From the NCBI GenBank assembly GCA_010405405.1, contig MU004231.1:2309860-2373859 (forward strand): 64,000 bases of DNA, read 5' to 3'. Below the pieces are notes generated by a model. The model was not told the origin of the DNA, searched no databases, and saw nothing but the letters and a program-made list of their open reading frames with translations. Source of the stretch: Microthyrium microscopicum (lineage: Eukaryota). The translations under genes and the position numbers were made by a program. This document shows positions 1 through 64,000 of the stretch, one piece after another (within the stretch, counting starts at the first letter, position 1; every line of letters starts with the position of its first letter).

Positions 1-838
1 TGTCGGCGTTCTCGACTTGGATCTCACAGGGCCAAACATCCCTCGCTTTCTGGGCTGTGAACGCAGTACCGTCACACAAAGTGCCGCCGGCCTAGTACCA
101 GTTATTGTCCATGGACGACATAATGCGAAAATAGAGTCCAGCACAACTACCTCAAATGAGTCGTCCCAGAATGGAGTGTCACAAGAAGAAGTATCAATTG
201 GCGCCCTCCACGTAATGTCCCTCGCCTTCATGCTCCCTGCCCGCTCCTCCGCCGTCATCTGGCGCGGACCTAAAAAGACCGCTATGGTGCGCCAATTCCT
301 TACGCAGACTGCCTGGCCATCTGATCTCGATTATCTGCTTGTCGACACGCCGCCTGGCACATCGGATGAGCATATCGCCGCGCTTGAGACGCTGTTGTCT
401 ACTACGCAAGAGGGTTCTGCGCCCGGCGAGTTGGCGGGTGCTATACTAGTCACGACACCACAGGCTATTGCGACGGAAGATGTACGCAAGGAACGCTCAT
501 TTTGCGTGAAGACGGGGACGAGAGTGCTGGGGGTTGTGGAGAATATGGCGGGCTTTGTGTGTCCGCATTGTGCGGAGTGTACGAATGTGTTTAGTCGTGG
601 AGGTGGAGAGGTTATGGCTGGTGAGTGGGGAGTCAAGTTCCTAGGGCGGTGTCCGATAGATCCTGCGTTTGGGGTGCTGGTGGAGGAGGGGACGAGGCCG
701 GTGTATCCGGTTGGCACTGGGGAGGGAGGCAAGCGGGTGGTGGAAGGGGATGGGCTGGTGGAGAAGTATAGTAGCTGTGAGTTAGCGGTTGTATTAGATG
801 GAGTGAGGAGGGGGCTGATGGAGGAGATTGGAAGTTGA
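1..838 (+). CDS. CFD1: Cytosolic Fe-S cluster assembly P-loop NTPase (Cfd1/NUBP2 type), 5' end outside window
   Basis: [43 protein letters not shown] and CPHCAEC motifs of the Mrp/Nbp35 family. The C-terminal insert resembles filamentous-fungal Cfd1. The N-terminus needed to exclude Nbp35 is not visible. Confidence 0.85.
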
Positions 839-923
839 TGGAGAAACGAAGAGATGATGTGATGAGTTTTTTCCCCCTAACGTTCTACCATTACATTGCC
901 ATATAAACGTCAACTCTGACCAT

Positions 924-1637
924 CTAATCCATACACATAGCATTCGAGCTCAACTCCTCTGCTCTTTCCAACTGCTTCACATAGATCCTATCTTCAAGCT
1001 TGGAACAATCCTTCCATGCCTCCCACGAGCCCACTTCCGCGGCCAACTGAGAAATCTCGGTGGTCATCTTGGTGTCTGCTTTCACCCTCTTTGCCTTTAT
1101 AGGCCGGACTCCGTATTCTCTGTCGCGCGCCAGTTCCTCCAATTGGGCTTTGAGCTCAGCGATATCGAGCATATCCTCGAGCACTTCCATCTCACCAGGC
1201 TCCAGAGCGCTGGTTTCCAGCCACTTCTGGACGTTGCGCTTGCTTTCGTACATGAGATTCTTAGGTGACTCCAGCCGAGACACGGTCTCTTCGGTTAGAT
1301 CGCAGTCGGTCTCCTCTTGGGTGCACTCTTCACCCTCTAGGGACCATCCACAGTTCCTGGCGCTTCTTTTGATCCAGAGTCGGAAGATGAACGCGGGGAG
1401 TAAATTTATTATGGCCATCATTGGTATGAGCTGTACAAGGTACGGCATGATGGAGTTTTGGCCTGTGTGAGGGTCTGTGAAGCCGCAGTAGAAGTACCAG
1501 TATGAGAGATGTGCAGACATAGTGAGGAGATAGAATTTGAAGAACCACACCCAGTATTGCCTGTCGTTGGCTAGCCATTTACGAAATTCGCAGTCGGCGC
1601 TGAAGAAGGTGTTTCGGATGGTGTTTGCTGTGATCAT
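924..1637 (-). CDS. Hypothetical protein with N-terminal hydrophobic segments and acidic/coiled C-terminus
   Basis: Uninterrupted 237-aa ATG ORF with protein-like composition; no recognisable motif. Confidence 0.5.
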   Translation of the reverse strand: MITANTIRNTFFSADCEFRKWLANDRQYWVWFFKFYLLTMSAHLSYWYFYCGFTDPHTGQNSIMPYLVQLIPMMAIINLLPAFIFRLWIKRSARNCGWSLEGEECTQEETDCDLTEETVSRLESPKNLMYESKRNVQKWLETSALEPGEMEVLEDMLDIAELKAQLEELARDREYGVRPIKAKRVKADTKMTTEISQLAAEVGSWEAWKDCSKLEDRIYVKQLERAEELSSNAMCMD

Positions 1638-2633
1638 CTTGAAGATTTGGTAGTCGTTGAGTAATGATGGATGTCGTTATCGGTATCTGCAGCTGTTTGT
1701 TTAGTGCAGAGGAACAGACGAATGTTCTTGTGGTTTCAGGGAATGATGGGATTTAAGGATCATAGAGCAGCTTTTAACGGTTGTGATTATGACTTTGGCA
1801 TTGGAAACGCGGTTGTTATCTGTTAGTGCGTGTCGTGAACCACGGGTGAGTCTCACAACAACACTAATTTTGGTCAAACTATGGACGAATGTCTTGGAAC
1901 TTGTCAAATATCTGACTTTCGAAGTGCAACTAGTGGGCCAAGTTGAAGTTTTAAGCTGGTTCTTAAGCAGAAGTATTGGCAAGAAACGGTGTTGTACGAT
2001 GCGAAATGTACGGATGACATCAAAACACCATGTATCTAATCTTTCTCGATCCTCTGGCTGTAATACGTTTTTCCACCCTCGTGGTGTTCCTGATGGTCGA
2101 AAGAAGCCGAACTGTAACTGAACTATATATAAGTATTCTTTACTATTACACATTAGATTACATTGGCATCATGTGAGGATCGTGTCGTGAGTCACTGCGT
2201 TGCCACATACCTATCATGGAGAAAAATCGTATTTTACTCCTATACTCGGCCGTATCTGCCACTTGAGACTTTAGGGTCATGGACCAAAATGAAAAAATTG
2301 CTGGATGGTGAGCGTGGCGAATCGCTCAACTTGGTACGAAATACTAAGCAGTGACGATTAGCTCCCAGATCTATGAACTTTGGAGCCTGCCTTCTACCAC
2401 AGTAGAGTATTCAAGGACGCTTCTGTCCAGTCTCCAGGTATTCTACCTTTCTCTATTACAGCTTTTCTCCCTTCCCAAATATCGTTCGTCGCAAACCCAA
2501 ACCGTAACCTCCATAGACCATACAAGAAACACAAACCGATTAAGCAAAAAACTCGATCCACCACCATTTTTAGCCGACGAGAATTTCCAAACATAAAGAA
2601 CAAGGTACAGAACTAGGACAGAACTAGGACAGA

Positions 2634-3092
2634 ATGTCTCAGAATCTACAAGGCAGTCCAGCAAAGGAGTGCAACTGCTGTCGAAAGCAAAACACACGTT
2701 CTGTAGGAATGTCCAGCGGAGCTCGAATAGACGCGATTATTAAGGGCAGTCTGACCCACAATCGGTTTCCAGAGTTTTGGGTTCTCTGCACACTATCTGT
2801 CGCTGCAATCACCTACCCATGGCTTCTGAAAATGGAGCTCTTTGGTGAAGAACCACTGAAAGGCATCTTCATCTTCCTGAGCTTCTTATGGACTCTTTTC
2901 GTGACTGGGTTGGTCTGTCTTTTCCTTGGGTTCCTAGGCGTTGTTTTTGGTGTACCAATCTACTACGCCATGGCAATGCTTTACAACGGAATTCTCGACC
3001 TGAAGACATTCTTGGCTTCAACCAATTCTTGCAACTGCAGCTGCCAACCTCAACCAGATCACCCTGCTGGCTCTCCGACCTCTATTAGTTGA
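2634..3092 (+). CDS. Small membrane protein with Cys-rich tail, paralog 1 of a tandem triplet
   Basis: 152 aa with SSGARI, NRFPEFWVL, hydrophobic segments, AMLYNG and CNCSCQ; these motifs are shared with the 3412 and 4461 loci. Confidence 0.7.
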   Translation: MSQNLQGSPAKECNCCRKQNTRSVGMSSGARIDAIIKGSLTHNRFPEFWVLCTLSVAAITYPWLLKMELFGEEPLKGIFIFLSFLWTLFVTGLVCLFLGFLGVVFGVPIYYAMAMLYNGILDLKTFLASTNSCNCSCQPQPDHPAGSPTSIS

Positions 3093-3411
3093 TGTTGTGT
3101 CATCTCTGGCACACCGGAATAGCAGATTTGTACTCGATAGAATGGATAAGAATATACAGGCTTAGTTGTAGAAAGCTGAAGACAATCTGGTGATTTTGAC
3201 CCCAACTTTCGTTTTGAGGCGCAGATATTACCATTTTTTCCCGCAACGTCGTGATTTAGAGGTCCTGTTCTCTTCACCACCCGACAGCTTATCCAGCGAG
3301 CGTGTCATGACAATCAGCAGCAAGTCAACTGTAGAGGCTGTCTTTGCTGCACATCCATAAACTACATTATCCAGCCTCCAGCCATAGCTTATATCCAGTC
3401 GTCACCAGCAA

Positions 3412-3925
3412 ATGAAAGCCATCACAACGCCAGAAACACAACCAAAACCCAAGGCGTCTGTTGATGCTTTTCCATTATACACTTCAACAGGGGAGCACAA
3501 TTGTTGTTCACAACTGGTGGCATCACGGCCAAGAACGTCCAGTATACCAGAATCAACGCAATCAAGGACTGGCATTTTAAGAACGAGCGATTTCCTGTAT
3601 TCTACTTACTATGGGCAATCTACACTGCTGCAATCTTCTATTAGTGGGCTTTTAGCACCGAATGTTTTACCAAGGACGAGGAATTTGACCGGTGGTTTTC
3701 CTTTTACTTCTTCTTACTCTTCGTCTCTGGAGCAGTGGAGCCGGATTCTTAATCCTTGTGCCACCTATCATCGCCCTTGGTGTGACCTCTCTATATCTCT
3801 TGGAGATGATATACACTGGATTTTGTCTGCTCATGGACACTCTGTCTTCTTATCCCTTCTGCAATTGTACTTGCCATGAACTTCGACCACGTCGCTCAGC
3901 CTGCGGTTGGAAAAAGTGGGTTTGA
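3412..3925 (+). pseudogene. Disrupted paralog 2 of the Cys-tailed membrane protein triplet
   Basis: Homology is split over different frames: TSTGE; NERFPVFYLLWAIYTAAIFY*WAFSTECFTKDEE with TAG at 3642-3644; LYLLEMIYTGF...CNCTCH. Confidence 0.7.
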
Positions 3926-4460
3926 TATTTTCAACTGATCATAAAAGCAATAAGGCTAGAGGCTATCTAGAACATAGACTCACTATTCGGTGTCACAATA
4001 CACTCGTTTTCGAACAGTCGTGATTCAAGACTATTTAGACTAGAGACTAGGTCACTGCCTCATGACTTGCTTGGCACACGATGTGTGGGAGCATCCGTAT
4101 GCGGTAGATAGTCATATAGGCTTCCAGTGAGAATAGACGGTGCGAATAGAGGTCGCAACCTGAACTTGGTGGTAATGGTACGAGGCTACGAGCGTAATCC
4201 CGTTGTGGCGCAGCACAAGTGAGTGACCACTGGATGGACTCGAATTTGGCCCCCAAACATACCGTATGGGGCTTAGAAATTGTTATCTTGTGGTGCAGAA
4301 CGAACATAAACCGGCCTCCAGCCATTGATTATCATCTGCTTTTCAGTGCTTCAACTCCCTGGAGTTAGGCATCCTTGTCCTGAACATCGAACGAAAGCTT
4401 CCCAAAGAGGTCAAAATCTGCTATTCGTGGAAAACGACCCAGCGACCAGGACATCAAAAA

Positions 4461-5000
4461 TTGCGGCGGCACCGGAAGATGGTACTCAGTGTACAAGAAA
4501 TGCGACAGAGAGCTGAAAACCTCGACATAACTAATTCGAATTCACACCCGTCCCCAGAACTACCAGATATCAAGATGTCAAGTGCGAGCTCAAACACTCC
4601 CAGGATTTCCAGCGGCGAGAGAATAAGCACAATAGTCAGCTCCATTTTTGAACACAAACGACTTCCTGAATTCATCTTCCTATGGGTTGTCATTTCTGCT
4701 ACACTCTTCTATCGCTGGCAGTTCGACCCTGACAATACTTTCACAAAGGATGACGATTTGTCAGATAAGATAGCATGGCTTGTCGTCTTCATTCTCCTGG
4801 TTTCTGGCTTCGGAATCTTCTGGATTATGCCAATCGTGGTATCTGGAGCTGTCGCTCTTCTCTACGTCTTGGAAATGTTGTATATCGGATTCTTTGCCTT
4901 CCGAGAATTCCTAGTTTCGAAAAGAGCGTGCAGTTGTGCGTGCCATCGGCCTCAACAAGCGGATTGCTGTAATTGTGGAGTCAAACCAAAATCACAGTGA
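4461..5000 (+). CDS. Small membrane protein with Cys-rich tail, paralog 3 (true ATG probably downstream of the ORF start)
   Basis: SSGERI, KRLPEFIFLW, FTKDDD, LEMLYIG, CSCACH...CCNC. Confidence 0.75.
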   Translation: MRRHRKMVLSVQEMRQRAENLDITNSNSHPSPELPDIKMSSASSNTPRISSGERISTIVSSIFEHKRLPEFIFLWVVISATLFYRWQFDPDNTFTKDDDLSDKIAWLVVFILLVSGFGIFWIMPIVVSGAVALLYVLEMLYIGFFAFREFLVSKRACSCACHRPQQADCCNCGVKPKSQ

Positions 5001-5645
5001 TAGATCTGTCATGAAACCTAGTGACAGCTAAATTAGGCAATCTCTCACGTATTTGAGCGCATGATCTGGGTGGATGGTATGTGATGGCAACTGATATTGG
5101 TGGAGATAACTTTACTGCGTTATGATACCGGAATTATAGGCAAGAGCAGGGCCATGAACTTGAAGAGATAGAGTATTGTCATACTTGGTATTGTTAGGTG
5201 CCAGACAACAGTACTTCCAATCATAAAGTGTTTTGTCTGATAATGAGCTGACCGGGAAATAAACAACGATGAACATTGCCGCGAAAATCAATCAAAGTCA
5301 GAAAAATTGCATCGACGGGTTGATGCGAACCCCGTCCACACTGGTGCTAGTTGAGGAAGGAGAGAGAAAGGAACCAGTGAAGAACGACTACCAAGACTAA
5401 GATGTAACTTCTCAAGCATGTGGAAATCGCCCAATGCCAGTCGAATTAACTGGGATCAAGGTTTCCGACAGCGGATGGCGCGACTCGCGGTAATGGGACG
5501 ACTGCGGGGGCACGGGGGGATAACAACCAAGATAGTTAGCTCAAAGTATAAAGATGTTGGCGCGGATACTTCCATCTTAGCTTTCGAATTGTTTCCAATC
5601 CGTCTTCACAAGCCTCATACCCAGCAAGCCCACGAAATCTCCATC

Positions 5646-6409
5646 ATGGCGCCTCTGGTCTTTGTCGCTGATATCAAAACCGTGAGCCAGGAAGCTCGAG
5701 ATCAGGTCAGTAGATCAGTGGACTACATTTGGCTGATACACCTATTGATAATCCTGTAGGCCATCCAGCATCTTTACAAGGTGACTGATTATGCCTACGC
5801 GAACGAGTCTGGAACCTCGCGGTACTTGGTCTGCATTCCCATTGATGACAGTGACAACACATCTATCTACATGGTCGAAGGGTACGTTTTCTCCCTCAGC
5901 CTCGCCATTCCAACCATGGTCAGCTGTTGACACTATTTTCCAGGTACAAGGCCACGAAAGATCAAGAGGCCCATCGCGCAGCTCCACCAGTCGCCGAATT
6001 GTTCAAAGCGCTCGGCGGTGGTCTCGTATCTGCTCCTCCCGCCGCATATACGCTGTCGCCAGTCGCTGGCTTCCAACGTTCCGGCTTGACTACTCCACCA
6101 GCAGGCGCTGTCATCATCTTGACGACCTTTGGATACCACGCAGGCTACACAGGTTTTGCTGTAGAGGGCTGGAAAGCGCTCGTAGCTCATGCGCAGGCCA
6201 ATGAACCTGGAGCGCTGGCAGTCAGTATCCTAGAGGATGCAGAGGGGAGCAAGATCCACAGCGTTCAAGTGTTTGACAGCGAGCAGAGCGCTGATGCACA
6301 TGTCAATGGTGAAGCTATCAAGGCCAATAGGGACCATAATGGCAGTGCGCGAAATGGTGAAAGAAGTGTTGTGCGGGTGAAGGCTCTGTATGGGTATTTG
6401 GCCAAATAA
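5646..6409 (+). CDS. Two-domain ABM/dimeric alpha-beta barrel (monooxygenase-like) protein
   Basis: ATG at 5646 and introns at about 5706-5759 and 5882-5943. Two repeated modules (YANESGTSRY...IYMVE / QANEPGALAV...VFDSEQSADAH). Confidence 0.7.
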
Positions 6410-6663
6410 GGGGCTTTCGAAAATGCCTTGAGTCTCGATTCTTCTACGGGGTAATCGACCCCTGATGCTTCTGTATACGGGTTCCAAAAGACAGCAATTC
6501 TGGTCAATGAGATCCATTAATCAAAGTTTTTAGGCCACTTCGAAATACTGCATGGTCTTCTTGTCTAGGTCTAATTTTCTACCATGGCGTCAGATGTTCA
6601 GCATGTCATCGAGAGATACATGAATACTCACACAGGACTATACCAACAATGATCATTTAACCT

Positions 6664-7014
6664 TTAGCCAGATTCTTTTGGCCAGATTCTTTTGGCCAGA
6701 TTCTTTTGGCCAGATGTACTTCTCCTTTCCTCACGGCGAACACAACCAATGCAATCTTCAAGAATAGCGTGCCCAACAATGCACCAAAGACCGAAATCGA
6801 CTGTCTCACTGCGCTCGTACACCTGCCATTCGATAATGGCGTTCGCTGCTCGAGATTGCCAACTTTTGGGAATCGAATTCCAAGTTTGTGTCTGGGAACC
6901 GGCCTACCTCATGTCGGAAAGACACTGAGAATTGGACGAACCTGCACAGTGTGTACAGCAGTCACAGCCACACTACGAGGCAACCAAAAAAAGCCTTGCG
7001 AGAACAGATAACAT
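6664..7014 (-). pseudogene. Possible degenerate member of the small Cys-rich family
   Basis: A single frame reads MLSVLARLFLVAS*CGCDCCTHC...SDMR*AGSQ...LEDCIGCVRREERR...*, with TAGs at 6973-6975 and 6904-6906. Confidence 0.3.
6667..6715. repeat. 14-bp tandem repeat GCCAGATTCTTTTG x3.5
   Basis: Directly visible. Confidence 0.95.
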
Positions 7015-7408
7015 TGAAAGCTGGCAGTGTCTCAATACATGTAGTCCGCGGTCCTGATTGGTGAGAGCGGGATATGTCGCCCAATTGAGAAAGTGCTCGC
7101 AAGATGCATAAGGTACACGAGCAACGTAGATCGGCTTACCGCATGCTTGGCTCCCCATACTGCGTCATGAGGCATAAAAGTAGTACTGCATGTTGTCTCT
7201 AATGATGGGCAATTCTGGTGGAATAGCTATAGACTTGTCAGCAAGTATAAATAAGGACTGTGTAATGAACCTGTTTCCAAATTACAATCTCAGTTTCCAT
7301 CAGCCATCAACAGAAGACATACCAAACTATATTCTCGAGCCGGTCTTTTGTTGTCAGCTTACACGCTTGAAAAACATCTTCGGAGAACATCTATCTAAAG
7401 ATTTCAAA

Positions 7409-8044
7409 ATGATTGCCTGCATGGTTCCTGAGAGCACACCCGATCCGCAACCTACGATTATGCTTGAAGGACCGTCAGGCAGTGACAACATCATCTACCT
7501 GACCAATGGCGGGCAACGACAACCACTATTCACTGTTCAATTTGACATTTCTCACAAGCCAAACGTTCGACTTTCGCGCTCCCTACCAGCGCCGCAGCCT
7601 GGCCAACAACTCACACAATTTGTAGGCACGGCTGAGATTGGGCAACTTTCCGAAGCTATAACTCTCAACATCCATGGCCGTGAAATCAAGAACAACGAAA
7701 CTGGGAGCTTGAGTACAGGCTACAGGAAGGACTTCGTGTCGCCATTTCCAAGCGCCCTTGGGGCCGGTGTCAAGATGAGGTGGAAAGATACATCGTCCAG
7801 CCGAGGACTGGAACTTTGGAACGAGGACAAGAAGGTCAAGGTTGCAAGGTTTATGCCACATCTTCTGAGCAAAGGCGATCCGGAGCTCCTGATGTTTCTG
7901 CCAATTAGGAACGCGGATGAGGAACACTTTTTGGATCTGGTAGTATTGATGGCCATGGCTCAGCTCGCCAAAAGCAAGATCAATAATAAAGTGGGAGGCC
8001 AAATTTTCAAGACTATCATGGGGCTACCCGGTGTAGGTTCTTGA
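7409..8044 (+). CDS. Hypothetical protein, probably a beta-rich fungal domain
   Basis: Long intact ORF (7190-8044) with a likely ATG at 7409 in a CAAAATG context. MRWK...GLELW...VARF pattern. Confidence 0.6.
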   Translation: MIACMVPESTPDPQPTIMLEGPSGSDNIIYLTNGGQRQPLFTVQFDISHKPNVRLSRSLPAPQPGQQLTQFVGTAEIGQLSEAITLNIHGREIKNNETGSLSTGYRKDFVSPFPSALGAGVKMRWKDTSSSRGLELWNEDKKVKVARFMPHLLSKGDPELLMFLPIRNADEEHFLDLVVLMAMAQLAKSKINNKVGGQIFKTIMGLPGVGS

Positions 8045-8749
8045 AAACCGCAAAGGCTTGAAGAAGAGAGGCAATGAAAGAGTTGGACATGTCGTAGCTG
8101 CTTTGTAGGTAGGTACATTCTTAGCATGTGTTGGACCGTCCTTGACTCCAGTTCAAGAGAAATCAAATGCCGCACAATTGTTCGACTTGTCAAGCCATCC
8201 CGAAGCAGAACAGTTGAAGAAGAGCTAGTGTTCGGTCTTATCTGTATGAAGTAATGAATAGCCTTTCTAGTTCAGGAGTCAGTATATAACATGGCACATC
8301 AGTCAGTGACCTACGTGACACGTAATGCTTTAACGTATCCTCACGCCTTGGTCCAAAGTATCTCGGGGGGTACAACTCATAATAGGATGTCGCTAACAAG
8401 TCTTCTGGCCATGACTTGGGACACAAAAGAACACGAAGCGGCCAAATTGATATGCCGCTGCTGTTGCAATGTCGAAAGCAATCCGCGATCAAGTTTCCAT
8501 AAGAGTACATGGATCATAGGGGAGGACACCCGATACACGTTAGCCAACGAAAAGGTATTCTATTTCACACCAACACCACTGCAATGATGCCACTGAACCC
8601 AACTGAAACAATGCAGTCTACATACAATGGCAGTCCCAGTTCGATATAGCCACCACTGCACTAGCAAAAGGCACTCTTTAATATGTCCCTGACGCAAGAA
8701 ATGATTACCAGTCCAATACGTTTCGATACGATACACTCCATCATGCCAT

Positions 8750-11222
8750 CTACTGTACTTGATTGACGATTTCGCTAGCCCGAGAGAGCGACTCGACCAT
8801 CTGTTGACATTCCTTGCGGCGGCGCACGGTATACTCAGATTCTTTGAGTAGATCGTCGAGCTCGGTTTGCTTGTACATGTTCTCCAGAAGCTCTTTTTGC
8901 ATCTCGTCTTTGGAAAACCTGCACATCGTTAGTGGAAAATCGAAATCAGTAGAGGTGGAGCGCTTACGCAACGAGGTTCAGCATGATTGCTTTCGGGACC
9001 ATGTCAATCATGGTTCGCCGGACGATGTTGAAGTAAGAGGTGATGAGCAATTCTGACAGTGGTTAGTTGGGGATGGCGATGGCTAAGAGAGTGACTTACT
9101 GATCACTTCGACTTCCTGTGCTTCCTTGTCGGACAAAGCGGACGACGCTTTCAGAGTTGGAGGTGGGGCGTCCATGGCAGCCATCTTTTTCTTGTTTCGG
9201 TTTGGGAAGAAGCTACCAAAGAAGCCGCTGCCATTCTCCTCACCCATTACTGGGCTGGCGGCGCGTAAAGGTGCTGCGCCGGGGGGTAGAGGTTTGCCAG
9301 TCTTTGGGTCTACTTGGGTAGGACGATTAGCTGCAGGATTATGCTTCTCGTGCACAATTGCCATAGCCTGTATCATGTCAGTGAATTATTTAAAAGATCC
9401 AGGGCGAATCTTACTCTGGAACCATTGATAAAATCTGGATGACCGGTGTTGATATAGCAAGCTTCCATGGCCACCAGATCTCGCACTAGTTTATTGGTAG
9501 GATCCATGAGTTTCTTCAAAAAGCTAACCACCACGAGATGGAACTTCTCCTTGAGGGCAGGGTATCGCCGGAATGCTGGCTTTGCCAGCAATTGAGTGAG
9601 AATTCGGACAAGCTCGTCGTATACCAATGATACACATTTCAAAGATGGCTCATTCAAACGGCGGATTTGGTCCTTGATAACGACCTCAAACGCGGCAGTA
9701 CCGACAAAGAGAGCGGGTGATGAACCAGAAGAGTTGACCAATATAGTTCGGATATCATTGTCTTTGACTACGTCGAATGGATCCACAGCTTTGATACCGT
9801 TGGAATAAAGTTCGTGAAACACAAAGCTGATACGAGCACCACCAGAAAGTTCAATACTGGACAGTTCTTGAGTAGCTTTGCCTTCCAGCACAGTTTGATA
9901 GTCTCGAGAAAATTCTGTGATGAGATTGAGAATGACGTTTGATGGATTTCCAAGCAGAGAGTCGCCCAGTTGCGATAATTCTGCGGTATACTTTTGCAGT
10001 GAGGATTGTATCCGTTGCTTGATATCCGGCAGGGTTTGTTTGATATGCATCATGAGAAGCTGTAATGATTAGTGTCGATCAAAAGTATCAGTTGAGGATA
10101 TCTTACCATATTCAGTTTCCTAGCTAGATATGGAGTTCCGCAGTACGCAGCTTTGCTTCGATAAGCCTTGTGGTTTTCGAAAAAGTTGCGCTCCGCTTCG
10201 AGGGCAACTTGAATTTGCTTTTTATTTTCAATATCTCGTTGACCACGGTTGACAACAGGAACATAGCCAAGGCGTAGAGGAATGATTCTTCCAGCAAGAA
10301 TATCGATAACGTCCGTACCCTCGTCCATAATGTCGACCTTTGTGAGCACACCGATTGTTCTTTGTCCTTCTGGGTCGACCTCTCTCGCTAACTTGAGACC
10401 GTCCGAATTGGCCAAATCTGTGTTGGCAGCGGTAACAGCGAGAATGATCGCGTTGGCCTTGCTGATGTACTTCACCACCATATCCCGAATCTGTCGTTCA
10501 ATGTCTCGCGGTTGGTCACCAACAGGTACTCTTGTAAGGCCGGGCAAATCGACGAGAGTGAGAGTAAGGACGTTGGGCGAATATATGCGGAGGCCGATGG
10601 GTGCGGGCGAGATTCCGGCATTGCGACCAACCTTTGCCTCTGTTTCGCGGGAAATCTCATCGCGAATCTTGTTAAAATCGTAAAACTTCTGACCCGGAAT
10701 GTGCAAAAACTCTCCCCATTCATCTTGATTGGCCTCTTTATCCGTCGTCTTTAGGTCAGCTTTCGTGCCATTTGTGTCAGCCTTCGGGCGATTGAGTAGT
10801 TGGAGAACGAGAGGCCTTCGAGTGACGATGCCAGATCCACGGGGCAAGCTATTTCATGTCAACAACCAATACTCCGTGAGGCTTACATCGGCAGGCGACG
10901 TACAAATCTCGGCCAACAATGTTTTCCAGTACAGAACTCTTGCCACTTGATTGTGATCCAACAACGACGATTTGCGGGAGATCTATGGGATTTTGGACCT
11001 GTGATAAGATTGGGTTAACGACGGAGCTTTTGGGTTGTTTGCAGGAGGATTGAGGTAGGCGCAACTTACACCAACAGTAGCGAAGACATCTTGAAGTTTG
11101 TTGACAAGCTGGATCAAGCTTGGATCATTGACGTTGTTTCTGGTATCAACTATTAGCTAGCTGCCCCTGTTGGTATGCAATGTTATGGTTGCCTACTGAT
11201 TTGGGTTTATAGATTGCGCCAT
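8750..11222 (-). CDS. VPS1: Dynamin-like GTPase Vps1 (multi-exon)
   Basis: [63 protein letters not shown] and the GED C-terminus [22 protein letters not shown] at 11222 and several canonical introns. Confidence 0.97.
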
Positions 11223-11516
11223 GGTGGGCGACGTTGATGGAGAGTGGTGCGCAAGGTGTCCGACAATAGATAATATAGAGGAATGAAGGAGAAGCAGACA
11301 GTTGGAGGTGGCAGCAGCCTGGAGAGAGATGGGAGGGAATGTTTTGGAGTTGTATGTCTGAGTTGCGCAGCTTGATGACCTCCCGGTTCCAGGTGAAGAC
11401 AGCACTGGCAGGAGCCATCCGTGACAAGGCAGGGGTCATACTTGTGGCCGTGCAGATATAAAAGTCCGTGCGTGTAGCGGCCCAAAATCCACGTGGCTCA
11501 AGTACCTTTGAAACAT

Positions 11517-14450
11517 CCCTTCGTATCTGATTTTCTAAGTAGATAGTGTATTAGCATGCGGAACCCTTACCCCTTTAGGCCTAATACTATGGGTTGTAAG
11601 AAAATTATAAACCTTAATATTTTGCTAATTAACTAAGCGTTCTTAATCCCTAAGGCGTTTCCTTTACTAAAAATAGAATTATTAGACGCGCGACTTTTAG
11701 TTTAGTTAGTATATAAATTATCTTAAGTTTTAGTATTAAATTAGCTATTTAGTACTTTAGTAACGAAACTTTAAGATTTTTTAGAGTCTACTACCTATTT
11801 ATAGCCCTCTCTTGTTCTATAATTAATTATTTTTTACCCTACTACTTCCTTACTACTATAAATAACCTATAATAAGATCTTAAGCTAGATTTGCCTCTAG
11901 ACCCTAAGGATAAGATTTAGAGAGTAGAATTAAATAGTCTTAATAAGTTAAATATAGAAAATATAGTTTTAGATAGTAAAGAAGAAGATTTAGATATAGA
12001 TACTAAGGAAGAAGATTTCTATATCTTGCTACTACTAGATAGTAGGTAAATACTTCTTAGAGGTAGAGAAGTAATTAACGTATAACTTAAAGGAACTAAA
12101 ACAACTATCTAGGAATATAATAGATTTAAATTTAAGCTAATACTACTACTAGATTATACTTAATTAACTATTTAACTTCCTATTAACTTCTATGACCCTA
12201 CTACCTCTTAATCTAAAGAACTTTGCGTTAAGATAGGTTCTAAAACTATTAATATTACGCTCTTAATTAAATATACTTCTCTTCTTAACGTTAATAATTT
12301 AATAACGCGCTTTAATATACCTTTATAATTCTTTAGCCTATTTATTTAGTAAGAAGACTATAAAGAGATTATTTTTAATACTATAGAATATATGCGTTAT
12401 TAGCTTAGTCTTTAGCTTAATAAAGCTATTCCTATACTAATTATATTAGGCAATATTAAGATATTCTTTAGAATCTATATTTATATAGGTGCCTACTTAA
12501 TTGCTAGAGCTTTAGATTTATAGAACTCTAATAGCGTAAATCTATATTATACTATATAGTATTTTATGCTATAATATAAGTTCTAATACGTTAAGAGGTA
12601 TCTCTACCTAAGCTATATTTAAATATAAGATACTAGAAAACTAGGAGAATTAGATCTTACTACTACTACTAGAAATCTATAGCGTAAATAGAAGTTAGTT
12701 TTTAATAAACTAGAACTACTAGCGTTGAATATCTCTTAGCGCTTTAAATTATATATTATCTCTTTAAGCTACCTTATAGTTAATAAGATAATAGTAAAAT
12801 TTATAGGTAGATTAGCTAATATACTCTACATTAAGGGTAAACTAATCCTAAAAGGGTATAAAATACTCGTATTATATAATTATAGGTATATTTATAACCT
12901 ATTATATACTACGTATATAGGAAGGCCTTAATTAATAAGTAAAAATATTAATATTCCTACCTATAGGCTATAATAGACTCTACCTATTAAAGGACCTAGT
13001 TTCTTTACTAAATTAACTACTATAGCGTGGGCTATAATTTAAATATATCTAACGCTATTTAATAATAAGAAATTTATTATTTATTATAATAACTTCTTTA
13101 GTTCTATATGCCTATTTAGCGCGCTTTATTTTTATAGAATTACTATAGTAGGTATAGCTTATTTAATATAATCTAAGTACCCTTAATAGTATAGATTACT
13201 TAATAAGAAGAAGAATTATTAGGAATAGGGTTATTAAGATAATTTAACTATTTAAGATATAGTTTCTACGGTATAGAGAAATTATATTCTTATAAGATTC
13301 CTAAGTACGTATTATAATATTTATAGTACTAAAACTGCTTAAAGAACTTGCCTTATTATTATAAAGAGTAGTATACGTTATAAGAGAGGTAAGATAGAAA
13401 GAATCTAGGGTAATGATCCTTAAAAAGAGCTTAAATAGCTTACTATTACTATAGATTATAACTCTTACATAAATAGTATTAATTTAGCTAACTAATAACG
13501 TTTTTATGTTATAGTATATTAAATAAGTAAGTTTTTATCTTTCTTTACCTAACTTTCTTATCTTAAGTCTATTTGTCCTAAAACTATAATTATTAAAAAG
13601 CTCTTATTATTCTAAACTAATATATATTTATTAAGCTATAAGAAATTAGTTTTTACTACTTTATTTTAATATTAATAGAGTTAGTATAAATACGTATACC
13701 TTAGCTCTAAAGATTAAGCTAATAATATAACCTAATTAGGTTATAAGATCTAGCTTCTACCTACTATAATATTTATTAAATTTAAGGTAATTTTAAACTA
13801 CTTTAGCTTAGAATTTAGTTATCTAAGGGTATTCTAATAATAATAGACCTCTACTAATAGCTAAATTTATTAATAATTATACCTAAAGTAAGGTAGATTA
13901 GATCTATAGTAATAAGATATATAAAAAGGTTACTATTTATACTCTGCTACCTATATCTTAACTCTTTATAAGTAAGCATAATTATATAAAGCTTCTTTAT
14001 AACGATAGAGGAATATGCTTCTACTATTAATAGTAAAAGGTATAGGATTAGCCTAATAAGCACGTTACTAAAACTAGTTTCTACTATTTAAAATATCTTA
14101 ACATTTATCCTCTTTATTTACTATATTAGAATATATTTCATAACTATAGTAAACATATATTTTATATATATTTTGAATAAGAACTAATAAAGATATCTTA
14201 TAGTATTTAAAGGGGATTATATAGATATTAGTAGAGAGGTTAAATAAGACTATAATAATACTAAAATTCTTATTCTAAAAGCTCTTTAGATGCTATAGTT
14301 AGCATAATTTGAGATAATTCCTAAGCCCCTATAGTAAATAGCCTCTTAGATATTCTCTACAAATATTATATACAAAGTAACCGCTTTAGTATTAGTCGCG
14401 CGGAATCCGTACGGTGGCGGCAAGCCCAAATGTCCATCAGATACGAAGGG
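11517..14450 (+). mobile_element. RIP-inactivated piggyBac-family DNA transposon (2934 bp)
   Basis: Perfect 15-bp TIRs CCCTTCGTATCTGAT (11517-11531 and 14436-14450). Extremely AT-rich, TpA-rich and CpA/TpG-poor. Plus-strand remnants VNKIIVKFIGR...KGKLILKGYK (~12780), YYNNFFSS (~13080) and DYNSYINSINLAN**R (~13455) revert by RIP transitions to the piggyBac motifs VDEMMVKF.GR...KPIPEGYK, Y.DNFFSS and DYN.HM.GVDLADQ.R. Confidence 0.92.
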
Positions 14451-15024
14451 ATTTTCCATCTCATCTCAACTTCATCTCCTCCATCTTTCTTGTTTGTTGC
14501 CATATTACATCGCACCCTTCAAGAGCTGGATCGCTTTGCGATATAAGCATCTCTTTGACGAGTCTCCTGAAATCAAATACTTGCTGCCAAACTCATCAAT
14601 GGACAGGATTCATCATCACGAGTTGTGATCACAAGAGACAGTCACTGAGAGCAATCAATGCAGGTTTGCCTGGTTCAAACCTGATCGATAACTCAACATG
14701 AGCTTCCAGCTAGTCCCTCTGCAATCCACTCCGCTCAAAAGTGATCCTATAACAAGTTGACAAAGCGATTCAATTGCTTTTCAGTAGTCACGTTTGGTTG
14801 ATTTGGACTAAGGTCAGACAAACAGTATCGCCATGATCCAAGCCAAAACTGCTGGTAATTGTGTTTCATTGTCATAGCGTGTTAGCTTGGAAGTATAATA
14901 ATCGGCTTCTTCTACTCCGCAGTTGGTTCTGCGGAGGCTTTGAACTTTTACATTTACATACAGCAGCGAAATCGTGAGGTAATACCAAGCTATAGAGCCC
15001 GCAATTCTCAGCAGACAGAGAAAA

Positions 15025-15579
15025 ATGTCGAAAACGACGCTTCCTCCATCAACTGAAGAGCATGTTGAGCCGGAAATCACCACCGCAATGCGAGAACATC
15101 AAGCTGCCTGGGCCAAATCACAAGGAGATGACCATCTTGCCGTGGCTCTCTACGCCAATGTCATAAGAGAGTACGAAGCCAACGGCAACACTGAAGCCGT
15201 CCTCGAAAACTCACATCATCTGTGCCTCCTGCTTGCAAAGCTCAAGAAATGGGAAGATTTGCAACCGCATTTGGAGCGTCTTTCCGAGCTTCAAGCTGAT
15301 CGCGCTCGCCCATTTGCAATGGCTGAAGATGAAAGATGGATCCGCCAGGAGATCAAAACGATGGTGGATTTGTTCTTTTGCTACAGGGAACTGGGCAGGG
15401 TTCTTGAGTCTAATGTTTGGGCATCGAGAGCTGTCAGGCACGCAGATGGATTGCATGATTCGGCTCGGGAACATGTGCGAGATGGTCTAAAGACTTTCTC
15501 GTCTGTGTTTGTCAATCTTATCAAAAGGCACGAAGCCGAACTTGCAAAGGATCAAGATTCGTCGCCAAAGAAAGACTAA
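15025..15579 (+). CDS. Hypothetical alpha-helical (TPR-like) protein
   Basis: Intact 184-aa ORF with a helical-repeat pattern (AVALYANVIREY; LCLLLAKLKKWED; LFFCYRELGR). Confidence 0.6.
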   Translation: MSKTTLPPSTEEHVEPEITTAMREHQAAWAKSQGDDHLAVALYANVIREYEANGNTEAVLENSHHLCLLLAKLKKWEDLQPHLERLSELQADRARPFAMAEDERWIRQEIKTMVDLFFCYRELGRVLESNVWASRAVRHADGLHDSAREHVRDGLKTFSSVFVNLIKRHEAELAKDQDSSPKKD

Positions 15580-16293
15580 ACTGTTGATCTGGGCATGAAA
15601 TAGCGGATTGCTTGCTCAAACTTCGGACACCGCTTGACATGGGACAGCAGGTTAGGGAGCAGATGAGCTGGTGCGCTTTCTATGGACGCAACATCCAGGA
15701 TGATCGTGAGTTGACTCCTTACGCATTTAAGTCCAGTTTCAGAGGACTACTCGAAATTTGCAGCACTCTTAAATCGGAAGTTTCGAGCATAAAACCCAAA
15801 TAGTGTCATAGTATGTCACGTCTTGACTTTCTCATCGTGTAGTAGTATTGGATTTCATTGCACAGAAGGTAGATCTTCCTTGCATCCGCGCACTATCACT
15901 TCTTGTGGAACTGTACCAAATGAGACTTTCCCATTATATGTACTTTCCAGGCTCGCACGTTCCAAGATATAACTGATCAGTGGACGCTCTTCGAAAGCTT
16001 CTATACACGACTTTCGCTGTCTGCAAAACACAATGATTCTTCATAACGACCGTGACAGAAAGGGAGTTACTCAAATAATTCAGTTGACCAAGCTGGGTCG
16101 ACCCATGCATCTTGCCGATATTACCCTTGCATACATAGGATTTAGTGCTACCTTGCCGACTCCATGTCTTCTTTATACTAGCGTGCGGGTTAGTCCCTGA
16201 ACATAGATAAAGTGCGTGTCATATTCCGAAAGCTCTACATCATGATCTTACAGTTCATACTTCCTTAAGTTCAATACACGGACAATCTTAATC

Positions 16294-16901
16294 ATGCTCA
16301 GCCCTTTTGCACTCCTGTTAGCTATTATCTCAATAATTAATGTTGCTGCTCTTCCGTCCGAGCATTGTCCACCAGGCATCGAATTAGCAACTGTCACTCT
16401 TAGCAATCTGACGTACAACTCCGAAGTCAACTACTCTACCCCAGCCCACTTGGCAGTCAAGGATGGAAACATTGTCTTCAACTTGTCAAATAATGATGCG
16501 AACACCGCTTTTCAGTGCATGGGAACCAGTATGGACTATCCAGTGTTCTTTTCCTCGGATCAGATCTTCAATTGCACTGCTGTCACGCCAACACAACCTG
16601 GCTGGCTGAGTGATTTCGCATCGTTCGCCTTTTCCCTGGCGGACACAGCCATTGCAGTCAACATGACTTGGTGGAAAGACAAACAAGTAGAGTATGAGTA
16701 TACATTTCACCTATAGGATATGGTAGCCTAACTCCAAATAGCTGCTATAAGACTTCTTTTGATATGGAAGATCAGCTGAAACTAGATTGCGTTACGGAAA
16801 ACTATCAGAACGCGAACTGGACTATAGGCCAAACATGGAGTAGCACCACTGTAAAATGCAAGCCTACGACAGTTGTCTTCGGTTGGCCGCCTGGAGCATA
16901 G
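16294..16901 (+). CDS. Secreted Alt a 1-like (AA1-like) protein
   Basis: Signal peptide and YSTPAHLAV..G.I.FNLSN. Intron 16692-16741 (GTATGA...CTAAC...TAG) joins to exon 2 ...LDCVTENYQNANWTIGQTWSSTTVKCKP...*. Confidence 0.75.
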
Positions 16902-17169
16902 GTTAATGAGATCATTGCGACCGCTCGGCTGGGTCAATGGAAGCCATCTCATGCTCGCGCGATTACACGGTCATATCATCTAGGTAATCTTTAATTGAAA
17001 TCATTGACATCCTATTGATGACATCCTAAATGCTGACATGAACATTTGGCGTTATCCAATAGCCGAAAACCCTTATTCCCGGAATGGTATATATGAAAGT
17101 TAGTGGCTAGATAGCCCGCTGATTGGCACTGCCTGATACTGCTTGACACTGCGGCTTAGCGCCATAGAT

Positions 17170-17598
17170 CTATATCAAAACCCATTCATCCTCGTCCATG
17201 TTCTTGACCATGTCTTGTTCGCTATCATCGACGTCCATGTTTGCTTCGTCGGCAGAAACCTCGGTCCAAGAATTGTGCAATTCAATTTCATGCACCAAAT
17301 TTTGCTTCTGGGCTGCACTAGTGGAGCTTTTGCATCCAGCTAGAGGTGAGGCTGTTGGCGTAGGTGCCCATAGCTGAGCTGCCAGTATGACTTTTCCTCC
17401 GTACAAACGCGCATCGGGACATTGCTTCGCATGTTGCATGCAAGCTTGACCCATCGGCTCGTAGGTTATTTTGGTTCGCCGGGAGGAACATCCGACTGAT
17501 TGTTTGACGCCCACTGGTCTAACCTCTAGGCAATGTACAGTCGTGACTTCGCTAGTGCAACCGCAAGCCGTTAAGACCCGAATTGTGGTCAAACACAT
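17170..17598 (-). CDS. Small Cys-rich 'MC' family protein A
   Basis: MCLTTIRVLTACGCTSEVTTVHC...GC...AC...CP with an acidic tail; ATG at 17598. Confidence 0.7.
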   Translation of the reverse strand: MCLTTIRVLTACGCTSEVTTVHCLEVRPVGVKQSVGCSSRRTKITYEPMGQACMQHAKQCPDARLYGGKVILAAQLWAPTPTASPLAGCKSSTSAAQKQNLVHEIELHNSWTEVSADEANMDVDDSEQDMVKNMDEDEWVLI

Positions 17599-18686
17599 AG
17601 TGGGCTTTCGTGTGTGGAGTTTAGAGCAGCAGTTGAGCTCAGATGTTTTGGAGGTCTGGAAGATGAGGGTTTGGGCGTTTGGAAAAAGGTTGACTGAACG
17701 AGCTGGGAGTGCCAAAGACATAGAAGCTTGAGAGATCCATATCGCGCCTAAGTGACTGTAGCAGAGTGAAAGCATAAGTATTGAAGCAGAAAAGGTCGAC
17801 CTCCGCTTTTCAGGTGAAGTTTGAGCATTTGAGGTGAGCAGATGTTACTTGTTAGATGGACGCCTTACTATTCAATTTTTTGAACAGACCGAATGATATG
17901 TGGAATTCATGACTGGCCATTTTATCCAGAACTGATATTGCGCTGCATAGTTCATATCGAGGAAAAATATATACTTCATTCCCAAAGCGTCAGGTCAGAT
18001 AGGAATCTTGTGATGATAAGCACTCCCAAAGAAGGTTATTCGAATGTTATATATGTGAGCCTCTTATCGATGCGAAATGTCTAAGGATACCTACGTGAAA
18101 AATGTGCAATCTAGATGTTCCTGAATCTTGTGGAGCCAGGACGTCTGGATCTGACCAGTTCACTTCAAGCATGTTTTATATTGAGACCTTAGCTGCATCA
18201 TTGTCTTCGTAGATGTACCATATGCTTCTCATGACATCGGCAATTATCGCTTGATTGTTGCTAAGGTCTACTCTTGAAAGACATCGCGGCAAAGGGACGA
18301 GGAAATAACAATCATCGAGCAAAACCAATACGAGTGTTTCCGCTTTGTCTCTTTGTTCGTCACTTCGGAGCAAACTGATATGGCTGCAATCTGCCTCATG
18401 GCTGGATACTCGACTAGGATTGAAATATGTTCGCCCAAGCCGATGACAGGACGTCTGATGAGCAATTAAATACAGATTATGAAAAAAGGTTGGGGTTTGA
18501 AATGTAATATTCAAACCAAGAAGGTGATTGAACATCTCCCTAAGTGCTGGTGCTAAGTGGATTCACTTTTAACAACAAGATATTCAAATGAAGAGTGTGA
18601 AAAATTGATTGGAACTCTCGGGCAAGTCAGGAAGTTTGTATACGTCTACGTGTAATGAAGGCTCGAAAGACTTATTTCTTTGGGTG

Positions 18687-19103
18687 CTAAAGCTCCAGCT
18701 GTTGGATCTGATCGACCAGGTCTACTTCTTGGATGATTCCTTCGATACTGAAATGTTTTTCAGGTACATAATTCTCATAGAATTCATCGACTTCCTTGTC
18801 TGTCAGACCTTGAATCCCTAAAGCACGCACCTGGTCAGCAAGTTCGGATCTGGGATCTTTTGCGAGGCCTGGATCTACCTTATCATTGAGACCAAGTCCA
18901 GACATCTGGTCGGCTAACTTGGAGCCAGACTCATGTTTCCAACAAATTGTACCATCTGGCTGCACTTGAGCATCAAATGCCTCATCAGGGCACTCTTCGC
19001 CCAATTCCAGTAGCATGGCTTTGCGGATATCGCTGCACCAAGTTATGTCTTGGAGAGTATAGCAGCCGCAAGTGTCGTTGTATGTGAACCACTTGAGACA
19101 CAT
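18687..19103 (-). CDS. Small Cys-rich 'MC' family protein B
   Basis: MCLKWFTYNDTCGCYTLQDITWC...EECP...IC; internal duplication SKLADQMSGLGL / SELADQVRALGI. Confidence 0.75.
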   Translation of the reverse strand: MCLKWFTYNDTCGCYTLQDITWCSDIRKAMLLELGEECPDEAFDAQVQPDGTICWKHESGSKLADQMSGLGLNDKVDPGLAKDPRSELADQVRALGIQGLTDKEVDEFYENYVPEKHFSIEGIIQEVDLVDQIQQLEL

Positions 19104-19639
19104 GGTTGATTTGGTGCGGTGTTGAGACTGTCGAAGCTACTGTAATATTCGAATGGAGATAGAGCCGGATCGTGCAGTAGCGAAGGGCCAGGAAAGGTAA
19201 AAAGAAAGATTTGAGTCTAATTTGCTTCTTAGCAGATGGGAAAACACCGTATAAATGATAGCCTGTTTTCGATGTAAGTTCTTGCTGTTGAAGCAACAAT
19301 GAGATTGTAGATTAGAATTCTTTGTGCATGGCTGATCTTGTTCCATTATCAATAAAATCTTAGATTCGCATTGTATTTCTTTCAATAGGACTGTGTCTAA
19401 TATCAAGAACGCAGGAAACAACAACATAGACCATTAATGTTACAAGGAAAAAACAAGAAACGGGTATCAATTGTCAAAAAAGGTTTACTGGGAACGATTT
19501 TCATTCACGCATAGAATTAAATACGTCGATCCCCTATGGGGATTTTGATTATCCTCGCTTCCTCCTCACCGCAAGCTCAGGTTCACCCGAAATCCTATCT
19601 GGTTCCGGCTATTCGCTATGAGTGCTGGCTGGCAGCTTT

Positions 19640-19954
19640 TTAGATCGCATTGATATCGTCCTTTGGCATAGGGACAAGCTTGTCTTGATCAACACCATCC
19701 AACCAACCCCAGACTCGAGCATTTCGATCATTCTTGGCCTCAGCTACCCGCAGTGTCTCCACGCGCTCTGCCTCCTTGAGGCACCCATCGCACAATTCGT
19801 CTGGGTCATCAGAGTAGTTGATCGGGACGTAGCGAAAGTGAGGACACTTGTTCGTCTGCTTGCGTTTGACGAATATGTCTGCGTAGCAAGGTGTCTTGCT
19901 TCGGCTGACCTCACATTCACATCCACCATACTGATAAATGTAGATGATGCACAT
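19640..19954 (-). CDS. Small Cys-rich 'MC' family protein C
   Basis: MCIIYIYQYGGCECEVSRSKTPC...KCP...LCDGC. Confidence 0.75.
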   Translation of the reverse strand: MCIIYIYQYGGCECEVSRSKTPCYADIFVKRKQTNKCPHFRYVPINYSDDPDELCDGCLKEAERVETLRVAEAKNDRNARVWGWLDGVDQDKLVPMPKDDINAI

Positions 19955-20519
19955 GATGGAGGTGCTTTTTGTGCGCGGTTGTTTTTGTTGACGTGTGGGG
20001 CTTTTTGTTTGCTTTTCGAGAGTGTGCCTCTGGTTTGGAAATTGAATGTACTGGGAACTGGGAGCTTATGTATAGTCGCTTCGGGTGGTGACATCGTTCG
20101 AAGACTTTGAGTTCGTAGTGAATAAAAACATTGTACAAGTATATCGCCGTTGATAATTGAACGTGTAGACCGGTCCCTACGCTGAGCACTTTGATGGCTT
20201 TGGAATTGGTGACATAGAAGGGAAACAAATGCTTTGTCCTGTATTTCTGGTGGAAGTCGACAAAGGCATTTTGTTGAGACCGCGCAACTTGATTGAGACC
20301 ACGAAACTTCATGTAACATGACAAGTGAATGGGCAATTAAATGTATTAGAATGGACTAAAAGGAGAAGCACTAGCCAAAGAGACAAAGAGAACGAATGAA
20401 CGAGAATTAAATTGATTATGTGTATAATGTCATTCGACATCTTCCAACAGAATATGATGTCTTTGTGGTTGGAATGGGACTTTGAATCAGATCCCAGATC
20501 AAGTGCTTGCGAGTCGGGC

Positions 20520-21062
20520 TCAAGCATCCCAAAACCCTTCATCTGAGTAAGGTTCGGCTGGATTTTCTTCGTCAGGACGCTCTCTCTGCCATGAGTATTC
20601 GCGACGTTCCAAGTCTCTTGTCGACGTGTCGATGTTTCTCCAGAAGTTTGGAAGCAGGGGTTCTGGATACGGAATACCTCCTGTGTCTTCGAAACTATAT
20701 GACCTCCACTCCCATGGCACGTATCCCGGGATGGTGAAATTCAACGGCGTGTAAATAACAAGTCCGTCCTCCTCTGTTTCGAGACTTTCGGGAACGGGAG
20801 GTAGAGATAGAATCGCCACTAGGGCGCTCCAAGTGTGCTGCGCGACGGAAGCAGCTCTTGAGGTCAATCGTGGGTAGTGGCGGATGAACTTTTTGCAGTC
20901 GTAGCACAGCTTGCTTTTGGGAAGTCTGACTCGTGAAGTGATTTCATTTGGACACTATTCCATGAAACCTCTCCTAATCAGAAGCATGAGAGGGCAGGAC
21001 TGCGTCCCACGACTCTCTTCCTCTCCGCAGCCTCGGCAAAAATATACAACAGTATAGCACAT
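20520..21062 (-). pseudogene. 'MC' family protein D with one in-frame TAG at codon 36
   Basis: MCYTVVYFCRGCGEEESRGTQSC...FME*CPNE...LCYDCKK... continues in frame into the 20520-20867 ORF; TAG at 20955-20957. Confidence 0.75.
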
Positions 21063-21170
21063 CTTGGCTGTTAATCCGAGAATGATTTGAAGCCTGGAGG
21101 GTTCTGAGATATGGTAGTTGTTGAAGTTGATTTGACTGGCTTGTGATTGCTAGTGAATTTTCGACTGGTT

Positions 21171-21266
21171 TGAAGCCTGGAGGCTGAAAGGCTGAAAGGC
21201 TGGAGGCTGAAAGGCTTGAAGTTTGAATGTTTGAAAGTTTGAAAAGTTGAAAGTTTGAAAAGTTGA
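21171..21266. repeat. Degenerate ~8-bp tandem repeats (TGAAAGGC grading to TGAAAGTT)
   Basis: Directly visible, upstream of the 21062 ATG. Confidence 0.75.
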
Positions 21267-21485
21267 TGGGATGATAGTATTCGACGGGTACTGGCTCACC
21301 TAAACCAGATCCCGTTGCTTTAGTATAAGACAGTTGGTCAAGCCGCCAACTGAATCTTGAGGTATTAAATCGGGGGTGAAGTAATACCTGTTGTCATCAT
21401 ACTGTGCCTTCCGGCTGGGAAGAAGAAGAAAGAGAAAGAGAAAAGTTGGGGGGAGGATTTGAACTTATACCCCAACGCCGATGTG

Positions 21486-21596
21486 CATCGTGAACCATGG
21501 TTGAGTCTCCCATTGTGAACCATGGTTGAGTCTGCCATTGTGAACCATGGTTGAGAACTTGAGTCTGTGCATGGATCGTGAACTACGGTTGAGTCT
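21486..21596. repeat. 25-bp tandem repeat containing the palindrome AACCATGGTT (3 good copies plus 1 degenerate)
   Basis: Repeated CAT(C/T)GTGAACCATGGTTGAGTCT. Confidence 0.9.
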
Positions 21597-22493
21597 TCTG
21601 CAGAATTGGCGTCCAAAGCTTCATCTTCCAAACATGAGATTGGACGAATCTATAGACTATTAGCTTGCTCTCGCCCGCCGTCTAGTTCACAGGCATCATC
21701 GTGATTTGATACTATATTTTAGAAAGTTTGGCGACCATGGTGCTCTTCTATAAAAATTGGCGCTTTATGGTGTCCAACATTCAATTTCAAAAACAACCAT
21801 TTAAAACAAAGAACAAAGAAAACCATTTGATCCACTTATCCAAAACGAAATAAATGGTTAATCGGTCCATGATTTAGTGAGGCCAAATGACAAAGAACTG
21901 TAGATGACTAGGCGATCAGCAGTTTTTCTGCTAGAGTAGCTTACCTGATCGACCACGAACTTGTAATTGCCGATGACTGACTTCAAAGATACCTTCGGCA
22001 GCGGTCCTGCCTCTAAGATCGTCGTCATGCCTGTTTTAGGCTCAAATCGTGAGTACCGTGGTTGTCTTACAATTACCCAATTCATTATCCAACATCCAGC
22101 ACTTCCTAGACCAAAGGAAGGTCTACGAAGAAAAAAAGCTCAGAAATCATCGTGTCAAAATTTGAAATGCCCAAAGACTTCCTGCTTCAACGCTCTTATC
22201 ACATTTCGAAATGGACCTTACCGAGGTGTCGTTGTATACAAACAATGCCCCTAGCCCCCTTTCAGAACACGAGGCACTAGACTCCAAAACCAGTAGATTC
22301 GCTAATCATTGTGTATGCCATCGAGCGGGTAACTACTGTTTTAATACCAATCAACTAATGACTCACCGAAAGATTCACCCTTGTTAGATCAACATATCAA
22401 TCAAAGTGGAACACTTAGTCTCCTATAAAATAGAGGTTTCTTGGTTTCAAGGGACAGTTTTCAACTTACTACAGCTCGTTCGCCTCTCCTACC

Positions 22494-23264
22494 ATGCCAT
22501 CTAACACTGTGTATGTTATCACTGGCGCCAACCGTGGTATTGGCCAAGGTTTGGTGGAAACCTATCTCAGGCGGCATGCTAGCACAGTCGTCGCTGTAGT
22601 TCGCAGTGATTCAGCATCAACCTCCCTGTGGGCCGCGGCAGAAAATTTCACTAGAGGTACGGACAGCATACTGCACATCATTGTCGCCAATTTCTCTCAG
22701 CCATTATCGCCCCAGGCTGGGATTGATACCTTTAAAGCAGCCACCGCTGGGCTGGATCACATCGATATCCTGATCTGCTCTGCCGGCCACAACCCGCGAA
22801 TGTGTCCTACCATTGAAGTCACAGCCGAGGAATTACGCGAATCCTTCGAGATTAATACCATTCTGCCTCTCACCACTTTTCAAGCTCTATGGCCTTTGAT
22901 GAAGGGGAGTACTGCCACTGCTGGCCCCAAATTCATCGTGTTGTCCTCATCGATGGGGTCGATTGGAGAGATGGAGCAGTTCCCAGCAGGCGCATACGGC
23001 CCAAGTAAAACCGCCATCAACTACATCATCAAGTCCCTACATATGCAAATGGCTCAGAATGGTCTGATTGCGGTTGCCCTTCATCCCGGATGGGTTCAAA
23101 CAGATATGGGGCACTTCGCGGCACAAGAATGGGGACACGAGGCTGGTCCGCCTCTTACACCGAAGGAAAGTGTTGCCGGAATACTGCGGATCATAGACGA
23201 TGCAACTCGAGAAACATGTTCTGGCAAGTTCATCGGCCATAATGGCGAAGAGATTGGGTGGTGA
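22494..23264 (+). CDS. Short-chain dehydrogenase/reductase (norsolorinic acid ketoreductase/CsgA-like)
   Basis: TGANRGIG Rossmann motif, SSSMGS, catalytic YGPSK and LHPGWVQTDMG. Confidence 0.92.
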   Translation: MPSNTVYVITGANRGIGQGLVETYLRRHASTVVAVVRSDSASTSLWAAAENFTRGTDSILHIIVANFSQPLSPQAGIDTFKAATAGLDHIDILICSAGHNPRMCPTIEVTAEELRESFEINTILPLTTFQALWPLMKGSTATAGPKFIVLSSSMGSIGEMEQFPAGAYGPSKTAINYIIKSLHMQMAQNGLIAVALHPGWVQTDMGHFAAQEWGHEAGPPLTPKESVAGILRIIDDATRETCSGKFIGHNGEEIGW

Positions 23265-23873
23265 GAATATTTTCCGAACAGTCGATTCTCTAAGCGCGGT
23301 GCCACTGTCTTTCACAATTGATTTCATTTTTACTTTGTCAGACAACCTAGCCTGTATTGATTGCCGAATACCTCTCATTAGACACTGGACTCGGAGTACA
23401 GCCCTCAGTATTTTGCTGTCCAATGTATTTATCAAATTTATATATCTTTCAAGTTCGATGGACATTCAGCAGAGGCAGTCGCGGCACACAAGAGTGACAA
23501 GCTACCTTAGGGAAATGATACCTTCACTGTTCTCCAGGACCCAAGTGGATACTGTGTTAGTGACTGGAATATGAGGCGATATATTGGAAGGTAAACAGAT
23601 TGCAGGTCGCTCCTCGATGCAAAGTGAAAGATCAGACAGTACCTTTGGCCGATTACAGTAGTGACGCGCACAAAACATCACCACCTAAATTTCCCCACTT
23701 GCAGCATCGAATTAGTTTATTTCCTTGCCCAACTCTAACCCCAAAGTTTGTCTTCCCCCCATCCACCATCTTCCTCCACCTTCTACTCGAGACTTCATAT
23801 TCTCCGCGCTTTGCACAACCTTTTGAACCGAGATCCCGAACAACTGAGAACATCTTGAACATCTCGACCTCGA

Positions 23874-23957
23874 CCCTCGACCCTCGACCCTCGACCCTCG
23901 ACCCTCGACCCTCGACCCTCGACCCTCGACCCTCGACCCTCGACCCTCGACCCTCGA
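23874..23957. repeat. Heptamer microsatellite (CCCTCGA)12
   Basis: 12 perfect copies ending 20 nt before the RIO1 ATG. Confidence 0.97.
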
Positions 23958-23977
23958 CACAGCCCACAACCACAGCC

Positions 23978-25630
23978 ATGCCTACGGCCATTGAGCCCAA
24001 CGATAGCGCTCTGCTCCAAGCAGAAGAAGACTACAATTCTGACGACTACTATTCCGAATCAGAAGTTTCCGATCATATCCTTCACGAAGACATCTCCTCA
24101 TCAAATCCTGCCGACTACACGAAATCCTACAATCGCGCTCGAAAGCTGAACGATCCTTCCATACCCGCCCAATACAAGCCAAAAAAAAATCTTGCGCATG
24201 GCGACCCCACCGCTCCCCAAAAATCTAGATTGAACACACAACTTCGCGTCGATGATCAGCTAGCGAGTTTGAGCAAGCATGCTGCCAAATTACGGGTTGA
24301 TGACCTAGAGATGCCTGACGCGCCTCATAGAAAAGGTCGTGATCGCGCGGAACGTGCGACTGTGGAGCAAGCACTTGACCCCAAGACTCGCATGCTCCTG
24401 CTCCAGATGATCAACCGCAACATTGTTTCTGAGATCAACGGATGTATAAGTACTGGGAAAGAGGCAAATGTCTACCACGCTGTCACCATCTCGGACGACG
24501 AAGAACAGGCTACACTCCACCGAGCCATCAAAGTATACAAGACGGCCATTTTGGTTTTCAAGGATCGTAACAAGTATATTTCCGGCGAGCATCGTTTCCG
24601 GTCCGGATATCAGCGCGGCTCCAACCGAGCCATGGTGAAGTTATGGGCAGAAAAGGAAATGCGCAACCTCAATCGTCTCTATGCTGCTGGAATTCCTTGT
24701 CCTGAACCCATTTACCTGCGTCAACACGTCCTACTGATGCAATTTCTTGGTGACAAGAAAGGATACCCAGCTCCACGATTGAAGGACTTTGAATTTGAGG
24801 GCGACGAATCCGAGCAGCATGCTCAATGGCACGACTGCTATTTCACATGCCTCGGTCATATGCGGGCCATGTATCAAACATGCAAACTTGTCCACGGCGA
24901 TTTGTCGGAGTACAACATGCTGTTCTACAAAGGCAAACTTTACATAATCGACGTAAGTCAAAGTGTAGAGCACGACCATCCTCGCTCTCTAGAGTTTCTT
25001 CGCATGGATATCAAGAACGTGCGGGACTTCTTCGCGAGAAAGGGTGTCAATGTACTGTCTGAACGCGAAGCCTTCGAGTTCATCACCAATCACAAAGGCG
25101 CCGTTGAGACGGATGCGATGAAAAATCGTCTAGAAGAAATTGAAAAAGGGCGCGACGCGCGGAGTGACGAGGAGCGTGATCGTCTGGAGCTTGAAGACCA
25201 AGTGTTCCGCGAGCAATATATCCCGCAGACGCTTGATCAAGTCTATGATGTCGAGCGGGATACAGAACAGATACAGCGTGGTGAAGGCGATTCGCTCATC
25301 TACCGCGAGCTTCTTGGTAACATGGGAGTCGCCACAGGCGCAGAGGTACCAGAAGATGAGGACCACGACGACTCTGAAGATGATGAAAACGAAAGTGCGT
25401 CCAACGGCGACCATGAAGATTGGGACGACAAACAACCGCGTGGCCATCGTTTCGAAGACAAGGACGAGAAGAAGGTACGTGAGCCCAGAACCTCACATTA
25501 CAACGCTAACATTTAGTAGGCTCGTAAAGAGCAGGCCAAGGCCGAGAAACGAGAGGCGCGAAAAAAGAAGATGCCGAAGCATCTCAAGAAATCCATCGTT
25601 ACTAAGACTGCTAAGCCAAAGCGTCATTAG
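23978..25630 (+). CDS. RIO1: Atypical protein kinase Rio1
   Basis: STGKEANVY, AIKVYKT, WAEKEMRNL, LVHGDLSEYN, IIDVSQSVEHDHP. Intron 25475-25519, then a Lys-rich tail KMPKHLKK. Confidence 0.96.
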
Positions 25631-25890
25631 ATAAATGTTGTAATGTGTAATTGCTTATGATGCTACCCGAACCCCCTATTTATGAACCTTCAAAACTGCT
25701 GCTGCTTGAATGATGAAGCTTTTAGGTCGAGCTGGCCGGGATGCCTTCTGGAACCCGCTAGTATCAGACAACCGATTCAATCAATGATGATCAAAGAGAG
25801 CACTGACAAGCGACGATAGACTCATGTATTGCCCTTGCTTGTTTGTGAACCTTTCCAATAATATTTCCTACTATTTCACGTACACTTGTC

Positions 25891-27677
25891 TCACAGGTTT
25901 GCCTCAGACTGTGCCAGAGGTTCAAACTTCGGAGCCGGCGGCGAAAGAGGCTGGATACCCAGTTTCGAGAGTGTCCCTAACCATTTTATCAGTATTGCTA
26001 ACGCAAAGAATGTAGCAACTTTCGATCTTACCGTCTAGACCCAAAGCCCTCCCAAAAGCGCCCTGCTTTACTCCTGGTCCCCATCGCAGAGACTCTCCTC
26101 CATTCGACATGGCCTGATTGCCTACTGCCAGAGACATAGACGCTCTTGTAACTGGCTGCAACTTTTCAAACTCTATCTCAGACGCAGCTCGGCCATCTTC
26201 AGCAGCAAGCATCTGCGCGAATATATTTTTGGCTGCGATCTTCCCCATATTCCCTGCCGGCCCGGAACGTTTAATACCTGACCAAGACACTACATCACCA
26301 GCAGCGTAGATCACATCGGAATTCTCTAAATCTTCTGGAAATTGCAATCTAGCACTTATTAGTCGAGTTTGTGACGGCTGGCGGAGTTCTTACGTGTCGC
26401 GCGTTTTATAACAGTCATCCTTCATCCAATGCTGGCTCGGCAGAAATTTTGTGTTTGCGCCCTGTTGGACGGCCGTAAAAATTGCTTTATTAGCGAACAT
26501 CGTCTCGCCATTTGACAGAGTAAGTTCCACGCCGCCGTCCACGTTTTTGTTGCCAGTTACTCGCTGGCCTAAAATGACATTCACGCCGGATTCGCGTACG
26601 AGATCTGCTGCTTTCGCTTTGAAATCATCGGGTAGGTCTTCAGCGCTCAGCAGCTGGGATCTCGAATGGATTAGAGACACGTCAGCATTAGGGAAATGGA
26701 CCTTGGTTTCCGCGGCCATTTCGATTCCGACAGCACCTAGATCTGTGTCAGCCAAAATCCATTGCATAGATTGCGTGTATCGTACCTCCGCCAACTAGCA
26801 CGATCTTTTGATGCTGACCCAGCTCGTTTTCTAGTTTCTTGACATCTTTCAGGTATTGATCACGAAACATCGCAGTAGGAACTACTGGCGCTGTTCGCGC
26901 CATGCCAGTCGCCACAATTAGGTAGTCGTAAGGTATCGATTTGAGTTCGCCAGCGGGGGTTTTGTAATCCATTTTCTTAGCCGCTTCGTTAAGCGAGGTG
27001 GCCTTTCCGTGTACGAATGAGACATCTGTATAGCCCTCTTTCGTCTTTATGATATGTTGGAACGGGACCCAGAACTCCCAGGCAATATTGCTGGAAATCA
27101 TGCTTAGTGGTGCGCCAACCAAGTGGTAGAAACCGTCTCGCTCGTCTAGGATGGTGTAACGAGGCTTAACATTTAGAGGTCGAATGTGCTTCAGTGGTCC
27201 TGATGTTGGAGCTGGTGCTGGCTCAGCTGTTGCTCCATTCGTTGCTCCATTCGTTGCTCCATTCGTTGCTCCATTCGTTGCTCCATTCGTTGCTCCATTC
27301 GTTGCTCCATTCGTTGCTCCATTCGTTGCTCCATTCGGTCGGCCATTTGGTCGTCCTGGGCCACCATTTGGTGTAGCACCAACTTCGCGAAGAGGAGCAT
27401 AGCCTCCACCACCTCTCCCGGGACCTCCACGTTTACCTCCCCTGCCACCCTCTTGTGGTGCTTTTCCTTGGCTCAGACTTATGAGCTGGTTTAGAGCATT
27501 CAGACCCGCATAGGAACCGCCTACAATGAGAACATGAGGCTGAGGAGACATGTTGCAAGTGGGAATACTAGACGAGAATTGACGAGCGAAGAACGAAGGA
27601 GTCCAATTATTGGTCACGAAGGAAGAGAAAAGAGTAGTGTTTCCTAGACGGCTAAGAGCGGTGCCGACTGAATTCAT
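25891..27677 (-). CDS. AIF/AMID-like pyridine nucleotide-disulphide oxidoreductase
   Basis: IVGGSYAG, DERDGFYHLVGAP, YDYLIVATG, VLVGG|GAVGIEMAAE, LIHSR, YAAGDV. Three introns; alternative ATG at 27551. Confidence 0.88.
27229..27336. repeat. Coding 12-bp tandem repeat x9 encoding (NGAT)9
   Basis: GTTGCTCCATTC x9, perfect. Confidence 0.97.
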
Positions 27678-28011
27678 ATGGGGAAGATCTAGAGCTAAAT
27701 GGTAGGGAGGGCTTATCAGATCTTTATATACTTTATCAATCTATACAGGGGTTTGCAGGCAAAGTAGCCGATAGAATTCTATTTAGATGCCGTTGCCCCA
27801 TTTTTAATTGCTCAGAGACGGGAGGCGGCGTAAGGCAACTGTCGCCATTCGCTGTCCGAATTGGCCGAGTCCGAGACCGGCTGTATCTTCAATTTTTTGG
27901 AATATCCTTGGAGTCTGGACGCGTCAATTCAATGCTTTCCTCTTGTTGATTCTCGGTCTTGTAACTCTTGCTAGTCGGACACGGAACGTATTCCTTGCTC
28001 TATCACGGCTA

Positions 28012-29136
28012 TCACGGCTCCTTTCCGAGTACCTGCTTCGCTATCCATTTTGCCGTCTGCGTGTGTAAACTCCCTTCAATCTGCTTCCCAGCCTCGTCGC
28101 GTCCAACATCGATTTCGCAAGGTCCATCAGCCAACGCTTCAAACACCACAAGTTGATCGCGCATATACTCATCCACACACCCACCATGTCCAATCTCCAT
28201 CTCCAACTCCTCCGTAACCCGATCCACCAGTTTCCTTGGTATCGCGTCCAGATTCTTCAAGTTATTCTTCTGATCGTATAGCCAATCCCTCCCCAGCCGA
28301 TGCCCATTCTCCGTCACAGCCACAAGCAGCAGATAAAACCTCTTCTCGTGCCCACTATCCTCCACTGTAACCTCTGTCTCCTCCGCGCCCAGTCTTGTCT
28401 TGAAATACCCCTTCTGTTGTGCAAGCTCATGCTCCATCTGCCGTCTACATTGCCTGGGCACCAGCGCGTATGCTTCTACCCGTTGCACGTCTCCGCGCTC
28501 AACCAGCGACCATGGTGACAACGGCTCGCCGAACGGCAGTGGTGTCACTTTAAATTCGACGGATCCCATCTGCGGTCTTCCGGTGCTCCAGCCGCGCTTC
28601 TGCAGGGTCGCGGTTATCGTCGGGAGGCCTATTTTGGCCAGCGTTGGTAGTAGGACGTGCTGGATATATTCAAATGATGGGCTCTTGGAGACGTTGGTGC
28701 CGCCAGATATCGTCACTTTGATTGCTGCCCGATTTGGCTGTTGCAGTGCGTGCAGGGCGCCGCCGAACAGGAGATATGGAAGGATTGCCTGAAATACCAG
28801 GGCGACGCTGCCGGGACTGCCAATGTCAATTTCGCTGCGTAGTTTGGTCCGATCAGCTGCGGCCTGAGTTGGAGGGATGGGTTGGGGAGTAAAGGTGAGT
28901 GTTTTGCTGCTGCGGCTCGCGCCTTCCAGGTCGGCGGAACAGGCTTCGGCGAGCCATTCGACGGCTCGGAGATGCTGGAGTTTCAGACCACCGCCGCCGC
29001 CGCGATTACCTCTGATGGAGGTTATATGGAGTGGTGTATGGGTGAGAGCCCCAAGTCCCATGGCGAGGCGTAGAAGTTGCCCGCCACCTTCGAGGTGCGT
29101 TCCTGGGATATGGAGTGGCTTTATGCGCGGCATCAT
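28012..29136 (-). CDS. RTCA: RNA 3'-terminal phosphate cyclase (RtcA type)
   Basis: LEGGGQLLR, IRGNR, QHL, GGTNV, VDEYMRDQL and SLHTQTA (candidate adenylated His). Confidence 0.88.
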   Translation of the reverse strand: MMPRIKPLHIPGTHLEGGGQLLRLAMGLGALTHTPLHITSIRGNRGGGGGLKLQHLRAVEWLAEACSADLEGASRSSKTLTFTPQPIPPTQAAADRTKLRSEIDIGSPGSVALVFQAILPYLLFGGALHALQQPNRAAIKVTISGGTNVSKSPSFEYIQHVLLPTLAKIGLPTITATLQKRGWSTGRPQMGSVEFKVTPLPFGEPLSPWSLVERGDVQRVEAYALVPRQCRRQMEHELAQQKGYFKTRLGAEETEVTVEDSGHEKRFYLLLVAVTENGHRLGRDWLYDQKNNLKNLDAIPRKLVDRVTEELEMEIGHGGCVDEYMRDQLVVFEALADGPCEIDVGRDEAGKQIEGSLHTQTAKWIAKQVLGKEP

Positions 29137-29681
29137 GATGTGATAGCGCTTCAAAGGTTTGTTTGGTTTGTTTGGCTGATAAAGTAGAGTAGGTTGTGGT
29201 GCTAGTGGTTGGTGGTCTTTGTTTGATGCTCAACCAACTTTAGAGTTGATGTGACTGCTCGTTTTATTCTTCAAATCCAACACAATCTTGAAAGATGAAC
29301 GCTTACTTATATTTGTTTTAGAGGTCAAAGTCAAGTGTTGACGCATCGCTTTTCGTACGAAATATCCATTGGTAAATCCTACAGTCTACAGGTTGCGAGG
29401 CTATGCAGTCGGCGGTGACCCAAATTAGACTGCAGAGTCATCACTCAAATACTCTGCCACTATCAAAACCGAAAATAGTGAATCAAGAAGGGGCTTTCTG
29501 GAATCCAAACTTCATGACAATGCATTACGCCAGATTATATTCTGTCAAGTTGATATTGGGATGTAAGCCATTCTACTACATCTCCTACTACACAAAACTC
29601 CCCCATGTCATGTATTCACGGCACCCATTGGACTACAGAAAGACAAAACTTTGCCTAAAACTATCACCGCTGTTTGCCGAC

Positions 29682-30626
29682 CTACTCAGAGTGCTCTGAG
29701 ATTGGCAATACCGTTGGAGTGTCTGGTACCAATGATGCGGCTGCCACTGGAACCAAAACATAACACGGACCGTAAGGCCCAAGCCGAATGGAAACATTCA
29801 TATCCTTCTCCTTTACAAAACAGGCCAGCCTGGTATTATTTGGGAGTAACTGCATTCCCGTTAGTCAAATTTCATTTAAGACATTTCAGCATCAATCATG
29901 ACATTGTCCGACTCTGGCACAGAAGAAATAGGTAGGTACTTACTGGTAGCATGCCACGGATATCTGTAGTTTCCCTATCTCTTGGCCATATGATCAAAGA
30001 TTGTGATTCATGATCTCGGTGGCCTGAAATTATTCGGTGGCCTGAGCGTATTGGTTTGTAACGACATATTTTGTTCGGTACTCTAATGGCGATACAGGGC
30101 GTGAATGGCCCGCGAGCCCGCTTTGTGAAAGAACTTGGAGTACTGTCCCAGATACGCAAACCATCCCATGCCGTTTGAGCTGGGCCATAGACGAGGAATT
30201 CTGAGCAAATTTCTGGTGTAGCAAAGAGGGTTGGTGGAACTGGTTCGAATCTATGCTCGTAATTGATAGGTATTGGAGGGTCTGGTAGTTCTTCAGCAGG
30301 GCCGGGTTAACAACTACTGCTATCTTCAGATTCTCTATGAACATACCAGAGTTTTCTACGGCTTCATAGAACTCTTGAAACACGTCTGGGCGCAGTTGCA
30401 TAACTCCACCGGAAATCTGGTTCAGTTCAGTCTTGCACTGCGGCATATTACGATTGCGTGCGGTAGGTCTGGTGATCCTGTTCTCATGCAACTCAAGTAC
30501 TAAGTAATACGTCGGATTGGCAGGGCAGTGTATTTCATCCGCAATGTTTTCTTGACATCAGGTCAGCCTGTACAAATACGTTGGGCAGGAGCATAAAGCG
30601 AGTATGTATACGGCTGTGATACACAT
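29682..30626 (-). pseudogene. Three-exon 'MC' family protein E with one in-frame TGA at codon 23
   Basis: MCITAVYILALCSCPTYLYRLT*CQE...HCP...QCKTELNQISGGVMQLRPD. A phase-1 GTATGT intron starts at 30346, and a second GTAAGT...CTAAC...CAG intron lies near 29940-29850. The last exon reads ...SIRLGPYGPCYVLV...*. Confidence 0.65.
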
Positions 30627-31237
30627 TTTGACACGAGATGCGCTGATTCGATACTTGAGATCTTGTGGAAAGATCAGAAACTGCAATAATGATATGATAT
30701 AACTATAAATACCCGTATTTCAAGGCCTGAGATCGGATGCTCAGTTGAAAGAGTTGTGGTCATAGTGTTGAGGTGCTCTGATCATTGTGTTCTGGTGTTC
30801 AAATCATAGGTTGTAGAGTTCTGGCCACGATACTCCAGCCATGGTGTTCATGCTAGCTTGTTCTTTGTGGAGAGGCAGGCTCTGCCCGTGTCACGGTACA
30901 TTTCTTGGGGGCTTTCAGTGATATCAAACTCATCGTAGCTTCCATTGCCTTGAGTGGCTACCTATCTTACGAAGTATTTATGGTCCAGTGCTATGGCTCC
31001 CATCACATTTGATCGGAGAATCGTACACAGGTAGTAATAGAGTTCAGTGAGCTAGAGGATCAAATCCGCATATCTCTAACCAGATTTTGATGTATATCAA
31101 ATAGCTGGTTTTGCCATAGTAATCGATAGGCACTATCGCACTTCATGAGAGAATTGTGCTAATAGCAATGACCAAGCCAGACGATCCAAATTGCATCTTT
31201 CTGACCAAAATTTGTAGCACACTACTTATTCGCTTTT

Positions 31238-31785
31238 CCCATCGTATGCGGTGAGCGCCAGCGCACTCAATGGGTTGAATTGTAGTATCAGCAATGAGCA
31301 GGCCAGATAATCCATATTACATATTTCTGACTAGAATTCAAGGATAATAAATGTTCGTTTCTCCCATCTTATGCGGTGGGCCCATTGAAGTCGATGGGAG
31401 CATTGCATTGACTCCAGTGAGTAACCGGATGAATCCAAAAGTGCACATTTCCGACTAGAAAATAAAGCATAATTAAAGTTAGTTCTTCCCATCGTATACG
31501 GTGGGCGCCATCGCACTCGATGGGAACATCGTACTAATAACAGCGACTTCAGTGAGTAACCGGATGCATCCAAAATTGCACATTTTCGACTAGAATTTAA
31601 AGCATAATAAAAGTTAGTTCTTCTCATCGTATGCGGTGGGCACCATCGCACTCGATGGGAGCATTCTACTAATAGCAGTGAGTAAGCCGGATGCATCCAG
31701 AATTGGATATTTCGAACTAGAATTCAAAGCGTGGTAAATATCCGTTTCTCCCATCGTACTCGATGGGCGCCATCACACTCGATGG
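31238..31785. repeat. Tandem array of ~125-135 bp units, each with a ~37-nt hairpin of two CCATCG-N4-CG(A/G)TGG dyads
   Basis: Hairpins start at 31238, 31363, 31488, 31623 and 31750. The intervening sequence is also homologous (CAGTGAGTAA, GGATGCATCC, CTAGAA). Confidence 0.92.
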
Positions 31786-32016
31786 CTCCCATGGTAAAAC
31801 CGGTTTGGAATCTTATACTAACAAATTGGAAAGAGGCTGATCAGGCTGTTCTGTCATCATAACTTATCTGAAATGCAAGAGCCATCATGAACCAATTCTA
31901 TCTCATATAACTACAGAAAATTTACATATTGAGACAGGAAGTTGCTACTATAAAAGCGACTTTATGATCCATCCTACCACTCATGTCAACTCTAGCTAAT
32001 GACTTCTATCCCGCCG

Positions 32017-33070
32017 TTATATATTATTTTCAATCTCGTGGATTGCCACAAGTACATAATCGGCACCAGCAAGCCGTATAACTTCTTGTACCCCGAAAGG
32101 AAGCACATTGAACAATACATGGTTTCTCGGAATGCATTCTTGTCCTGGCGGAAGCGATAGTTGTCGAGTCCAAACCGTACTGTAGTGTTCTACAGCTCCC
32201 GATTCGTGATGTCGCACAACCTGTGCTGGAATACTGATATAAACAGCCCTGACCGTTGGAAGGGCATGATCAACGTGGTGAAAAGGTGCATGACCTAGTA
32301 TCTGTTAGTACAAATGTACGAAAGAGTGTTGTTTCTCAAAGCTGACACGTGCTGAAAGTCTCGTTTGGACTTCTCAGGACGAGTCATCAAGGTCTATGGA
32401 GGAAGAAATCAAGGCTTTCGGAATTTCTCTCGACATTCGATCACATCGTTTGAAGGCCATCGCATTCGATGGGAGACATCGAATGCGATGGGCGCCAGGA
32501 CGTGTTTAGCTGCATTTGGGGCTATCAAGAAATGTGGGCTGGCATGTGGATTTCTTACCATTGCGCACTGGTATAATCTGCGGTATCGTCGCGTATTGGA
32601 TGGTTGTTGCTTGTAGGCGATTCAGTACAGGCCAAGTCGCCATGATAATGGGCCGGGCAGAGTCGAATGTAAACGCATCCGGGGAAAAACTGGTATAGAC
32701 ACCGACGGTATTGAGCTGCGGTAGTCCTCGCTCTATGGAAAGTTAGATCGCTGAAAGGGGCCTTTCTTGTTCAGGACGTACCATGCCCATCCACGACCGT
32801 ATGGTAAGACTGGATGATATCAGGGCGCAGCATAGCAAGTCTGCCGTGTATTTGGTTTCTCTCCATTTCACAAGGTGGCCTATACATGGGATCTGTCTGG
32901 CTTCTATCCCCATGCATTTCCCATATCAGTCGGTAGGTTTGTCTTGTTGGACAGCGAGTGGATGGATAATTCTGTGTGGCATCTCCACAAGTGTTGTGAA
33001 GTGTCTCTTGAAAGGCGATTCGGGTCTCGCAGCCGCAAAAGGGAAACATGTATACCTTTATGACGCACAT
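32017..33070 (-). CDS. Three-exon 'MC' family protein F (246 aa predicted)
   Basis: Exons 33070-32782, 32732-32559 and 32294-32017 join in frame through GTACGT...CTAAC...TAG and GTAAGA...CTAAC...TAG introns. MCVIKVYMFPFCGC...TC...RCP...PCEMERNQIHGRLAMLRPD. Confidence 0.7.
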
Positions 33071-34228
33071 TTTGTCGGGAATGGTAAACTTTCTGAGTCG
33101 TGGGTATGGTCTTGGAAGTTGGTGATGGCTGGGTGGATCTCGAGGTTGGTTTTGATTCAGCGTCAGTCGAAGCGTCTCGCTGTGATGAGATCGTTTTGCA
33201 GAGAAATATTGGCTGATAATGGTTCAAATGAGTATGACCAACTTGGTTGGCAGACTTCGCGTTTTGTGAGGGACAGTCGGGTTGGCTGAAAACTGATTAG
33301 ACAGCAACGGCTTTGAATTTGTCGAGGTATCAATTAGCATATGTGCCATTGTGTGGGAGATGGAGTATATATTAGCCGTAGAAACCCCGATGAAGATAAG
33401 ACATTATGTTGAAAAGAGTAGAAGCTATCAGATGAGACGATATAGCTCAGAGAAGAGTTGAAAGTACTGCTTCTAGCTGGGGTTGACTGGATGCACAACC
33501 CGTCATCTTAGGGAACATGCCGACCTTAGCATAGTATACTTAACCTTTTAGTCCAAATATGCATCATAACAACCATAGCTCGAGTGGAGGAGAGTTTTGG
33601 GGGCCTATTACTCTTGATTTGCGTGAACGAGAACTTGGAAACCACTATAGGAGGAATACGCAAAGCCCTGGAAAGCATTTGCAGTTCTCTCTTGTAGTGG
33701 ATATAAGCTGGAAGCTTACCGTGGTCTGTTCTCGTATTTGATAGCCAGTTCAAGCGTGTTTGAGCTGTTTTGCTACCCGCCGCTCATGTCTGGTGTTGAA
33801 GAGCTCGAGGTTTTTGCTTGACGCCTGATTGGCAACAAAGAAATCGTGGAGACATGAGCTAGTCAGAGGTGTTTTCTAGCAATTGCTTGGAGGAGATTGC
33901 AGAACTTTCATCTTTACTAATAGCGCGTCAGTGGAATAGGTATTAGAAATTAGGAGATCATGTGTTATCTTTTTGAGAGAAGCTTGTCGCTCACCAGTGG
34001 ATCAGCGGCTTAGGGATCAACCTTATACCGGGTGTACTGGCAAATATCGTGTTTGTGCTATTGGCATTAGCAGAATGGAAGATGTACTGGCCGCGTCTTA
34101 CAGTGTAAGCGGCGGTTTTGTACTACTAACCTTGGAATAGTACTTTGAATTGTCTCAAATCGAGGCCTTACCAGCCTCCTATCTTTCTTATACAGCAGAC
34201 CAAATCATCAAATGGAGAGAAAACAGAG

Positions 34229-34248
34229 CACACACACACACACACACA
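34229..34248. repeat. (CA)10 microsatellite
   Basis: Directly visible. Confidence 0.9.
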
Positions 34249-34594
34249 TCGGATAGAGACCTTCAAGGAACCGGCCGTTTTGATATCCCGGAGCTTCTCA
34301 TCAAGATAGAAAAGTAAGGAACAAAAGTCTATGTCACCCATCTCTCATCGCCCAAGAAGAAGAAAAACGTACATACGCCAAAGCTAGCCACTTCGCTGTC
34401 CCTACATCGAGTGCTCGAAGATAAAATGCAACTGAAGCTTTGGCTTGGATCATCCAGCTATACACGAGCCCTCCTTAATTCTTCGCTTTTCAATCGCGCC
34501 CGTTGATTTCACCCATGCCCTTGATTTCACAACGACAACATACAAGACCGGCCGCAAGGTTTACAAGATTCATAATGTTCCAAAACTCCTTCAT

Positions 34595-37123
34595 TTATGC
34601 TAGCTTCTTTGGCGCCGAGCTTGCCTTTCCGTTGCTTTTGCGACGGCTAGACGGTCGTTGCCCATTACTCTGCCGCCTTCAGTCAGACAGACCCTATTAC
34701 AGCCTATCGTTATTATGTTACTCACTCACCGGGTTCGCTGACCGGTGAGGGTCATCTTGTAATCGCAGTGCTTCCATGCGCCGCTGATTCTCGAGAGGAT
34801 CGCCTTCATCAACTCGGGGGGTCGTTGTCGAGGCTGCAGCTGCTGAATTTTGACCTTTCTTCGATTGTGCCAATTGCTCAAGTTTATCCCATCGAGCTTT
34901 GCGATCTGACTGTTTTTGGGCTTGAGCATTTTGCTGTGCGCCATACTCGTGCGTGCAATCGTCAAAGAGTTGGGGATTGACCTCTGTGTGATTTCAAATT
35001 AGCATTGTTATTTCCACTATTCGAAGGATCATCACGTACCCATAAATAGTTTGAGTGCGTTATACACCATGCTATGAATGGTCCTAGACCTTGTTAGCTG
35101 ATGATCAACAAAAAGAACATCAAAGCATTTACCTATTCCAATGACCTTTGGAATTCTCGTATAGCGGCGCGAACATGATTGGCAGGATCACATCGACGTT
35201 GTCACTGACGAGGTTGCAAAAGTACTCGTTGTTCCAGAAGTAAAGCGCGCGCTCTGCAACCTACACATCAAGTTAGCAAAACTGCGAATACAACATGCTG
35301 CCTCATTCCTACCTGGAAGTGTGGACTTGCAACGGACTTGGCAAGTTGGTTGAATAATGGCTCTTGTACTTTTGCAAACTCTGCAGGGTCCATGACCTCG
35401 AAAATATCTTCCACTTCATTAAGGAACATGACTTCCTTGGTACTGTTGACTTTGGGCCAGTATCTCAGGAGACCAAGTACGACCTATAATAACTGTTAGA
35501 AAATTGTTTGACGTCATTGAGGAAAATCACAAACCTCTTCAGTCAAAGCGGCATCCTTTTCGAGGAACTGAACAATGCAGTATGCGAGTTGAGGATGATA
35601 CAAGCTTAGGCTCTTCGGTTTGTGCATAGGGATCAGCACTCGAGTGAGAAAAAGCTTGTGTTCCTCTTTAAGTGGCAAGGCAAAACCATTGATGATGGAT
35701 CCAAGTATTTCTAGAAGCTCTGCAACGCCATTGAATCGCTCAGTCTCATACACAAACTGGAAAAAGACATTGTTGATGGATCGTCGAATGAAAGATCTCA
35801 AATTGAGAAATTTCCCGTAAATTCGATGAAGTGTTGTTTTCAAAAAGTCTCGTTCACGAGGATCTTCAGAATCGAAAAGTTCAAGTAGCTAACAATAATC
35901 AGCTGAGATTAAGTGATGACTGTACAATTACTTACCTGGAGGACAAAGCTGTGGTCTATGTACTGTTTGGCAATGTTGGTGTTGAAGTCCTGGCTCTCAA
36001 TAAATCGCAGGAAGAACTCATAAACCACCTGGATATGGGGCCATGCCACTTCAAGGACAGGCTCGTCTTCTTCGGGGTCAAAGGCATCTCCCTGAGGGTT
36101 CATTGGCGGAGGTATTGGTCGAAACAAGTTCTTGGCAAACATTTCCACAACTCGGGGGTACATTGGTTCCTGAATGACATTTCGATTGTTTGCAACATAG
36201 TCGAGAAGCTCATGGAGAGCAAGTCTTTTGATTTCCTTGGATTTCATATCACCACTGGCATCATTGAAGTCGAATATGATGTTGCATTGATCAATTTTTT
36301 GCATGAACAATTCTGTCCGTCTGTTAGGCGGCACTTCATGAAAGCCTGGTAGCTTTTCCAGATCACGTTGTCGCTGATCTGAAATGTCGAATCGCGAAGA
36401 ATGTTGCCGTTTCGGGGTTCTTATTCCCTCTGGCAAATCTCGACCTGTGCCACCTAGTCTATCTAGGAGGAGACTCTTCGTGCCGGCTTTAGGTGGTGCC
36501 AAGTCGCCCGGCATAGTCTCTGGAGCACCAGGAGGAGGAATATGCTGCCATCACCAAGTCAGATTCAGTTCAAAGAGTCATGCCAGAAATTCTTGCAACA
36601 AACTAAAGGGCGGGAGACTTACCGGACCACTAGGACTCACAATAACACTTGGCGGGAGATGATGCGGTTGTCTATGCGTTGTAGAGCCCGAAGCACCGGG
36701 TGCAGGTGGTAGAGGCTGTTGGCCCGACATGAACTGCGATCCTGCATTGAGTGACGACGGGAGCACTTGTTGAGATGGAACCATTGTGGGATGATGACCG
36801 CTAGTCGGGGGAATATTATCGTTACTCGGAAGAGGTTTGTTGCGAGGGTCATTGATGGCGTTTGGAGCGGCACCGATGAGGGTGGTTTGAGAGGAAGTTG
36901 GGGTGCCTTGGGTCGAATTGGCAGGGGAATGGTTGGCAGAGCTACCATGAGGCGATGCAGTGCCCGAGTTCGAGGATTCGCCCTTCTTTTTTGAGGATTT
37001 GCTTGATTCTTTGGCCCTTGAGAGCTGTTACGAGTAGAATGATTAGCATAATTTGATCCAACAAGTGTGGAGAGGAAATCGTAGAGGACGGGGACTAACA
37101 ACCCTTTGTCTGAAGCCTTTCAT
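34595..37123 (-). CDS. RTS1: PP2A regulatory subunit B56/B' (multi-exon; last exon boundary approximate)
   Basis: MKGFRQRV start, [76 protein letters not shown]. Confidence 0.96.
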
Positions 37124-38650
37124 ACTTGCGACCGGCGCGAAAACAGGCCTTGCGTAATGCTTCAGATATGATCTCTTGACGTTCAATTGGTGCTGGTATT
37201 GCTGTGTTGAAGGAACTCGTCCGAATTAGGTTCGAGGAAGTGCGGATAGGGGCGCAGTCAAGGATTGTTGGCAGGCATTGGCAAGATAGGACTGAAGGTT
37301 TGAAAAATGCCACGAGCCGGGTGGGACGATGGGATGTTCAAGGGAAATGAGAGCGCTGTAGAGGAAGATGGCAGATGGTAGAGGCGGAGTGGTGATGCGG
37401 AAAGCAGCTAGCCAAGACGGTGGGGAAGCGCTTGGAGACCAGTGAAGGAAGCAATGCCAGGCGGCGCGCAGAGACTGACCACAAGCAGTGAATACGGATA
37501 GATTATGAAGAGCACGAGAAGAGTCGAAAATCAAGGTATAAGCGGGGTGAGTAGAGTAGTAGTTGAGTAACCAGGATGAAGGTGGTGGTAGTAGTTTGTT
37601 GAGGTTGAAGAGTTGACGATGCGCTGGGAGTTCAGGCCCGTAGTTGAGCCAGACACTGCCCACTGCCCACTGGTGGACTGGTGTTTGAACCTTGCGCAGG
37701 TCTTGGGGCACGGCTTTTGGCGGGCTTTCCCTCTCCACTCTTCTCTAAACTGGATTGGCCAAGGCGGCGGAAGATGGAGGTGTGAGCAACAACGAGCGAA
37801 TGCACGTGCAGGTTAATCTGACACTCTGATCTTTGTACTTGTACAATGGAGCAACAATGAAAAGATAAAAAAAAACAATTAATTGGTGCAACTGATGATG
37901 TGGCTCTACATGGCTGCGGGTGGGCAGACTGGAGTGTGTCAACTCAGCATTGCCACTCATACGGAGTAGCAACCGCCAATTCAACTGCATCAGCATCAAA
38001 TGTGGATAAGTTGTCTCCTGGAGATGGCAATAACAATAATGCCATTGATCGCTACTACCGGATAAATACCTAAGTAAGTTTCAAATGACACGCAGCCGGG
38101 CAAATTATATTGAAACTGCTCCAGTCTTTGGGTTCAACTGAGCAAATGCCAAAGCGGTTGATGGGCTCTCCTGCCAAAGAAAAATTGCCTTTCGAGTTAC
38201 CAGTTCAAACATCAGGTAATCGGCGTCATAAACAACAAATAAACTACATCAACTCTTTAACCTTCCAAGGAACCAAAGGCATGTTATTGAGTTTCCGCTG
38301 CTGTGATCATCTCCGTCTCGCTAAGTAAGTTGAGGGTGGAGTGGAGGTACTGTGCCAAGGCTGGGATACGGACGACCCCTGTCCTTTTGGTGCACCTTCT
38401 TCTTTTGGACCAAACTTCATTGTTCTATTGAAGACTCATGGTGACTCTGAAGTCAAAACTCAAATATGTCTAAAATAACGAACAATACATCTGAGACTTC
38501 GCTGGCATGGTCGCCTGTCTGACTCCCATAATTTTACGATAAAACTGCCATTTCCACCACGCCTACAAGCCTGTGATTAGTTCTCTAACTCTAATAACCA
38601 CCCTCCACGCTTACCACTTCGCGTTTGTAACAGCAAGTTCAAAATTCAGA

Positions 38651-40518
38651 ATGCAGAACTTCCAGCAGATGGAGCAACCGGCCTTTGAAGATTCACAGCT
38701 TGTTGATCTCGTTCCAGTAGGTGATGCCCAGATCATCTCTCTGGAGCATCCATGTCGTATTCATAATGTTGATCGGGGCGTCAAGTCTCTTGGTGGACAT
38801 ACCATACTCAACAAAGTTTGTTTCCGTTTCCCGGCTGAGATGTATTGCATCTAATCTCTTGTATAGTTTCTTGATTCTTCCAAGGACTGGAAAAGTAGGA
38901 AGCCTCATATCTCTCTCCGTCCTGAGGATGCTTTCGCAACCAAACTGCCATCATTTTACAACGTCACCAACAATGTTGTGCTTAAAATCACTGTGCCAAA
39001 GCGCACTGGTCGTAAGAGAAAGCGAGGCTCAGACCATCCTTTTGAAATGGACGCGGATTGGCCTCCACCGAAATCTGGACTGGCAGACGCTGCAGCAGTT
39101 CATCGCTCAATTCGCGACAATGAGAAGAAGTACTCATACTCCCCTGTGGGAGAAATTAGACATACCTACAGGTTCCGCAGTAAGCTCAATTCAAGTTTGA
39201 CAGCAATATTACCGTTGACCAATTTTGCAGCCATCACATCTTTCCAGCATGCCACAGTTGGAAACCCTGTTGTAAAGAGAATGAAGAAGACGCTGCTCTC
39301 GTCTGATTGTAAGCTACGGTTTAACGTGACCCCTTTTACATACTAAGAAGCCTCAGACGAAACCGTGAAGCAGTTTGGGGTTGACCCTTCGCCCGACCTT
39401 GCTCCCACTGCAGAACTTCATCCTCCCCCAGGTATCGCACTGACTGAGCTGCCATTCCCCTTCTAGTGAGTCGATCGTATCCATCCATGGACACTTTACT
39501 AATTTCGAGCAGCTATCGCCAAAACGAAAACATTTTCGTCCAGACTGATCCCACCGGCGCAATCCAATCTGTCAACCTAGACCACCAAATGAAATCTTCC
39601 ATCACCAAAATCGGCCACGACGCACCCACAGTTCCTACCACACCACCACCAAATCTCCCCAAAGAATACACTCTCGATCCCTACATCCGCCAAGTAGTCA
39701 AGGCCCTCCGGAACGCACTCAAAGACCGCCCGATCCTATCAACACGAGTCCAGTCCGCAGCATCCAACAACGCCCCTTTCGGCAACATCCGCCGCGCAAT
39801 CCCCTATTGCGGCTACATGTTCCGCGAAGGACCGTTCAAAAACGCCCTCATACGCTATGGAGTTGATCCACGCAGTGATACAAAATACCGCGACTATCAA
39901 CTCGTCCACGTGCACGTCCAACCGCCGGACAAAAGCAAGGTGTGGTACTCGAAAGATTTGAACAAAGACATCACATCCAGCAATAAGCAAGACGCGTATA
40001 AATTCGATGGTACAACTGTTAGCATGGACCATAAAGTCTGGCAAGCCTGCGATGTCTCTGACCCGCTACTGCGCAGCATTCTCGACAACTCCAACCTTTG
40101 CGACACATTTGAAACTACCACGCGCGGGTGGTATAAAAGCGGTGTGTGGAGCATCTTCCGCGTGCTGCTCAAGGACAAAATCGATCGTATTGTGCATGGT
40201 ACGAGCAGAGATGATGCGTTCTACAAGATGGTATTGGAGGACTGGCCGGAGAATCTGGAAGACTATTCAATCGATCCGAGTAAGCGTTTGTCGCAGGATC
40301 CTGATATTGCGAGTCTGAGAGCACGCGCGAGGACACTGGGACGGCAAGCGGAGTTGACAGGGGCCACGCGCAAAAGAATGCGGAAAGACTTTCTGGAAGG
40401 TGGGGATGATTATGATGAGGATTTGGGGTCTGGGCAGGAGAGTGCGGTTGATGATAGTGATCTTGATGAGGTCGATGAAGTGTCGGACCAGGATGATGAT
40501 GAGTTTGGCGCGGCGTAG
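38651..40518 (+). CDS. TFC1: RNA polymerase III transcription factor TFIIIC subunit tau95 (Tfc1/Sfc1), multi-exon
   Basis: SLEHPCRIHNVDRGVKSLGG, LKITVPKRTGRKRKRGS, HTYRFR, YMFREGPFK..LIRYGVDPR, WQACDVSDP and an acidic tail. Confidence 0.88.
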
Positions 40519-40821
40519 GCTATGATAGTCCTGGGCACAAGCTGCTTAGGTGCTTCTTGGTTCTTGAGGTCTGCGTCTAGGGAAAGACTGAAGGTCTGCG
40601 AGGCGTAGAGGAAGAAAAGGCTGTTAGTCTCAGACTTGCAGCCAATATTCGGCCATATGTATGCCAGAATGAACATGATCACCATGATGTAATCTCCATT
40701 TCGCTGCCTGATGGACGAACAATAATTCATCGACATACTACGCCTTCCTCCTACATATTCCCACTAACATCCATACAGCCAACAGACAGCTCCCTTCATC
40801 CCAGCTAAGCGATATCAGACC

Positions 40822-41607
40822 TCATCGCACGTACCCAAACGGACTCTGAGAATCCGGCACCGCATCAGGATCATACTCCTCCCCCGTTGCACGATCCACC
40901 CTCTTCCCACTCTCCTCCTCAACCCGTCTCCTTCCCCTCGCATTAACCTCTAACGCCTTCACCAATCTCGGCAGATAAACCACCTGGCCCACACAATACT
41001 TCAGCACTTCCTTCCCCAGTGGTCTTTTCTCCCAAATCTTCGGATCCGCCCAATATTCCACTACATCCCTTGTCTCAATCCACTCATCCTGTTCCGCTTC
41101 CGTCATCCAAGAAACATTATGCACTTGCTGGTAGAACCGAGATGCCATCGTTCGCACCGGCTTCTCAGGAGATTCGCGGGTGAAGCTGTCCAGTAATTGG
41201 ATATCGATGACACCAGCGAGGCGGATGTTATAGAGATACCAGAGGGCGTTGGCGGGGCGGCGTACATCCCAGATGTATTTGGTGATATTAGGGGATTCGA
41301 GGATGTCTTTGAGTGTGGAGTTGGCGTTTGAAGAGGTGGAGAATGCGCGTTGTTGCAGGGCGGTGATGTCGATTATGCCGGTTCTATCTCGTAGTTCCGC
41401 CAAAGCAGTCTCAGCGTTCGAGGAATCGAGGGAGGTATCTAGGGTGAGTCCGTCGATGATGTGGATGGTAAGGAGGGAGATTGTCCCGTTGCGGCCGAGT
41501 TTGAAGCCTTCGAAGTCTATGTAGATGGTTTTACCAGGAGTGATTGAGGCTAGAAAGTACTGTAGTCTTGAAGTTGTGGCGATCAACTTTTCGGGCTGAG
41601 CTTCCAT
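40822..41607 (-). CDS. 3'-5' exonuclease domain protein (DEDDy, EXD1/Egalitarian-like), possibly inactive
   Basis: IYIDFEG..LGRNGTISLL, LKDILES, WDVR...ALW, LAGVIDIQLL, W.KRPL....KYC. Confidence 0.8.
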   Translation of the reverse strand: MEAQPEKLIATTSRLQYFLASITPGKTIYIDFEGFKLGRNGTISLLTIHIIDGLTLDTSLDSSNAETALAELRDRTGIIDITALQQRAFSTSSNANSTLKDILESPNITKYIWDVRRPANALWYLYNIRLAGVIDIQLLDSFTRESPEKPVRTMASRFYQQVHNVSWMTEAEQDEWIETRDVVEYWADPKIWEKRPLGKEVLKYCVGQVVYLPRLVKALEVNARGRRRVEEESGKRVDRATGEEYDPDAVPDSQSPFGYVR

Positions 41608-42178
41608 GATGAGTACAGTGTAGTTTTAGGTAATACGTACTTGATCGTGAGAACAACGGGAATGCTTGGTTGAGGAGTAAGCTGATACAGCATATTGAAT
41701 GGGAATCAACGATGTTTTTATATTCCATTCTTTACAGCTGTTTATTTGCTTTGCACCTCATAATCAGGCTTTATCTAACAGACTGACACATGAAGATGAC
41801 ACTCGGACTAATTACGAAAGCTGTCAGGCGTTTATTCATGACAGTTTATGTTTACATAGCGACTACCATCTTGAGATTTATTTCATCTCGACCTCATCAT
41901 AATACTTCCTCACGCCAGCCAAGCCGCCATGCCAGTCATCTCGCCGAGATATCGCATGTTTCGCATTGCACGAGTATTGTCACAAATTTTCACGAGCACA
42001 AGTAGACGTACCTGATGATTGAAGCTGTAAATTGTGCCATGGCGGCGTAGCTCAGGTGACAATGCTCACGATAGCAAGCTAGCCAAAAGCCAGACTCACA
42101 ATGCTGATGCTCCTGCTCAAACCAGCCGACCAAACAAAGCCACAGTGTACGAGAGCTTCTCGCAGGCTTAAAGACTTG

Positions 42179-43920
42179 TCAGCGCCGACGACGACGCGAG
42201 GTTGCCGGACGCGTTGCAGCAGTAGTTGTAGGCTTATCATGTCCGCGATACACACCCACCGGCCAATCCACAAAGCGATACTCAGGCTCCCAACTCCGCG
42301 CGACCAATAGATCCTTGTTCATAGGGAAGTTTGGTTCTCCTGGCTGGTAGCCATACAGCATGACAGAGTAGAAAGCCTTGTTCAACCAAATTCGACGGCG
42401 CATACACTCCATCAGAATGAGTTGTTCAATGCGTAAAGCGCGGGTACGGCCGGCGCCCCATGCCTCACGAATGCCACGTCCAAAGTGCTGTACCTGAACG
42501 CCAGCGACGTTCCAAGTCTGTGATTGGAATTGGCGTGGCCGATTGGAGCCGAAACGAAGCTTCATTCGGATGATATCCAGTGACGTATAGCAGCCCTTGA
42601 GCAATTCTCCGAGCGAGGCGAGTGACTTGTGGGAGAGAAACATTTTGCGCATCTGCATATGGGCTGGAGCGTGAGCTGGGCTGTTAAGATGCATGTCGAG
42701 TTTCATGATGAAAAACCAGGCGAAGAAGAGTTGCCATTCGCGCCAGTACTTTTGGTTATGGATTAGACCAATGCGGTTACCATTGCTGGAGATACCGTTG
42801 GTGAACCACATTTGCTGAACGATATTACACATTGTGGCTGGCATGGGATGACCTGCAAGATGGAGTTTGTAAAGGATTTCGTCAGTGATCTTTTGTCGTT
42901 GGGTGATCATCTTAAGCCATCTGAAGCCGGCGACGAAGCGGACTTCGGTCAAGTTGTGCACTATGGTGTTTTGGATGGGATCTCGTACGCAAAGATCTCT
43001 GAAGAAATGCCATGGGAATAGTTTGTCGCCGTGGGGAGCCCAAATTTGCATGCTGGCTTTGATAAAGGATTGGTATCGGCAGTTGACGGCGTGGTGGAAG
43101 TCCTTGGAGATGGCGTAAAGATTGCACATGGTGTCCGGATCGAGGTATTTAGCCATTACAAATGTGACATCGTGATTCTTGAACAAGCTGTCCAGGAGCT
43201 GGAAAGGGTTTTTCTTGACGGTGAATAACTGCGTTGCAGGGACAGCTGCTGCTGGCACTTCATCCTGAGAAAGTTTCATCGAATGCATTTTGACAGCGAG
43301 CGCCATAATCTCCTCGGGAGAAAGACCGGGTGGCTTATCAGTACCTGGCCCATCATGACTTTCTTCTTGGGATTGGATCAGGAAGTTGAGGCCGTCTGAA
43401 GATGCGGTCTCCGTAGGCGTCAATATAGGCTGTGGGCGTGCGATCCTTGAGACTCCTCTCTTTGGGTTGGACATCAGCCCATGTTGTGGATTTGGTGGAC
43501 CTGTCAGAGGAGGTGTTGCCAGTTGGGTGGATGTTATGTCGTGTACTATATTGACGGCCAGGCCATGACGACGTTTCTTCTTCGGAGGTGCCTGATCATG
43601 TTCGACAGGCTGAGATGAGATTGATTTGTCTGTAGACTGGTCTGTTCCTATATGGGGTGAAGCCGCAGCAATATCTGCCAGTGCACGTAGTCCACGGTTT
43701 GCTGGATTATTGTAGTCGTCTGAAGGGTCAAAATCAGTCACGCCGGAAAGGAAAGAAAGAGTTGTCATAAGGCTGTACCTTCTTTGTCAATGTCCATTAC
43801 ATCGGGATCCATGGAAAGTCCAGGGGCCAGTTTTTGTTTATTGTCGTCCAGGTCCATCATCTCCCCGATGTTTGGATCCAGTTCACCAGGATGGCGAAGG
43901 GCAGTTTGTTCAGGCCTCAT
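42179..43920 (-). CDS. Conserved-looking hypothetical protein with an F-box-like segment
   Basis: 529-codon ORF plus an upstream exon from ATG 43920 joined through a GTACAG...CTGAT...CAG intron. MAKYLDPDTMCNLYAISKDFH resembles an F-box-like motif. Confidence 0.7.
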
Positions 43921-45205
43921 ATTTTCTGAACGAGAAAAGGCCGATGGTGCTCTTAAATACGGTTAGCAATCGGGCTCTGTAGATCGAGTGAGGTGATACT
44001 TACGAGATGCAACGTGCAACACAAGTTGAAAGAACTGACTACTCCAGAGCGGAGCGAAGCGAATGAACTCTCTCCAGCGTTTGCCCTAGCGAGAAATACG
44101 AGTAAGAGGCTCCTCATCTAAGCAGACTGAATAGGTTTTAGGGACAGGATTTCGATGTGGGCTAGTTGGCGAACGCAAAATGAAGCAAACCTGTAGAGGA
44201 AATGGAGAGCTCCGGAAATCAAATCTGGATGTAGAAGTGAGAGGATGAACCATGGCTGTCAATGTGACTTTTCTAAGCCAAGTAGCTGGTGGTTATTGAA
44301 ACTTGCTTATTGACGATGTTGAGGCCTATTGAGTACCGTAGCTTCAATTGTTATTGTTGCCTGCAGCCTGGCTCAATAGAAATCCAGCTGCTATTGTTCT
44401 CTGAGCTGTCAATACCTCATGACCTAAAAACACAGCAAGTGCGCCTAGTAAGCATGCGGTTGCTAAAACAGGCAGGAGCGGATCAGCTCTTGAGGAAGGC
44501 GCGACCGACATCTGCAGTGTTAAGGAAGGAGCGGCTCTCATCCGCTACATTACGAGTACAGCGGATTTCAATCCACTCCACCATGCAAGCCTCGGCACTT
44601 TTTCTCGTCGTTTGCTTGCGATATGTCTTATATGTCTTCCATTGCGCTTTCTAAGAGTAGGCAGGAATATAATCCATGTGGCAGTGGCATTGGACCTTCT
44701 GATTGGTTGTCTACTTTTGAAGTCATCAGTCATTGGCTGTTGAGAGCCTTGGCCAAGAGTAGTTCAGCCTTGCGTGCAGCCTGATCAACGCGTGCACTTG
44801 ATAGTTTCAAAGCACACCAGAGATTTTCGTACTTAATCTGCCATACATACTCAAAAGCCGACACAACAGACCAAAACTACAGTCACGTGCTCATAAGTTA
44901 TCTTCCTCTGCTCTTGTGAAACACATCGCCCTTAGCCCTGAGCTCAAAAGCATATTTTTAAATTAAAGAGAAAACAATGGAATATTTTGCAGTCTACGGT
45001 TCTCCCCTGACACGGACGTGACATGGATCGTAAAGGCTACCGCGCAATATAACAAACGATCATAGTCAAAGAATAAAGGTCAGGGACTCAAGAGGTTATC
45101 AAAAAGTCTCATTCGCTTGTTCTCACAAAACCTAACAAATATTCCTCATACCATTAGGCAATATTCCGATTCTCGGCAAAAGACTCTTATTCCAGCCAAC
45201 ACGAC

Positions 45206-45856
45206 ATGCACAAGCAAGACTTGAGCCAGAATGCCAGCGACGATGAGCAAAGCGAAAGGAAACCTCACTTTCCAAATCCGCCCGGCTACCCTGAAGACCC
45301 ACCGCAAATTGCCCTTGGTCTCTCTTTCCTAAATGGAACCTGTCCCCACGATAAGATTCCGCAACTCCGACTCAGTTTATCAAACCGAACAGATTATCCC
45401 ATCACATTCTACAAGAACTGGGGCCTGTTTGTGTTTAGCCATGGCTATACACGATCAAGTTGCTTGTTTGAAATTCGGGATCTCACCACCGAAAAGATCA
45501 TGGAGCCTCCAGACAATTTTTACTGCACCTTTCACACACCATATCAGACTCAAGATTACGCGCAAGAATTCTTTACCATTCGACCAAGGAAAACATATGT
45601 GCTAGACGGGTCGTTTCCGCTACACGAAAAGAAAGCTGGTCACAGCTACTCAATACGCATTATAGAGCCGACAATATGCTGGTGGGCATATGGAACTAAA
45701 AAGCAACTGCTTTGCACATCCAACAGAATGAAGCTTCTTCTGCTTTATATCTTGAGGAAAAATCCTTTGGAAAGGTACGATTTGACCTTGCAAGGTGATA
45801 TTCCTCCTCTCACTGTTACGGACTTGGGCGAACCGGCCGTGGTCCATATCGTTTAG
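45206..45856 (+). CDS. Hypothetical beta-sandwich-like protein
   Basis: Intact 216-aa ORF (LSLSNRTDYPITF...FFTIRP...ICWWAYGTK). Confidence 0.6.
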   Translation: MHKQDLSQNASDDEQSERKPHFPNPPGYPEDPPQIALGLSFLNGTCPHDKIPQLRLSLSNRTDYPITFYKNWGLFVFSHGYTRSSCLFEIRDLTTEKIMEPPDNFYCTFHTPYQTQDYAQEFFTIRPRKTYVLDGSFPLHEKKAGHSYSIRIIEPTICWWAYGTKKQLLCTSNRMKLLLLYILRKNPLERYDLTLQGDIPPLTVTDLGEPAVVHIV

Positions 45857-46173
45857 CACTCCTTTGATATGGCGTGCGGTGTTGGTGTAGCGCAGCGTCC
45901 AAGTGGAAGATAGTTAGCACAAAGAGAAAACAGCATGTAGATGCAGATGCAAGTTTATGAACTACAGACATTGCGAAAGTGAAAATGATATATTGATCAA
46001 ATTGCCGCCTGTTGAGAGGGCCCAGACCAATGATGCCACAACGGATCTACAAACGCTGATCTGATCGCAGAGATATGCCGTATAGATGGATGAGCATCTG
46101 CATAACCCAAGGTATAATTCTAAGTAACCAAAACGCCAGAACAATGCGACGCAATGAACTCCAAAGCTTACGA

Positions 46174-47228
46174 CTAGCCGCGGACAAGCTTGAGGAACTC
46201 TTCGCGAGTCTTTGCATTCGGTGATCTCATGCAGCCACGCATACAACTTGTGACTGTCATCGAGCTTGTCTTCTGAACTCCTCGCATGACCATGCATAGA
46301 TGGCTTGATTCTACTACAACGGCAACACCTCGCGGTTCCAAGACTTGTTCAAGGGCGAGAGCTACTTGCTTCGTGAGCCTTTCTTGCACTTGCAGACGTC
46401 TAGCGAACATGTCTGCTATGCGTGCGAGTTTTGATAGCCCTATTACACGGCGCGAAGGGATGTAGCCGATGTGCATCTACAAGTGAATCAGAAGGTGTGA
46501 GGCTTGAGCTTTCCACGACGCGTTTACGAAGCTTGGAGAAGGGGAAACGGGTCGGTTGTCAAATCATGTGGTAGATCGCGAGGTAGAGAATCTGCAAGCA
46601 TAAAGCAGCGCAAAACAAAACACTGTATCGACCTACCTTGCCAGTGAAGGGAACAAGATGATGTTCACAGAGTGAGAAAATCTCAATGTCCTTGACAATG
46701 ACCAGTTCATCGTGATCCTCGTGGAATATAGCTCCATTTACAATGTCCCGAAGGTTCTCTTCATAGCCTTTGGTGAAGAACATCATTGCTTTGGCATATC
46801 GCTCGGGGGTATCAAGAAGACCTTCTCGTGATGGGTCTTCGCCTACGCATTCTAGGATTGTTTGTACGGCATCAGCGATCTTCTTAACTCGCGCGGCGGA
46901 TTCTTCAGGGGTGTCGTCAAGTCTAGCACGAGTGCCTGTGCCTGTTTCCGCCTTATTAGCAAGCGATAGTCAAAGAACACAGATGCTACGCACTGGGCCA
47001 ACTTAGGCCGTCAAAGTCAACCGCGGGAAGTTGTTGTTGCGGGGCAGTTGATGTGTTTCGCGATGTGGATGGTGTGACAGCTTCATCGCGAGGGTCTCTT
47101 GCGGATCTCTCGTCTGCTGGATGTAGGCTCTTTCGTCTCTGCTTGCTCAGATGAACATTGCCCACTCCATTGGTGATAGGATCCACCTTTCCAGTGTTAT
47201 TAACGTCGTCGTCGGTGGTGGGAGTCAT
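46174..47228 (-). CDS. FOL2: GTP cyclohydrolase I
   Basis: [51 protein letters not shown]; two introns. Confidence 0.97.
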
Positions 47229-49308
47229 CTTGGCATTGGGCGTGGGCCGGACACAGATCTGTGCGTATGAAGATGCCCTGGGGGTTTTATGACAGAGAGG
47301 TAGTGGACGCTAATCTGACAATCAAGCGTAAATTGTAATCTCGGAGTATGTTTGACAGCGTAGGATTTCAAATATTGAAGATTGCGCAAACGTCGAACAA
47401 AAATCGAATGAATGTCGCGGAGCTAACCGGACATACTTACCCCAGAAGTGGCTAGTCTGAGCTAGGTCTAGCTTCAGATGCTGCCAAGACCCTCGGACTC
47501 CATCATCTGGACTCAACTTCATTCCACCCTTAGCAAACCATGTCACGTCTTCCCAAATCATCTCCAACCTGGAACTCCGATGCGTAGTCACCCTAATACT
47601 CGACGATTACATTATAATTTCAATCTCTTTTGTCTGAGATGCGTACTTCGCGATCAAGCGGGCAGTTAACCATGCCTGCTCACCCCTTGAATGGATTTGC
47701 CTCGGCAGCATTCGGAACCTGCGATAGTTTTCGACCCAACACTTGCTATGAATACACTTGAGGATCGGAAACGCGACTTAATGGGTTGGAAGTTGTTTGG
47801 CTCTATGCCGTGGGCTCGTCGACCTCATGGCTGGCAAGCGTACTGAGCGATACGCATCTGGTACAGTATAGAACTGATTCTAGCACTACATCTACTACAC
47901 CTGCGTTTTGTTCTCGGCCTTTCCGTCGCCGCTCTGATGATCTCTTCACATATTCTGGGCTGTGGATCACTTGATAGCGACCAAAGAAGGCTCTCACGAA
48001 TATACGCAGCCGGCAGCCGGTCCTCGCTGTTGCTCCCGATCGATATGCACAGCACCCTTTCAACCATGGGAAGGTTGACTCTCCCCGTTCATGGCCGACA
48101 ATTGAGGAATACGGTGGTCCTACATACGGCTCAACTACTTCAGTGACTACTCTCCATGGTCCTCTAAAATTGCGAGGCGCAAGGATCAACTTCAACACAA
48201 GGCATGTCATTTCACCATGAAGCATTCAATGCTTGCCCAATTGACAGGCTTGATTCACAAGCAGAGTACGACCGCCTCAGAACTACATCTAATGCCAAAG
48301 CTCTGCCAGCCAAAGCCTATGTTGCAACTGCTACAGTTTGACAGTTTGGTTGATTCATCGCGGTCATCACTTTTGCGCCAAATTCTGATCTGGTCACTAT
48401 TTGCATCCGGGTTCTACTGTTTCCTTTTTATAGGCAGGCAGCGAGTTGATACTCGGGGTATCTTTTTATTTGTCTTAGAATTGTAATTTGAGGTGGCATT
48501 TGAAACGCTCGATAAGTCGAATCTGTCGAGAAGCGAGTCGGAGTTTTGGTGTTGCGGAGCAGGATGCCTTTTAGGGAGTACAACAGATGCCTGGGCTACT
48601 GTGTGGTGACAGCTCTTCTACTCTCCCATTAAGGTACCCTGGGGAAACAGGAGATCGTCAAGGAAACCCCCCCTCAAGGGCTTTTGGGGAGAGGCAGGTC
48701 AAGCCACCTTTGAGGCGATTACCGCCATGTTGCTGGAGAGAATTATGAGAAAGGCAACAGGTCTGGGTCAAAGCATGCACGCTACAAGGCTTTGCAACAA
48801 AGAGGTGGTGCGAAGTAGAACGTGAATTATGGTCTTGGTGCTTTGCAAACATCTTCTCGGCCAGAGAGCAGCACAAACACGACCTGAACACGGACACATT
48901 ACGCTCAATAAGCGCCCGGCGACTACAGGTAAGAGACGTTGTTAGTTCCTCTATTTGTTTTCTATTAGTGACCTGCCCTGATGAGGCCGCCATCGCCATT
49001 TCGCGCGGCTTTCACAACTCCAACACAATTCGGCCACCGCACAGACTCAATACTGGATAAGACAGTTGGAACATCTCGAGTTTTTTGTCCAGTTGTTTAA
49101 GACTGTTCACTCAAAAGTTGTCTGCTTTTCACTTGAAGATTGCAATGGTCAACTGTGAACCTCCAACTTCGCCACGAGGTTTGCCGATAATTCGGCCCGC
49201 GCACAGACCACTACGCCAAGCCTGCTCCGGCTTGAGCAGCAAGTGGGATTTCCATCATTACAAAACAATCGCTGCCCATATTCTCCTGTCAAGGCAACCA
49301 CCCTCTCT

Positions 49309-52300
49309 ATGGCACGAGGTCGATCAACTCCTCCATTTGATGACCCAAAGGCGTCTAGAGATAGGCAAAGTAGGAGGCGCTCTCGTTCCAGATCTCCGAT
49401 TCAGCCGAGTCTTTCGCAACGTCACGCAGACGGACGGGCAGCACGACCGCCGACCAAAGAGCTTTTCCCTAACCGTTTCCCATCTCGTCCAGAACAAGAT
49501 AGACACCCCCGGTCCAACCGCGACCTACCTCCGCACCAGTCATCGACCGGAATCCGGTTGGAAACCAAGTCAACTCGAGATTCGTATGTGAAGACTGGCT
49601 CAACCCATGACCGGGAACGATCACCAAACATATCCTTCAACAAATCTAGTCGTACAAAATCCATCACTTCTTCCATCCTTCCACCCGATAGAGACGCAAA
49701 AGATCATCGCAGACGGCCAAGCTCTCGAGATCGAGATCATCGGTCGGAAGACAGAGTTGGGTATCGCCATCCTCGAGACTACGACTCACAGATCGATAGA
49801 AAAGCCTCTTCAAGAGGCCTGCGCAAGGAGATCGAGCCTAATAACCACTCCGCAACTTCTCGCCTTCGTCACAAGCGTTCGAGATCTAGGTCGGCATCTC
49901 CAGAGCGGAGAGATTCGAGACGAGAACAGTCACCATCGCCAAAACGGCACCACCAAGTCTATCGAGAATCCGCGCAAGAGTCAAGCACCGGCGTAGACAA
50001 ATCCAAGAGGTACCAAGCAGGAGGGGAGTCAAAATATTTTGAGCAGCGGCTGGCACCTGATATTGGAGACAGAAAGGGCCATCATAACAGAGAGGAGTCA
50101 AGATATATTGATCAGGAATTACGGCACGGGGAATCGCACAAGTCAAGTAACAACGCTCATGCAATTGACGCTGAAGAGAGGCCAAGAAAAAGACGGAATA
50201 GAACGCCTGAAGACGACTTTGGGACGTCACGCCGCAACTCTACTATAGCGCGCCCAACTTCGCCTTCCGATCAAACTCGTCCCTCTGTGGCTTCACGCGG
50301 GCACCAAGACGACTCGGAGCATCCACGTCGCGGTATAAGATCACCATCAGTACATTCTACTGCTTCGAGGTCTTCGTATAGAAACTGGTCCCGTCACGGC
50401 TCACCCGAAATGTATAACGATCCCTATCCATCTCGAGGTCGGCAAAATTCCGGGCATCGTCAGTATCCGAAGTCTCCTCCGCATCATCTTTCTCATTCTG
50501 CTCAAAACTATCATGGGGATTCTTCTCGCGGAAACCGTGGAAGTTATTCGCATGGTTCGCCTCCGCACAGCTATCCTCAACAATCACCTCCCCATTCTGG
50601 ATATGGCCAGCCACAAAGTCCATATCACCAAAATAATAACTTCTCCCAAGGACAAAGCACCCCCGGATACTCCAATAGCTCATCCTTCCGTGGTCGAGGA
50701 TCGGTCTCCAGCGCCACTGGCCCACTTGGAAGAGGCCACTTTCAGAATTTGTCTTGGACTCCGGATAAAGGTAGTCGAGGAGGAATCGCTCCTAGTGAGA
50801 GACGTCTCCCTCCACGACAATCAGACTCGGAAACACCCGGCTCCTCAGGCCTAACTGGCCAGGCAACCACAACGGGTACGGCACACGACGATCATGCTCG
50901 ACCGAAAGCCGAGTCCGAAGCCGTACATGAAGATGGAGACGGAAGAAGTACGAGTTCTCGTAGAGAAGATAGCGACAAAAGCATAGCAAATGCTAATCAA
51001 TCTTCTAAGCCAGGGCTGACAGGTTCTGCAAGTAAAGTGTCGTCAAGTCCTACCGGCTCAAAGTCAACGTCAATCAAATTTGAAATGAAGGCACCAACAC
51101 AACCAGGACTCACGAAACGTGCAAACGTCATCCAAACTGTCGCAAAGCCACCTATCAAGCCATCTGTGTTCCAGTCGCTGGAAACCAAATTCGAAGACAA
51201 ACCCCGGCGAACCGAATATCCATCTCGTGGTAAGGTGCTTCCACCCCCGCGTCTTGGTAATTCTCGTCACGACGACTACGGCTCTCACAAATATCCTCCA
51301 CCCCGAGAACCTCATCGGTTCGATCGGGAGCCTTATCGAGAGCGACCTCTACATCCAACGCCATTAGGTCCTCGCGATCGACGACCCTTTGATAATAGAG
51401 ATGTAGATCCGCGTGCTCGACGTGGGTATGAACCACCGCCAAAGATTTTAAAATCCTCCAAACCGCGAAGAAAGAAGTTTAAAAAGGTCGTCAAGAAGCA
51501 TCGCCGGGTCGTCCTCCCCGTCCAGAAGCTACCAGAAGATTGGGCACAGTCCGATTTTGTGTACTACCCAAAGCCTGATCGGAATTCAGTAGTAGGCGCT
51601 GGTACATACGGCAAGGTCTTCAAAGCGCATCACGTATATTTGAGCAAATGTGTCGCACTGAAGACGTTGCCGCTTGTCAAACTCAGAAGAAAACCAGGGA
51701 CTCGCGAATACATCACCCGGGACAAGAAGCGAAAGCGACAAGATCGTTGGGTAAAGGATGGCCTTCATCTTACTTCTTTACGCGAAATCAAGCTTCTCAA
51801 GTCGATCAGTCATCAACATGAGAATATCATTGGTATCAGAGAAATATTTCTGGAAGGTCCATCATGTAACTTGGTGTTTGACTATTTCGAGTTTGACATG
51901 CATGGCATCATTTACAGTTCCAAAGTGGGATTGGAAGACGGCATGATGAAAGACCTCATTCAGCAAGTGTTTCGTGGCCTTGATTTCTTGCACACAAAAG
52001 CTCATATTCTTCACCGAGACATCAAAGCAGCCAACATTCTTGTCAGCTCTGCTGGACAGGTTAGAATTACGGATTTTGGACTGGCAAAGCATGTCAAGGA
52101 TGACGCCGAACTGGAAAATCAACCCTGGTACCGCAAAAAGTTTGAGCACTCCAATCGGGTTATCACCACACCTTATCGTCCACCAGAACTCCTCTTAGGT
52201 GCCACCTTATATGGAGGAGAGGTTGACGTATGGAGCGCTGGGTGCGTTCTTTTCGAGGCCTTCCTGAAGAAACTTCCTTTTCAAGGAACGGGCGAAGATG

Positions 52301-53361
52301 TCGACCATCTCCTGACAATTTGGAAAATTCTAGGCCTCCCCAATGTCAACAAATACCCTGAAGTAGTGGAACTAGAGTGGTACTGGCTATTCATGTCGCG
52401 TGTTCAACCGAAAAAGTCCATCTTCGCTCGCCTATACAAGAATAAGATCTCACCACAGCTGTACCACCTCCTCTGTTGCATATTCCAACACGACCCAAAG
52501 AAACGACCTACGGCCGCCCAAGTCCTCACCCACCCCTTCTTCACATCCGAGTCACCTCTTCCTGAGTCATCAGCACCAGTCCTACAGTCTGTAGAAGGCG
52601 AATGGCACGAACTGGAGTACAAGATGATCCGCGACAAAGAGAAGGCCTCCGTACGCCGAAAACAAGAAGACAAGGTCATCATCGCCTACCTCAAGCACAA
52701 GCAAGACGATCATGAGCGCAAAAAGGCAGAGGCTATCCTCGACTCCGAGATTGAGAATCATAATGCTCGCGTTGAATTCTACAAGAAGGAGCAAGAAGAC
52801 TTTCAACTCCGTCTCGACTCTCGCGCAGCAGACGCCGAAAACGATGAAGATCATGCTAAGCAAGTCGTGGAAATGAAGAAGACCCATGGCGACATCTACA
52901 TGGACTCTTCTCGACGCAACCGGTATCGTGGCCCAAATCGTGAGAAGGCGGATGAGAAGTTATGCCATGAGGCGTTTCGCTGGTATGAAGATGAACGGAA
53001 GAAAGGCAACGATCCCATCGCTACATCACCCGTTGCTCCGTCGAAAGTCCGCATTCATGAGAAACCGAAATCCATAACGTCGACTACGACCAAACGACCT
53101 TCAAAGTCACTGCTGCGTGGCGTGCTCAAGCAGGATACGCCGGCCAAGTCCAAGACATCGACGCCCTCAAAATCTTCAGATCGCGAGGAACGCAAGCGCG
53201 TCTTCGCTAAAAAGCAGACGGTGTACGATCGACAGATGACAGCTTATGCGCGCAAGAAAGGTCGACAGGTTGCTAGTCGGAATGTGAGCGATAAGCGCGA
53301 AGCTGGATCGCCGCTTGTAGATGAGCGTGACCATAAGAAGTTGCGTGAAGATGGGCGATAG
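49309..53361 (+). CDS. CTK1: CTD kinase Ctk1/CDK12-like cyclin-dependent kinase (divergent)
   Basis: Long RS-rich N-terminus, VVGAGTYGKVFKA, VALK, REIKLL, HRDIKAANIL, DFGLA, NRVIT..YRPPELLLG and EGEWHELE. Confidence 0.85.
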   Translation: MARGRSTPPFDDPKASRDRQSRRRSRSRSPIQPSLSQRHADGRAARPPTKELFPNRFPSRPEQDRHPRSNRDLPPHQSSTGIRLETKSTRDSYVKTGSTHDRERSPNISFNKSSRTKSITSSILPPDRDAKDHRRRPSSRDRDHRSEDRVGYRHPRDYDSQIDRKASSRGLRKEIEPNNHSATSRLRHKRSRSRSASPERRDSRREQSPSPKRHHQVYRESAQESSTGVDKSKRYQAGGESKYFEQRLAPDIGDRKGHHNREESRYIDQELRHGESHKSSNNAHAIDAEERPRKRRNRTPEDDFGTSRRNSTIARPTSPSDQTRPSVASRGHQDDSEHPRRGIRSPSVHSTASRSSYRNWSRHGSPEMYNDPYPSRGRQNSGHRQYPKSPPHHLSHSAQNYHGDSSRGNRGSYSHGSPPHSYPQQSPPHSGYGQPQSPYHQNNNFSQGQSTPGYSNSSSFRGRGSVSSATGPLGRGHFQNLSWTPDKGSRGGIAPSERRLPPRQSDSETPGSSGLTGQATTTGTAHDDHARPKAESEAVHEDGDGRSTSSRREDSDKSIANANQSSKPGLTGSASKVSSSPTGSKSTSIKFEMKAPTQPGLTKRANVIQTVAKPPIKPSVFQSLETKFEDKPRRTEYPSRGKVLPPPRLGNSRHDDYGSHKYPPPREPHRFDREPYRERPLHPTPLGPRDRRPFDNRDVDPRARRGYEPPPKILKSSKPRRKKFKKVVKKHRRVVLPVQKLPEDWAQSDFVYYPKPDRNSVVGAGTYGKVFKAHHVYLSKCVALKTLPLVKLRRKPGTREYITRDKKRKRQDRWVKDGLHLTSLREIKLLKSISHQHENIIGIREIFLEGPSCNLVFDYFEFDMHGIIYSSKVGLEDGMMKDLIQQVFRGLDFLHTKAHILHRDIKAANILVSSAGQVRITDFGLAKHVKDDAELENQPWYRKKFEHSNRVITTPYRPPELLLGATLYGGEVDVWSAGCVLFEAFLKKLPFQGTGEDVDHLLTIWKILGLPNVNKYPEVVELEWYWLFMSRVQPKKSIFARLYKNKISPQLYHLLCCIFQHDPKKRPTAAQVLTHPFFTSESPLPESSAPVLQSVEGEWHELEYKMIRDKEKASVRRKQEDKVIIAYLKHKQDDHERKKAEAILDSEIENHNARVEFYKKEQEDFQLRLDSRAADAENDEDHAKQVVEMKKTHGDIYMDSSRRNRYRGPNREKADEKLCHEAFRWYEDERKKGNDPIATSPVAPSKVRIHEKPKSITSTTTKRPSKSLLRGVLKQDTPAKSKTSTPSKSSDREERKRVFAKKQTVYDRQMTAYARKKGRQVASRNVSDKREAGSPLVDERDHKKLREDGR

Positions 53362-53696
53362 GACAGCCTTGATTGCGACGAGGTTTGAAGGATCTAAGAA
53401 AGGCGGTCTTTGGATCTGACAAGCTCGGCACGTCGTAATTGTAACATAATCAATTATTGAAATGAAACACATTTCGCATCTCACTAAGCTCTATCCTATT
53501 GACTTTACTTGCTTAGCTAGCACTTTAAGTTCTGAAATTGTCCAATTTCATCAGTCAATGAAAGCAACTGGGCATGAAAACCCCCAATGGCAAAGCAAGC
53601 AGGTATCATTCCATGAAAATTACAATTACTGTACATATATGCCCTTCAACAACTCTTCCGCTCATCTCACATTGCACGTCCTGGCCCAGCTCCATC

Positions 53697-55080
53697 CTAA
53701 GTTCGCTGAGACATCGGCTGCTGATATTCATGAGGCGTAGGCCCTGCTTGAGAGGCTGGCAACTCAAACACATTTTCCGGCACTCTCTCTGTCCCGTTGA
53801 ACTTGAAGTTTTGCGCCATTGCTCCATGCGCGTTTGTTGTCTGTCCTAAGCCATTCTCGCCACCTTCATGTCCCATTTCATGCACCGGATTCAGGGACTG
53901 TCGCCATCCAGTACCGAATTCGGGGGTGATAGGCGATCGTTCCGAGCCCGGGCCGCTGCCTGTTTGGTCGGATGGCGAAAGCGAGGACACGCCAGAAAAT
54001 CTGTTTGGCTGACCTAGAGCTTGTTGGTTTACGACAGGGTAGTCGGGAGTGCGCTGTGGAGGGGAGTGCGTGATGTCGCCTGGTAGCTCTACAAAATTAC
54101 TGTTTTGTTGTTGTACTGGAAAGCCTTCGAGCTCATTAACAGCCGGCTTATCAGTGGTAGGTGTGTTGTTGTTTCGTTGAGGGAGCCAGGAGAAGCGTTT
54201 GCCCTGCGGAGATGTTACGGTTGGAGTGACTTTGTCATCGTTGACTTCGCTGTTCGCCTGGTGTTTGTTATGACGGCGGCGTAGGAAGTGGATGAGCGCG
54301 AAGAGGAGGAGTAAAGCAATAACGCCGCATATTGCACCAACTATTACTCCTACTTTGCTAGATGAAGAGGATTTCGCTGCGGTTGCTGGGTCTTTGTTGT
54401 TGGTATCGGCTGTATTCGCAGCAGACGGCCCAGATGACGTGGACGAGACAGAAGTGGTGCTCCTAGGGTCTACTGTGCTACCTGAGGATATGGATGTGGA
54501 GCCGGTGGCTTTGGAAGATACCGGGTCCTTCGACGTGGTGCTTGAAGCAGATGATTTCGAACTAGGAGGCGAAGTGGTTTTTGGCGAGGCAGGGCCAGGC
54601 GTTATTGCGGACGTGATAGTAGCAATAGTCTTACCCTCATCAAGGCTGAAGAAAGCGACTCCAGGTTTGGTGCAGCAATCGAATGAGACGCGATTTGCAT
54701 TGCAGCAGTATTGTCCTGTTGAGCATTCTTTAACCGCCTGATTTCCACCACCCGAGCCGTTATCTATCATGTAGGATCAGTATATAAGGCTACAGGTTGT
54801 CATTGCGTGGATATTTCTTACCTGTTTGGCAAAAGCCTGGACATCCTTTGCCTTTCCAGCTTTGGTCCGTACAGCTGTAGCGTCCAAAATAGTCATTTAC
54901 AGGATCGAAACAGAGTCCGTTGTTTAGGCAAACCCAGTTCAACGGACAGCACTGAGTTCCTCCAGACAAACTATCGCCGCAAGGACCAACAGCCTCTGCG
55001 ACGACTTCATCTCCATTTGGATAATAGCAGGACTGGGCCACCACGACCGCGGGTAGCAGAAGAAGGAGATAAAATAACAT
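53697..55080 (-). CDS. Single-pass membrane protein with Cys-rich ectodomain and Ser/Thr stalk (Mid2-like architecture)
   Basis: Signal peptide, CYYPNG...CC...CL.NGLC...RYSCTDQSW....CP.FC, one intron, S/T-rich region, TM segment VGVIVGAICGVIALLLLFALI followed by RRR. Confidence 0.85.
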
Positions 55081-55547
55081 TTTGAATGGGATTGTGGGCA
55101 GAAAGAACAAAGAATTAAGGAAGTAAGGTTAGGCCAGAGGTGGCGTTGACTGTTGAGGCGGGTAGTAACAGATTGCCCAGGAGAGAGAGGGGAGTAAAAA
55201 GAAATTGGAGGAAAGACTCAATTGTTGACAGTGTCCCCCTCATTGGCGAAGGAGGTTGTGCTGGCAATTACTAGTACCTTGGTGCTAAGGGAAGGTGCAA
55301 CACACCAGACGGGTACCACCATGTACTTCATGTATTTGGCTCAGTTCAATCCAAAGGTCTAGTTGTACTCCATAGTATAAAACTGTCTCACCTGTTATAT
55401 TTCAAGAATCATCTCTTCGTTCCCTAGCTTGCGGGAAAATGGGAACTGCGCATTGATCTTACACCCACCATCTTTATGTACATAAGGCATCCGCATAGCA
55501 AAGCCCAAATCCTCTCATATGCTCGTGTTTGTCATCTCAAGACATCT

Positions 55548-56286
55548 TCATTTCCTCATTGCTCTGCCAAATAACCTCATAAGCGGTATGACCGCAGCGC
55601 GAGCAAACCACGGCGTCAACCAAACGCTTCCTACAACTCGTACTGGTAGTATAGCTTTTACCACTGCCCAAGCCGTAGCCACTTCCACCACAACCTTCCA
55701 GCCACCACTCTTATTCTTGACAGCATCTACATCCATTTCGGCACCTTTAGCAACGTCTCCTGCTTTCATTGTTGAGACTGCAGGCTTTTCTGGATTGCCC
55801 TCCACCCATCCCTTCCTTCTGAAATACTTGCCCCACTTTTCCACTCCAGCTTTGACCCATTCGCCTTCCACAATTCTTTCTGGTAGCCAGTTGGAGTAGT
55901 GGAAAGCGGAGGCCAGTAGGACTAATGGGACTATGGCAGTGATTTCATGCAATATGAGAAATGATGTAACGTGAGAGATTGGTGCTGTGAGAAGTGGCGT
56001 TGTGTAGCTGCGTAGAAATGGCGGGACTGTCAAGGATATTTAGCTCCCTGGCCATGTCTCATCATTGTATACCAGTGATTGGTTATGTTCGGATGTGTAA
56101 AGATGGCTTACATCGACTATTTAGACGTTGTAGTCTTGATATACGTTGCGAATCGGCTTGCGCGTTTGTCGAGCCTTTAGAGGTCGATGATGCATGTCTC
56201 GGCCTTGCGTGGCTTCCGTCAAGTGGTGAAGTTACATTTCGTCCATTCCTTAGTATCCTGAATCGATTGAAAACTGAAGATCTCAT
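55548..56286 (-). CDS. MRX11: Mitochondrial Mrx11/FLILHELTA-family protein
   Basis: SHVTSFLILHEITAIVPL and VEVATAWAVVKAILPVRV..SVW.TPWFAR. Arg/Ser-rich presequence exon from ATG 56286. Confidence 0.82.
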
Positions 56287-57529
56287 AATGGAAATGGCAA
56301 TATACAAGAATTGAGACAGATACAATTTGAGCGATTGGAAGGTGAGGTTAAGCAACACAAGATATGATTGGCCACAAACCTAGCGCTACAAGGCTGTCAA
56401 GGTTGTACGCCACCAAATCCTCTCGCAGAGCCTCTACATCTGCATCTCCAGCATAAGAACAATCCATGTCACTAACTCAACCATAAAAATTTCTGATATG
56501 ATGTGAAAGTATATATATAGCACATGTTTCCCGTTCAATACTTAAAAACTCTAACCACAGTGTTGGCAATGATCGCTCCAAAAAAAACCATTTAATGTTG
56601 GAAGTCAATCAATGTTTATGAATAGAAACCAACCAACCAACCATACATATTTCTATCAAGATAACCTCAAATCCGACCAACAAAAAAATTGTTTCTCATC
56701 CGAACACCCTTGCCGGCCCATCCAAGGGCAATTTAGATTTCGGGAGCGGGCCGTGAATTCCACAATTTTTTATCTTCCCAGTAGATTTGAACCTGCGACC
56801 CATCAATTGCCCCCATTGCCTCCTCTTGTAACGAAAGAGACGAATTAGGTTAGTCGAGACCACATTGAAGGCACCTTAACGACCGCAGGAACAGTTACTC
56901 TACTGACAGATATTGGCAAATTTACAACTTTTGAAATATAACCAACAAACAAATCACTGAGCACTAGGTATTTAAATACTTTGATGCATTTTTATTTTCA
57001 GTCGATTCATCCCTTGAGAGAATTTGGTAATAACAAAATACCGTCTTGTGTCCGTTCGATTTAGAGTACCCCTCGTGTTAATATCTACTATGTAGCGAAA
57101 GTTCCTCATGATGGTTTAAAAAATAAAAATCTTCTGATTTATTGAGTGACAACAGAGGAATCGCACAACGTTTTTGGCATTTCACTGAATCATATGGGCT
57201 TAACAACACTGATGAATAGAACCAGTAAGTAATGTAATAAGACTATAGATTGCGATCTATATAAATTTATGATTTATGGCTCTCTAAAGTTAAGATTTTC
57301 GACTTGTCCTGTTCTTGAGGTTCAGGTCTGACATTCAGTTGGCACTGTTGATAGATGATAATGACCTCAAGGTGACCAAATTTCAAATTATTGGAGCGCC
57401 AAACGGGAAATGCATCAAATAAGCTCTTGCTTTCATAGTCATATCTTGCTACAATAAATCTAGCAAAAGATTTCATCCACCAGCTTTCCAACTCAGCCCC
57501 ATGTCCCATCACAGGAACCGAATTTCGCC

Positions 57530-60500
57530 CTATCCAATCGTCTTCTCATTGACAACATTAACCAGCGCAGCACCAACCGCACTCGCCCCGTCGATCCTAG
57601 CAAGCCGGGTATTAAACACTTCCGCGTCACGCAAGAGCCTAGTGCCATAGTTAGCTTATGTACCACCAATTTATACTCCGCCTTGAATTAGTGAGCGCCT
57701 ACCGTTGTCTGCCCTCCTCAGTATGGATATCCGCCTCTTGAAATGCCTGGGTGAATTGTTCCTGGTAGCTCTGCCACACCGGCCCCATGATTTCTGCTAC
57801 AGTATGATCTGGAAGATGTTTCGCAAGCGCTCGGTATAGCTGCGCCGTCTCTTTAGCCAACACCTCCATATGCGGACTGTTTCCCTCACGACCTGCGTCA
57901 GCATCCATATCGATGCTACGCATGGTGGTTACGTGGTTGCCGGCGCGGACGGTCATGATTTCGACAAGTTTCTCGTGGATATTAGTCTGGTGGTCCTGGA
58001 AGAGATTTCGCGTGCGGTCAAAATCAAGCAAGAGGTCGGAGCCAGACATGGCGGGTCTGCGGCGTACGAACTCGCGTATATAGGGGATGAGTGTGATGCC
58101 AAAGGCAAGTGCTTGCGACGCGAGGGCGAGATTCTTGCTGTTGATATTTTTGAGGCCGGCGCTGGAGCGAGTGGCGCCTGCGCCGAGAACGAGTTGGTAG
58201 GCTTGGGAGTTGTAAAGCTTTAGATAGTCTAGGATGGCGCTGGTGACTTCTGCGGAGATGGAGGGTATGCAGGCTATGAGGGTTTCGAATCGGGATATGC
58301 CGTGTACAAGAAGTATGGCAGAGTTCGGAAGAATAAACTTTTGCTCATCGATGGTGGCGGATCGAGTGACTGTACCATTGGTGTCGCCATTGGTGGTGGA
58401 TGCTTCTTCTTTGGAAGGTTCTTCCCAGATGTAGGCTTGCTTGAGATAAGAAGGAGGATCAGATGTCATGCCTTGAAGGACGTTCGCCAGAACAACCGAG
58501 TCTGCTTCGTGGAAATCTTTCACTTCCCACGTATCGGCTTGCATAGCAGTTGCAAGACTCTGCCGCTCAGTATCAGCAAGGAAGGGGATAAATTCGTGAA
58601 TTTGATTGTTGATGACTCCCTTCAAGGCTGCTCCAGAGCGACCAGAGACGGCCTCACATTCATCTGCAAAAAGGCGATTCAGATTGAAGTAGCGGACAAA
58701 ATGGGGGGTTGTAAGATGTGCACTTTGCTCTGCGCGAACTTTCAACACTTTGATGATCTGAGATTGGGCTACATCAACCGCTTGACCGAGAAGACTTGAT
58801 AGATCAAGTGCATCGGTGAGTTCTTGTTGCAAATTCGGAGATGGCGATCGTGCTGGTAGAGGAGGACTCAAGGTGGCATCCAAGCTGCTCATAGTCGTAT
58901 GTGCTCGCCTGATAGGCGACCGCACTGGTGAGGATATCCCAGGATCACTTGACACATCAAGTAAGAGTTTACATTGAAACTGCAGTCGACGTAGTGCTTC
59001 GCCCACGGCGCAGTATGTATTTGTGAGCAGCTCTTCTGCATCCTCTGGTTCCAAAGAGCGAAGATTGCGAGCCAAAATAGCCGATTTTTCTTGTTGAGAC
59101 AGCGGCGCTCGACTACTTCTCGTTGATATTGATGTCATGGATTCCACATCATCGTCTGATGAGCTCGGCAGGTTGTGTCGAATAATGCTCTTCATTTCTT
59201 TATTAATTGCTTCCCGGAAAGTCGCTGTGGCGAGAGTTGTAAACTTGGATCTCTTGAGGCCAATCAGTATCGCCGACAGCTTACTACGCAGTTCAGAGTT
59301 GGCAGACAGGTATGCTGGTAGTCCGGAAGGCGTGGCTACATGCATTCCTCCTCGAGCTCTTTGAGATGTGGATGCCCATCGACGTAGTGTATCATTATGA
59401 GAGACGCTTTCAAAGTGATGACGCAAATCTGTCAACAATGCTTCCAAAAATCGGGATTGATAGCCTGCTCCTATGCGTGCTCGCAATTGGTTCATACCGT
59501 CACCAAAGCCTGCTAAAGCCTTCACCCTCCGCATGTCCACCAGATCTCCTGGAGGCTTGGGACAGAGCCAAGAATGGTTCTGGGCAATCTCGGGTTCCGC
59601 ATTTCCACAAGCATAATCTTCAAGGACTGCTATTCGATGAAGAGATTGCTCTAGATCACCCTGTTCAACCAGTTCTTCGCAAGTTGCAGCACCTTGTATG
59701 ACGTTTTGTAGCTGAATGGTCGCGTCGCCTAGCTTCTGCAAATTCTGTCTTCGTTGTCGGGATCGAACAATTTCTAGTCTTCCCATGGCCATATCTTTAT
59801 CAAGCTTTTCAAGGTCCAGTCTCAGCTTTTGTATCTTGGCCACAGAATCTGCTGCTTCGGAATGTAGCTCCCTCAGTGATCCAAGAGCGGCAAAGAATGA
59901 TTTCGAAGCGGCGGAGATGGAGGAGATCAGATGTATCTCAACGGTATCCAGATACCAGGAAAGCTTTTCCTGTAATATAGCATTCGTCGCAAGAGCTTTC
60001 CGTGGTGCCACTGGCGCACCATTTGCCGACCCGTTGGCACCTTTCCCATCTTCATTCTGAACCTGCGGTGTTTTGATGACCTCCGATCTCTCTGTAACAA
60101 CGTCAAAGGTTCTGGGATTTTCGAGGTGGAAGTTCTCGTCGAAGTAGACATTGGGTATAGATGTCAATGGCGCTACGGCCAATTGCGTTCGTCGGGTAGA
60201 TCCACTAGATCTTCTTCTCGACAAAGTTGGACTTTCAATGGGCGTCGCTCCACTTATAGACCCTCGAGATGGGGGCCGAGAAGCCCTGTCTATCGGACTC
60301 GATGAATCAAAATATCCCGCTGAATCCTCGTCGCGACTACCAGCTCGCTCTCTTCTACTCCATTGTGAGGCGGATTGCTCAGGTTCTGCTTGTTGCCGAG
60401 CCTGGAAAAGAGAACCAACTTGGGATAAGTAAGGCCGAAAAACAATAGGGTCGATATTAGGTATATTCGTTAAAGTTACAGGGGGTATATCGCGAGTAGT

Positions 60501-60862
60501 AGGCGGCCTATGAAGGGAAGATGCTGGCGCCGAAGTATGAGGAAGTAGGCCTGTACGGGTTATAGAAGGCTGTAGTAAAGTGGATATGGCTGGGTTGACA
60601 ATAGTGTTAGCGAAGGCGCATCAACGATTTGGAGCTGAAGCTCACCATTTTGATTATTGTCGGATATTGATCCAGGTCTTCTCTGTCCACTGGTATCCAG
60701 TGGAGCACCAATGGAGCTAGCAATACTTGCGATTGACTCTCGGCGTTGGAAGCGGTTGTTCGCAGACTTGCGAATGCGATCGAAGTTCTCGCTCCTAGGG
60801 GACAAAGGAGTCGAGGGAAAGGAGTCGAAGGTGTCTATAGGCGTCCTAGGTGGATTCGCCAT
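57530..60862 (-). CDS. VPS54: GARP complex subunit Vps54
   Basis: IP.VYFDENFHLENPRTF, LQEKLSWYLDTVEIHL, QLVLGAGA...AGLKNI..KNLALASQ. Introns near 60.6 kb and 57.7 kb. Confidence 0.95.
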
Positions 60863-61426
60863 TGCGCAAGAGTGTGCCCGCAATCGGGTGTGCTCATTGG
60901 GGAGGAATGAGGTTGGCGGAGTTTAGAAGAACAGATGGACACATGTATTGAGGCGTGTGCCAGGGGATTATGAGTAATGAGGAGCGCCAGCGCGGAGAGT
61001 ATAGGCCATTGCGGTAGATGGAAACCACGCACAGCGACCCAAGTACAGCAACCAGGCTTTGACAGGACAATGAATGTAGACTGGTGAGGTTCGATTTCGA
61101 GATTCAGTTGGTGGTAAGTTAATGGAGTAGACTTCTTGGGCGGAGCGTCAAGCGACGCCGCATATTGACGATGGCCGGGGCCTTGGCACCACTTAACATT
61201 TGAAGCAGACCAAGCAGACATCCACAATCATTAGTTCATCCACGTCTTGGATTTTAATGCCTGGATTATATTAGGTTTACCCAAATTCCATACGTTCGAC
61301 AAGCAGAAAACCATTCATTATTAACGAGATCAAAGAATCTGTCATATTATGGCCACTGCTGTCTTGCCATTTTTGTCAATTCAATAACTTAGACGCATTG
61401 AATGGCCTAACAGAATGCTAATTGAT

Positions 61427-62695
61427 TCACAGTCTAGAGCTTTCCTTGAGAGACAATCCTCCATCTATCTGCTCAAATTGCTTTCCTCGCTTCCAACCTA
61501 CCCACCGCGCAAGTGTCTCCTCTCCTCCCATAGCCGGAACCAACCCCTTCTCGTCCCAACCTTGACCTTTGACACCATGTCCTTGGCCCTTGGCAGCCTG
61601 TATACCAATATCATTCTCCTTCCATGACCCATCCGCAATAGCAAAGCCAGGCGTCTCGCGCAGTGTCACAATAGGCCTCTGATCAAACCCATTCTCCTCC
61701 AGCTCGCCATTCTCCAAGACCGGCGTACAGCACGCATCCGTCCCATCAAATGTATCCTCCCACTCCTTCCTCGTCTTCCCCTTAAAAGTCTTCGTAAACA
61801 ACGTCCTTAGCTCCGCCCACTTGGAAATATCTTCTCTGCGCGCGGGCAAATCCTTCTCCGTCAACCCTAGACCCTTGAGCAACGCCGCGAAGAACTGCGG
61901 CTCCAGCGCGCCGACTGCCATATATTTGCCGTCTTTCGTCTCATATGTATCGTAGTACGGACATCCGCCGTCCAGCATATTCGTGCCGCGCTCGCCAGCC
62001 CACACCGGCCGCTTCGTAGCTAGTCGCGGCATCGATGCGAGTGTCGCACTACCATCTACCATATTCGCCTCCACGACCTGTCCCCGTCCACTATGCTGCC
62101 GTGCCATAAGTGCCAGAAGTATGCCCATAAAACACACAGCTCCACCACCTGCAAAGTCCCCAATGATGTTGCCAGGCGCATACGGCTTCTCGCCCTGCCT
62201 TCCCAGCATGCTAAGCACACCAGATACCGCAATGTAATTGATATCGTGCCCTGCCATCATACTATATTTCCCGTCCCTCCTAAAACCCGTCATACGTCCA
62301 ATGACCAATCGTGGATTTATAGACAGCATGACCGTAGACGGACAGAGGCCGATTTTCTCAAGAACGCCAGGTCGGAATGGATCGATGATTACATCGACGT
62401 GCGGAAGGAGTGACTTGATGAGCGCGACACCGCCGGGCGCTTTGAGGTCTACGGTAATAGAGGTTTTGCGACGCACGAGTTGATCTGGCGTTGGAGGGAG
62501 GGGGGAGTTGGTTTTGACGGCGCGGTCGAGACGGAGGACGGTGGCGCCATAGTCGGCTAGAAGCATGCCTGCGAAGGGTCCTGTGAAGGCTTAGTTTTGA
62601 TTCATTATGGAGGAGGCTTTTTGTGGTAGTTTACCTGGAGCGAGACCTGCAAACTCCAGGACGCGGATACCGTTTAGTGGTGGTGGCGACGTCAT
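61427..62695 (-). CDS. Alpha-methylacyl-CoA racemase / CoA-transferase family III, peroxisomal
   Basis: [54 protein letters not shown]-terminal PTS1-type SRL. Confidence 0.93.
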
Positions 62696-63267
62696 GTTGT
62701 CGTGGTTCGGATATTGGAATGAACTGTTTTCTAAAGTATGCAGAGATATTGAAATCGAATCTAGGTCAGTGACAAAAGAAAATCCATAGGAAGTATTATG
62801 AACTACAGGCTGGTATTTTGGTGGGCCATTTGTTGCGGAGAAGGACTCCCGAATGCAGTCGTTCGTTAGCTTCGTGAGGAGCTACAAGAAGCTCATGCAG
62901 TACAATATCTGGGCCGAGGTCGATACATTTTGGCAATCCACTTCCTGTCAGTTATCATGACCCCCTATCCAGTAAAGAAAAAGAGCTTGAACAAGAAGAT
63001 GCAAGTGATCGTAGTAGCTGAAGAGCTGAAATTTTACCTGCAGCAGCGAAGCTTTCAATCAAACACCCAACAGCTCTCTTGATTTTGCAGAACAGCAGCA
63101 ATTCAGTTCATAGAATATTCAAAGCGTATACAAGAAGTAAACAGACTTCATATCAAAAACTATGTAGAGAGCTAAGAACTATGCAAAAACAACATCAGAG
63201 TGGAGTGCGCGCTGCTTCCAAATCAGATCAGTATACCATATCAACATTGCCCCTATCTTATAACGAA

Positions 63268-64000
63268 TCACTTTGACCAGAACCAGCCACTTCTCGAAAC
63301 CTGATCTCTGACCAGGTTGGGAGAGCTCTGTTGGCTTGCTGAAGGTGCTATCACTTGCTCTGGAACCGGTAAAGGACTTGGTTTTCTTTTCTCCACGTTT
63401 GTATTATTCTCCTCCCGTCCATCCGCAAATTTCTTTTGTATAACTGTTTTAGTTACCCAGGCGCCGCTGTCATCCATATGGCTCGTCGTCGATTTAGTGA
63501 CGGACACTGGTGTCGAAGAGTCAGCATCAGAGTCGTACTTGAAGCCCCAGCCCCATTGTTTCTGTAGTTTTTGCTCTTGTCGTACAGAGTTCATCAAGCT
63601 GTTTTGCGGTTCTTGCTCTTCTCGTGTGGAGTTCATCATCCTGTTCTGGGTTTGTTGTTCTTCTCGTCCAATCCTGTAGAACATTTCCTGCTCTTTTCGA
63701 AAAGAGCCCATATAGCTGTCGTATACTTCTTGCTTTTCTCGTGCAGCGTCCAATAAGCTATTTGCTTTTGGCTCAGATTCCATTGCTACCTTGTAGGCAT
63801 CCAACTCGGTTGCTGGAAGAGGCAATCGAAAGAGGGACCGCTTCATCAAGCTTTCAGAAACCCAATCATCCGCGTGCTTCAGCTGATTGACCGTCCAGTC
63901 ATCCGGGGATTGTGCCATGGCTCCATTTACATCCTGCACACCCATGGGCCGCTGTCCTCGCTCGGCTCGGATAAGGTCTTCAAACATGACGCGCCAGCTC
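63268..64000 (-). CDS. Hypothetical fungal protein, 5' end probably outside window
   Basis: ORF of at least 239 aa with TKTVIQKKFADGREE and terminal SGWFWSK. Confidence 0.7.
   Translation of the reverse strand, partial: SWRVMFEDLIRAERGQRPMGVQDVNGAMAQSPDDWTVNQLKHADDWVSESLMKRSLFRLPLPATELDAYKVAMESEPKANSLLDAAREKQEVYDSYMGSFRKEQEMFYRIGREEQQTQNRMMNSTREEQEPQNSLMNSVRQEQKLQKQWGWGFKYDSDADSSTPVSVTKSTTSHMDDSGAWVTKTVIQKKFADGREENNTNVEKRKPSPLPVPEQVIAPSASQQSSPNLVRDQVSRSGWFWSK

Follow-up and report, generated by a model that had tools for sequence, protein, structure and literature searches.

The 64,000-nucleotide stretch of DNA analyzed here (the window) contains four small open reading frames in tandem, all beginning with Met-Cys, and the locus raises the questions of whether these frames are genes of one family, what their products might do, and how the fourth, which is interrupted by a stop codon, is to be understood. 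A sequence-only reading had described four co-oriented Met-Cys frames with Cys at positions 12 and 23, and we found all four on the minus strand, where they are the only strict matches to MC-x9-C-x10-C in the window (expectation from 30 Markov shuffles, 0.03 per window). The first, g1 (17170..17598), encodes 142 amino acids with C2, C12-G-C14, C23, C37, C53-x2-H56, and an additional C60. The second, g2 (18687..19103), encodes 138 amino acids with C2, C12-G-C14, C23, C38, and C54-x2-H57, and, like g1, it ends in an acidic tail. The third, g3 (19640..19954), encodes 104 amino acids with C2, C12-E-C14, C23, C37, and C55-x2-C58. The fourth, g4 (20520..21062), consists of 35 codons, an in-frame TAG, and 144 further open codons, and its product would have 180 amino acids if read through; C2, C9-x2-C12, and C23 lie ahead of the stop, and C37 and C53-x2-C56 lie behind it. 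The first four Cys positions (C2, C12, C23, and C37/38) are in place as described; the last pair is CxxH in g1 and g2 and CxxC in g3 and g4, and g4 had been taken for a single gene with the TAG at codon 36 overlooked, although the frame is indeed open behind it. g1 to g3 are intact, and the DNA fits the description of all four as intronless.

Over residues 1 to 60, the four proteins are only 20 to 30% identical to one another, in agreement with the earlier description of nearly fixed Cys spacing amid divergence. Past residue 60, acidic residues (D+E) outnumber basic residues (K+R) in every tail, as had been noted (15/5 in g1, 17/7 in g2, 10/7 in g3, and 21/10 in g4). Codon scores for g2 and g3 (0.118 and 0.167 bits/codon) exceed the intergenic maximum of 0.023, while g1, at 0.001 bits/codon, falls within the intergenic range (95th percentile, −0.053; maximum, 0.023), as low as the score of an expressed neighbor. 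The g1 ATG has an A at −3, and an in-frame ATG upstream at 17775 has a C there. Run X6 was taken as RNA from its spliced joints, and its cover lies outside g1 to g3 and the stop of g4. A 119-codon frame between g1 and g2 (18176-18535), considered as a fifth copy, was rejected on a family HMM score below 0 and an intergenic-like codon score.

A family HMM was built from 32 sequences from outside the host. Although no host sequence entered this profile, it matched all four frames, with 0, 0, 0, and 1 of 500 shuffles reaching the scores of g1 to g4, respectively, so that the cross-match expected of a real family was found. In the fetched loci, 89 of 493 ATG-TGY starts scored at least 8 bits, compared with none in shuffles. 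The genome-wide copy count came to at least 73 distinct genomic starts at 12 bits or more, of which 62 lie in 14 clusters. A purine occupies −3 at 69 of 74 family starts, versus 273 of 489 other ATG-TGY starts. The copy number, the clustering, and the real-looking start codons of the family are therefore plain observations. Chance as the source of the array is ruled out by the shuffles and the HMM scores, and the purine bias at −3 likewise argues against chance open frames. That the frames are either chance or secreted, disulfide-bonded effectors is very improbable; the proteins are small and Cys-rich, as such effectors are, but they have no hydrophobic leader, His replaces Cys at some positions, and the number of ligands is odd. 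The absence of a signal peptide, also claimed earlier, was judged here from the low N-terminal hydropathy (best 10-residue mean, 0.3 to 1.4).

Among 1.84 billion proteins, the profile had 40 matches, of which 32 cover the full domain; all 32 are Met-Cys initial, and in 29 the domain starts at residue 1. The other eight, six SRCR proteins and two other repeat proteins, were discarded as repeat-driven noise. The family is also found in other ascomycetes, its members being spread over the filamentous ones, and some subfamilies are conserved across fungi. Pfam-A gave no family at E values up to 1 for g1 to g3 and both parts of g4, and none of 46 family domains matched at E values up to 0.1, a search that short divergent domains can escape. 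None of 13 tested family open reading frames was present in the protein collection, versus 4 of 7 neighboring frames. A direct homologue search with g3 gave no match, and a word-indexed profile search recovered only 2 of its own inputs. In the ESM Atlas, the best value for g3 was 0.89, in ascomycete clusters, and P0015 had no usable named match. The literature listings contained no description of the family; members could still be present in subscription papers or in supplements, for example tables of editing sites, which lay outside that search. Hence, g1 to g4 are members of a large ascomycete microprotein family that annotation has largely missed. Since the family has no Pfam model and is mostly unannotated here, a considerable group of zinc microproteins may be absent from fungal proteomes. 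A family profile can be built now, and conserved single-copy members would be knockout targets in model fungi.

Two more family copies in the window, starting at 33070 and 30626 on the minus strand, had been overlooked. The first, g5 (32771..33070), lies outside the array and represents a first-exon region; its introns are visible in X6, and the spliced product has 246 amino acids. The second, g6 (30030..30626), lies next to g5, of which it is likely a paralogue; it has an in-frame TGA at codon 23 followed by 175 open codons, is overlapped by spliced antisense RNA, and has probably decayed.

What might such proteins do? The N-terminal domain has the consensus M-C-x8/9-C-x-(H/C)-xn-C-xn-C-xn-C-x2-(C/H). 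In 136 full-span domains, six columns are Cys in 132 to 136 cases and position 14 is His in 126 and Cys in 10, counts that are partly circular because the seeds and patterns demanded these residues. Position 9 is aromatic, with Tyr in 93 of the 136. Cys and His exchange at ligand positions, both at position 14 and in the CxxH of g1 and g2, and g4 has C9xxC12 where the family has CxH. An AlphaFold2 model of g3 (pLDDT, 75.7) places strand-strand-helix-strand-helix in residues 1 to 61; the two AlphaFold2 models made have an identical order of elements (pLDDT of about 75; pTM, 0.44 to 0.48). Seven Cys/His positions with Cys-His swaps suggest two zinc sites. After removal of the initiator Met, the domain would form a sheet of three strands and two short helices around two zinc ions. 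The ligand pairing that we propose would assign C12, H/C14, and the final CxxC/CxxH to site A and C2, C23, and C37 to site B; the fourth ligand of the latter would be the free amine at the N terminus of Cys2. Such use of the amine would explain why the domain always sits at the start of the protein. In two proteins from one metagenome locus, an internal second repeat keeps CGC and CxxC but has neither the third nor the fourth Cys, the pattern predicted for a site B that requires a free amine.

An invariant Met-Cys at the protein start would also be expected if Cys2 were an N-degron or lipidation site serving oxygen/NO sensing or membrane anchoring, as plant ERF-VII proteins carry a Cys/N-degron, rather than a metal ligand. 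We regard this as improbable, since it accounts neither for the six other ligands nor for the internal repeats in which Cys three and four have been lost. Metallothionein-like stores of zinc or copper, which would likewise be small, Cys-rich, multicopy, and free of catalytic residues, are also unlikely, if marginally less so: the fixed seven-ligand spacing, the conserved aromatic residue, the predicted folded sheet, and the long variable tails favor a structural zinc domain, and at least 70 diverged paralogues would presumably be superfluous for storage. Because only ligands and no catalytic residues are conserved, a role as a binding module is, by elimination, the most likely. The proteins may be small, conditionally expressed adaptors or inhibitors, each subfamily having its own partners through its variable surface and tail. 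In sum, we consider it probable, with some reserve, that g1 to g4 are an old tandem array belonging to a large family of intracellular ascomycete microproteins with a two-zinc N-terminal domain.

The HMM scores and the Cys/His swaps at ligand positions favor a divergent intracellular metal-binding family, as proposed earlier, but do not demonstrate the rapid turnover, typical of conflict, that was proposed with it. In the ten closest paralogue pairs, dS is at least 0.7 (two are saturated) and dN/dS is about 0.2 to 0.5, a ratio biased low by the choice of pairs by protein identity; close paralogues are under purifying selection. In a quick, poorly resolved tree, in which 45 of 68 inner branches are open and g1 to g4 do not form one resolved clade, the branches of g1 to g4 are long (2.5 to 5.8 versus a median of 1.38). 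These long branches, together with the arrays and the pseudogenes, would suit genetic conflict (allorecognition, drive, or defense) as the force behind the array, with positive selection, as would the inclusion of the antiviral zao genes among the editing-gated genes of other fungi (PMC12754623). Against this stand the lack of recent duplicates, the excess of dS over dN in close pairs, the subfamilies conserved across fungi, and neighbors consisting of an AltA1-like gene, a short-chain dehydrogenase, and RIO1, and we judge conflict to be a minor possibility. Low dN relative to dS and old duplications fit birth-and-death evolution, in which arrays would expand by local duplication and shrink by loss, and not a demonstrated arms race. 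As to the sexual-stage role also proposed for the array, the editing-like stop of g4 is the sole and indirect hint.

That stop, a TAG at codon 36 (20955..20957, minus strand), lies directly ahead of the fourth Cys, so that the fourth Cys, the CxxC, and the tail of g4 would be made only with readthrough. An assembly error is unlikely, because the TAG is unaltered both in X3, a DNA run of source type, and in a 259-nucleotide contig from a soil metagenome (X7, depth 2). The X6 contig at g4 (20420-20925) is unspliced and of low depth and ends short of the stop. RIP as the origin of the TAG is disfavored, there being no RIP index at 20 to 21 kb and no near-identical copy. Whether g4 is an ordinary recent pseudogene, with a single nonsense mutation and a hairpin by chance, stands at about even chances. 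Other copies are broken in ordinary ways, namely, C9:272898 (TAA), C9:2033131 and C6:1864160 (several stops), and g6 (TGA), and the codons after the stop score 0.035, which does not exceed the 0.053 of the +1 frame. However, all 144 codons are open and retain every remaining ligand, the allele in the independent soil contig is identical, and the loop context of the TAG is shared by only 0.9 to 4% of TAGs. A search of metagenomes with the region behind the stop gave 135 pattern matches, with no relative and no g4 orthologue among them.

The loop in question belongs to a predicted mRNA hairpin (20926..20981, minus strand) of 21 to 22 pairs with the UAG inside a 6-nucleotide loop. It recurs in folding windows of plus or minus 25 to 75 nucleotides, with z scores of −2.29 (61 nucleotides) and −1.27 (101 nucleotides). 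The hairpin-loop UAG, the open frame, and hairpin-loop TAGs in another family of the host make it plausible that the UAG is corrected to UIG (Trp) by A-to-I editing, through an OLD-type deaminase or a Tad2/Tad3 complex; we give this slightly less than an even chance. The candidate A, at 20956, is the third base of the loop; it is preceded by U, and both +1 and +3 are G, in agreement with the site preferences described in PMC11156358. Among 2,500 TAGs taken as background, 396 fall within a hairpin loop whichever of the two window sizes is used; the loop is at most 8 and the stem at least 10 in 107, and the stem is at least 18 in 23 (0.9%), 6 of which are also in the favored context; such rarity supports editing, but the thresholds were set after inspection of g4, and several stops had been looked at. 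C9:341373, the other copy with a TAG as its single lesion and all ligands downstream, has its A in a hairpin loop at all four sizes, and C16:235635, a TAG copy with further stops, has its A paired. Five diverged zinc-finger-like paralogues (C2:1201236-1217483) carry in-frame TAGs that align with one another and lie in or at a hairpin loop, and the coding sequence beyond the stop is conserved. The lack of a RIP signature at g4 and the presence of five OTT_1508-type deaminases in the genome point the same way; these deaminases are on C4, C7, C14, and C15, with the array on C2, and, against editing, the roughly 5 kb on either side of each contain neither a C2H2 array nor a family copy.

Several observations speak against editing. 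No read with the edited base was seen, and the z score of the hairpin weakens at the larger size. Trp is atypical at the positions concerned (1 of 132 domains at that of g4 and 3 of 134 at that of C9:341373), elsewhere in the family a premature stop is TAA or TGA or is one of several, so that ordinary decay happens, and none of 76 metagenome copies has a clean in-domain TAG. The host looks, from one gene, like a Dothideomycete, and the genome-wide A-to-I editing in the literature that we found is confined to Sordariomycetes and one Pezizomycete. Rescue of g4 by readthrough of some other kind is unlikely. If g4 is edited, its complete zinc domain would be produced solely at a particular stage or under a particular stress. 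The full proposal, a pan-ascomycete family of two-zinc microproteins of about 50 to 150 amino acids with a Cys2-amine ligand and, in some genomes, roughly one hundred copies that annotation lacks, including g4 and C9:341373 completed by UAG-to-UIG editing, is accordingly tentative and on balance doubtful. If true, it would mean programmed stop correction in trans, with no adjacent OLD gene, in a Dothideomycete, a class for which we found no such reports, and position 20956 offers a cheap one-base test of A-to-I stop correction beyond the reported fungal classes.

How does the array compare with known systems? A search of the PDB by sequence gave a best E value of 0.27, and a search by fold gave nothing at Z of 3 or more; the fold is not thereby shown to be new or different. 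For both models, the top fold rows are the C-terminal dimerization domain of Fur/PerR/Zur with its structural Zn(Cys)4 (PDB 9ire, 2fe3, and 2xig), which shares the order Cys-knuckle hairpin, helix, strand, and CxxC. The values are well below those attained by chance folds (Z of 2.1 to 2.9, the best being 2.9 for both models; rmsd, 4.3 to 8.9 Å; 6 to 19% identity; Foldseek E value of at least 1), and the array proteins have three extra Cys residues and no DNA-binding domain, since the zinc domain opens the protein at residue 1 and is not followed by any Pfam domain. The resemblance is thus a hint at the level of modeled topology. The likeness to fission yeast Ecl1, Ecl2, and Ecl3 would be a functional analogy: no Pfam match was found for the array or the 46 family domains, fission yeast has three Ecl genes versus at least 73 copies here, and the Cys spacing of Ecl1 is unlike that of the array family. 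The Ecl proteins are regulators of fewer than 100 amino acids, induced by stress and starvation, with predicted Cys-zinc binding (PMC10038150). Among genes with premature-stop correction, PUK1 and AMD1 of Fusarium graminearum and zao-1/zao-2 of Neurospora crassa (PMC11156358 and PMC12754623) resemble g4 in having an in-frame UAG within the loop of a hairpin, flanked by U at −1 and by a purine at both +1 and +3, and an open frame afterward; g4 differs in that its editing is a candidate only, its host is probably a Dothideomycete, no OLD gene is adjacent, and stops of its type are private to single copies and not conserved across the family. Finally, the N-terminal CxxCGC site of Escherichia coli HypB, in which the N-terminal amine and Cys2 bind the metal (PMC12284835), involves nickel, a disordered bacterial peptide, and three close Cys residues, and would be a chemical precedent for the proposed Cys2 site and not a relative.

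The sequence-only reading described a tandem array of four genes starting Met-Cys, and the array is real: in the 64-kb window, strict MC-x9-C-x10-C matches occur only at these four genes, against a shuffle expectation of 0.03 per window. All lie on the minus strand, with frames starting at 17598 (g1), 19103 (g2), 19954 (g3), and 21062 (g4). The frames of g1, g2, and g3 are open for 142, 138, and 104 residues, respectively, whereas that of g4, also read as a gene, is broken by a TAG at codon 36 (20957-20955), behind which 144 in-frame codons encode its fourth Cys and CxxC. All six window copies, including g5 (33070) and g6 (30626), matched an HMM built from 32 sequences of other sources, with scores that 0 or 1 of 500 shuffles attained. 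The host is a filamentous ascomycete with a 37.1-Mb genome in 58 contigs; the best named relatives of one gene neighbouring the array are mostly Dothideomycetes, with Mortierellaceae mixed in, making Dothideomycetes the likely class on the basis of that one gene. A spliced AltA1-domain gene adjoins g1 (16294 to about 16900, plus strand), and an AT-rich block at about 11500-14200 (22 to 25% GC), with strong RIP-type dinucleotide indices, is probably a transposon relic.

The family proved larger than the four genes first noticed. Three sequence patterns matched 43, 55, and 73 places in the genome, where their controls matched 13, 23, and 8, respectively; a looser one matched 200 (control, 79), 100 of them listed. 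Because these places were fetched in part, family counts are lower bounds. With an HMM built without the window genes, 89 of the 493 ATG-TGY starts in the fetched places scored at least 8 bits, a level reached by no shuffle, and 74 scored at least 12 bits. Removal of one internal start left at least 73, of which 62 fall into 14 clusters, the largest having 14 genes; g1, at 11.6 bits, is not part of this count. The 66 copies that reach 45 aa have a median length of 69 aa. In other organisms, 32 of 40 profile matches are full-domain proteins, and those with a named source belong to Podospora comata and Apiosordaria backusii. Of 120 metagenome loci that fit the pattern, 66 carry scoring starts, 76 in all; six contain more than one, in one case owing to an internal start.

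The family frames are genes. Of 74 family starts, 69 have a purine at −3, compared with 273 of 489 ATG-TGY starts outside the family, and that purine is A in all six window copies. Codon use is clearly of the coding type in g2 and g3 and borderline in g1 and g4. In the ten closest paralogue pairs, dS ranges from 0.7 up to saturation and dN/dS is about 0.2 to 0.5, although the pairs were picked by identity, which biases the ratio downward. The g5 copy is transcribed, with a spliced product of 246 aa. An exact-match look-up in a 15-billion protein collection, which misses spliced or differently started models, found none of 13 family ORFs and four of seven neighbouring single-frame ORFs. Spliced RNA with three GT-AG introns runs antisense through g6 (29150-31100, plus strand), its ATG frames spanning at most 98 codons. 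Positions 31063-31806 hold about six tandem copies of a 125- to 135-nt repeat with a GC-rich near-palindromic core, and a short word at 32457-32507 is also present in many other contigs.

No Pfam family matched the domain, nor did any solved structure by sequence. Two AlphaFold2 models (pLDDT, 75.7 and 74.7; pTM, 0.48 and 0.44) share the order strand, strand, helix, strand, helix; their best fold matches, Fur/PerR dimerisation domains, had Z below 3, too weak for use. Cys or His occupies seven positions, from which we infer two putative zinc sites. Site A would comprise C12, H/C14, and the last ligand pair, and site B would comprise C2, C23, C37, and the N-terminal amine. We favour this model with the amine on indirect grounds: the domain always begins at Met-Cys; the internal second repeats of a metagenome locus (L153:3730 and L153:4383) keep CGC and CxxC and have no third or fourth Cys; and HypB, in the available part of PMC12284835, binds metal via its N-terminal amine and Cys2. 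In a subfamily of 131 to 157 aa (G000:C17:64684-69348), the last ligand pair appears as C-x4-H after a long insertion.

The g4 TAG was seen in a deep DNA-type run, which may be source DNA, and in a soil-metagenome contig (depth 2) with 0 differences over 20731-20989. Its correction by A-to-I editing is a serious prospect, if somewhat short of an even chance. The UAG sits in a predicted 6-nt loop, closed by 21 to 22 pairs in windows of ±30 to 75 nt and by 15 in that of ±25 nt. Position −1 is U and positions +1 and +3 are both G, and fungal editing favours hairpin-loop UAGs with such flanks, according to the available parts of PMC11156358 and PMC12754623. This setting is rare among background TAGs: among 2,500 sampled from 3,022, with cut-offs set after g4 was seen, 16% lay in a loop at both window sizes, a share that falls to 4.3% for stems of 10 pairs or more and to 0.9% for stems of 18 or more. 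The only other single-lesion TAG copy (G000:C9:341373, plus strand) likewise has its stop in a predicted loop with all remaining ligands behind, in an unremarkable hairpin (z, 0.2 to 0.5); the family TAG copy carrying further stops has its TAG outside any loop. The sole RNA-run contig over g4 (20420-20925), unspliced and at depth 4, breaks off at the base of this hairpin and, as one contig, carries no weight.

However, no edited reads were seen, the family seldom has Trp in the column of the stop (1 of 132), and none of 76 metagenome copies is a clean TAG case. No deaminase beside an edited zinc-finger gene (OLD-ZAO) was evident, despite five OTT_1508 deaminases in the genome; one deaminase of this type (G000:C4:2247703) adjoins a frame starting with a Cys pattern, which we take to be MYND-like. 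Genome-wide editing is reported, in the available parts of PMC11156358, PMC13199489, PMC13431901, and PMC10776026, for Sordariomycetes and one Pezizomycete only. Other family copies are plainly decayed, and the chances are even that g4 too is a pseudogene; that its stop is overcome by some other read-through is improbable.

Editing of g4 is also favoured by five diverged zinc-finger-like paralogues at G000:C2:1201236-1217483, in which an in-frame TAG aligns across the five and is followed by conserved coding sequence (three further motif matches there did not align and were left out). Each TAG sits in or at a predicted hairpin loop, with stems of 19 to 24 pairs at both sizes in three of the five. 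These paralogues argue for stop recoding more strongly than g4 does, and on their account the host genome probably recodes some stops.

Most likely, the family members would serve as small binding modules, stabilised by zinc, that regulate other proteins in certain conditions, since only the ligands are conserved, surfaces and tails vary, and some subfamilies are kept across fungi while others are locally expanded. Metal storage, an N-degron at Cys2, and a family driven by conflict remain rivals to this binding-module role. The genome-wide copy count, the two-site model, and the testable editing-like stop in g4 are new, and as far as literature searches and libraries reach, this variant of small zinc-domain proteins has not been described before. 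Although none of the tests run showed relatedness to Ecl1, the family resembles it, as described in the available part of PMC10038150, in the kind of regulator that it would be.
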